In this document: positions 1 to 38,005 of the stretch, piece after piece
Layout: each line of letters begins with the position of its first letter
How positions within the stretch are numbered: position 1 is the first letter of the stretch
Source of the DNA: Planctomycetota bacterium
GTDB lineage: Bacteria > Planctomycetota > UBA8108 > UBA1146
DNA: 38,005 bases
Direction: 5' to 3'
NCBI GenBank assembly: GCA_036338595.1
Contig: JAYZBV010000038.1
Location: forward strand, 1 to 38,005
Notes under the pieces: generated by a model
Seen by the model: only the letters and a program-made list of their open reading frames with translations
Database searches by the model: none
Told to the model about the DNA's origin: nothing
Made by a program: the position numbers and the translations under genes

Positions 1-1671
1 TGGTGCGACCATCATGTGGGCTGCTCCGACGACCACCGATAACTGCCCGGGAGCCACGCTCTCGAGCACGCACCAGCCAGGAGAGAACTTCCCGGTCGGT
101 ACGACAACGGTGACCTACACCTCGGATGACGCCAACGGGCTCTCCAGCAATGGCTCCTTCGATATCACGGTGACCGACGACGAACTGCCGGTGTTCGATT
201 CTGCTCCTGGCGACATGCCGCTGGATACAGATCCTGGCAGCTGTGAGACGATCGTCACCTGGGCAGAGCCTCTGACCAGTGACAACTGTGGACCAAATCC
301 GCTACTCAGCGGCACGCATCTGTCGGGTTCGTCATTCCCACTCGGGGATACCACGGTGACATACACCGTCGAGGATCAGCACGGAAACACCGCACAGAGT
401 TCATTCGTCATCACCATCAGTGATAATGAAGACCCGACGCTATCCGGCGTTCCGACTTCCTTCACGGTGACCAACGATCCGGACCTCTGTGGAGCCACGG
501 TATCCTGGGCAGAGCCAACTGCTGCGGATAACTGTGGAATCGCTGGCACAAACAGTGATGTCCAGAGCGGGTCGTTCCTGGATGTCGGTGATACTACCGT
601 CACCTATGCGACGACAGACCAGAGTGGAAATCTGACCACCCAGGCCTTCACGGTCACGGTGCTCGATGACCAGAATCCTCAGTTCACCAGCGCACCTGCC
701 AGCGTTACCCAGGGTACTGACCGGGGCGCTTGCGGAGCCGTTGTCATGTGGGCAGCTCCCACGATCTTCGAGAACTGTGGTTCGCAATCTCTGGATTCCA
801 GTCATGGTTCAGGTTCCTTCTTCGAAAAAGGCTCCACGACCGTGACAATGACCTCGACAGATGGCAGTAACAATTCAACAACTCACACCTTCTCGGTGAC
901 CATCGAGGATACCGAGGATCCGACCCTGTCAGGCACGCCGCTTGATCTGTCGACGACGGCAGATCCAGGTTCTTGTGGGGCTCTTGTCAGCTGGACTCCT
1001 CCGACAGCAGCCGATAACTGCCCGGGTGAGCAGCTCGATGCAAGCCACCAGCCCGGCGACTTCTTCGATGTTGGTTCTACGACCGTCTCCTTCACGGCAA
1101 CAGATTCGAGCGGGCTCTCCGTTTCGACCAGTTTCAGTGTGACCGTGACCGATGACGAGGCACCGGCTTACTCCGGAGCACCGGCTTCGCAGGATCTCTC
1201 CAGCGACCCCGGTTCCTGTGGGGCAGTCGCCACCTGGGCTGCACACAGCAATTCTGATAACTGTGGTGTTGCCTCGGATACGTCGACCTCTGCATCGGGT
1301 GACTTCTTCGGACTCGGTACGACGACCGTGACGATGACTCTCGACGATATTCACGGAAACTCCACGACACATGAGTTCTCGATCACCGTCACCGACACGG
1401 AAGCGCCGGTGATTCATGATCTTCCCACCAGCATGACCCAGACCGCCGAGGCGGGTACATGTGGTGCGACCATCATGTGGGCTGCTCCGACGGCCACCGA
1501 TAACTGCCCGGGAGCCACGCTCTCGAGTACGCACCAGCCAGGAGAGAACTTCCCGGTCGGTACGACAACGGTGACCTACATCTCGGATGACGCCAACGGG
1601 CTCTCCAGCAGTGGCTCCTTCGATATCACGATCACCGACGACGAACTGCCGGTGTTCGATTCTGCTCCTGG
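1..1671 (+). repeat. Near-identical direct repeat inside the HYR gene: 1-~210 and 1462-~1671 (offset 1461 nt = 487 codons = 6 modules)
   Basis: TGGTGCGACCATCATGTGGGCTGCTCCGACG...TTCGATTCTGCTCCTGG occurs at both positions with only a handful of substitutions. Confidence 0.9.
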
Positions 1672-3400
1672 TGACATGGCGCTCGATACCGATCCGGGTA
1701 ACTGCAGTGCTGTGACAACATGGTCAGATCCGACGACCAGTGACAACTGCGGAGTTCAGGGATCCGGTTCATCGCACTCCTCTGGAATGGCCTTCCCGGT
1801 GGGCGATACGACCGTCACCATGACTCTGGACGATGTCAACGGTAACTCTGCGTCGCACTCGTTCACGATCACCGTCACTGACAATGAGGCTCCGGAACTG
1901 GCAGGAATGCCGGGTTCGATGTCCTCTACCAACGATCCTGATCAGTGTGGAGCCAGCGTCAGCTGGAGTGAGCCAACCAGTTCTGATAACTGCCCGGGTG
2001 AAGGCACCAATAGTTCTCACTCACCTGGTGACTTCTTCGATGTTGGTACGACAACGGTCAGTTACATGGTCACTGACACTGCTGGAAACAGCAGCAACTA
2101 CTCCTTCGATGTGACCGTCACCGACGATCAGGCTCCTGAGTACGATTCGGCTCCCGCCGATGTCACGCTCAGTTCTCTGCCTGGCGAATGTGGTTCGACG
2201 GCTACCTGGCCAAGTGCGGTGACCAGTGATAACTGCGGCAGTGAAGTCCTCACCAGTAGTGCAACTTCAGGCGACTACTTCGATGTCGGTACTACAACGG
2301 TGACGATGAGTCTGTTGGATCTGCACGGTAACACTGCGCGGCACAACTTCACTGTCACGGTGATCGATGATGAGTTCCCGTCCTTCAGCAATTTGCCGGC
2401 CGACATGTCTCTGGACACGGATGCCGGAGAGTGTGGAGCGATCGGTTCCTGGACACCGCCGACTGCGAGTGATAACTGTGCGCTCGGCGAGTATGTGACC
2501 AGCCACCTTCCTGGAGACTTCTTCCCGGTGGGCACGACGACGGTTTCGTTCGCCCAGGCCGATGTGAATGGCAACCTTGTCGCTGGAACACTGCTCATCA
2601 CGGTGACCGACAATGAAGGTCCGACGATCACAACCAGCGGCGATATCACGGAGCCGGCACCTGTCGGTACCTGTATCGCAACGCTGACGATTCCGACTCC
2701 GACGATCACCGACAACTGCGTTGTCATTGATCTCTACAACAACCTCAATGGCACCGACAATGCCAGCGGCACATTCGATCACGGAACGACGACCATCGTC
2801 TGGACCGGTATCGACAACCACGGCAACACTTCGGAAGTCCTGCAATCAGTGACGGTCACCGTTCCCCAGGCGGATTGTAACGCCAACGGTAGTCCGGATG
2901 TCTGTGACCTGGCTTCTGGAACGTCAGAGGACTGTGACGGCAATGATGTGCCGGACGAGTGCGATATCGACTGTAACCAGAATGGTTCACCTGACGCATG
3001 CGATATCTCCGGAGGTACCAGCGTTGACTGCAACGGCAATGGTGTGCCAGACGAGTGTGACCTGGAGAACATGGATAGCCTCGATACCAACGCCAACAGT
3101 ATCCCCGATGAGTGCGAGCCTTCGTTCCTTCGCGGCGATGCCAACGAGGATGGCGGTGTCGACATTGCTGATGCGATCCACATGCTCTACGCCCTGATGC
3201 TGGGCGGCGCACAGTCCGGTTGTACTGACGCCACCGACGCAAACGATGACAGTGCACATGACATTTCGGATATCATCTTCGTGCTGAACTACCAGTTCCA
3301 GAACGGCGCTCCGCCGCCGGCACCGGGACCGCTTGAGTGCGGCATCGATATGACCCCTGATGATGGCCTCGGTTGTGACAGTTACGGAGGATGTCCGTAA
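2..3400 (+). CDS. Large secreted HYR-repeat protein with Cys/Asp DCNxNGxPDxC repeats and C-terminal dockerin-like domain (5'-partial)
   Basis: 12 modules of ~81 aa (W..P..DNC...S.H.PG..FPVG.TTVT....D..GN.....F.VTV.D), which is the HYR pattern. These are followed by 5 DCNxNG-like repeats and the FLRGDANEDGGVDIADAI...DANDDSAHDISD dockerin-like tail. The frame is open to the window edge; stop is TAA at 3398-3400. Confidence 0.9.
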   Translation, partial: GATIMWAAPTTTDNCPGATLSSTHQPGENFPVGTTTVTYTSDDANGLSSNGSFDITVTDDELPVFDSAPGDMPLDTDPGSCETIVTWAEPLTSDNCGPNPLLSGTHLSGSSFPLGDTTVTYTVEDQHGNTAQSSFVITISDNEDPTLSGVPTSFTVTNDPDLCGATVSWAEPTAADNCGIAGTNSDVQSGSFLDVGDTTVTYATTDQSGNLTTQAFTVTVLDDQNPQFTSAPASVTQGTDRGACGAVVMWAAPTIFENCGSQSLDSSHGSGSFFEKGSTTVTMTSTDGSNNSTTHTFSVTIEDTEDPTLSGTPLDLSTTADPGSCGALVSWTPPTAADNCPGEQLDASHQPGDFFDVGSTTVSFTATDSSGLSVSTSFSVTVTDDEAPAYSGAPASQDLSSDPGSCGAVATWAAHSNSDNCGVASDTSTSASGDFFGLGTTTVTMTLDDIHGNSTTHEFSITVTDTEAPVIHDLPTSMTQTAEAGTCGATIMWAAPTATDNCPGATLSSTHQPGENFPVGTTTVTYISDDANGLSSSGSFDITITDDELPVFDSAPGDMALDTDPGNCSAVTTWSDPTTSDNCGVQGSGSSHSSGMAFPVGDTTVTMTLDDVNGNSASHSFTITVTDNEAPELAGMPGSMSSTNDPDQCGASVSWSEPTSSDNCPGEGTNSSHSPGDFFDVGTTTVSYMVTDTAGNSSNYSFDVTVTDDQAPEYDSAPADVTLSSLPGECGSTATWPSAVTSDNCGSEVLTSSATSGDYFDVGTTTVTMSLLDLHGNTARHNFTVTVIDDEFPSFSNLPADMSLDTDAGECGAIGSWTPPTASDNCALGEYVTSHLPGDFFPVGTTTVSFAQADVNGNLVAGTLLITVTDNEGPTITTSGDITEPAPVGTCIATLTIPTPTITDNCVVIDLYNNLNGTDNASGTFDHGTTTIVWTGIDNHGNTSEVLQSVTVTVPQADCNANGSPDVCDLASGTSEDCDGNDVPDECDIDCNQNGSPDACDISGGTSVDCNGNGVPDECDLENMDSLDTNANSIPDECEPSFLRGDANEDGGVDIADAIHMLYALMLGGAQSGCTDATDANDDSAHDISDIIFVLNYQFQNGAPPPAPGPLECGIDMTPDDGLGCDSYGGCP

Positions 3401-3425
3401 GCAGCCGCTGACATCGATTGAGGTT

Positions 3426-3468
3426 GGGCCCGGGAAGGTAACATTACCTTTCCGGGCCCTTCCATTTT
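3426..3468 (+). terminator. Intrinsic terminator downstream of the HYR gene
   Basis: GGGCCCGGGAAGGTA-acat-TACCTTTCCGGGCCC, a 15-bp stem with one G-U pair, followed by TTCCATTTT. Confidence 0.75.
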
Positions 3469-3563
3469 CGTGCTCGGATGTGGGATCATGACCAGTAGGT
3501 CAGCCAGGTCAGCGGTCAGCGCCGCGCCAGGTATTGAACTGGTCGAGTCTGAAAGGGGGTTCC

Positions 3564-3755
3564 GTGGCCGATGATCCTTCAAAGGAGATGCAGGATCTGG
3601 AGATCAGGGTTGCGTTTCAGGAGCGATATAACGAGAAGTTGAAGCAAGAACTGCTCGACATGGAGAGGCGCCTCACCTCGGCAGAGGGGAGGATCGCCTC
3701 GTTGATCCAGCAACTGAACACCGGGTCTGGAGAGCAGGGAACCGACTCTCTCTAG
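3564..3755 (+). CDS. slyX: SlyX-family small coiled-coil protein
   Basis: DLEIRVAFQERYNEKL resembles the SlyX LE.RLAFQE motif. GTG start at 3564 follows AAGGGGG. Confidence 0.6.
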   Translation: MADDPSKEMQDLEIRVAFQERYNEKLKQELLDMERRLTSAEGRIASLIQQLNTGSGEQGTDSL

Positions 3756-4147
3756 ACCTCGGCCTCGGCCTCGTGCTTCTCGGCATTCACATCGATGCCA
3801 CTACCATCGTTTCCGCTGTCATCGTCATCGCCATCGTCGCCATCGTCCTCGTCGTCCTGGAATAGCTCGGGGGCTACTTCCTCGACGGTATCGAGCAGGA
3901 TGGATGCAACGGCACCGACATCGCGGATATCGATGTTGTTCTCATCATGAAGTTTTTCGAGAGTGATGAGCATCGCCTGGTGGAATTCATGATCCATCTG
4001 CTCGAGTTTCTCAGCATCCAGGTCTTCGATGACGGTGTCTTCGTCTACTTCCAGTCCGATGTGTTTGACCTCGAGTGCGTTCTGGAACTCCTCGAAACCC
4101 TCGATGAGCATCACGAGAGCGTTTTGAATCTGATCTTGATCTGACAT
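3752..4147 (-). CDS. Hypothetical acidic protein (131 aa)
   Basis: ATG preceded by GGAGGA; D/E-rich helical protein; no family recognised. Confidence 0.65.
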   Translation of the reverse strand: MSDQDQIQNALVMLIEGFEEFQNALEVKHIGLEVDEDTVIEDLDAEKLEQMDHEFHQAMLITLEKLHDENNIDIRDVGAVASILLDTVEEVAPELFQDDEDDGDDGDDDDSGNDGSGIDVNAEKHEAEAEV

Positions 4148-4210
4148 GTTGTTGTCCTCCTGGTTTCGCGCCCATCTTACTGTACATCGCTGCCGAGTAA
4201 CCGTGATCTC

Positions 4211-4250
4211 GAAGAAAGAAGGCTCCGCCCCCGGGCCGGGGGCGGAGCCT
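4211..4250 (-). terminator. Intrinsic terminator for the 4281-4943 gene
   Basis: Perfect 14-bp inverted repeat AGGCTCCGCCCCCG/CGGGGGCGGAGCCT (4220-4250), followed on the minus strand by TCTTTCTTC. Confidence 0.8.
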
Positions 4251-4280
4251 CATGTGCCGATTATTGTACTGGAAGGGTGT

Positions 4281-4943
4281 TCAATCTCCCTTGGGGGTGG
4301 CTTTTTCCTTCTTCTCGACCTTGCTCTTGCCCTTCGGTGCGACCTTCACCATCTGGATGTACTTGGCAGGATCGAGGGCGACCTTGGAGATGCAGCCCTT
4401 ACAGCAAACCTTCACCAGCGTATTGCCGACGACCACATTCTTGGCCGGGCCCATGCTTCCGAGGGGCTCCCCGGAGATGACGCAGGTTTCGAGCGGGTAC
4501 TTGCGAACCTGAGCCTTGATGATGGCCTTGTCAATTTCCATGAACATCTTCTCTGGAACCTTCGCCTTGATCTTGCGAACGCATCCGCCGCAGCAGACGC
4601 GCACGAGACGATTGTTGACGACGATGCTTTTGGCCTTGTCATCGAGCTTCTCACCGGAGAGCACGCAGGTATCCAGGGGATAGCTGGTCTTCTGGACTTC
4701 GATGATCTTCTTGTCGATGATCTCGAAGAACTTGGCCGGCTCTGCATTGAACTTGGGAACGCATCCCTGGCAGCAGAAGCGCACCTGTCGCCCTTCGTGG
4801 ACCACTTCGATCGCTTTACCCATCGATCCAAGTTTCTTCCCGGAGACAGCACAGATGTCGAGCGGGTAGGACTCGGCAGTGGGAACCTTGTCGGCGGGTG
4901 GGGTACCCGCTCCGATCACCAGGGTCAGGAGCAGCGGAAGCAT
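4281..4943 (-). CDS. Exported metal-binding protein with three YHS/TRASH-like domains (CxxSG...CCxGC)
   Basis: Signal-like MLPLLLTLVIGAG, then 3 repeats of YPLxxCxxSGxxL...VRxCCxGC. ATG at 4943 follows GAGG. Confidence 0.8.
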   Translation of the reverse strand: MLPLLLTLVIGAGTPPADKVPTAESYPLDICAVSGKKLGSMGKAIEVVHEGRQVRFCCQGCVPKFNAEPAKFFEIIDKKIIEVQKTSYPLDTCVLSGEKLDDKAKSIVVNNRLVRVCCGGCVRKIKAKVPEKMFMEIDKAIIKAQVRKYPLETCVISGEPLGSMGPAKNVVVGNTLVKVCCKGCISKVALDPAKYIQMVKVAPKGKSKVEKKEKATPKGD

Positions 4944-5082
4944 GGAAACCTCTTTCTCTTTTCGGGTCATGTAACGTACTGATTGCTGCCGGAACATCGT
5001 CGCGGAGCAAATTCCAACAGGTACCGTCGGTCAGACGGACCATCGGTGAACCGGGTCATCGAAACAGGAATGAACTGCCGGA

Positions 5083-6174
5083 TCAACCGTCCTTTTTCGC
5101 TTCTGTTGTGGCTATTTCGATCCGGATCCGTGCTTTGACCGGGAAATGATCACTGTAGCCCTCTTCCCAGTTGCCCCTGAATTTGCGGAACCGAGCCGGT
5201 CTGTAGGCATTCTGCTGAGAATCGCGCAGGAACTCGGGGCAATGAACCTCGATCGAGCCCGATACCAGACTGATCCCCGAGGCATCGAGCATTCCAGGGC
5301 TGACGATGACCTGGTCAAAACAGTTCCAGCTCCAGTCATTCCAGTAGTAATAGGTGCCCGTGTCGGAGCCGGCGGCAAAGGACCAGGATGGATTCCACAG
5401 GCGAGGGGAGTATTTTCCATCCCGACCCGGCTGAAGGTTGGATGGGTGGACAACGCTTCGCAGTTCGCGCACCGCCTTCAACTCCCTGCGGACCGAATCG
5501 TCCCAGGGATCGTCGTTGAGATCTCCGACGATGAGAATGTCGCTGTGGGTCGCCACTGCAAGGCGTGCATCGACGATCTGACGCACCGTCTGAGCCGCCG
5601 CAGCGCGCCTGGGAGCGCTCTTCTCTGCTCCTCCATAACGAGAGGGCCAGTGATTGACGAGTACCCACAGAGGCTGCTCTCCGGCCTTCATCGGCACTTC
5701 CAGAACGCCCCTGGTGGGCGATGCCCCGGTGCCGAGATCGATGGGGTGCAGTACGGGTGCTGCTGCCATCGAGAAGGGTGCCCGGTACAGCAGTGCCAGG
5801 TCGATGCCGCGATGATCCGGGGAATCGAGGTGAGCGATGGACCAGCCCTGCTCGGCAAGGATCGGCTGTGATACCAGATCTTCCAGCACCCTGCGGTTCT
5901 CCACCTCACAGACCGCTAGCAACTGGGTATCGAGCGAATCGACAGCGCGTGCCAGATGGTCGAGTTTTCTCAGGTACCTCGCCTCGTTCCACTCCTTATC
6001 GGGTAGGAATTCATCGTCGCCGGGGTTTTCCGGGTCATCCTCGTAATCGAACAGGTTTTCCAGATTCCAGAAGGAAACAGTGGCCTGCTGAGGTTTCCGG
6101 TCCGGCTCATCTGCGACAGTCGACAGAAGTAGGGATCCGAGGAACAATAGCGAGGTTGTGATCGTCATCTGCAT
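5083..6174 (-). CDS. Secreted endonuclease/exonuclease/phosphatase family protein
   Basis: WNLENLFD, CEVEN, DHRGID, VNHWPSR, GDLNDDP, FDQVIVS and GYSDHFPV motifs; signal peptide; ATG at 6174 follows GGAGG. Confidence 0.9.
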   Translation of the reverse strand: MQMTITTSLLFLGSLLLSTVADEPDRKPQQATVSFWNLENLFDYEDDPENPGDDEFLPDKEWNEARYLRKLDHLARAVDSLDTQLLAVCEVENRRVLEDLVSQPILAEQGWSIAHLDSPDHRGIDLALLYRAPFSMAAAPVLHPIDLGTGASPTRGVLEVPMKAGEQPLWVLVNHWPSRYGGAEKSAPRRAAAAQTVRQIVDARLAVATHSDILIVGDLNDDPWDDSVRRELKAVRELRSVVHPSNLQPGRDGKYSPRLWNPSWSFAAGSDTGTYYYWNDWSWNCFDQVIVSPGMLDASGISLVSGSIEVHCPEFLRDSQQNAYRPARFRKFRGNWEEGYSDHFPVKARIRIEIATTEAKKDG

Positions 6175-6336
6175 GGTGCCTCCGTGGTCAGGGTACAGTG
6201 CGCATCGTCGGTGCAATCGAGGCTCCAGGCAAGCCTACTGGCGATGGCGACTTCCCCTGACACCGATCTGGGGCGATATATTGGAAGAAACAGGAACGGA
6301 TCCGTGGCAAATGCCCGAGAAGAAAGGTGAGCAGTG

Positions 6337-6750
6337 ATGAGAAAATATCGAACTCCAGGGTACCTGGTACTGGGCCTCGCGGTGCTACTGCTGGGAGCGT
6401 GGATCCCGGGAGCGGCCAACAACGGCCCCGCTCTTGCGGATTACGAGGACCTGATCGGAGCGTGGGAGTCAGAAAGTGTCAGGGAGAGTTTCGAGATCTC
6501 CATAGGGGTGACCGCGCTAGGAAAGCCACGACAGATGAAGCGTCATGAAGAGGATCGTACCCAGTTGCTCGTCCCTCAACACTACGGCAACCTTGTCGGA
6601 ATTACCGGAAACGGAGAGTCTTCCGTCTTCTGGTATCAGGATGGAGAGGGTGTGGTGAGAAATGTTGTGGTCCCGGATTCAACCAAGAATGCGGTACGGA
6701 TTGAATTGCAGAATACGCGTAATTTCAATGTGAAGACCGTGCGGAACTAG
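6337..6750 (+). CDS. Hypothetical exported protein
   Basis: N-terminal hydrophobic signal (YLVLGLAVLLLGAWIPGAA); ORF fills the gap between two minus-strand genes. Confidence 0.65.
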   Translation: MRKYRTPGYLVLGLAVLLLGAWIPGAANNGPALADYEDLIGAWESESVRESFEISIGVTALGKPRQMKRHEEDRTQLLVPQHYGNLVGITGNGESSVFWYQDGEGVVRNVVVPDSTKNAVRIELQNTRNFNVKTVRN

Positions 6751-7910
6751 ACCTGAACGGCGGCCTTCACCTCGCCGGTGAGGAATGGGATCACCTCATC
6801 GGCGCGCGCCTTCGCATCGGCTTCACCCAGCGAAAGCAATGCCTCGATGTATTCGGGCTGGAACATCAATAGCGACAGTAAATCGTGGCTATCGGTCTCC
6901 TGGGTTCCGAGACCTCGCTCGAGAAAGCGAAACGGACCCGGCAAGCGCGGCTCGAAGTTGGCGGCCAGGATTCCCAGATCCTCGCTCGGTCTGGCGGTGA
7001 GCAGGTCCACCGGCCGAAGACCACATCTATCCTCCAGGGGTAATTTTTCGAGCAGGGAATTGAACCGTTGTGTGGTCGCAGAATCGAACTCGAGAGCGTC
7101 GAGGAAGACCGCATTCATCAATACACCGGCGACCTGGGCTGGAGGTGGGTATCCGCGCGCAGGGGAACTGACCGGATCGATACCCTCCGGCAGGTTCCTG
7201 GTAGAGATCGCCAGGATCCGGTTTGCTCCCAGATGCATCGCCGGGGAGAGGGGGGTTGTCTGTCGAACCCCGCCGTCACCATGCCAGGAGTCGCCGATCT
7301 TGATCGCAGGGAAGATGATCGGGATCGAACTGGAGGCCATGATGTGGTCGAGCCTGATCTTGGTCTCGACGCCCTCACGATAGGTTCGATTCCATGCGTT
7401 GGTATTGTTGCCGTGAATCCAGGTGACGGATCTGCCTGTTGAGTAATCGGTGGTGGTGATCGCGAGGGAATGCAGCCGTCCTCGAAGGATGTTCTCCTCG
7501 ATTCCAGGGATCTTCCCGTTGGGTAGGCAATTGGTTTCTCGGCACAGGAAATTTCTGAGTGGGTTGGTGTCGACAAGACCCCGTGTGGTGGGGGAAAAAG
7601 ATGATCCACCACTGATCAGCCGTAATCCCCAACGAGCCACCATCCCGGCAAGGGATCCAGTGTTTGCATCGAAGACCTGGTCCATCGTCAAGCCGGCCCA
7701 GAGTTTTCGGAGATCTTCCAGGCACTCCCCGAAGGTTCCTCTGTGGCGGGCAAGCTGAACGGCATTGATGGCGCCAGCGGAAGTGCCGCTGAGAATTGAG
7801 AAGCGGAAGTGCGGCAGCCTTTTGGCGATATAGCGCAGATATCCGGCCTGGTAGGCAGAGCGCGCTCCACCACCTCCGAGAACGAGGCCGATCCGGTTTT
7901 CTGTTTCCAT
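6747..7910 (-). CDS. Patatin-like phospholipase
   Basis: LVLGGGGARSAYQAG oxyanion loop, GTSAG catalytic Ser, ASSSIP, DGG catalytic Asp. Confidence 0.92.
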   Translation of the reverse strand: METENRIGLVLGGGGARSAYQAGYLRYIAKRLPHFRFSILSGTSAGAINAVQLARHRGTFGECLEDLRKLWAGLTMDQVFDANTGSLAGMVARWGLRLISGGSSFSPTTRGLVDTNPLRNFLCRETNCLPNGKIPGIEENILRGRLHSLAITTTDYSTGRSVTWIHGNNTNAWNRTYREGVETKIRLDHIMASSSIPIIFPAIKIGDSWHGDGGVRQTTPLSPAMHLGANRILAISTRNLPEGIDPVSSPARGYPPPAQVAGVLMNAVFLDALEFDSATTQRFNSLLEKLPLEDRCGLRPVDLLTARPSEDLGILAANFEPRLPGPFRFLERGLGTQETDSHDLLSLLMFQPEYIEALLSLGEADAKARADEVIPFLTGEVKAAVQV

Positions 7911-8118
7911 CTGCCACTCCAACCCGGGTTTTTCTATTCATCCAGGATCCGATGAAAGAATCGCATCTTCTGGAATAATCGGCACATCCGACGATCCGGC
8001 GTGAGGTCGGGCTTGCCCGGAGCGGTTTGGCGTGCCCTCATCTGCGGGTGGAGCGGTCTCTGCAGGGGACATCTCCGGGACCTGGAGGGGCGGCATCGAG
8101 AACCGCGAGGAGAACGCT

Positions 8119-8859
8119 TTGCTCTCGATAGTGATTCCGGTGCGAAATGGAGCGTCCCTGTTAGAAGGGACGGTGGAAGCCGTGCTTCAGTTCCTGGATA
8201 AACACGATCCATCGGACGGTGGGGAATTGATCGTGGTTAGCGATGGCTGCGTGGATGCACCTGAAACCGTACTCGAAGCTGTACTCGACAAGGACTCGAG
8301 GCTGCGTCTCGAGAGACTGGATCGTCCCAGAGGTAAAGGCGCTGCAGTTCGCCACGGAGTGCTGGCTGCGAGAGGAGCACAGATTGCATTTCTCGATGTG
8401 GACCTATCTGCACAACCACAGATGATTGCCCGCCTGTGCTCTGCTCTGGATGCGGGGGCAGATCTTGCGTGTGGGTCCAGACACGGGGCAGGATCGAAGA
8501 TCAAGATTTCACAGGGGACCCTCAGAGTCTGGCTCGGTGCGTTATTTCGATTTCTCGTGAGGATGACCACTCGGCTTCAGATCGGAGACACACAGTGCGG
8601 ATGCAAGGCGTTCCAACGCGATCAGGTGGCTCCGATTTTTGAACAGATGGTCGAAGAGGGGTTTGCATTTGACATCGAATTGTTGCTGGAAGCTCGACGC
8701 AGGGGACTGGTCATCGAGGAGGTTCCCATCGAGTGGTCCGATGGCGAGTCGAGTTCAGTGAGACCCATCCGTGACGGCCTGAAGATGCTGCTGGCGCTAC
8801 TGAGGCTATCCATCCGCGATCGGTTCCGACGCGGTGCCAGTAACCGCGAGAAGCAATAA
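8119..8859 (+). CDS. GT2 glycosyltransferase, dolichyl/polyprenyl-phosphate glucosyltransferase-like
   Basis: LSIVIPVRN, VSDG, GKGAAVRHGV, FLDVDLS, GSR, DTQCGCKAF, FAFDIELL, EVPIEW. TTG start at 8119 follows GAGGAG; the track starts at 8032. Confidence 0.88.
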   Translation: MLSIVIPVRNGASLLEGTVEAVLQFLDKHDPSDGGELIVVSDGCVDAPETVLEAVLDKDSRLRLERLDRPRGKGAAVRHGVLAARGAQIAFLDVDLSAQPQMIARLCSALDAGADLACGSRHGAGSKIKISQGTLRVWLGALFRFLVRMTTRLQIGDTQCGCKAFQRDQVAPIFEQMVEEGFAFDIELLLEARRRGLVIEEVPIEWSDGESSSVRPIRDGLKMLLALLRLSIRDRFRRGASNREKQ

Positions 8860-8860
8860 T

Positions 8861-9958
8861 TCAGAGGGAAGTTTTTCTCGGCGGTGGAATGGGCTCGACA
8901 CCCATCTCAGAGAGCAACTTCTCAAGTGCCGAATCGAGACTATCACCCCGGACATTCTTGAAGCGGATCACTCCCTGGGCATCGATCAGGTAAATTGTCG
9001 GCCAACCGCGCACTCCCCAGCGCGTTGCGATGGGCCCCCCCGTTCCTCCTCCGTCGTAAAAGGAGTTCCAGGTGATGTTCTCACGCTTCATCGCCTCCAC
9101 GAGTTTTTCTCTGCTTCGATCCGAATTGACACCCAGGATGACGAACTGGTCAGAGTGCTTTTCCACGAGCGACCGCTCGTGTGGGTACATCGCCCTGCAA
9201 GGCCCTCACCAGTCACCCCAGAAGTCGAGCAGAACTATTTTGCCACGATGGTCTGAGAGATGGACTGCAGATCCCGAGACATCCACGCCACTGATTTCCG
9301 GAGCAATTTGCCCCACCTCCAGAGCGTCGGGTGAGTGGGGCGATAGCATCGCAGTCGCGATGGCGCCATAGGTGGTGTCACGGAAGGCGAGATCTCCGTA
9401 ACGATCACGCAACTTCTCCAGCAACCTCCTGACCTGATCTGTCTGGGACTTGTCCTTGCTTCTACGCAGCAAACTCGCCTGTGCGTGAATGGCAGCGGCA
9501 TCGACCCTGTCATGTGGGCTGGCATCGATCAGGAGGTCTAGCAGCGCTCCTGTTCCCTCGCGTCCATAGAGATAGGAGAACTCCGCGATGCGGGCCAACT
9601 GTGGCGAGTCCTTGTATGTCTGGATCAGCCGGGTGGCGTGAGCGATGGCAGCCTGCTCCATCGTACCTTCCGCTCGTTTCCACCAGTGATTCCTGAGTAC
9701 CCAGAGTTCCGCCCGAAGTCCCGCCTCTGATCCCGCCATTCTCTTCGCCATCTCTTCGAATCGCGGCAGGAATTGACTCGCCACTTCCCTCCGGTTGGCG
9801 ACCTTTGCCTCGGTATCGTGAAGTTCCTCCAGCTGGCTGACCTCGTCCAGATCTGCTGCGTAGAACCTCACAGACAGTTCTGGACTCAGGGCCAGAAGGA
9901 CGGTGCTTTCGGTAGTCGGAGTGGATTGAAGAAACAGTGCGAGAATCAATGCGGCCAT
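8861..9958 (-). CDS. Exported TlpA/AhpC-TSA-like thiol-disulfide oxidoreductase, predicted selenoprotein (UxxC, Sec at TGA 9206-9208), 365 aa
   Basis: ORFs 9206-9958 and 8861-9190 are in the same frame. Reading TGG TGA GGG CCT TGC AGG GCG ATG gives LLDFWGDW-U-GPCRAMYPHE, placing TGA at the first Cys position of the thioredoxin WCxxC motif. WGVRGWPTIYLIDAQGVIR follows. A SECIS-like hairpin lies downstream. Confidence 0.88.
9164..9181 (-). promoter_or_regulatory. Putative bacterial SECIS hairpin
   Basis: Minus-strand CACGAGC-GGUC-GCUCGUG, a perfect 7-bp stem starting 25 nt 3' of the UGA. The G-initiated loop is ~31 nt from the UGA. Confidence 0.7.
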
Positions 9959-10062
9959 GACATCTCCTTTCGAGACACAATAACATTGATCCGGTGCAAT
10001 AGATGCGATGATCTTGCGCCAAATCGACCTGAGATTAGGCTACTGCATTGGAGGACAAGCAG

Positions 10063-10752
10063 ATGGGTCAGTTGCGTGTCAATCGCAGGGTTCGGATCAT
10101 CCCGATGCTGCTACTGGCCACGGTAGTATCCTGCGGCAAGGACCAGTTGCCCGTATCTCCTGCTGTTGGTACTGATCCAGATGTCACGGGTGAAGTGAAA
10201 GCTACAGTTCAGGATCACACCGGAATTGGCTCCAAGAATGATCTCGATGCCACCGAAGACAAGATTTCGACCGCCGACGATGATCCGACAGTCGCAGAGG
10301 TAGAGAAAAATCTACCACCGCTTCACCTGCTGGAAGATCCCGCATTTCAGATGAGAGCGAAACTGGGTCACCTGGTGGCGAAGAGGCGATGCATCCTCTG
10401 TCACAAGGTGGATGGTAGAGGGGCAATTCTCCAGCCTCCGCTGGTCCAGGTATCTGTACGCCGCCTCGAAAGGATGAACACCATCTCGGAGGATCTGGCA
10501 CGGCTGCAAGCAGATGATCCCGATCGCTACCAGGCCAGAGTAGATCTCTTCAACTCCATCGAGGCCGAGCCTGATCCACTACGCAAGATGTCGATCTGGC
10601 TCCACGGATACCTGAGTTATCCCACCTTCGACAATGCCGAGGCGAAGATGCCTCTCCAGGTACTCAAGCCGGAGGAGATTGATCAGTTAGCCAGTTATGT
10701 CATCCAGCTCGCCATCGAAGGCGTGAAATCGGGTATTTCTGGGCCAGAATGA
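10063..10752 (+). CDS. Monoheme c-type cytochrome lipoprotein
   Basis: Lipobox-like LLATVVSC, heme motif CILCH, distal KMP Met ligand near the C-terminus. ATG at 10063 follows GGAGG. Confidence 0.8.
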   Translation: MGQLRVNRRVRIIPMLLLATVVSCGKDQLPVSPAVGTDPDVTGEVKATVQDHTGIGSKNDLDATEDKISTADDDPTVAEVEKNLPPLHLLEDPAFQMRAKLGHLVAKRRCILCHKVDGRGAILQPPLVQVSVRRLERMNTISEDLARLQADDPDRYQARVDLFNSIEAEPDPLRKMSIWLHGYLSYPTFDNAEAKMPLQVLKPEEIDQLASYVIQLAIEGVKSGISGPE

Positions 10753-10948
10753 GGGTCATTCATGGCTTTCATTCGACCTGACTCTCCTCCCAACGAAGCG
10801 ATTCCTGCATCTGAGGAACCTCCGACATCACCATTGTCACGGCCCTGGACATGACTTCGGCTGTCACCTTCCTCCGACGTCTCGGCAGGGGTAGTCGTTT
10901 ATCCACGGATGGGTATCTTGGACATTACTTGAGTTTCTCTCCGGTACA

Positions 10949-11093
10949 GCGGCGATTCAGGCAGACCTCGGGGGACGTCTCCTGACACGGCTTCGGCAGT
11001 GCGCCCTGTATCACCCGCAGCCTTCGGGCTTGCAGGATCTTCGTGGGAGAAGCGGGGGACGATGTGGACCTCAGGCCTCGCCTGGGTCCTCGC
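10949..11093 (+). ncRNA. Candidate structured non-coding RNA (rod-like, two C(UUCG)G hairpins), family unassigned
   Basis: Ends pair (GAUUCAGGC 10954-62 with GCCUGGGUC 11080-88). Internal hairpins are CAC-g-GC-UUCG-GC-a-GUG (10986-11001) and GCAGCC-UUCG-GGCUUGC (11017-33). A plus-strand terminator follows immediately and there is no credible ORF. Confidence 0.5.
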
Positions 11094-11094
11094 A

Positions 11095-11130
11095 CCCTCC
11101 GGCCTGACTCCTCGGGCCGGGGGGTTTTCT
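11095..11130 (+). terminator. Intrinsic terminator
   Basis: CCCTCCGGCCTGA-ctcc-TCGGGCCGGGGGG followed by TTTTCTTATTT; the U-tract is on the plus strand only. Confidence 0.85.
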
Positions 11131-11170
11131 TATTTCACCATGGTCGAGAAATTCGATGCGCAGGATCGGG

Positions 11171-11638
11171 CTAGATTCCTGCAAGCCCCATATCACTCTC
11201 GTCGAGGCAATTGAAACCGTCCCGATTGAGCAGGTCGAGAGCCGTGTCGTTCTCATCGACATGGATGATCAATACACCGAAACCGTGGGGTCTGGTGAGC
11301 ATCGGGTATGCGTAGTGGATGTTGATCTCTGCCTGAATGAGGCTGCGGCAGATCATTCGAATCCCCGAACGCTCATTGGGAACCTCGACGGCCAGGATCT
11401 GGCTGATGGATGTGGGCACTCCTTGTTCGAGAAGTACCTTGTGAGATGTCTCGACCCGATCGACAACCAGCCTGACGATGGCGTGGTCGGCACTATCCAC
11501 TACAGAGAGGGCGTGTACGAAGATGTCCTCGCTGGTGAGGTGCCGCAGAACCTCGCGTAATTTCCCCACTCGATTATCGAGAAACAGGCTCAACTGCCTC
11601 ACGAATGGATCCGCGTAGTCCTTTTCGGTTTTCAGCAT
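11171..11638 (-). CDS. Tandem ACT-domain protein (BT0572-like)
   Basis: QLSLFLDNRVGKL...ALSVVDSADHAIVRLVVD and a second ACT domain, AVEVPN...INIHYAY. Confidence 0.85.
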   Translation of the reverse strand: MLKTEKDYADPFVRQLSLFLDNRVGKLREVLRHLTSEDIFVHALSVVDSADHAIVRLVVDRVETSHKVLLEQGVPTSISQILAVEVPNERSGIRMICRSLIQAEINIHYAYPMLTRPHGFGVLIIHVDENDTALDLLNRDGFNCLDESDMGLAGI

Positions 11639-11722
11639 GGTGGGATTCTATCCCGCGCGACCGATGGCCTGAAGCGGAACACATTCATGCAGACCCGAAG
11701 GGCGCTCAGATGGCTGACGAGG

Positions 11723-12577
11723 TCAATAGCCCCCATTAGTTTGCCCTGAGCCGCCGTTGTTCGATCCCCCGTCGGAGTCGTGACTCCCGCCGGAGTTGTT
11801 ACTGCCGCCGGAATTGTTACTGCCGCCGGAATTGTTATTTCCGCCGCCGCCACCCCAACCACCTCGCCGTCCGCCTCCGCTGTCCTGAGGCATCTCGAGG
11901 TAGGCCTCGTATTGAGTGGGCGTGAGGATCTGTTCCACATCCGAATTCAGGTCGGTGCGGGATTGCTCGAAGAGTCCCCGCCATTCGCCTCGACCGAGGT
12001 CGAGTTCGCGTGCTTCTGAGATCAGAAGCATCCGTTCAGCAGAATGGTCAAGTAGTAATGAAGTGAACTGATCTGCGCGCGTACCTGTAAGGCCTAGTTC
12101 TTCAGCCATCCGGTTCGCACGATCCTCAGTTCGATCTTGCATCCGGTCAATCATCTGCTGTTCGCGCTCCATTCTTTCCTCGTCACGAACGGAAGCGATC
12201 GTGTCGCGGACCTGCTGGTCGAGACCTGCAGCGTCAACCGGTGTTTTTTCGGTTGAGGATGGGGTAGAGGAGATCCCATTTGCAATCGCCCCCAGCGCGG
12301 TTGTATTTCTGGCGAGTTGCATGGCGATGGCCTCGACCAGCTCCTCGGGGATCTCGGCGATGGCAGTTCCGGAATCCGAGGATGGCACCGGCAAGAACCC
12401 ATTTTCTGAGGGGTCTTTCGCCTGCTGGGCGATGTCGAGTTGCTCGGTCAGAGCCTGGATCCGATTCTGAAGCACATTGATCTGATCGTTGACCTGCTTC
12501 ATCTGATTGAAATTCTTCAGCGCAGCGGATCCGGTTCCGACCACAACCAGTGAAAGGATGATGAGGGCGGCTTTCAT
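11723..12577 (-). CDS. Hypothetical membrane-anchored/exported coiled-coil protein with Gly/Asn/Ser-rich tail
   Basis: Hydrophobic N-terminus, coiled coil, LGLT...ILTPTQYEAY (LTxxQ-like), GGSNNS repeats; SD AGGAGG. Confidence 0.75.
   Translation of the reverse strand: MKAALIILSLVVVGTGSAALKNFNQMKQVNDQINVLQNRIQALTEQLDIAQQAKDPSENGFLPVPSSDSGTAIAEIPEELVEAIAMQLARNTTALGAIANGISSTPSSTEKTPVDAAGLDQQVRDTIASVRDEERMEREQQMIDRMQDRTEDRANRMAEELGLTGTRADQFTSLLLDHSAERMLLISEARELDLGRGEWRGLFEQSRTDLNSDVEQILTPTQYEAYLEMPQDSGGGRRGGWGGGGGNNNSGGSNNSGGSNNSGGSHDSDGGSNNGGSGQTNGGY
11787..11840. repeat. 18-nt tandem repeat x3 (CCGCCGGARTTGTTACTG) encoding Gly-Gly-Ser-Asn-Asn-Ser
   Basis: Units at 11787, 11805 and 11823 (the last ends in TTT), plus a degenerate unit at 11769. 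Confidence 0.8.
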
Positions 12578-12662
12578 ATTCCTCCTGAACTAGACCAGGT
12601 CACATGAGCCTGGTGATGGGGTACTCCAGTAAGGATAACCCCGAAAAGACGCGATTGTTCCC

Positions 12663-14510
12663 TCATCGATCGAGGATTTCTTCGAGTCGCTTCTGACAGG
12701 CCGTATGGACCTCTGAAGCCTCATTCAGAAGTTCCGAGACTTGCTCCTGGGTCTCTAATTTCCACTCTTCATCCGCGACTTCGAGCAGATTGATCCTGAC
12801 ATTCAGGACAGCTCCCTCGAGCCCGGCGCGCGCCATCCAGCAAGCAGTTCCGGCATCGGTGATCCCTGCAGGCAATCCCCGGGTTGCCGCTTTCAGTGCC
12901 AGGGACATCACCTTCACGCACATCTCGGCGGTGGATAGGGGCACAAGGATGGCACGTCGGTACCCAGCCTCGATAGCCTGTCGTCGCAGATCGTCTTGTT
13001 CATCAGATCCCTGCGGAAGACGCATCGCTTCGATGACTCCCTCGAATGCTGCGGTATCCAGATCCACCGCACGAAGCAGGTCATCTTTCAGGAGTTGTGC
13101 TTCCAGAGCGATCGACTCCATCTCGTCACGGCGCTGTCGATACTTCCTTTTTGCGAAGGTCAAGTTTGCCACCATCGAGGAGAGGGATGCCGCCAGTGAT
13201 CCAGCAAGAGCAGCGATGGACCCTCCACCTGGTGCTGGCGAATCGCGTGAAACCTCATCGGCAAGATCATCGACACACATGCCGGTAAGAGGTCCTCTTG
13301 TGCCGGGATTTCCGAGGACTGAACGATCGGCATCGAAAGGAGAGATATCGGAGAGTCCGAGCGATTGAATGGCGGTATCGATGCGATCCTGCACCGGAAC
13401 TCCCCGACTCGATCCCTGTGATGCCAGGTAGTGTTCTCCACTCTCCAGGATGGCATCGTAGGGAACCACGCCGACAATCTCGGAACCGGTCACTGCGAGC
13501 CCCCGCTCGGTGGCAAGGGCCCTGCAGGTGTCCACTACATCGTGCATGTTGGTGCGATGAAAGTTGGTCAGGTTGATGGAGATCTGTGCTCTTCCATATT
13601 CCGGAATCACCCATCCCACAGCCCGACAATCCCGAAAGTGACCTCGCTTCATCACCATCTCGCCGTCGAGTGCATCCGGATCCTGACCGAAGAAGGCAGT
13701 CTCCTCCTTCAAGGAGGTGCCGTGATCCAGCAGGTGTTTCTCCAGATCTTCTCGTGAGGAGAAAACTTCACCCGTCAGCCCAGAGGGCCAGACATTCTCG
13801 TCGGGGCGGTATCGAAGTAACTTGCCGCTGGAGTAGTAGGAGGTTTTCGGTTCGATTCGAACCGCCCGCCCCTTCTCCCGGATTTCCATCGCAAGATCGT
13901 TTGCCTGGGCCTTGTCGCGGGTGTTGAGATTCACGTTGTAAGCGATCAGAAACTCACGAGCGCCGACGGTGACCACGCCTGGACCGGGCAGAAAGGTCGC
14001 CGGTCCAAAATCGGGGGTCCACGCAGGATCTGCCAGTTTCTCAGGGAGCGCTTCGTACTCTCCCTTCCTCACCTCGGCGAGGGATCTGCGCTCGTCTTTC
14101 AATGCAGCCTGATCGTACATGTAAACGGGAATGCCCAGTTCCTCACCGATCCTCTTCCCGACGCTTCTTGCCAGCTGGATACACTCCTCCATCGAGATTC
14201 CGCTGACCGGGATGAAGGGACAGACATCGGTGGCCCCATGACGTGCATGAGCCCCATGGTGAGTACTCATGTCGATCAACTCGGCAGCCTTCTCCACCAG
14301 TCTGACAGCGGCTTCCGAGATGGGACCGGGGGCTCCAACAAGAGTGATCACCGTACGATGAGTTTCTGCACCGGGATCCACATCCAGAACTTCTACCCCG
14401 GCCACTGCAGCAGCTGCAGCAACGATCTGATCGATCTTGGCCCTGTCGCGTCCTTCAGAGATGTTCGGGACGCACTCTACCAGGCCACTTTGATCGGTTT
14501 CTTCTGACAT
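12663..14510 (-). CDS. ftcd: Bifunctional glutamate formimidoyltransferase / formiminotetrahydrofolate cyclodeaminase
   Basis: LVECVPNISEGRD, HRTVIT, HARHGATDVCPFIP, GAREFLIAYNVNL, AQISINL, and the cyclodeaminase motif SPAPGGGSIAAL...NVRINL. ATG at 14510 follows GGAG. Confidence 0.95.
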   Translation of the reverse strand: MSEETDQSGLVECVPNISEGRDRAKIDQIVAAAAAVAGVEVLDVDPGAETHRTVITLVGAPGPISEAAVRLVEKAAELIDMSTHHGAHARHGATDVCPFIPVSGISMEECIQLARSVGKRIGEELGIPVYMYDQAALKDERRSLAEVRKGEYEALPEKLADPAWTPDFGPATFLPGPGVVTVGAREFLIAYNVNLNTRDKAQANDLAMEIREKGRAVRIEPKTSYYSSGKLLRYRPDENVWPSGLTGEVFSSREDLEKHLLDHGTSLKEETAFFGQDPDALDGEMVMKRGHFRDCRAVGWVIPEYGRAQISINLTNFHRTNMHDVVDTCRALATERGLAVTGSEIVGVVPYDAILESGEHYLASQGSSRGVPVQDRIDTAIQSLGLSDISPFDADRSVLGNPGTRGPLTGMCVDDLADEVSRDSPAPGGGSIAALAGSLAASLSSMVANLTFAKRKYRQRRDEMESIALEAQLLKDDLLRAVDLDTAAFEGVIEAMRLPQGSDEQDDLRRQAIEAGYRRAILVPLSTAEMCVKVMSLALKAATRGLPAGITDAGTACWMARAGLEGAVLNVRINLLEVADEEWKLETQEQVSELLNEASEVHTACQKRLEEILDR

Positions 14511-14575
14511 CGATTTCTCCCTGATGGGGCCATCTTGATCTCTTGTTGGAGCCGAATCCAGACGATCGGGGGTGG

Positions 14576-15745
14576 TCATTCCTTGTGTGCTTTCTCAAGA
14601 TGCTCCCGGAGAGGGGAAACATCCAGATCCCGTGACGGATCCCTTCGAACGATGTGAACATGCCCTGACACATTTGTTTCCTGGTCATTACCAGCAACTG
14701 GATCTCCGGTGATTCGAACCAACTCGATCAACATCGTCGGACCGTGTATTCGGTAGGAATGACGGTGTAATTTATCGATGGATCCCCACCAGCAGAAGCG
14801 TATCGAGTCAGGATCCGCCAGGTCGATGCGCGTCCTCTCAGCCTTCAGCATCGGCGAACGCATCAGGCCCAGATGTGTGTCGATGAGTCGATCGAGCAAT
14901 TCTCTTTGAGCAGGTTCCAGCTGATCCCGGCGGATCCCTTCCGGTTTCACCGAAACTCCGCGATCCGGACCGTGAAGAATGTCACGGGGAACTCCCTCGG
15001 ATCGTAGGGCCATCTCCTTCTGGTCGCCGTGCAGACTCATGGCGAGCTCCATGGCGATGGTTTCTTCCGGTCCCAGCACTTCCATTCCGATGTTGGGACC
15101 CATCGGAGGCACCGTCGGTGCTGCACCCAGAAATGCGGGGGTCGAAGAGAGCAGCCTGTTGCCTTGCAGCAAGAACCTCAGCGAGATGTGATGACCTTCA
15201 ACTCTCCACCCCCAGGGATCGGAACCGGCGGGATCACCCACAATACAGAAGGAATATTGCCCTGCATTTCTGGACGGATCGGCCTTTCCCTGTCGGTTCT
15301 TCAGTTTGCTCATATCCCTCAGCACAATTTCCAGGGCGACGATGGCATTCCATTTCAGGAAGCCGGTATCCGATAGCGTACTTCGAACCAATTGCTGCGA
15401 GCGGAATCGTTGCAGGTAGTTCATCTCATCGTGCCGTAACCCGGCTCGCTTGCCGGGCAGGAAACTCCATTTGAAGAGTGCTCCACTCCCATTCGCCCCG
15501 GGCGATTTGTTGACATGGAGTTGCTCGCGCGAGGATCCCGTCGTCGCCTCGATCAACTGCATCGCTGCCCCTGAGATGCTCTCCATCGTCGAAGGGTCGA
15601 TGGCGATCCCTCGATCCTCATCGATTGTCGGGAAGGATCGGGCCAGGATCGGTGTGAAGATCAGAAAACTGATAAAGAGCAGGATCGACCTGGAGCCGGA
15701 GGCTGCAGATTTCTGGACGAATTCATCTGGTGCAGAACAAGGCAT
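14576..15745 (-). CDS. DUF3500 family protein
   Basis: PWGWRVEGHHISL, TPAFLGA, YRIHGPTMLIE and HVHxVxRDP motifs; signal/TM segment near the N-terminus. Confidence 0.8.
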   Translation of the reverse strand: MPCSAPDEFVQKSAASGSRSILLFISFLIFTPILARSFPTIDEDRGIAIDPSTMESISGAAMQLIEATTGSSREQLHVNKSPGANGSGALFKWSFLPGKRAGLRHDEMNYLQRFRSQQLVRSTLSDTGFLKWNAIVALEIVLRDMSKLKNRQGKADPSRNAGQYSFCIVGDPAGSDPWGWRVEGHHISLRFLLQGNRLLSSTPAFLGAAPTVPPMGPNIGMEVLGPEETIAMELAMSLHGDQKEMALRSEGVPRDILHGPDRGVSVKPEGIRRDQLEPAQRELLDRLIDTHLGLMRSPMLKAERTRIDLADPDSIRFCWWGSIDKLHRHSYRIHGPTMLIELVRITGDPVAGNDQETNVSGHVHIVRRDPSRDLDVSPLREHLEKAHKE

Positions 15746-16103
15746 CCGCGACCTCCCTATCCGATGCTAGAGCCACTCATCGCTTCAATATAGAGCCATC
15801 AGAAGATTCCACAAGATCAGGAGATACCAGTCGATGCAGGTGAAATGGCGGCGGTACAGCGGCTACATGGCTGGGTTCGAGACCTGCGGAGGGATTGCAT
15901 CCACTTGTCCCACCCTGGCCACCACTCAGAGAACCGGATCGTGCATGTGAGTACGGCAAGCGACCACCAACTGAAAAATCCAGAGTCCTGGGATCTCTCT
16001 CGAGTCCTTGTGCGTTTCATTCTCATGCCTAATGGCTGCCAACTGGTCCGTAGATCTGCAGTGCGTTCCTGTTGAGCACAGTGAGGAATGGGAGTTCAGC
16101 AAG

Positions 16104-18344
16104 ATGAAGTTGTACATTGTTTTGATTGCCGCGATCGGTCTCGGAGGATGGATTGGTTACGAACTCTATTGTGAAAAGTGTGCATACAAGTCCTGGCAAG
16201 ATGTCTCCCATTTCCTGGTCTCCGGTGATCCGGAGAACGATCCAGCATTCGTTGATCTCGAGCGATTGAGCGAGCAGTGCAGCAGCCATCTATCCAGGCA
16301 AATCACTTACATCCAGGCACGCCATGCAGAAATCGAGTCGGAGACGATTGCGAGCACGCGAGAGTACCAACTGAAGCGTCTCACTGAACGCATCGATCAA
16401 TTCCGAGGTGAGATTGAATGCACTTCAGATCGATGCATGGCCCCAGCGGGCGATCGAGGCATGATGGATCGAGACTGTGATTGTGAATCGAGGAGCGCAA
16501 TCACATTCATGCAATTGAACACCATCACGAAAGTTGTCCAATCTGTCGTGGATTCATCCAGATCCTCGAGCCTTGTGGGCCTGATTTCACCATCGCTTGA
16601 TGCAGCAAATGCGATGGATCTCCAGACCCATCGACAGTCGATGGATCAGTCAGGATCTGACTACTCTAATAAGTTGTTGGTGTTCAAGGAGTCGCTCATG
16701 AGAGAGCAGGATCCAGCTGCCGTCTGGACCCAAACAACTCTCGATGATGCGCTGGGGTCAGCTGATGATCTCGAGCAGGTAGCGCAGTCAGGGGTAGCAT
16801 TCTCAAGTGCCCTCAACACCCTGGCGACCACTGTCAGCAATGTGACCCAAGCCTCCACTTCCAGGGCAAGGGACCGGGTGCTGTGGTATTCGATTGCATT
16901 TGTGTTGGTTGGGGCCGGCTTCATTTTCATCATCATCGGCTATGTACGGTCTCTGATCCTCATCACAAATGAGACCAGCAACGCCCAGGGTCGTTCAGTT
17001 GCCATTAGGCGTTTCACCAGCTTATTCCCGGCGCTAAATAGGCTCGGTGGAGCTGTGAAAAATCTCTCGGATGGCAAGGAGCGTATCGCAGGGAAGTTGA
17101 GGCAGTCGGAGCAGCAGTACAGAAATCTTGAGAAACAAAAAGAACTGGAAAAGCAACTTGCCGGAGTGGTTGCTCATGAATACGGCAACAAGTTGATGGT
17201 GATGGAGGGAAACCTGCTGCTGATGAAGACGAAGTTGGAGTCACCTGAGATATTGCCCTTGCTAAACAGTGCCCTGACAGCATGTCAGCAGGCAAAGATG
17301 ATCACCGATGGATTTCGTTCCAGCGCCGGTAGGCAGGTCCATCAGAAACCGATTTCGATCGCGCTGAATGATCTGATCGCACAGCAGGTCGATGAGATGA
17401 AGCCGATATTATCAAGATCGAAGCAGGTTGTTGAACTGGATCTCGATCCCCGACTGAAGTCGATCGTTGCAGCCAAGGAAGATCTGGATGGAATCCTTCT
17501 CAATTTGATTCTCAACGCGATGGAAGCTAATGAAGTCGTGGGAGGCAAGAGGGTAACCATCCGTACCTTGTCGGTGGAGAAAATAGACCATTCAGAAATT
17601 CCGGAGGGTCTGGCATCAAAAATTGTCTCCGGCATCCAGTACGCTAGTTTCGAGGTGATCGATGAAGGCGTTGGTATCACAGCGGAACTGGGGGAACAGG
17701 TCTATACCCTTGGAGTGACCACCAAATCGGGCTTGCGAACTGAGCACGTTGGAGAACGGTTTGGAAAAGGACTTCATATCGTCTGGGACAGTGTGACTGC
17801 CAACAATGGAGCGGTCGACTTTGTCAGAAACGAGTCAAATGGTGTCACGTTCAGGGTCTTTCTTCCCGCTGGTTCCGAAGTTGTGGAAGCGCAACCAAGA
17901 GCGTATGTCATTCCCAGTGTCGAGAGGGAGCATGGCAAGGTCTTGCTGATCGAAGATGATGAGGATGTCAGAGAGGTGACATGTGCTGTGCTTGAAGCGA
18001 GTGGGTGGGATGTGGATTCCGTTTCATCTGCGGAAGAAGCACTGGAATGGTACGAAGACGACTTCAGGCTGTTGATCAGCGATATTCGACTCGGCCCAGC
18101 AAGACTGGACGGGCATCAACTGGTCGAGGAAATCCGAAGCAGAGGATCGCTGATCCCCTTCTTGTTGATCTCTGGATATACGCAGAAGGAGGTGATGGAG
18201 TGCGTTGATCCACACGAGGGAATCGTGCGCTTCCTGAAGAAGCCTTTCACTCCGGAGGAGTTGGACGCTGCGATATGGGAAGTAGTGGCCCTGGACGAGC
18301 ACTGGGGAGGCGATGAAGACAAGTGTGGAGCGTTGCTCGTATAG
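16104..18344 (+). CDS. Membrane-bound hybrid sensor histidine kinase / response regulator
   Basis: Two TM segments flank an extracytoplasmic domain. H-box AGVVAHEYGN, N-box NLILNAMEA, G1 DEGVGI, TTK, G2 GKGL; receiver LLIEDD...ISDIRL...KPF. Confidence 0.9.
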   Translation: MKLYIVLIAAIGLGGWIGYELYCEKCAYKSWQDVSHFLVSGDPENDPAFVDLERLSEQCSSHLSRQITYIQARHAEIESETIASTREYQLKRLTERIDQFRGEIECTSDRCMAPAGDRGMMDRDCDCESRSAITFMQLNTITKVVQSVVDSSRSSSLVGLISPSLDAANAMDLQTHRQSMDQSGSDYSNKLLVFKESLMREQDPAAVWTQTTLDDALGSADDLEQVAQSGVAFSSALNTLATTVSNVTQASTSRARDRVLWYSIAFVLVGAGFIFIIIGYVRSLILITNETSNAQGRSVAIRRFTSLFPALNRLGGAVKNLSDGKERIAGKLRQSEQQYRNLEKQKELEKQLAGVVAHEYGNKLMVMEGNLLLMKTKLESPEILPLLNSALTACQQAKMITDGFRSSAGRQVHQKPISIALNDLIAQQVDEMKPILSRSKQVVELDLDPRLKSIVAAKEDLDGILLNLILNAMEANEVVGGKRVTIRTLSVEKIDHSEIPEGLASKIVSGIQYASFEVIDEGVGITAELGEQVYTLGVTTKSGLRTEHVGERFGKGLHIVWDSVTANNGAVDFVRNESNGVTFRVFLPAGSEVVEAQPRAYVIPSVEREHGKVLLIEDDEDVREVTCAVLEASGWDVDSVSSAEEALEWYEDDFRLLISDIRLGPARLDGHQLVEEIRSRGSLIPFLLISGYTQKEVMECVDPHEGIVRFLKKPFTPEELDAAIWEVVALDEHWGGDEDKCGALLV

Positions 18345-18366
18345 AGAGTGTAGATATCAGTCCTGG

Positions 18367-21300
18367 CTACTCCTTGTTGTCAGGATCAGTCCTTCGCCTC
18401 GAGCCGACATCAGGCTCATCGAGCGATCCCCCGATTTGAAATCTGAGCAATCGGTTCGCAATGTCGGACAGTACGGGAGCCCCTCCCAGGGTCTGAGGCT
18501 CCATGATCAGACTGAGCCTCTTGTCGAACCCCACGATGCCTTTTCCCAGTATCTTCCCTGCTGGACTGCTGAGGCGTATCGATCCCATGCCCTTGAATTC
18601 GAACAACTGGTCGTGAATCGAAAACTCACAATCGGCCTTCTTGATGCGATTATTGCGTCGGTTGAGTCCTTCGAATGGGTTCAGAAGAACTCCGGCGATG
18701 ATGGGAATTTGAGCCAGGTTGCCATCCCTTATCGAAAAGGCGCCGTTGCCCAGGATCGAATCGGTAGATCCCACGATGCCATGGACCCTCGCCGCACCCT
18801 CTGCGATTCCTTTGACACCTTGTTTGCGAAACAGCATTTGAGATCCGAGAGAGAGATCCACCCGCTCAACGCGGGTTTCGCCCGCAAAACGCCCCTCGCC
18901 GGGGGAAAGATCAGCAAAGAAGAAGCCGTCGAGCGGGCCTCCATAGATCTCGCTGGGGCCAAGTTCTGCCTGGAACACCTGAGATCGATCGAGAGGCATC
19001 TGATTCAGTAGCCAGGGAGATGGAAATTTTTCATCGAGTGGATCCTGGAGTTGTAATCGTGGGTGATCCACTCCGTAGGTGAAGTGTAGTGACCTCGCAG
19101 GGGGGACGCTCGCGCGAAACCGAGAAAATCGGAAGTCCCCTTCGGTGAGTTGGCCGGCAAAGGTGTGCCTCTGGCCCGGCTCGATTCCACCATGAATCTC
19201 GAATCGCGCAGATAGTTCCTCGGCTCGAAGAGCAAAGTCGAATCCGCTGTTGTTCAGTTCACCTTCCACATCGTATTTAACAATTTCGATGGGACCATCG
19301 AGGTCGCTCTCTTGATGACGATAGAGAACTGAAGCTTGTCCAGAGACTTCTCCCGTCAGCTTCATCCGCTCGAAAAAGTTCTTCAGATCCGGGGGGAGAT
19401 TATTGACCAGCTCTTGCTGTGAAAGATCCAGCCCGCGTTCGTCAGGGCCTTTCTGGATGTCAAAGTTCATGGCCAGAAGCGTAGACTGTTCCTGGCTTCC
19501 GGTGGTTTCGATGCTGTCATCGGGACCGATTTCACCTGAGACCATGACCACAGGCGATATGTTTGGATCAGTTCTTAACTCGTCGAGCCGGATTCTGCCC
19601 TCGGTGCTGGAAAAGACAACCTGCCCCTGATGGAAGGTCAAGGGATAGGGAAGTTTGTGATAGCGAAGACGGATGGGATCTTGAACTCGGGCGCGGACAT
19701 AGATATCGAAAGGTGTTTCTTCATCGATGCGAAGTTCGACGACCGTGTCGAGGGACCCACCTCCAGCAAGGATATCGAGTGATCGAAGGCGTTTTTCGAC
19801 TCCCTCTGGAAGTGCCGAGATCAACTCATCATCCGGAACGAGGTGTGCGCACTCGATGGGGATTTCAAGCCGGGTCGTCTTTCCATTCGAAAACTCGACC
19901 ACACCAGCGGGCAGTGAGAGGTCACTCTGCCCGTGTTTCCCGGTCAGCCCTTGAAGTAGCACTCTACCTCTGGACGCCTCGATGATGATCTGGCCTCTGA
20001 GTTCATCAATTCGGTAGGGAAATACCTCATGAGCGAAGCTAGCACCCTGAGGCTCCATCAGGATGGTCAGATCAAGGGGATCCTTGAGCGACAATTTTTC
20101 CAGCTCTATTCGAACATCAGAACGCCCCGTCGGAGAGTAGGTGTCAAAGATGGGAGAGTAGCGATCTCCAAGAGCAGTTCGGATCCGATCGTCCAGAGGA
20201 AGTGATTTCCCCTCGATCACGAGATGTCTTCTCCCGCCCGGAATTGTCTCGAGACTACCTCGGAACCGGATGGGTTCACCGCTTGCACCGCCTGAGATGT
20301 CCAGTTCGATGCTGTCACCGAAGAATCGAATTTTCCCCACCAGATTTCGAAGCGGATAAGGATAGTGAGATGAACTGGCGTCTGCCCCGGAAAGCGTCAG
20401 TAGAAGTTCATCCAGAACCGGAGGAAATGTTTCGCCTCCAGCGGCTACCTGGAGACCGAATCGACCCGACGGCGAGTAACTATCCCAGGTTTTCTGCAGG
20501 GCAGGCGGAAGAATGCTACGCACCCTCGGTTCAAAGGCAAGATCCTCGATTTTCAGTACCAGATCACTGCGCCCCGGGGTTAGCGCATCCAGTTCAATCT
20601 CGCCCAGCAGCCAGGCGTTCGAGCCAAGGATATTGCCCTTCAGAGGATCCCTGAACGAGATGGCATCGGGGGTGATCTCCAGCTTTCCTGACAACTGATC
20701 GATGACCAGATCAGGTTCGGCGAGATGAATCGAGCCGTTCTGGATGGTCAGGAAGGTAGCGTTCTTGACCGGCTGGGCATCCCTCAGCACCAGCTCGTGA
20801 CTGACGCTCGCCATTCCCGAGGGCTGATACCGATCCCATAGAAGGCGTAGTGCAGGTGGGATTCTCTCGCGGAGGGTCTGGTTCAACTGGATCTGGTCCA
20901 CCTCGAGAGCCAGCTCGAAGTCGCCGAGCGACAGTCTCCCTCCGCCATCCAGGCGGATGCTCTGGACCGAACTGTCGAAGGCCACTCCGTCGAGCACCCA
21001 GAGATCGGGGTCATCTGGAGAGACTTCCAGGCGAAGGCTCGAGACATGGAGCCCACCTGGACTGTGAGCCACCGTCGCAGGACAGGTATCGACACGCAGG
21101 TCGGTGATGATCAACTCAGGCGGAGTGAGAGAAGGAGTGGATGTGGCCAGAGATGTATCTGGCAACTGGGGACCCTGAATCGGAGCGGTGGCATCGCGGA
21201 GAACATCCAGGATGGTCAGGTCACCGAGGTGATCTCGTTCGAGCACCAGATTTGATCCCGTGATCTCGACTCGTTCCAGCAGCACTTCTCCCAGAACCAG

Positions 21301-21672
21301 GCTCCACGGATCGAGTCGAATACTCAGGCGGGGAATCCTGATCAACTCCGCATAGCGGCTACCGGGAGGAGAGTGAATCACGAGATTGCTCACCTCGATG
21401 TGGGATGGCCATCTCCAGTTCACATCACCGAGAGAAAAGCCAGTAGAGAGTCGGTCTGCGAGCAACGCCTGGGCTCTGTACTTCATCTGTTCCGGGCTCA
21501 ATACCTTGGTGCCGACCCAGAAGAGTACGGTGGTGATCAGAAGCGGAAGAATGACCAGAAAGAAAATGTAACGCTTGAGCCGCGCCCGAAGGCGGGTACG
21601 TGTCGGTTTATTCTTTCCTCTCGGAAGCGGAAGAGCAGGAGGTGGGATATCGATGTCGTGCGACTCGGCCAT
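18367..21672 (-). CDS. Large AsmA-like (AsmA/TamB/YhdP superfamily) envelope protein
   Basis: Single N-terminal TM, long repetitive beta-rich body (F.Y....L.G.I motifs) and a C-terminal ...FQIGGSLDEPDV typical of AsmA-like ends. Confidence 0.75.
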   Translation of the reverse strand: MAESHDIDIPPPALPLPRGKNKPTRTRLRARLKRYIFFLVILPLLITTVLFWVGTKVLSPEQMKYRAQALLADRLSTGFSLGDVNWRWPSHIEVSNLVIHSPPGSRYAELIRIPRLSIRLDPWSLVLGEVLLERVEITGSNLVLERDHLGDLTILDVLRDATAPIQGPQLPDTSLATSTPSLTPPELIITDLRVDTCPATVAHSPGGLHVSSLRLEVSPDDPDLWVLDGVAFDSSVQSIRLDGGGRLSLGDFELALEVDQIQLNQTLRERIPPALRLLWDRYQPSGMASVSHELVLRDAQPVKNATFLTIQNGSIHLAEPDLVIDQLSGKLEITPDAISFRDPLKGNILGSNAWLLGEIELDALTPGRSDLVLKIEDLAFEPRVRSILPPALQKTWDSYSPSGRFGLQVAAGGETFPPVLDELLLTLSGADASSSHYPYPLRNLVGKIRFFGDSIELDISGGASGEPIRFRGSLETIPGGRRHLVIEGKSLPLDDRIRTALGDRYSPIFDTYSPTGRSDVRIELEKLSLKDPLDLTILMEPQGASFAHEVFPYRIDELRGQIIIEASRGRVLLQGLTGKHGQSDLSLPAGVVEFSNGKTTRLEIPIECAHLVPDDELISALPEGVEKRLRSLDILAGGGSLDTVVELRIDEETPFDIYVRARVQDPIRLRYHKLPYPLTFHQGQVVFSSTEGRIRLDELRTDPNISPVVMVSGEIGPDDSIETTGSQEQSTLLAMNFDIQKGPDERGLDLSQQELVNNLPPDLKNFFERMKLTGEVSGQASVLYRHQESDLDGPIEIVKYDVEGELNNSGFDFALRAEELSARFEIHGGIEPGQRHTFAGQLTEGDFRFSRFRASVPPARSLHFTYGVDHPRLQLQDPLDEKFPSPWLLNQMPLDRSQVFQAELGPSEIYGGPLDGFFFADLSPGEGRFAGETRVERVDLSLGSQMLFRKQGVKGIAEGAARVHGIVGSTDSILGNGAFSIRDGNLAQIPIIAGVLLNPFEGLNRRNNRIKKADCEFSIHDQLFEFKGMGSIRLSSPAGKILGKGIVGFDKRLSLIMEPQTLGGAPVLSDIANRLLRFQIGGSLDEPDVGSRRRTDPDNKE

Positions 21673-21676
21673 CGAT

Positions 21677-22813
21677 TTACGTCCCTTCCAGCTCAAGTTC
21701 TTCCGAAAGCGCAGGCTGATGATGCCGCAGAATTCTTCTTCCCAGCAAGCAGGTCACTTCGTAAGGAACAATTCGACACCAGCGAGCGATCTCTTCGACG
21801 GAAATTTCTTCGGATCCATCCGACCCCAGGAGGGTCACCTCGTCCCCGACATCGGCGCCCTCGACATCCGTAACATCGATGACCGTGTAGTCCATCGTCA
21901 CCCTACCGACCACGGGCACACGCTTGCCATGAACCAGCACCTCGCCTCTGTTCGACATGGTGGATGGAAAACCGTCGTGATATCCGATCGGTACCGTGGC
22001 CAGGCGACAGTGACGATTCGTCGTGAAAGTACCACCATAACCGATCGATTGTCCCGGTGGGTGATCTCGCAGGTATACGATCTGACTCTTCAAGGTCAGG
22101 ATGGGCTTCATGAGGTCGGTACCAGGAGTCGCACTGGCGAGGCCGTAGAGCGCCCCTCCGATACGAACCATGTTGGCATGCGGATCCGGGTCACCGAGGG
22201 CTGCGACACTGGCATCGATATGAACCAACGGGGGCTCGATTCCCCGGGAGGCCAGGTCTCCGGTGATTTGCGCGAACATCTTGCGTTGCCTCTCCACCTC
22301 CTTCGCATTCGAAGGACTCGAGAGGTGGGTACCAATTCCTTCCAGGCGCAGATGCGGTTGCATCGAGATGGTGCAGGCGTGGTCAACGGCCTGCTCTGGA
22401 CTGACACCCAATCTCGACATTCCTGTATCGACAAGCAGGTGGACTGGCAACTGTCGATCGACGCGGTTCGCAGCTTCCTGTAGTTCCTCGATACGTCCCG
22501 GAGAGTGAATCGTCACCGAAACATTCTGATCGATGAGCAAATCAATCTCCGGCTCCACCAGAGCGCCGAGTACGAGTACTGGCGAGGTGATCCCTGCATT
22601 GCGCAGGTCGAGCGCCTCCCCGGAAGTCCCCACGCCGAGGTAATCGATGCCCCCGTCTTCGAGTTGCTTCGAGATGGGGATGGCTCCGAGCCCGTAGGCA
22701 TCGGCTTTCACGACGGCGAGAATCTTCTTTTCAGGTAGCAGCGACCTCAGCGCACGGAGATTTTCCGCAAGCATGCCGAGATCGATGCTGGCCCAGGCAC
22801 GATGCGGTTTCAT
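21677..22813 (-). CDS. alr: Alanine racemase
   Basis: AVVKADAYGLG PLP-Lys motif, VDTGMSRLG, IGYGG, GYHDG, VGRVTMD, YEVTC. ATG at 22813 overlaps the tsaB stop (ATGA). Confidence 0.95.
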   Translation of the reverse strand: MKPHRAWASIDLGMLAENLRALRSLLPEKKILAVVKADAYGLGAIPISKQLEDGGIDYLGVGTSGEALDLRNAGITSPVLVLGALVEPEIDLLIDQNVSVTIHSPGRIEELQEAANRVDRQLPVHLLVDTGMSRLGVSPEQAVDHACTISMQPHLRLEGIGTHLSSPSNAKEVERQRKMFAQITGDLASRGIEPPLVHIDASVAALGDPDPHANMVRIGGALYGLASATPGTDLMKPILTLKSQIVYLRDHPPGQSIGYGGTFTTNRHCRLATVPIGYHDGFPSTMSNRGEVLVHGKRVPVVGRVTMDYTVIDVTDVEGADVGDEVTLLGSDGSEEISVEEIARWCRIVPYEVTCLLGRRILRHHQPALSEELELEGT

Positions 22814-23538
22814 GCCTGTTCCTCTCCGGCGAGGCGCCGTCGCCTCACCTCTTCCGCTCGACTGACGCGCAGATAGCGGGGGTTCAAGGAGTGCGGCGAA
22901 TCCCAGCCAGCCGGTGGGGGGGCACCACCCAGGATCTGATGAACACGGGCGATCGCCAGTCTCAGACCGTGCTGGGCCGTGGGGTGATCCCACTCGACGG
23001 GCCCGGTCGGAAGCGTGGGCACAAGACCTTCGATGCGACTGCCAGAGCCGATGAACCGTGTTCCCGTGGTTGCGAGTTCGGCCAGGTGGTCCCTGTGGCT
23101 GGTGCGCTCCTCACCATCCTTGTTGGCTCCATCTGCGTTCACCTCGTAGAAGGCAACATCCAGATCACCACTGCTGGCATCGAGCAGGACTCCCCATCGC
23201 CCCGGGTCTTCAATGTTGCAGGCGATCACATCGAACGAGGAGATGGCAAGAGCTGGAATCTCCAGTGCCCACGCCATCGCCTTCGCGGCGGAGACTCCGA
23301 TCCTGGTGCCAGTGAAGGAACCGGGGCCCGAACTCACTGCCATCACCGAGAGTTTTCCCCTTGCTTCGTTTCTCTCGACCAGGGCATCGATCCGTGGCTG
23401 CAGTTCCTTGCCGTGCACAAGACCAGGACTGAAACACTCGACATCGAAATGATTTCCATCGAGTGTGCCCATCGCAACCGAGCCATCGCGTTGACTCGTT
23501 TCGATCATCAATATCCAGGAATCAGGGGCGATCTTCAT
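22810..23538 (-). CDS. tsaB: tRNA threonylcarbamoyladenosine biosynthesis protein TsaB
   Basis: IETS...AVSSGPGSFTGTRIGVSAAKAMA, LDA, and the C-terminal LNPRYLR.S.AE motif. Confidence 0.9.
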   Translation of the reverse strand: MKIAPDSWILMIETSQRDGSVAMGTLDGNHFDVECFSPGLVHGKELQPRIDALVERNEARGKLSVMAVSSGPGSFTGTRIGVSAAKAMAWALEIPALAISSFDVIACNIEDPGRWGVLLDASSGDLDVAFYEVNADGANKDGEERTSHRDHLAELATTGTRFIGSGSRIEGLVPTLPTGPVEWDHPTAQHGLRLAIARVHQILGGAPPPAGWDSPHSLNPRYLRVSRAEEVRRRRLAGEEQA

Positions 23539-24122
23539 CAGGTGGTCTCTCCATAACGCTGCTGAAAGTGGATCGCATTTTTTGCGTACTTGTCTGCGGA
23601 TGCATGGAACGCGACCCGCTCCTTCTCGGTCACCTGTCGAATCGAACGACCAGGAACACCCACGACGAGCGAACCGGCTTCGATCCTGGTTCCAGGAGGG
23701 ACAACCGCGCCCGCTGCAACGAGACTGCCCGCACCTACTTCCACATCCTCGAGCAAGACGGACCCCATGCCGATCAATGCACCATCTCCAATGGAGACGC
23801 AGTGGACGATGGCCCCGTGGCCGATGGTCACATCGTTACCGATGATGAGGGGCTTATCTGGATCGGCGTGGAGCACCGATAAATCCTGAACATTGACCCG
23901 CTCACCGAGCACGATGGGAGCGTCATCGCCACGCAGTACTGCGCCGTACCAGATGCCGCATCCGGACCCTATCCGCACATCTCCGACGATGGTGGCATTT
24001 CCTGCATGAAACCAGCCATCCACCCGGTGAAAGGTCGCTCCGATTCGCCGATCGACAGCCTCTCCTGGCACACTGCCAGTGGGCTCGGGGCTGGCCGGTT
24101 GCTGCAGTTCATCGGATGGCAT
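23538..24122 (-). CDS. Gamma-class carbonic anhydrase family (YrdA/CaiE-like) hexapeptide-repeat protein
   Basis: IVGDVRIG...IWYGAVLRGD...NVQD..VLH...TIGHGAIVHC...LIGMG...GVPG. Confidence 0.9.
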   Translation of the reverse strand: MPSDELQQPASPEPTGSVPGEAVDRRIGATFHRVDGWFHAGNATIVGDVRIGSGCGIWYGAVLRGDDAPIVLGERVNVQDLSVLHADPDKPLIIGNDVTIGHGAIVHCVSIGDGALIGMGSVLLEDVEVGAGSLVAAGAVVPPGTRIEAGSLVVGVPGRSIRQVTEKERVAFHASADKYAKNAIHFQQRYGETT

Positions 24123-24361
24123 CGGATCTTCTTTCGGCTTGCCCTCGACCGGGCGCCTGTCGATGGTCGCTCCCGCTCACGATAATCATCCCAGCAGCAG
24201 GCGGCAACGCCTGCCCGAGAAGGAGCAGAACTGCCTCATGCGAGCATCCGCGGCGCGCCTCCGCTGAGCGAATCTGGCACCAGTTCGAGCCGGCTGGCGA
24301 TGTGGATGGAGCGACAGTCCTGCCACTGGAGTCTGCATTTCTGAGGAAGGACCAAGGCCAG

Positions 24362-25159
24362 CTACGGATCCATCGCCTCGATCAGCGCATGAACTCGCGC
24401 CACATCCACCTTGCGCTCGACATCTCCATCGACCTTCAGAGAGGTGCCGACGATGACCGCATCTGCGACCGACAGGATATGAGCGACATTGCCGATGTCG
24501 ACGCCGCTACCGGCGATCAGCGGTGTCTGCGGGATCGCTTCCCGAACTTTCATCAGTACGTCCCGATCGATCGGTGCGCCGGTTGCGCTTCCCGTGATGA
24601 TCACGGCATCCGCAAGGCCGCGACCGACCGTTTCCACGGCAGCCTTGGGTGCATCGAAACCATCAGGATGCAGGGCGTGCTTGACCCCTACATCGGCGGC
24701 GATCGACACGGAAGCGGCATCCGTATTTCGCTGCTGTCGAAGCGTCTCGTGCGCGCGACCCGAGATCCAGCCCTGATCGGTGAGCACCGCAGAGGTGTGG
24801 ACATTGACCCGGATGAAACGAGATCCTGTCGCTGCTGCGATGGCGAGAGCCGCGGAGGCATCGTTTCTGAGTACATTGACCCCGACCGGAGTGTCCCCGG
24901 CGGTGGCGGTGATGGCGCACACGATGGAGGTCATCTCGGCGACGGTGGTTGGCTCGACCGCAGTCGGTGTGAAGGGTGCATCGCCAAAGTTCTCGACGAT
25001 GAGACCACTGACTCCTCCGTCGATCAGCGCCTGAGCATCGGTGAGCGCAGAGTCGAGAAGCTGCTGGCGAGAGCCACGGTAGCCGGGACTCCCCGGCAAC
25101 GGTGCCAGGTGCACCACGCCGATGACCGATTTCGATTGCAGGGGAAAAGGAAAACTCAT
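24362..25159 (-). CDS. BtpA/SgcQ family TIM-barrel protein
   Basis: IGVVHLAPLPGSP, VENFGDAPF, GVNVLRND, FIRVN, ADVGVKHA, IITGSATG, GSGV, IVGTSLK. Confidence 0.9.
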   Translation of the reverse strand: MSFPFPLQSKSVIGVVHLAPLPGSPGYRGSRQQLLDSALTDAQALIDGGVSGLIVENFGDAPFTPTAVEPTTVAEMTSIVCAITATAGDTPVGVNVLRNDASAALAIAAATGSRFIRVNVHTSAVLTDQGWISGRAHETLRQQRNTDAASVSIAADVGVKHALHPDGFDAPKAAVETVGRGLADAVIITGSATGAPIDRDVLMKVREAIPQTPLIAGSGVDIGNVAHILSVADAVIVGTSLKVDGDVERKVDVARVHALIEAMDP

Positions 25160-25234
25160 CGCACTCCTTCCGGATCAACGGGAAGTGTACCTCGAAGCGG
25201 AAGGTGGGTCAGTGGAGATCGAGGAGGAGCGCCT

Positions 25235-25762
25235 TCAACGGTGTGTCCGGTCGAGGGATCGGACCAGATCAGTGATCTCCGCTCTGGAGAAGGTCCCGCT
25301 GAGGATGAACTTGGTGGATAAGGCATCGTTGACCACTGCCAGGAAGATGATCTGATCATCGATGATCACCGCCATTCTCTCGCCGATCATCCGGTGCGAA
25401 TATTCTCTCATGTGGTCTCCCGCCGCCTCTGTCAGCGTCACCGAGAGAGCGGGGGATCCGGTTTGATCGACGGTCGCCTTGGCTGCCTCGATGTCGGATG
25501 GTTCCAGCTGCCACCGATCGATCACCAACACCTCACTCTCCTTGGCGGGGTAGGGAAGTTGTGAGGCACCCGCATCGACCCATGAATCGGCCACTCTGGC
25601 GAAGGAAAGGCGCGACAGCTGCTGAGGATTCGCGGGAATCTGTGGATCCACGGTCGATCCAGGCCCAGAGACCTCTGAGAACAGCAGCATGACTAGCCAC
25701 CCGAAGCCGAGAACGACCAGCAGAAGGATCGCCAGTTCGACTCCAATCCTAGTATTTGTCAT
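25235..25762 (-). CDS. Membrane-anchored stand-alone SecD/SecF P1-head-like domain protein
   Basis: N-terminal TM, then DIEAAKATVDQTGSPALSVTLT..A...M...S....GERMAVIIDDQI...V....I LSGTFS..E..DL, matching the SecD P1 head pattern. The SecD 5-TM C-terminal bundle is absent. Confidence 0.7.
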   Translation of the reverse strand: MTNTRIGVELAILLLVVLGFGWLVMLLFSEVSGPGSTVDPQIPANPQQLSRLSFARVADSWVDAGASQLPYPAKESEVLVIDRWQLEPSDIEAAKATVDQTGSPALSVTLTEAAGDHMREYSHRMIGERMAVIIDDQIIFLAVVNDALSTKFILSGTFSRAEITDLVRSLDRTHR

Positions 25763-25916
25763 GGGTTACGACCCTTCAGCAGGGCTCGATGCTAGGCGAG
25801 GAGGGGTCTCAGTTCCAGGCTGCTCTTTGCCGCCTCTGCAGGCGACTCTCGAAGCCCGCAGCGAGACCTCTGTTGAGACCGATGACATTTGACCCAACTC
25901 CAGTAGATGCAATAGG

Positions 25917-25945
25917 TTGACGCTTTCCGGGCGGTTCGCTAGCCT
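25917..25945 (+). promoter_or_regulatory. Putative sigma70 promoter of the tpiA-secG-yicC-gmk-rpoZ-coa-ftsK cluster
   Basis: TTGACG-17 nt-TAGCCT, about 90 nt upstream of the tpiA start. Confidence 0.5.
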
Positions 25946-26034
25946 GACCCTTTGCGGCCCGGATTGCCGGATCGGATCCGGTGGTTCATGAGGCTCTCTT
26001 CGACGCTGCCTGGCGGCGCGGATGCTGGAGAATC

Positions 26035-26823
26035 GTGGATAGACCGACCATCATCGCGGGGAACTGGAAACACAATCCGGATCGAATTCGAGGGGAATCT
26101 CTCTGGCAGAAGATCTCCGAGGGTACGATATCGAAGATTCCCACTGGTGGTGGTGAGTCTGCGGTCCGGGTAGTGGTGTTCGTGCCATCTCCCTGGCTCG
26201 GTTGGCTGGCAGCAGCGACCAGCAGTGCCACTCCTTCACCGATCGAGGTCGGTGTTCAGGAGATCTCCGATCGCCCTCTCGGTGCCTTCACCGGGGAGGT
26301 CGGTGCACAGCTTGCGAAGGAGTTCGGAGCAGGGTGGGCACTGGTCGGCCACTCCGAGCGAAGGTCGATCTTTGCAGAGACCGATCAGCAAGCGGCGAGC
26401 AGAGTCGCGGCGGCAGCCGCAGCGGGGCTTCGACCGATGTTGTGCATCGGTGAAACGCTGCAGCAAAGAGAAGATGGACACACTTTCGAGGTGGTTTCGA
26501 GCCAACTCGAGAAGGGGCTCTCGCTTCTCGAAGATGGAAACGAATTCGCACTGGCCTACGAGCCAGTGTGGGCGATAGGAACCGGGCGTACTGCGACGGT
26601 GGATCAGGTCGAAGAGGTGCATGAGTACCTTCGAGACCAGTTGCGCCAGCGCAATGAATCCTCGGCGGATCAGGTTCCGATCCTCTACGGAGGAAGTGTC
26701 AAGCCGGACAACGCGGAGGCGTTGCTGGGAATCGATGGAGTAGATGGCGCCCTTGTGGGTGGAGCAAGTCTCGAGGCCGAGAGTTTCCTCGGGATACTGG
26801 ACGCGGGAATAGCGACGGCGTGA
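26035..26823 (+). CDS. tpiA: Triosephosphate isomerase
   Basis: AGNWK, GAFTGE, GHSERR, AYEPVWAIGTG, YGGSV, GALVGGASL. GTG at 26035 follows GGAG. Confidence 0.97.
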   Translation: MDRPTIIAGNWKHNPDRIRGESLWQKISEGTISKIPTGGGESAVRVVVFVPSPWLGWLAAATSSATPSPIEVGVQEISDRPLGAFTGEVGAQLAKEFGAGWALVGHSERRSIFAETDQQAASRVAAAAAAGLRPMLCIGETLQQREDGHTFEVVSSQLEKGLSLLEDGNEFALAYEPVWAIGTGRTATVDQVEEVHEYLRDQLRQRNESSADQVPILYGGSVKPDNAEALLGIDGVDGALVGGASLEAESFLGILDAGIATA

Positions 26824-26874
26824 GTTTGGACAGCGCCAATTAGCTGATTTCCGCCCTGCAGATGAGGTACAGAG

Positions 26875-27468
26875 ATGCTAGTTACCATAATGATGATATT
26901 GCTGGGCATGGTCACCCTGTTGCTGGGCTTCGTGATCCTGATCCAGGAGCCGAAACAGGCAGGACTCTCCGGAGCCTTCGGGCTCGGGGGTACCGACCAG
27001 ATGATGGGAACAAAGTCGAGCAGTGGTATCGGCCGTTTCACCGCCTATCTGTCGGTGGTCTTCCTGTTGCTGTGTATCTCTGTCGGGGTCATGGCGCGTG
27101 GTGAGAAGGACTCCAGTCGACTCAAGGATGCCCCACCCGAGCCAGGATTCGGCGCAGTGGATATCGGGACCGATGGAACGGGTGTCGGGCTCGGAGATGC
27201 CCTCGGAGATGAATCGCCCATCATCATCAATACGGTTCCGAGCGTGGGCGATGGCGATGCGGATGCCGTTGTCCCGGATGAAACGGATGGCGAAACTGCA
27301 GGAGATGCTCCGACAACGGATACTCCCGCGACCGATCCTCCAGTGGTTGAGCCGACACCGGATGATACTCCGGTGGTCACACCGACCGATGCTCCGGCCG
27401 AGACTCCTGTAGAGGAACCTGCCGTCGCACCAGCAGAGACTGGATCTGGCGGGGGTAGCGGCAATTGA
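26875..27468 (+). CDS. secG: Preprotein translocase subunit SecG with long acidic Pro/Thr-rich C-terminal extension
   Basis: TM-ILIQEPK.AGLSGAFG.GG-TM architecture, directly downstream of tpiA. Confidence 0.88.
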   Translation: MLVTIMMILLGMVTLLLGFVILIQEPKQAGLSGAFGLGGTDQMMGTKSSSGIGRFTAYLSVVFLLLCISVGVMARGEKDSSRLKDAPPEPGFGAVDIGTDGTGVGLGDALGDESPIIINTVPSVGDGDADAVVPDETDGETAGDAPTTDTPATDPPVVEPTPDDTPVVTPTDAPAETPVEEPAVAPAETGSGGGSGN

Positions 27469-28349
27469 AAGCAGCTCTTCGAAGCATGACGGGTTTCGGA
27501 TCTGGATCCCGTGAGGCGACGGGGTTGCGGGTGAAGGCAGAGGTGAGGTCGGTCAATCACCGGCACCTCAAGATCTCCAGCCACCTGCCAGAGACCTACA
27601 TCGGTCTGCAGGTCGAGATCGATTCGATGCTGAGAGAAAAGCTGGAACGCGGTTCCATCTCGCTGTCTCTGGTGATCGAAGAGAGCCAGGAAGCGGTCGA
27701 GTTATCCGAGGTGGAATCGGTCAGGAAGACATACGAAAAACTGTGCGCATTGAGAGATGAAATCGCTCCAGGTCAGGAAGTGACCCTGTCAGAAGCGATC
27801 CAGTTGCGATCGGAGCAACGGGGCATCGTCAGTGATCCTGACCAGGAAACGACGCAGCTCGTGCTCGATACGATCGGGGATTCGCTGGCGAATCTTCGTC
27901 AGATGCAGGCAAATGAAGGTGAGCATCTGCTCAAGGAATTCCATCGCATCCTGGGCCGGATCGACTCCGGTCTTGACGAGGTCGAATCCGTGCTGCCTGA
28001 AGCGATGGAGTGGCTCCAGGAGCGGTTCCGGGCGCGCGTGCGACAACTGGTGGCCCCCGGGGGCGTGGAACTGGAGCCGAAGGATCTCGCCAGGGAGATC
28101 GGCGTCCAGGTCGAGAGATCGGATATCACCGAGGAACTGACCCGCATGCGGGGTCACCTCGCGGAGTACAGAAAAATAGTCTCCGAAGGAGGGCGAGTCG
28201 GGCGTCGACTCGACTTTCTGACCCAGGAGATGTTTCGCGAGGCCAATACGATGACCTCGAAGGTGGCTCGTTACGATCTCGCCCACAAGGTGGTCGACAT
28301 CAAGGTCGAGGTAGATCGTCTGAGAGAACAGACGCAGAACATCGAATGA
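27465..28349 (+). CDS. yicC: YicC/YloC family endoribonuclease
   Basis: RSMTGFG, EVRSVNHR, DITEELTRM..H, GRRLDFLTQEMFREANT..SK, REQTQNIE. Confidence 0.95.
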   Translation: MKAALRSMTGFGSGSREATGLRVKAEVRSVNHRHLKISSHLPETYIGLQVEIDSMLREKLERGSISLSLVIEESQEAVELSEVESVRKTYEKLCALRDEIAPGQEVTLSEAIQLRSEQRGIVSDPDQETTQLVLDTIGDSLANLRQMQANEGEHLLKEFHRILGRIDSGLDEVESVLPEAMEWLQERFRARVRQLVAPGGVELEPKDLAREIGVQVERSDITEELTRMRGHLAEYRKIVSEGGRVGRRLDFLTQEMFREANTMTSKVARYDLAHKVVDIKVEVDRLREQTQNIE

Positions 28350-28385
28350 AGAGAACCGACAACCCTTGTCGGGGTTGAGAGAGGG

Positions 28386-28994
28386 GTGACGGTGACCGCT
28401 CGCGGGATCCTGGTCGTGCTTTCAGGACCTTCCGGAGTCGGCAAGACCGCCGTCAGCGAGAGGCTCGTGCAGGCGGATGGAATCGTCCGCGCCATCACGA
28501 GCACAACGAGAACTCCCCGTGACGGGGAAACCGATGGAGTGGATTACCACTTCCTGGATCGTGCCGACTTCGAGCGGCAAGTGAAGGAAGACGGATTTCT
28601 GGAGCACGCAGAGGTGCACGGAAATCTATACGGAAGCCCGCGCGATGGGATCGAGCGACAGCTGATCTCTGCCAGGGCGGTACTGCTGCTGATCGATGTT
28701 CAGGGTGCGCAGTTGCTGCGCCAGGGACAGGTCGATGCACTGGAGATCTTCATCGAGCCTCCGGGCGAGGAAGAACTGAAGCGTCGGATCGTCAGCCGCG
28801 GCGAAGAAGATGAAGATTCGATCGATCTCCGGCTCAGGAATGCCCTGGCCGAGATCGCAGAGAAGGACAAATACGACCACTGCGTGGTCAATGACGACCT
28901 CGAACAGGCTGTCGAGCAGATTCGCTCGATCATCGAGGGCGATTGGCAAAGCAGGGGTGGAATCAGAGATGAAACCGAGGAGACGTCGCCCTGA
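28386..28994 (+). CDS. gmk: Guanylate kinase
   Basis: SGPSGVGK P-loop, TTRTPRDGETDGVDYHF, EHAEVHGNLYG, IDVQGA. Confidence 0.96.
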   Translation: MTVTARGILVVLSGPSGVGKTAVSERLVQADGIVRAITSTTRTPRDGETDGVDYHFLDRADFERQVKEDGFLEHAEVHGNLYGSPRDGIERQLISARAVLLLIDVQGAQLLRQGQVDALEIFIEPPGEEELKRRIVSRGEEDEDSIDLRLRNALAEIAEKDKYDHCVVNDDLEQAVEQIRSIIEGDWQSRGGIRDETEETSP

Positions 28995-29022
28995 GAGGTG
29001 TCGGCTCCGGAATGGAGGAACC

Positions 29023-29367
29023 GTGCTCGATGTAGATATCGAGGACCAGCTCGTCGAAAAGGCGGGCGGAAAGTTACAACTGACCTCGCTGATGCAAAAG
29101 CGTCTGGTGGAACTCAAGCGAGGCGCAAGACCCCTGGTCGTGACCGATTCGGTCGATCTCCTGGAGATCGTTGTACAGGAGATTCTCCAGGGCAAGGTCG
29201 AACTGGGTGAACTGGAAGCCACCGAGGCGAACTTCCTCGAAGATGCTCGGAAACTCAAAGATGGTGATTCCGATGACGAGAAGGGTGTCTACGGCTCCGA
29301 CCTCAAGAAGGTCAAGGAAGAACGGATCAAGGAACTGTCCGAGTTCCTCAACCCGACCAAGGAGTGA
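29023..29367 (+). CDS. rpoZ: RNA polymerase omega subunit
   Basis: Follows gmk; GGKLQLTSLMQKRLVELKRGARPLV...IVVQEILQGKV. GTG at 29023 follows GGAGG, in frame with the 28810 ORF. Confidence 0.85.
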   Translation: MLDVDIEDQLVEKAGGKLQLTSLMQKRLVELKRGARPLVVTDSVDLLEIVVQEILQGKVELGELEATEANFLEDARKLKDGDSDDEKGVYGSDLKKVKEERIKELSEFLNPTKE

Positions 29368-29447
29368 TGGAATCGATGCGGAGCACGGCATGCGTGCTCC
29401 GCGTCGAAACCGTCGCCTGAGATGCGCTTCCTGAAGAGGGATGGATC

Positions 29448-30011
29448 ATGAGCTGGGAATCCCGCAACATCATCCTCGGAGTCACCGGAGGAGTCGCTGC
29501 CTACAAGGCGGTCGAGCTCGCTTCTCGATGGACCCAGCGTGGTGCGACGGTGCGTGTTCGAATGACTCCGTCTGCCTGTCGGTTCATCCAACCTCTTACC
29601 TTTGAAGCCGTGACCCGATGCGAAGTGGTGTCAGAGATCTGGCATCCCATCGGCACCGGCGACCGACCCGAGCACATCGGTGCCGGCGATGATGCGGCGG
29701 TACTGGTGATTGCTCCCGCCAGCGCAGATCACCTGGCACGGCTTGCGAATGGATTTGGTGACGATGTGGTGTGTCTGACAGCGCTCGCCTGGGATGGACC
29801 CACGGTGGTGTGCCCGGCGATGAATGATCGGATGTGGAACCACCCGGCTGTCCAGGCCAACCTTGCCACGCTACAGGAGCGTGGAGTGGTCGTGGTAGCC
29901 CCTGCCGAGGGCCATCTGGCCTGTGGTTCGGTAGGTCCTGGTCGTCTCGCTGATCTCGATGAAATCGATGAGGTGGTTTCAGGTTTCGTGCTGCCGAAAG
30001 AACTGTCTTGA
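29448..30011 (+). CDS. coaC: Phosphopantothenoylcysteine decarboxylase (flavoprotein half of CoaBC)
   Basis: ILGVTGGVAAYK, EHI, APASA, PAMNDRMW, LACGSVGPGRL. Confidence 0.92.
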   Translation: MSWESRNIILGVTGGVAAYKAVELASRWTQRGATVRVRMTPSACRFIQPLTFEAVTRCEVVSEIWHPIGTGDRPEHIGAGDDAAVLVIAPASADHLARLANGFGDDVVCLTALAWDGPTVVCPAMNDRMWNHPAVQANLATLQERGVVVVAPAEGHLACGSVGPGRLADLDEIDEVVSGFVLPKELS

Positions 30012-30673
30012 ATCCCCCGGTCCTGTTGGTCACTGCAGGACCGACACGCGAGCCGATCGACGATGTCCGATATCTCAGCAACGGTGCCAGCGGAACCCTC
30101 GGCATCGAAACGGCTCTTGCTGCCAGAGATGCCGGCTGGCAGGTTCACCTGGCACTGGGACCGGTGGCCAGCCACCCTCCCCTCGAGGGGATTCATCTGC
30201 ATCCATTCACCACTGCCCGAGATCTGGAAGAAATTGCGGTCGAACTGTGGTCAGAGGTCGACTCCCTGGTCGCGACCGCTGCTGTTTGCGATTACCGCCC
30301 CGCCGAAAAAATCGACGGAAAACGCAAGAAGTCCGCTGGAGACTGGAACCTGCGACTGGTGCGAAACCCCGATGTACTGGCGGGCAGAGGAGCCGAAAAG
30401 GGCGATCGGGTGCTGGTCGGTTTTGCCCTGGAAGCGACCCTGGATGTGGAAGAAGCACTGCGAAAGGCCGTGAACAAACGGCTGGATCTGGTACTTTGCA
30501 ACACACCGGGGAACCTGGGCGCAGCCATGGGGGACTACGTCTGGATTGAACCCGGGGGGCACACTGATTCGATGCCAGCGATCTCGAAGCGAGAACTGGC
30601 GCAGAAGTTGGTGGAGTTCATCGGCACAAAGGTCGCTTCTCGCCGCAGGGACCGTGCCTTCAACGGGGAATGA
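30008..30673 (+). CDS. coaB: Phosphopantothenate-cysteine ligase (DFP half of CoaBC)
   Basis: LVTAGPTREPIDDVRYLSNGASG, AAVCDYRP, NPDVL, VGFALE, SKRELA. TTG start overlaps the coaC TGA. Confidence 0.9.
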   Translation: MNPPVLLVTAGPTREPIDDVRYLSNGASGTLGIETALAARDAGWQVHLALGPVASHPPLEGIHLHPFTTARDLEEIAVELWSEVDSLVATAAVCDYRPAEKIDGKRKKSAGDWNLRLVRNPDVLAGRGAEKGDRVLVGFALEATLDVEEALRKAVNKRLDLVLCNTPGNLGAAMGDYVWIEPGGHTDSMPAISKRELAQKLVEFIGTKVASRRRDRAFNGE

Positions 30674-33174
30674 TGACATCAAATCGCAGTAAGCGAAGAC
30701 GCCGTGACAGCACTCGCAAGGAGCCGCGACGTCTCGGTCAGGAAGCTCTCGCGCTCGCCTTGCTGGCGCTGAGTGCCTTCTTCTTCATCGCACTCTACAG
30801 CGAGTACCTCGTTGCTCAGGGTCGCAGTGCATCGAACGCCTGTGGTTCCTTCGGGCACTTCATCGCCATGACCCACTTTAACATTTTCGGCCCACTTGCG
30901 GGCTTCCTGCTCGCGGCGATGTTTGCCGTGTGGGCCGGAATGCTGCTGTTTCAGGTGCGGATCCAGTCGTGGTGGCCACGGCTCGGCGGGCTGGCACTCT
31001 TCTGCCTCGCCGTCTGCTTGCTCGAGTTTCGGTTCACGGATCAGTCGATGCTGGGATCGGCCTACGAATACAAGGGCGGACTCCTCGGCATGTACATCGG
31101 CCAGGCGACCTTCGACTTCTTTGGGCTCACCGGCACCACCATCTTCGCGTTCCTTGCTGTGGCGCTTGGATTGATGTTCACGACCGGGATGCCGGTGGCC
31201 AACCTGCTTCGAGTGGGCTTGGCGACGATCGGAAATGCGGCCAGCGGAGTTTCCAGAAAGACACCGGGTGTTGCACGGCGCGTTGCCGGCAGCGTCTCTC
31301 AGGCTGCCAGCGATACCATCGCCAAGGTGTCTCGTTCAACGAGCAAGGCGGATGCTGCTGAAGTCAGCGATGAGGAAAAAAATCTGCTGCTGGGCGACGA
31401 GGAAGAAGAGGAATACGAGTACGAGGACGAGGAAGAGGAAGAAGGTCTCGAGGAGTACGACGAGGACGAGGAAGAAGAAGAGGACGAGGAAGAAGAAGAG
31501 GAAGAGGACGAGGAAGAAGAGGAAGAGGAAGAGGAATACGAGGAGGACGAGGATGAAGAGGAGGAGGATCTTGACGAGTACGCAGAGGACGAGGAGCAGG
31601 CTGTAGCACCCCCTCGAACCATTCGCCTCGGTCCCGAGCAAGATGAAGAGGCGATCGTCACCTTCGAGGAGGAGCAACTCACCTTCGATGGTGTCTATTC
31701 ACCTCCTTCCATCTCCTTCCTTTCGGAGCCTCCCACTGTCGATCATGAGGAGGGCAAGGAAGAACTCGATCAGGTCGCCACTCGCATCGAGGAGACGTTG
31801 CGCTCCTTCAAGATCGAGTCCGCTGTCACCAATGTTCAGCGTGGACCCGTCATCACCCAGTACGAGCTGAGTCTCGCTGCTGGAACCAAGGTTCAAAAAA
31901 TCGTCGCTCTCTCCGATGACCTGGCGATGGCGCTCTCTGCACAGAGCGTCCGGGTCGTGGCACCGATTCCGGGCAAGCCGACCGTTGGCATCGAGGTCCC
32001 CAACAAGCAGCGAGAGACGGTGGTTCTTCGCGAGCTGCTGCAAAGCCGTGTCTACCACGATTCAGATATGAAGATTCCGCTACTTCTCGGCAAGGATGCT
32101 GCAGGAGAACCGATCGTCGAGGATCTCACCGGGATGCCGCACCTGCTCATCGCGGGATCCACCGGATCGGGAAAATCGGTCTGCATCAATGCGATCATCA
32201 CATCGATTCTGATGACTCGTACCCCCGATGAACTGAAGTTGATCCTGGTCGATCCGAAGATGGTCGAACTCTCGATGTTCGAGGACATCCCTCACCTGCT
32301 GACACCGGTGATCACCGACATGAAGAAGGCACCGGCGGCACTGGAGTGGCTGGTTCGAAAGATGGACCAGCGCTACGAGTTGCTATCCAAGGCGGGGGTC
32401 AAGAACCTCAAGGACTACAACGATCTGGAAGAAGAGGATCGCTACAACCGCATCGCAGAAAAAACCAGTCACGAAGAGGCGGAGCAGACTCCCAAGCAGT
32501 TGCCCTATCTCACCATCATCATCGACGAACTCGCCGACCTGATGATGACGAGCGCCAAGGAGGTGGAAACGACCATCATCCGCCTCGCTCAGAAATCGAG
32601 AGCGGTGGGGATCCATGTGATCCTCGCCACCCAGAGGCCATCGGTCGATGTCGTCACGGGCTTGATCAAGTCCAACATGCCCGCGCGGATCTGTTTCAAG
32701 GTGGCCAGTCGCATCGATTCCCGGACGATCCTCGATCGGATGGGCGGCGAACGGCTGCTCGGCATGGGGGATATGCTCTACCTCGCGCCCGATACAGATA
32801 TTCTCAAGCGAGCCCAGTGCACCTACATCTCCGACAAGGAGTTGCGAAAGGTGGTCAAGCACCTGCGCAAGGAAGCGAAGCCGCAATTCTCTCAGGAGAT
32901 GGATTCGTTCCTCGACGGCCGACAGGATGGAGCCGGTGGTGCCGCCGGGATCCCCGAGGATGCTCTCTACGAGGAAGCGGTGAGGGTGGTGCTGGAAACG
33001 GGCCGCGGTTCGACCACACTGCTGCAGCGCAGACTCGGCGTCGGCTATACCCGTGCGTCGAGACTGATGGATGCGATGACGGACCAGGCGATTCTCGGCC
33101 CCTTCCGCGGTGCCAAGCCGCGCGAAATCTTGCTCACGATGGAAGAGTGGGAAGAGAGCCAGTCGCAGACATGA
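30670..33174 (+). CDS. ftsK: DNA translocase FtsK/SpoIIIE
   Basis: N-terminal multi-TM region, MPHLLIAGSTGSGKS Walker A, IIDELADLM Walker B, ATQRPSVDV, gamma domain LQRRLGVGYTRASRL. Confidence 0.97.
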   Translation: MMTSNRSKRRRRDSTRKEPRRLGQEALALALLALSAFFFIALYSEYLVAQGRSASNACGSFGHFIAMTHFNIFGPLAGFLLAAMFAVWAGMLLFQVRIQSWWPRLGGLALFCLAVCLLEFRFTDQSMLGSAYEYKGGLLGMYIGQATFDFFGLTGTTIFAFLAVALGLMFTTGMPVANLLRVGLATIGNAASGVSRKTPGVARRVAGSVSQAASDTIAKVSRSTSKADAAEVSDEEKNLLLGDEEEEEYEYEDEEEEEGLEEYDEDEEEEEDEEEEEEEDEEEEEEEEEYEEDEDEEEEDLDEYAEDEEQAVAPPRTIRLGPEQDEEAIVTFEEEQLTFDGVYSPPSISFLSEPPTVDHEEGKEELDQVATRIEETLRSFKIESAVTNVQRGPVITQYELSLAAGTKVQKIVALSDDLAMALSAQSVRVVAPIPGKPTVGIEVPNKQRETVVLRELLQSRVYHDSDMKIPLLLGKDAAGEPIVEDLTGMPHLLIAGSTGSGKSVCINAIITSILMTRTPDELKLILVDPKMVELSMFEDIPHLLTPVITDMKKAPAALEWLVRKMDQRYELLSKAGVKNLKDYNDLEEEDRYNRIAEKTSHEEAEQTPKQLPYLTIIIDELADLMMTSAKEVETTIIRLAQKSRAVGIHVILATQRPSVDVVTGLIKSNMPARICFKVASRIDSRTILDRMGGERLLGMGDMLYLAPDTDILKRAQCTYISDKELRKVVKHLRKEAKPQFSQEMDSFLDGRQDGAGGAAGIPEDALYEEAVRVVLETGRGSTTLLQRRLGVGYTRASRLMDAMTDQAILGPFRGAKPREILLTMEEWEESQSQT
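31396..31596 (+). repeat. Low-complexity GAR/GAC tract encoding ~67 mostly acidic residues in the FtsK linker
   Basis: Runs of GAGGAAGAAGAG / GAGGACGAG / GAATACGAG. Confidence 0.85.
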
Positions 33175-33405
33175 CCAGGCCGTAGCCCCGTCAGTTTCGG
33201 TTCACTACGGGTCGATGGCATGGCGATCATCGATGGTCAGAGTTGTGCCAGATCTGGCAAACAGCGAACGGCTGTGCATTCCGCTCTGACGATTCCCTAC
33301 ATGTACCTGTGCCCGTAGCCAGTTGTCATCCGAGGTACCTATTCTGGGTTGGGCATGATAAAGGACTTGAACCATGAATCGTGCGACAATGGAGCGGGAG
33401 GCCTC

Positions 33406-34830
33406 ATGAGCATTCGATACAAACTTCTCGCCCTGCTGACGGCGGCACTTTTCCCCGCCACTGGCCATTCCCAGCAAACTCCCATCGACTTCGCCCCTCC
33501 CGTGTCGGTGGTGATGGCGGACAAGGTCAATGCCGTAAAAATGGCGGACGTCGATGCCGATGGCCACCTCGACATCATCGCCTTGCAGGGGGAGCCGTCA
33601 CTCTCTTCCGGGATGTTCGTCGCTCTCGGCGATGGCAGCGGTAATTTCGATGCCCCCATCTTCAACCCGATCTCCATCAGCTGGCCCTGGGCGGTCGATG
33701 TCGGCGACATCAACGAGGATGGAGTCATCGATGCGGTCGTTACCGATTTCCTGAGCGGCCAGTTTGCCTACCTGGAAGGAAACAGCGACGGAACCTTCAG
33801 CGAACAGCCGAGGTTGGTGCCCGGCTGGGGAGGCGGAAATCCGCAGGTACAGGTCGTCGATATCGATGACGATGGACACCTCGACGTGATCGCCGTCGAT
33901 TTGTTCGGTTCGCGGTTACAGGTGGCATGGGGCACAGGAATTGATGATCCGCTGGCCGCGTTCGACGGTCTGACGTCGGTCCCGCTGACGGGATTTCCAC
34001 TCAGCTTCGATATCGCCGATCTCGATGGCGATGGCGACCTCGACCTGTGCTGCGGTTTCAACGCCGGCAGCGGTGGTGGGGTGGCGACCAGCCTCTACCA
34101 GGGGAACAGGAACTTCTCCGCCGAGGAACGCGAGATCGGCGGGCTGACCGAGTCTCACTGGTCGACGAGGGCCATCGACCTCGATGGCGGACTGCCCGAG
34201 ATCGTGTCCGTCGAGGAGGGTCTGGGAAATCTTGGAATCTTCACGCTGAATGCAGGGATTCCCCAGGCCGGGATCCCGATCTTCACCGGATCGAATCAGC
34301 GCCATGTGGCCGGTGGGGATCTCGACCTCGATGGCATCACCGACCTGGTGATCAGAAACTACTCTTCCGGAGATCTTGTCATCCTGCAGGGAATCGGCGC
34401 CTTGAAATTCCTGGATGTGTGGACCCTCGACGGATCGGTTGCCTTCTCTGGCCTGGAACTGGTCGATGTGAACGGCGATGGAAGTCTCGACATCGTCGTC
34501 GGCAACTACGACCAATCGACCGTCTCCTACTACCTGAATCTGGCGGTCAGTGGAGCCTTCAGGCGCGGCGAACTCAACGGCGATGGCAACACCAACATCG
34601 CCGATGCCGTGTTCCTGCTCGCCTACCTCTTCAACAATGGGGTCACCCCGGGTTGTCTGGATGCCGCCGACACCAACGATGATGGGGCGGTCAACATCTC
34701 CGATGCGGTGACATTGCTGGCGGTTCTCTTCAGCGGGGCCCCGCCACTGCCGGAGCCGATCGGCTCGTGCGGTCAGGATCCGACCGATGATGCGCTCGAG
34801 TGCGAAGATTCAGGAGATTCCTGCCTGTGA
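33406..34830 (+). CDS. Secreted FG-GAP/VCBS-repeat beta-propeller protein with C-terminal dockerin-like domain
   Basis: Signal peptide MSIRYKLLALLTAALFPATGHS, about 7 D.DGDG.LD repeats, tail FRRGELNGDGNTNIADAV...DTNDDGAVNISDAV...CGQDPTDDALEC. Confidence 0.88.
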   Translation: MSIRYKLLALLTAALFPATGHSQQTPIDFAPPVSVVMADKVNAVKMADVDADGHLDIIALQGEPSLSSGMFVALGDGSGNFDAPIFNPISISWPWAVDVGDINEDGVIDAVVTDFLSGQFAYLEGNSDGTFSEQPRLVPGWGGGNPQVQVVDIDDDGHLDVIAVDLFGSRLQVAWGTGIDDPLAAFDGLTSVPLTGFPLSFDIADLDGDGDLDLCCGFNAGSGGGVATSLYQGNRNFSAEEREIGGLTESHWSTRAIDLDGGLPEIVSVEEGLGNLGIFTLNAGIPQAGIPIFTGSNQRHVAGGDLDLDGITDLVIRNYSSGDLVILQGIGALKFLDVWTLDGSVAFSGLELVDVNGDGSLDIVVGNYDQSTVSYYLNLAVSGAFRRGELNGDGNTNIADAVFLLAYLFNNGVTPGCLDAADTNDDGAVNISDAVTLLAVLFSGAPPLPEPIGSCGQDPTDDALECEDSGDSCL

Positions 34831-34953
34831 GGGCGATCGCCGTGGCGCTGCATCGCATCGACCTCATCGGCTTCCAACAGAACGGCGTCGTTGGGCCCGT
34901 ATTGGGCTCCAGACGCTACTAGCAGCCCCCACAGATCCTTTTTGAAATAATCA

Positions 34954-35021
34954 GTCCGGCCCCCCCGGTGAAGCGGATCACCCTGTAGCGGGCATGAGCC
35001 TGCTGGGCCGCCGGGACCCGC
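34954..35021 (+). promoter_or_regulatory. Conserved upstream motif copy 1 (GTCCGG-N14-CGGAT-N6-GTAGCGGGC-N4-GCCTGC-TGGG-N4-CGGG..CCCGC)
   Basis: Matches copy 2 at 35381-35447 with identical spacing of the first blocks; lies upstream of the 37-aa ORF. Confidence 0.7.
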
Positions 35022-35057
35022 CTCCGGTGTCTAGAGTGGACAGAAAGTTGGTGAAAC

Positions 35058-35171
35058 ATGACAGCAATAGTCAAACGCTTCGGAGTCTGGGGTCTGGTCT
35101 TCTTCACGGTGAAGGGTCTCTTGTGGCTGGTAGTGCCCGGCATGGCCGTTTATCTGGGAATTGGTGGCTAG
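35058..35171 (+). CDS. Small membrane protein, 37 aa (MTAIVKRFGVWGLVFFTVKGLLWLVVPGMAVYLGIGG)
   Basis: ATG 35058 to TAG 35169-71; hydrophobic with an FFxxKGLLWL motif; start context TGGTGAAACATGACAG is identical to that of the heme oxygenase. Below the ORF-track length cutoff. Confidence 0.75.
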   Translation: MTAIVKRFGVWGLVFFTVKGLLWLVVPGMAVYLGIGG

Positions 35172-35380
35172 CCGCTGCTCTGGAACTCGACCTTTCCCCC
35201 GGGAACAGGTCTCCACGCCCTCTGCTGCCGGATTTCACGGAAGTTGAGGGCGCTGGCAATTGAGGGTTGCAGATGCGCTGGCTCTGCTCGGAGCCAGAAG
35301 CTGTAAAACCTCGAATATCGCCACTAATCAGCGATTTAACCCAATTTCGACCCCATTCCTCGATCCACAGGACTTTTCCG

Positions 35381-35447
35381 GTCCGGTGATCCCCCAGGTA
35401 CGGATAGATAGGTAGCGGGCGAGTGCCCGCAGGGAGAGCGGGCCCGC
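35381..35447 (+). promoter_or_regulatory. Conserved upstream motif copy 2 (GTCCGG-N14-CGGAT-N6-GTAGCGGGC-N4-GCCCGC-AGGG-N4-CGGGCCCGC)
   Basis: Same blocks and spacing as copy 1; lies upstream of the heme oxygenase. Confidence 0.7.
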
Positions 35448-35481
35448 ACCCCGCGACTTTGAGAAGACAAGGTGGTGAAAC

Positions 35482-36273
35482 ATGACAGACTCCAGGATCA
35501 ACGAAATCGACCGCGAGACGGCCTCCAGCGAGAATACCGATCAGTCCGGCAGCGGACGCTCCGATGCGCCCGCCAACGCCAAGGAAGAGATCACCTTCGC
35601 AAAAAGGCTGCGCGCCGAGACCGCCCAGGCACACCGCTTCGCCGAGTCCACCAACTTCGTCAAGGGCATCTTGAAGGGTGTCATGGACCTCGCCAGCTTC
35701 GGCAACATGCAAGCCGGCATGTACCTCGTCTACGAGGCGTTGGAGGCAGAACTCGAGCGCCACAAGGACGACCCGATCGTCGGCCGCATCTACTTCCCCG
35801 TGCTCAGCCGCAAGGCCGCACTGGAGGCCGATCTCGAGTTCCTCTACGGCGAAGACTGGCACAGCCAGGTGCGCAGCACTCCCGCTCGCAGGGAATATGT
35901 CGAGCGCATCCACTGGCTCGGCGACAACGACCCCACCCTGCTCGTGGCCCACAGTTACACGCGCTACCTCGGAGACCTCTCCGGCGGTCAGGTGATCTCC
36001 AAGATCGCCCGTCGCTCGTTGGGACTCGAGGGCAGCAACGGCCTGACCTTCTTCGATTTTGACGAGATCGAGGACGGCAAGGCATTCAAGAACGAATACC
36101 GCAACCGACTCAGCCAGTTGCCGCTCGACGAAGTCCGTGCACAGGAGGTCATCGAAGAAGCCAAGCAGGCCTTCTCCTTCAACCAGCGCCTCTTCGAGGA
36201 GCTGGAGGGCAGCTGGATCCGCACCCTCGCGAACTTCCTCCCACTCGGTTTTAATAGGCGCAAGCGGGCCTAA
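35482..36273 (+). CDS. Heme oxygenase (biliverdin-producing, cyanobacterial/algal HO1-like)
   Basis: LR.ET..AH..AE (proximal His), LVYEALE, YFP.L.R..ALE.DL.F.YG.DW, LVAHSYTRYLGDLSGGQ distal helix, FK..YR..L, EA..AF.FN..LF.EL. Confidence 0.95.
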   Translation: MTDSRINEIDRETASSENTDQSGSGRSDAPANAKEEITFAKRLRAETAQAHRFAESTNFVKGILKGVMDLASFGNMQAGMYLVYEALEAELERHKDDPIVGRIYFPVLSRKAALEADLEFLYGEDWHSQVRSTPARREYVERIHWLGDNDPTLLVAHSYTRYLGDLSGGQVISKIARRSLGLEGSNGLTFFDFDEIEDGKAFKNEYRNRLSQLPLDEVRAQEVIEEAKQAFSFNQRLFEELEGSWIRTLANFLPLGFNRRKRA

Positions 36274-36325
36274 TCCACGGGCCGGCACAGTTGAGCCAGC
36301 AGAGTGGGACCGGGAGTGTGACACC

Positions 36326-37516
36326 ATGGATATTGTGAGCATGGGCGGCGAGACCGCCGCCCCGGATGCGGATCACGGTTTCGATGCCGAGACCTTCAAG
36401 GAGTTCATCTCCTTCGACGTCGGTGACGGCGATCCAATCTACTACCACAGCGTCGGCAAGCTCTATCGCCAGCCCGGCGGCGAGATCATCGCCGGCGTCG
36501 AGGCGCTGGTGAGCAATCGGCTCGTCAAGATGGAAGGGAACCAGGCAGAGGCAATTTGCCGCACCCTGGTGATCTACCGCGACCCCGACAGCGGCGAGAT
36601 CCTGCAAGAGGATGACGGCCGCCACATCGTCCGCGAATACCCCTACATCACGGCCCGCTTCGAACTGAAGGATCGCCACCTGGTGATTTACACCGAGGGC
36701 CTCAGTGGACCGCATCAGAACGGGCTCTACGGCCTCGCAAGGGTCAGCAACGACAAGGTCTTTGCACAGCGCTCCGGCGACACCACCTTCTTCTACTGGA
36801 CCCTCTACGGCGAGGTCGAGACCCCCATCGGCAAGGTCTGGTTCAACGAGGCCTACAACGGCTCGACCGCTCCCGGCGTGCCCGATGTGATGGTGATGAA
36901 TCGCTACGGCACGCTGCCGGCCTTCGCGGGCATGGGTGACGGCTTCATGCAGACCACCGCCGCTCGCATCGACTCCTACGAGCAGCTCCCCGAGCACCTT
37001 CGCGAGTATGTCGAGGAGCACGCACCCTCACACTGCGCCCCCCCCGTCGATGATGCAGAGATCGAACGACTCAAGCAGGAGTACCTCGGCGACAATCCAC
37101 CCGAGGTGCCGAAGTCAGAGGCCCCCGAGCAGCTGAGCAAGGAGCAGATCGCCGAGGTCGTGGGAGGATACTTCTCGTGCCTGCGCAACATGCAGGTCGA
37201 CGAGTTGCTCGAGCTCTTCAGCGAAGACGCGCTGAGCTGGGATCCCGTCGGCACTCCGCCGTTGCTGGTCCGCGACAAGTCGACCAATTACTTCAAGGCG
37301 CTCTCTGGCTTCTTCGAGAAGATGGCTCTGACCGAGGATGACATGTTCGTGGCGGGGAACGAGGCCGCTGTCCGGTGGACCGGTGTCGCAAAGTTGCGAA
37401 AGAAGGAGAAGGAACTCACCTTCGAGGGAGTCTCTGTCTTCACCGTCAATCCCGATGGATTGATCTCCTGCGTTCGTTCTTACTGGGACAAGAAGACGCT
37501 GATGTCGAGTCTTTGA
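36326..37516 (+). CDS. DUF1838-like domain fused to a C-terminal SnoaL/NTF2-like (KSI-like) domain
   Basis: N-domain G.LY...GGEII.GVE...R.LVIYRDPDSGEIL...RYG.LP...A.RIDSYEQLP..LREYV resembles DUF1838 (from recall). C-domain YF.CL......L.ELFSEDA...DPVG...EAAVRW...FEG.SVF....DGLI...RSYWD is NTF2/SnoaL. ATG at 36326 follows GGAG. Confidence 0.72.
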   Translation: MDIVSMGGETAAPDADHGFDAETFKEFISFDVGDGDPIYYHSVGKLYRQPGGEIIAGVEALVSNRLVKMEGNQAEAICRTLVIYRDPDSGEILQEDDGRHIVREYPYITARFELKDRHLVIYTEGLSGPHQNGLYGLARVSNDKVFAQRSGDTTFFYWTLYGEVETPIGKVWFNEAYNGSTAPGVPDVMVMNRYGTLPAFAGMGDGFMQTTAARIDSYEQLPEHLREYVEEHAPSHCAPPVDDAEIERLKQEYLGDNPPEVPKSEAPEQLSKEQIAEVVGGYFSCLRNMQVDELLELFSEDALSWDPVGTPPLLVRDKSTNYFKALSGFFEKMALTEDDMFVAGNEAAVRWTGVAKLRKKEKELTFEGVSVFTVNPDGLISCVRSYWDKKTLMSSL

Positions 37517-37527
37517 GGAGGAGTGCG

Positions 37528-38005
37528 ATGAACGAAGCAGCCGATGATCCAGCGATGGTAGACCCGGAAAAGTACGCCGCCGTTGCGGATAACTTCGTGT
37601 ATGTCCACCGTGCCCTGCGCCGGGATCTGGCGCGCATCATCGCCGGCGGCGACGAACTCTTCACCAGCGACTTCCCGCGCTTTGCTCGCATCCTCGAGAA
37701 GCACTCGGAACTGGAAGACACGCTCTTCTTCCCTCCCCTGGAGGAACGCGCTCCCGGCTCGACCGGTGCCAGCGTCGATCAGCACCGTCAAATCGAAGCC
37801 CTCGTGGCCACTCTATCGGGCGGCAACTCGACCGACATCCAGGGCGACCTGGCTGCTCTCCAGCAACTGCTGCTGACTCATCTCGATGGTGAGGAGCAGC
37901 AGGTGATGCCGGCGATGATGGAGCACTTCGAGGCGGCCGAGATCTGGGCCCTCGATGGCAGGATCATGGAGTTCTGCTCGCCGGAGTTCATGCAGGAGAT
38001 GATGC
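37528..38005 (+). CDS. Hemerythrin-like HHE cation-binding protein (3'-partial)
   Basis: Manual translation from ATG 37528 (SD GAGGAGGAG): MNEAADD...VHRALRRDL...LEKHSELEDTLFFPPL...DQHRQIE...LTHLDGEEQQVMP..., which gives the H/HxxxE/H/HxxxE pattern. No stop before the window end, so it is missing from the ORF track. Confidence 0.85.
   Translation, partial: MNEAADDPAMVDPEKYAAVADNFVYVHRALRRDLARIIAGGDELFTSDFPRFARILEKHSELEDTLFFPPLEERAPGSTGASVDQHRQIEALVATLSGGNSTDIQGDLAALQQLLLTHLDGEEQQVMPAMMEHFEAAEIWALDGRIMEFCSPEFMQEMM

Follow-up and report, generated by a model that had tools for sequence, protein, structure and literature searches.

A conserved three-gene cassette of heme oxygenase, DUF1838–SnoaL fusion and HHE hemerythrin in marine Planctomycetota, with a possible role in biliverdin handling

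Gene content and limits of the locus

The window analysed here is an entire contig of 38,005 nt (JAYZBV010000038.1), the end of which harbours four genes, all on the + strand: a 37-aa ORF, a heme oxygenase (HO), a DUF1838–SnoaL fusion and an HHE hemerythrin. The features of this region are as follows.

34954..34987, + strand: promoter-like site 1, GTCCG-N15-CGGAT-N6-GTA (motif count, spacer test, RNA contig starts)
35058..35171, + strand: 37-aa single-helix membrane microprotein (ORF, comparative codon data)
35216..35252, + strand: predicted hairpin between the microprotein and HO promoters, a weak terminator candidate (RNAfold)
35381..35414, + strand: promoter-like site 2, upstream of HO–fusion–HHE (motif; RNA contig start)
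35482..36273, + strand: HO1-type heme oxygenase, 263 aa (PF01126, 244.6 bits, E 1e-72)
36326..37516, + strand: DUF1838–SnoaL fusion, 396 aa (SnoaL_2, 54.8 bits; DUF1838, 20.2 bits)
36368..37090, + strand: DUF1838 domain, predicted FABP-type beta-barrel plus capping helices (AlphaFold2, VIA, conservation shift)
37139..37516, + strand: SnoaL/NTF2 domain, ketosteroid-isomerase (KSI) type (alignment to 6p3l/6p44, Foldseek)
37528..38005, + strand: HHE hemerythrin-like protein, 159 aa present (PF01814, 45.3 bits; truncated where the contig stops)

An earlier note on this DNA had described four co-oriented genes with gaps of 52 nt (HO to fusion) and 11 nt (fusion to HHE), and the gene coordinates bear this out. 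Its observation of stronger C/G-ending codon usage in the last three genes likewise holds, with GC3 values of 0.845, 0.826 and 0.78 against 0.61–0.74 in six neighbouring genes, exceeding those of 99.4–99.9 % of 1768 genome ORFs; the micro-ORF, at 0.66, is ordinary for the genome. The operon had also been said to run past the window edge. This is correct for the HHE gene, of which only the last ~58 codons are missing (full-length homologues span 208–229 aa, and the protein of the window about 217 aa), but relatives display no conserved further gene after HHE, the genes 3′ of it vary between loci, and a longer operon is ruled out on the basis of these relatives. An antisense 412-aa ORF (35104–36342) has no family match and was treated as a shadow frame.

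Conservation and distribution of the core

The conserved core comprises three genes: HO, the DUF1838–SnoaL fusion and HHE. Amongst uncultured marine bacteria, this order recurs in Planctomycetota and in Myxococcota-like contigs, and the combination named in the earlier note is conserved across two phyla; of the four-gene module that it proposed, HO–fusion–HHE stands, whilst the microprotein is an optional, separately promoted neighbour. HO lies upstream of the fusion in 42/44 loci and HHE downstream in 32 of the 34 with enough flank, the loci of both counts overlapping in taxa. Strong HO1 matches are present in all 17 family genomes with the fusion, and in a further one whose contig breaks off within HO. 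Of these genes, the fusion is conserved best, with 70 % between-clade identity versus 52–57 % for HO and HHE. The trees of the three genes have their main clades in common, and whilst the flanks change, the order stays. No relatives of the micro-ORF or the barrel were found in plasmids, and none in viral contigs. In keeping with the statement that no such system had been described, open-access papers (main text) yielded no description of an HO, hemerythrin and SnoaL combination or of a DUF1838 pathway; DUF1838 appears there in gene tables of Streptomyces clusters, which assign it no function.

The microprotein and promoter-like elements

The 37-aa protein is real, but an optional neighbour with its own promoter-like site. 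Its 24 distinct DNA cores are free of stops and display 224 synonymous versus 109 non-synonymous codon differences, and its hydropathy is 1.98. It is present in 18/24 family genomes, is unlinked from HO in genome G007, and was not found at loci L010, L012, L055, L017, L019 and L020.

A 16-nt string over the start codon is common to the micro-ORF and HO, and has no other copy in the genome. A larger element that both share is bipartite (GTCCG-N15-C[GT]GAT-N6-TA, at 34954–34987 and 35381–35414) and recurs upstream of genes in carrier loci, in 39 regions that include the two of the window. Strict matches in the genome number six at spacer 15, versus zero to one for every other spacer between 10 and 20. 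In genome G000, about 20 upstream regions reach at least 12 bits (23 versus 0 and 2.9 in controls), with a matrix partly trained on these sites. RNA-library contigs from two studies start at 34995 and 34996, near site 1, and a contig of run X4 starts at 35433, near site 2. Site 1 would represent the -35/-10/+1 region of an alternative sigma factor; no clean upstream copy of the element was seen at any of 12 sigma genes. The upstream motif that the earlier note had assigned to the first two genes is indeed shared by both, but it is a general, lineage-wide bipartite promoter-like element rather than an iron-specific one, and also precedes rpmA, ybaB and genes for secreted proteins. An iron- or heme-specific regulon is accordingly not supported, as the motif-bearing genes include rpmA, ybaB, a CitE-like lyase, and dockerin and multicopper-oxidase proteins. 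A riboswitch or known RNA in the leaders was dismissed (the only Rfam match, mir-658 at E=2, is a chance one), and since a ribosome-binding site follows within ~10 nt after the TA in three loci, the leader element is better read as a promoter plus 5′ hairpin.

In genus g7 a hairpin followed by a T-run separates the microprotein and HO genes. In the window, the hairpin at 35216..35252 received no terminator call and is bridged by an RNA contig. RNA libraries cover the cassette (runs examined: X1, X3, X4 and X8, four of the 20 runs that contain matching RNA), and for the 19.9 kb upstream there is one short piece in X1, three partial in X3, eight short in X4 and broad cover in X8; such contigs neither rank genes by level nor prove one single transcript.

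Heme oxygenase and hemerythrin

The established reaction of HO1-type enzymes yields biliverdin IX-alpha, CO and Fe2+ from heme. The assignment of the cassette enzyme to this type in the earlier note is upheld by its PF01126 score (244.6 bits against a cut-off of 23), by its match to PDB 1we1 (E 1e-62) and by residues that, when placed by alignment to 1we1 and 2q32, are invariant in 18/18 aligned sequences: His51, the YTRY-G-DLSGG helix, Lys203 and Arg207. These we take to be the proximal His, the distal helix with its Asp and GG, and a Lys/Arg pair associated with cleavage at the alpha position. Judged by these positions the HO is catalytically intact, and formation of biliverdin IX-alpha is predicted. 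No small ferredoxin that might serve as its reductant was found in G000, where two Fer2 matches sit in 215- and 423-aa frames.

In the HHE protein, His27, His59, Glu63, His86, Glu90, His118, Glu122 and Cys150 are invariant in 17/17 sequences, and iron binding is predicted from this pattern. Its closest solved structures are 6q09 (presumably the Mycobacterium kansasii NO-peroxidase HLP) and FBXL5, with which it has in common the H-HxxxE-HxxxE-HxxxE ligands and a C-terminal Cys. In the alignment with the hemerythrin domain of FBXL5, Cys150 falls on a Cys close to the C-terminus of that domain, and may therefore belong to the iron site. Unlike these two, the HHE proteins form a dedicated clade (at least about 50 % identity within, 25–28 % to the next relatives) with a conserved ~60-aa C-terminal extension. 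O2-carrying hemerythrins possess an HxxxH...D pattern, which the HHE protein lacks.

The DUF1838–SnoaL fusion

The match of the fusion to DUF1838 (PF08894) is 20.2 bits, below the gathering cut-off of 25, and the family has no matches genome-wide. The assignment is nonetheless backed by Atlas (0.95, 206 shared features), by full-length homology to DUF1838 members (phmmer E values as low as 4e-22, spanning the domain in full) and by 28 of 37 scanned distant relatives that match PF08894 at E<=0.001; by these sequence comparisons, the fusion barrel is a divergent DUF1838 subclade.

An AlphaFold2 model of the domain (pLDDT 93.8) was placed by VIA closest to the nitrobindin group (Z 11.7–12.6, rmsd 3.3–3.8 over 147–151 residues), with the bilin lyases CpeS (Z 10.1), CpeT (9.8) and CpcT (8.3) also near. 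The domain is thus predicted to be a FABP-type beta-barrel, with nitrobindins and bilin lyases amongst its nearest soluble folds. Other barrels score similarly (a designed barrel Z 12.6, outer-membrane barrels 11.2–11.9), the OlmO spirocyclase (Z 9.7) and the anti-sigma RsfG (Z 9.6) are also close, and a shared fold alone shows no function for the barrel. Foldseek gave no clear match for it. Whilst its predicted fold resembles that of nitrobindins and S/T-type phycobiliprotein lyases (3wjb, 3ia8, 2fr2, 4tq2, 5hi8, 4o4o; Z 8.3–12.6), identity to them is 4–11 %, and the fusion barrel carries an extra C-terminal helical part and a KSI-type domain. Nor does it display profile homology to CpeT-like barrels (hhalign probability 0.3), and the fusion has no CpeS or CpeT Pfam match.

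Conservation within the clade has shifted: His41 and His130 are gained and invariant in 16/16 members, the last-strand His of 27/45 stand-alone DUF1838 proteins is Gln209 in 16/16, and Cys78, a Ser in 30/45 others, is invariant in 16/16. Nitrobindins have a 10-stranded barrel in which a proximal His holds the heme (PMC7915275). As they are the best soluble matches of the modelled barrel, and as two histidines were gained, the fusion could conceivably act before HO as a PhuS- or nitrobindin-like heme chaperone, with SnoaL mainly a dimerisation domain or second pocket; we regard this as unlikely, given the replacement of the last-strand His by Gln209 and a SnoaL domain whose invariant residues suggest catalysis.

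Those residues are Tyr282, Asp306 (in DPVG), Ser370 and Tyr386-Trp387, invariant in all the rows that cover them (21–22 of 24), the first three of which align to the Tyr16, Asp40 and Asp/Ser103 positions of 6p3l/6p44, which we take to be the Mycobacterium hassiacum KSI, a Delta5-3-ketosteroid isomerase of the Ser103 type. Foldseek comparison of the SnoaL domain with KSI yields TM 0.80–0.86 and rmsd 2.1–2.7, polyether epoxide hydrolases scoring equally. Ser103-type enzymes (for S103 variants, see PMC8754429) thus have the fold and the three catalytic positions in common with this domain, which differs from them in its ~20 % identity, a Phe at the Tyr57 position and its fusion to a barrel. The invariant KSI-type Tyr/Asp/Ser suggests catalysis by the SnoaL domain.

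FABP-type barrels and KSI pockets both take hydrophobic ligands, and the fusion might instead handle a lipid- or steroid-like compound unrelated to tetrapyrroles, with merely a promoter in common with HO and HHE. The promoter-like site does lie upstream of many unrelated genes, and the nearest SnoaL-less barrel (locus L025, 59–68 % identity) follows a MaoC-like gene, and HO is absent from 3.4 kb of sequence there. We hold this to be quite improbable: HO, fusion and HHE remain linked and in the same order in two phyla, whatever the flanks, their trees agree in the main clades, and HHE is a dedicated clade.

Stand-alone DUF1838 genes

The earlier note had suggested a survey of DUF1838 neighbourhoods for HO and HHE partners. 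None of 80 stand-alone loci, from as many other genomes, has either within 6 kb, and the HO link is therefore specific to the fusion clade. The same loci contain a CpeT-like barrel (20), a PuuE-like cyclic-amide hydrolase (23), an isochorismatase-family amidase (23), a nitrilase-family protein (16), a LeuC/LeuD-DmdB-type hydratase pair (12) and a PrpB-like lyase (10), a set that would fit the breakdown of pyrrole-derived imides and offers an independent clue to the biliverdin reading. The 14 carrier genomes searched (one query, with no positive control) yielded no PuuE-like hydrolase; in G000 neither the remaining hydrolases nor the lyase turned up, and full breakdown is therefore not supported there.

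Biliverdin users and heme uptake in carrier genomes

Of the genes that the earlier note suggested looking for, neither a bilin reductase or phytochrome nor a canonical heme receptor was found in the carrier genomes tested. Bilin reductases and PHY domains were each found in 0/6 carriers (drafts, 88–95 % complete), phycobiliproteins in 0/14 as judged by PF00502, which may miss divergent globins, and in G000 the three GAF domains with E<=1e-8 all lack DIP and CH motifs. No carrier (0/14) has a heme receptor above the TIGR01785 cut-off, 10/14 having a sub-cut-off receptor elsewhere; the flanks contain neither a conserved TonB heme receptor nor a conserved HemS alongside HO, and HemS occurs in 1/5 carriers, unlinked to HO.

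Bacterial heme-utilisation operons (HmuO, HemO/PigA) combine HO with PhuS/HemS and TonB-dependent receptors. The cassette resembles these in its intact HO1-family oxygenase and a neighbour possibly binding substrate or product, yet differs in lacking a heme receptor over the cut-off, in its DUF1838–SnoaL and HHE partners, and in a promoter-like site shared with non-iron genes. A second comparison is offered by bphO-bphP operons, in which HO is linked to a biliverdin-using gene, and by the HO, pre-PcyA and bilin-associated globin clusters of non-photosynthetic bacteria, with pre-PcyA lineages in Planctomycetes and Myxococcales (PMC10151467). In each case the HO is linked to would-be biliverdin users, and that of the cassette likewise lies in a heterotroph, but none of these users was found in the carriers tested.

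With no other bilin acceptor found in the carriers tested, the cassette might build a new biliprotein, the fusion being a lyase-isomerase that isomerises biliverdin and attaches it to its own Cys78 or to HHE Cys150. The modelled resemblance to S- and T-type lyases and the invariance of both cysteines would suit this, whilst the possible place of Cys150 in the iron site, the lack of a light-sensing output domain nearby and the presence of rhodopsin in only 1/5 carriers speak against it, and we give it a slim chance. The same holds for an oxidative or nitrosative stress module, in which biliverdin would be an antioxidant, and HHE and a heme-loaded barrel would scavenge NO or peroxide. 6q09 is the closest solved HHE and nitrobindins are reported to scavenge NO and peroxynitrite; however, no stress genes occur among the annotated motif-bearing genes, a search for the biliverdin reductase family (with no positive control) gave no matches, and the KSI-type domain is left unexplained.

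A proposed role in heme recycling

The account that we favour, though tentatively and at a little below an even chance, is that the cassette recycles heme, with biliverdin processed by the fusion. HO would open the heme ring, giving biliverdin IX-alpha, CO and Fe2+, and HHE would capture the iron released. The fusion barrel may then take up biliverdin, which the isomerase-like SnoaL domain might alter by an acid–base step, either isomerisation or water addition; the microprotein would be a co-regulated neighbour. Since the carriers tested yielded no canonical heme receptor, the cell itself, or else an unknown uptake route, is the more likely source of the heme. Of the biliverdin and iron module put forward in the earlier note, the intact HO, the invariant HHE iron ligands and a barrel amongst heme and bilin folds stand, but binding or modification of biliverdin by the fusion is something we still infer.

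A wider and more doubtful extension holds that DUF1838 proteins are bilin-handling barrels, and that isomerisation or hydration of biliverdin by the fusion is the first step of a bacterial bilin disposal, with its downstream half beside the stand-alone genes. That half, as proposed, comprises imide and amide hydrolases and an alkylmaleate hydratase and lyase; the hosts of stand-alone DUF1838 genes are aquatic bacteria, with Parasphingorhabdus marina and Alkalicaulis satelles as cultured examples.

To our knowledge, the fate of biliverdin in bacteria without bilin reductases or phytochromes, and marine tetrapyrrole breakdown, are largely open. The cassette sets the uncharacterised DUF1838 family beside an enzyme of known product, and so provides a concrete candidate ligand. 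Should the biliverdin reading hold, a function could be given to a family that occurs in cyanobacteria, proteobacteria and probably algae, the HO reaction would gain a possible iron sink, and the fusion would carry biliverdin past the usual HO end point by a step not yet described.

Conservation and spread of the cassette

The heme oxygenase (HO), DUF1838–SnoaL fusion and hemerythrin-like (HHE) genes constitute a real, conserved cassette that is apparently expressed. Within the source draft genome (G000; 2.9 Mb, 88 % complete), of which the window is the full contig C38, the four reading frames claimed by the earlier note, their 52 and 11 nt gaps, high GC3 and shared start context were all reproduced. 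The HHE gene is cut by the contig end, with ~58 codons missing relative to full-length homologues; hence the proposed extension of the operon beyond the window holds for this incomplete gene, but not further, as no conserved gene lies 3′ of HHE across the compared cassette loci. Flanks differ entirely between loci. Immediately 5′ in the window is a secreted FG-GAP/dockerin protein (33349–34830) with a weak, sub-cut-off TcdB_midN match, and positions 30670–33174 encode an FtsK-like protein in which Glu and Asp form a long tract.

Of 24 family genomes examined, 17 carry the fusion, versus none of 16 from other families in the order and class. In a phylum sample, 8 of 11 family genomes have it, as does one genome of a distant family, G207; the match in another genome, G147, is a stand-alone DUF1838 fragment. 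Co-occurrence in other genomes was borne out with gene order kept: HO lies 5′ of the fusion in 42 of 44 loci (26 metagenome and 18 genome loci, with overlapping and non-independent taxa), and HHE lies 3′ in 32 of the 34 from this same overlapping set with enough flank. The exceptions are two loci ending near the fusion gene and L025. Genomes with strong HO1 matches are those with the fusion, plus G004, whose contig ends in HO. The main clades are common to the unrooted HO, fusion and HHE trees, and we infer that the cassette may have moved between phyla as a unit. Close homologues carry the source names Planctomycetes/Planctomycetota and Myxococcales/Myxococcota; loci L017–L020 are putatively Myxococcota-like because of ~70 % identity. 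Two of these, L019 and L020, have an FAA-hydrolase gene 5′ of the cassette (L019 also an FAD monooxygenase gene), 3′ genes resembling, by eye, methylamine dehydrogenase subunits, and an upstream motif kept in part only.

Heme oxygenase, hemerythrin-like protein and the fate of biliverdin

HO scores 244.6 bits against PF01126 and E 1e-62 against PDB 1we1, a cyanobacterial HO1. All 18 aligned sequences keep His51, the distal helix and Lys203/Arg207. From established HO1 chemistry, its products should be biliverdin IX-alpha, CO and Fe2+. Its N-terminal extension (window 35482–35590) is variable, at ~35–50 aa, with a TGR-x-D-x-P stretch recurring in both clades. All 17 HHE sequences compared share seven His/Glu positions and Cys150; the clade is tight (next relatives 25–28 %), and the closest solved structures are 6q09 and the FBXL5 domain. 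HHE is predicted to bind or sense iron rather than carry O2.

Of the genes suggested for a search, neither bilin reductase nor a PHY domain turned up in the carrier genomes searched, and phycobiliproteins were likewise not found; no heme receptor scored at cut-off, and the examined GAF domains of G000 are without bilin motifs. The HO-linked bilin clusters described in heterotrophs (PMC10151467) combine a reductase with a globin, genes that the carrier genomes apparently lack. That the cassette builds a new biliprotein is improbable. The literature searches found no description of this combination of HO partners, in agreement with the earlier note, and it is a new variation on HO operons.

The fusion protein

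Family and homologue searches identify the N-terminal domain as a divergent DUF1838. Its model (pLDDT 93.8; full fusion 86.5, pTM 0.67) shows an antiparallel barrel capped by helices, for which Foldseek returned no clear match. The top VIA neighbour is 2fr2 (Rv2717c; Z 12.6, rmsd 3.3, 151 residues), presumably a nitrobindin, followed by 2fwv (11.9), plant (11.8) and human (11.7) nitrobindin, BFA1 (10.7), DUF3598 (10.3), CpeS (10.1), CpeT (9.8), OlmO (9.7) and RsfG (9.6), with a designed barrel and outer-membrane barrels interspersed at equal Z. The fold suggests that the modelled domain would hold a ligand pocket, without identifying the ligand. That the fusion is a heme chaperone is unlikely. 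A comparison with 45 stand-alone relatives shows that the clade, represented by 16 members, has replaced the conserved polar Arg31, Asp62, Lys80, Gln108 and His209 and fixed His41, Cys78, His130 and Trp158, changes that point to an altered ligand or reaction.

SnoaL-less members of this barrel clade are found at L025:2353–3125 and as proteins P0027 and P0029; in L025 its frame is broken, and the opposite strand carries a GNAT gene. The MaoC-like gene preceding this sister barrel favours action of the fusion on an unrelated lipid ligand, a reading that is nevertheless slightly less probable than the chaperone.

The C-terminal domain resembles ketosteroid isomerase both in fold (TM 0.80–0.86, with related epoxide hydrolases matching too) and in its Tyr/Asp/Ser catalytic positions. 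Tyr282, Asp306 and Ser370 align with those of 6p3l and are invariant in all rows covering them; in the D38N entry 6p44, the difference sits precisely in the column of Asp306. PMC8754429 documents active Ser103-type isomerases. A catalytic acid-base role of the domain is likely.

Stand-alone DUF1838 proteins

A scan gave 294 stand-alone DUF1838 matches, of which the best 80 were analysed. The proposed neighbourhood survey had two outcomes: HO and HHE partners accompany fusion loci, but neither occurs within 6 kb of any of these best 80 of 294. At least one gene of a recurring set (cyclic-amide hydrolase, amidases, LeuCD/DmdAB-type hydratase, PrpB-like lyase, CpeT-like barrel) is present in 32 of the 80, the barrel in 6 by one query and 20 by profile. 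Islands around the stand-alone genes of Proteobacteria and Acidobacteriota (L063–L142) hold TonB receptors and CpeT-like barrels together with LeuCD/DmdAB-type hydratases, PrpB-like lyases and hydrolases of PuuE-like, isochorismatase-family and nitrilase-family types. The islands may encode a candidate route of pyrrole or imide catabolism, running from an imide through an amide to an alkylmaleate and its cleavage. Tetrapyrrole-derived maleimides would suit this route, and other N-heterocycles would fit it too. Counting against it are the MaoC neighbour at L025 and the apparent absence of the downstream enzymes from the carriers searched. Seven relatives (P0043, P0047, P0049, P0069, P0075, P0079, P0093) have long low-complexity N-terminal extensions of, judging by eye, eukaryotic and possibly algal, organelle-targeted character.

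Microprotein, promoter-like site and transcription

The 37-aa ORF 5′ of HO is under coding constraint and is a member of a wider small family. It had been counted as a module member, but the cassettes of G207 and of the Myxococcota-like loci lack it, and in G007 it is unlinked. The shared upstream motif is upheld, with GTCCG-N15-C[GT]GAT-N6-TA before both this ORF (site 1) and HO; an iron regulon behind it was rejected, as the downstream genes are mixed. Each of the 20 other genomes from the four carrier genera holds 2–8 strict copies, the 4 remaining family genomes hold none, and 16 outsiders hold 0–1 (reversed-motif control, 0–2).

Small shares of the stretch are contained in 20 marine or vent RNA runs (14 studies), and contigs of four examined runs partially cover all four genes. 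Those from two studies begin at 34995 and 34996, directly 3′ of site 1, which fits transcription from the motif; one 1.66-kb contig spans microprotein, HO and fusion, although such bridging is no proof of a single transcript.

The same site precedes other elements. In genera g1 and g7 (G000 C97, ~1–154, minus strand; L143; L145) it is followed by a conserved, apparently non-coding ~115-nt RNA with G-rich and C-rich arms, an anti-Shine-Dalgarno-like CACCTCCTC and a terminator-like end, matching no Rfam family at threshold. Peptides of 53–79 aa follow it at L215:576–734 (G000 C37), L233 and L223; three gave no Pfam match, and the 53-aa forms contain a stretch resembling a double-glycine leader. 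A CitE/HpcH-like gene in L218 and L229 has an apparent ATC start after a strong ribosome-binding site, the L222 orthologue using ATG.

Proposed role

The cassette would recycle heme, capture iron and process biliverdin, which is the best, if tentative, reading; a stress module is as improbable as a new biliprotein. Via the cassette, the ligand of the uncharacterised DUF1838 family is now directly testable.
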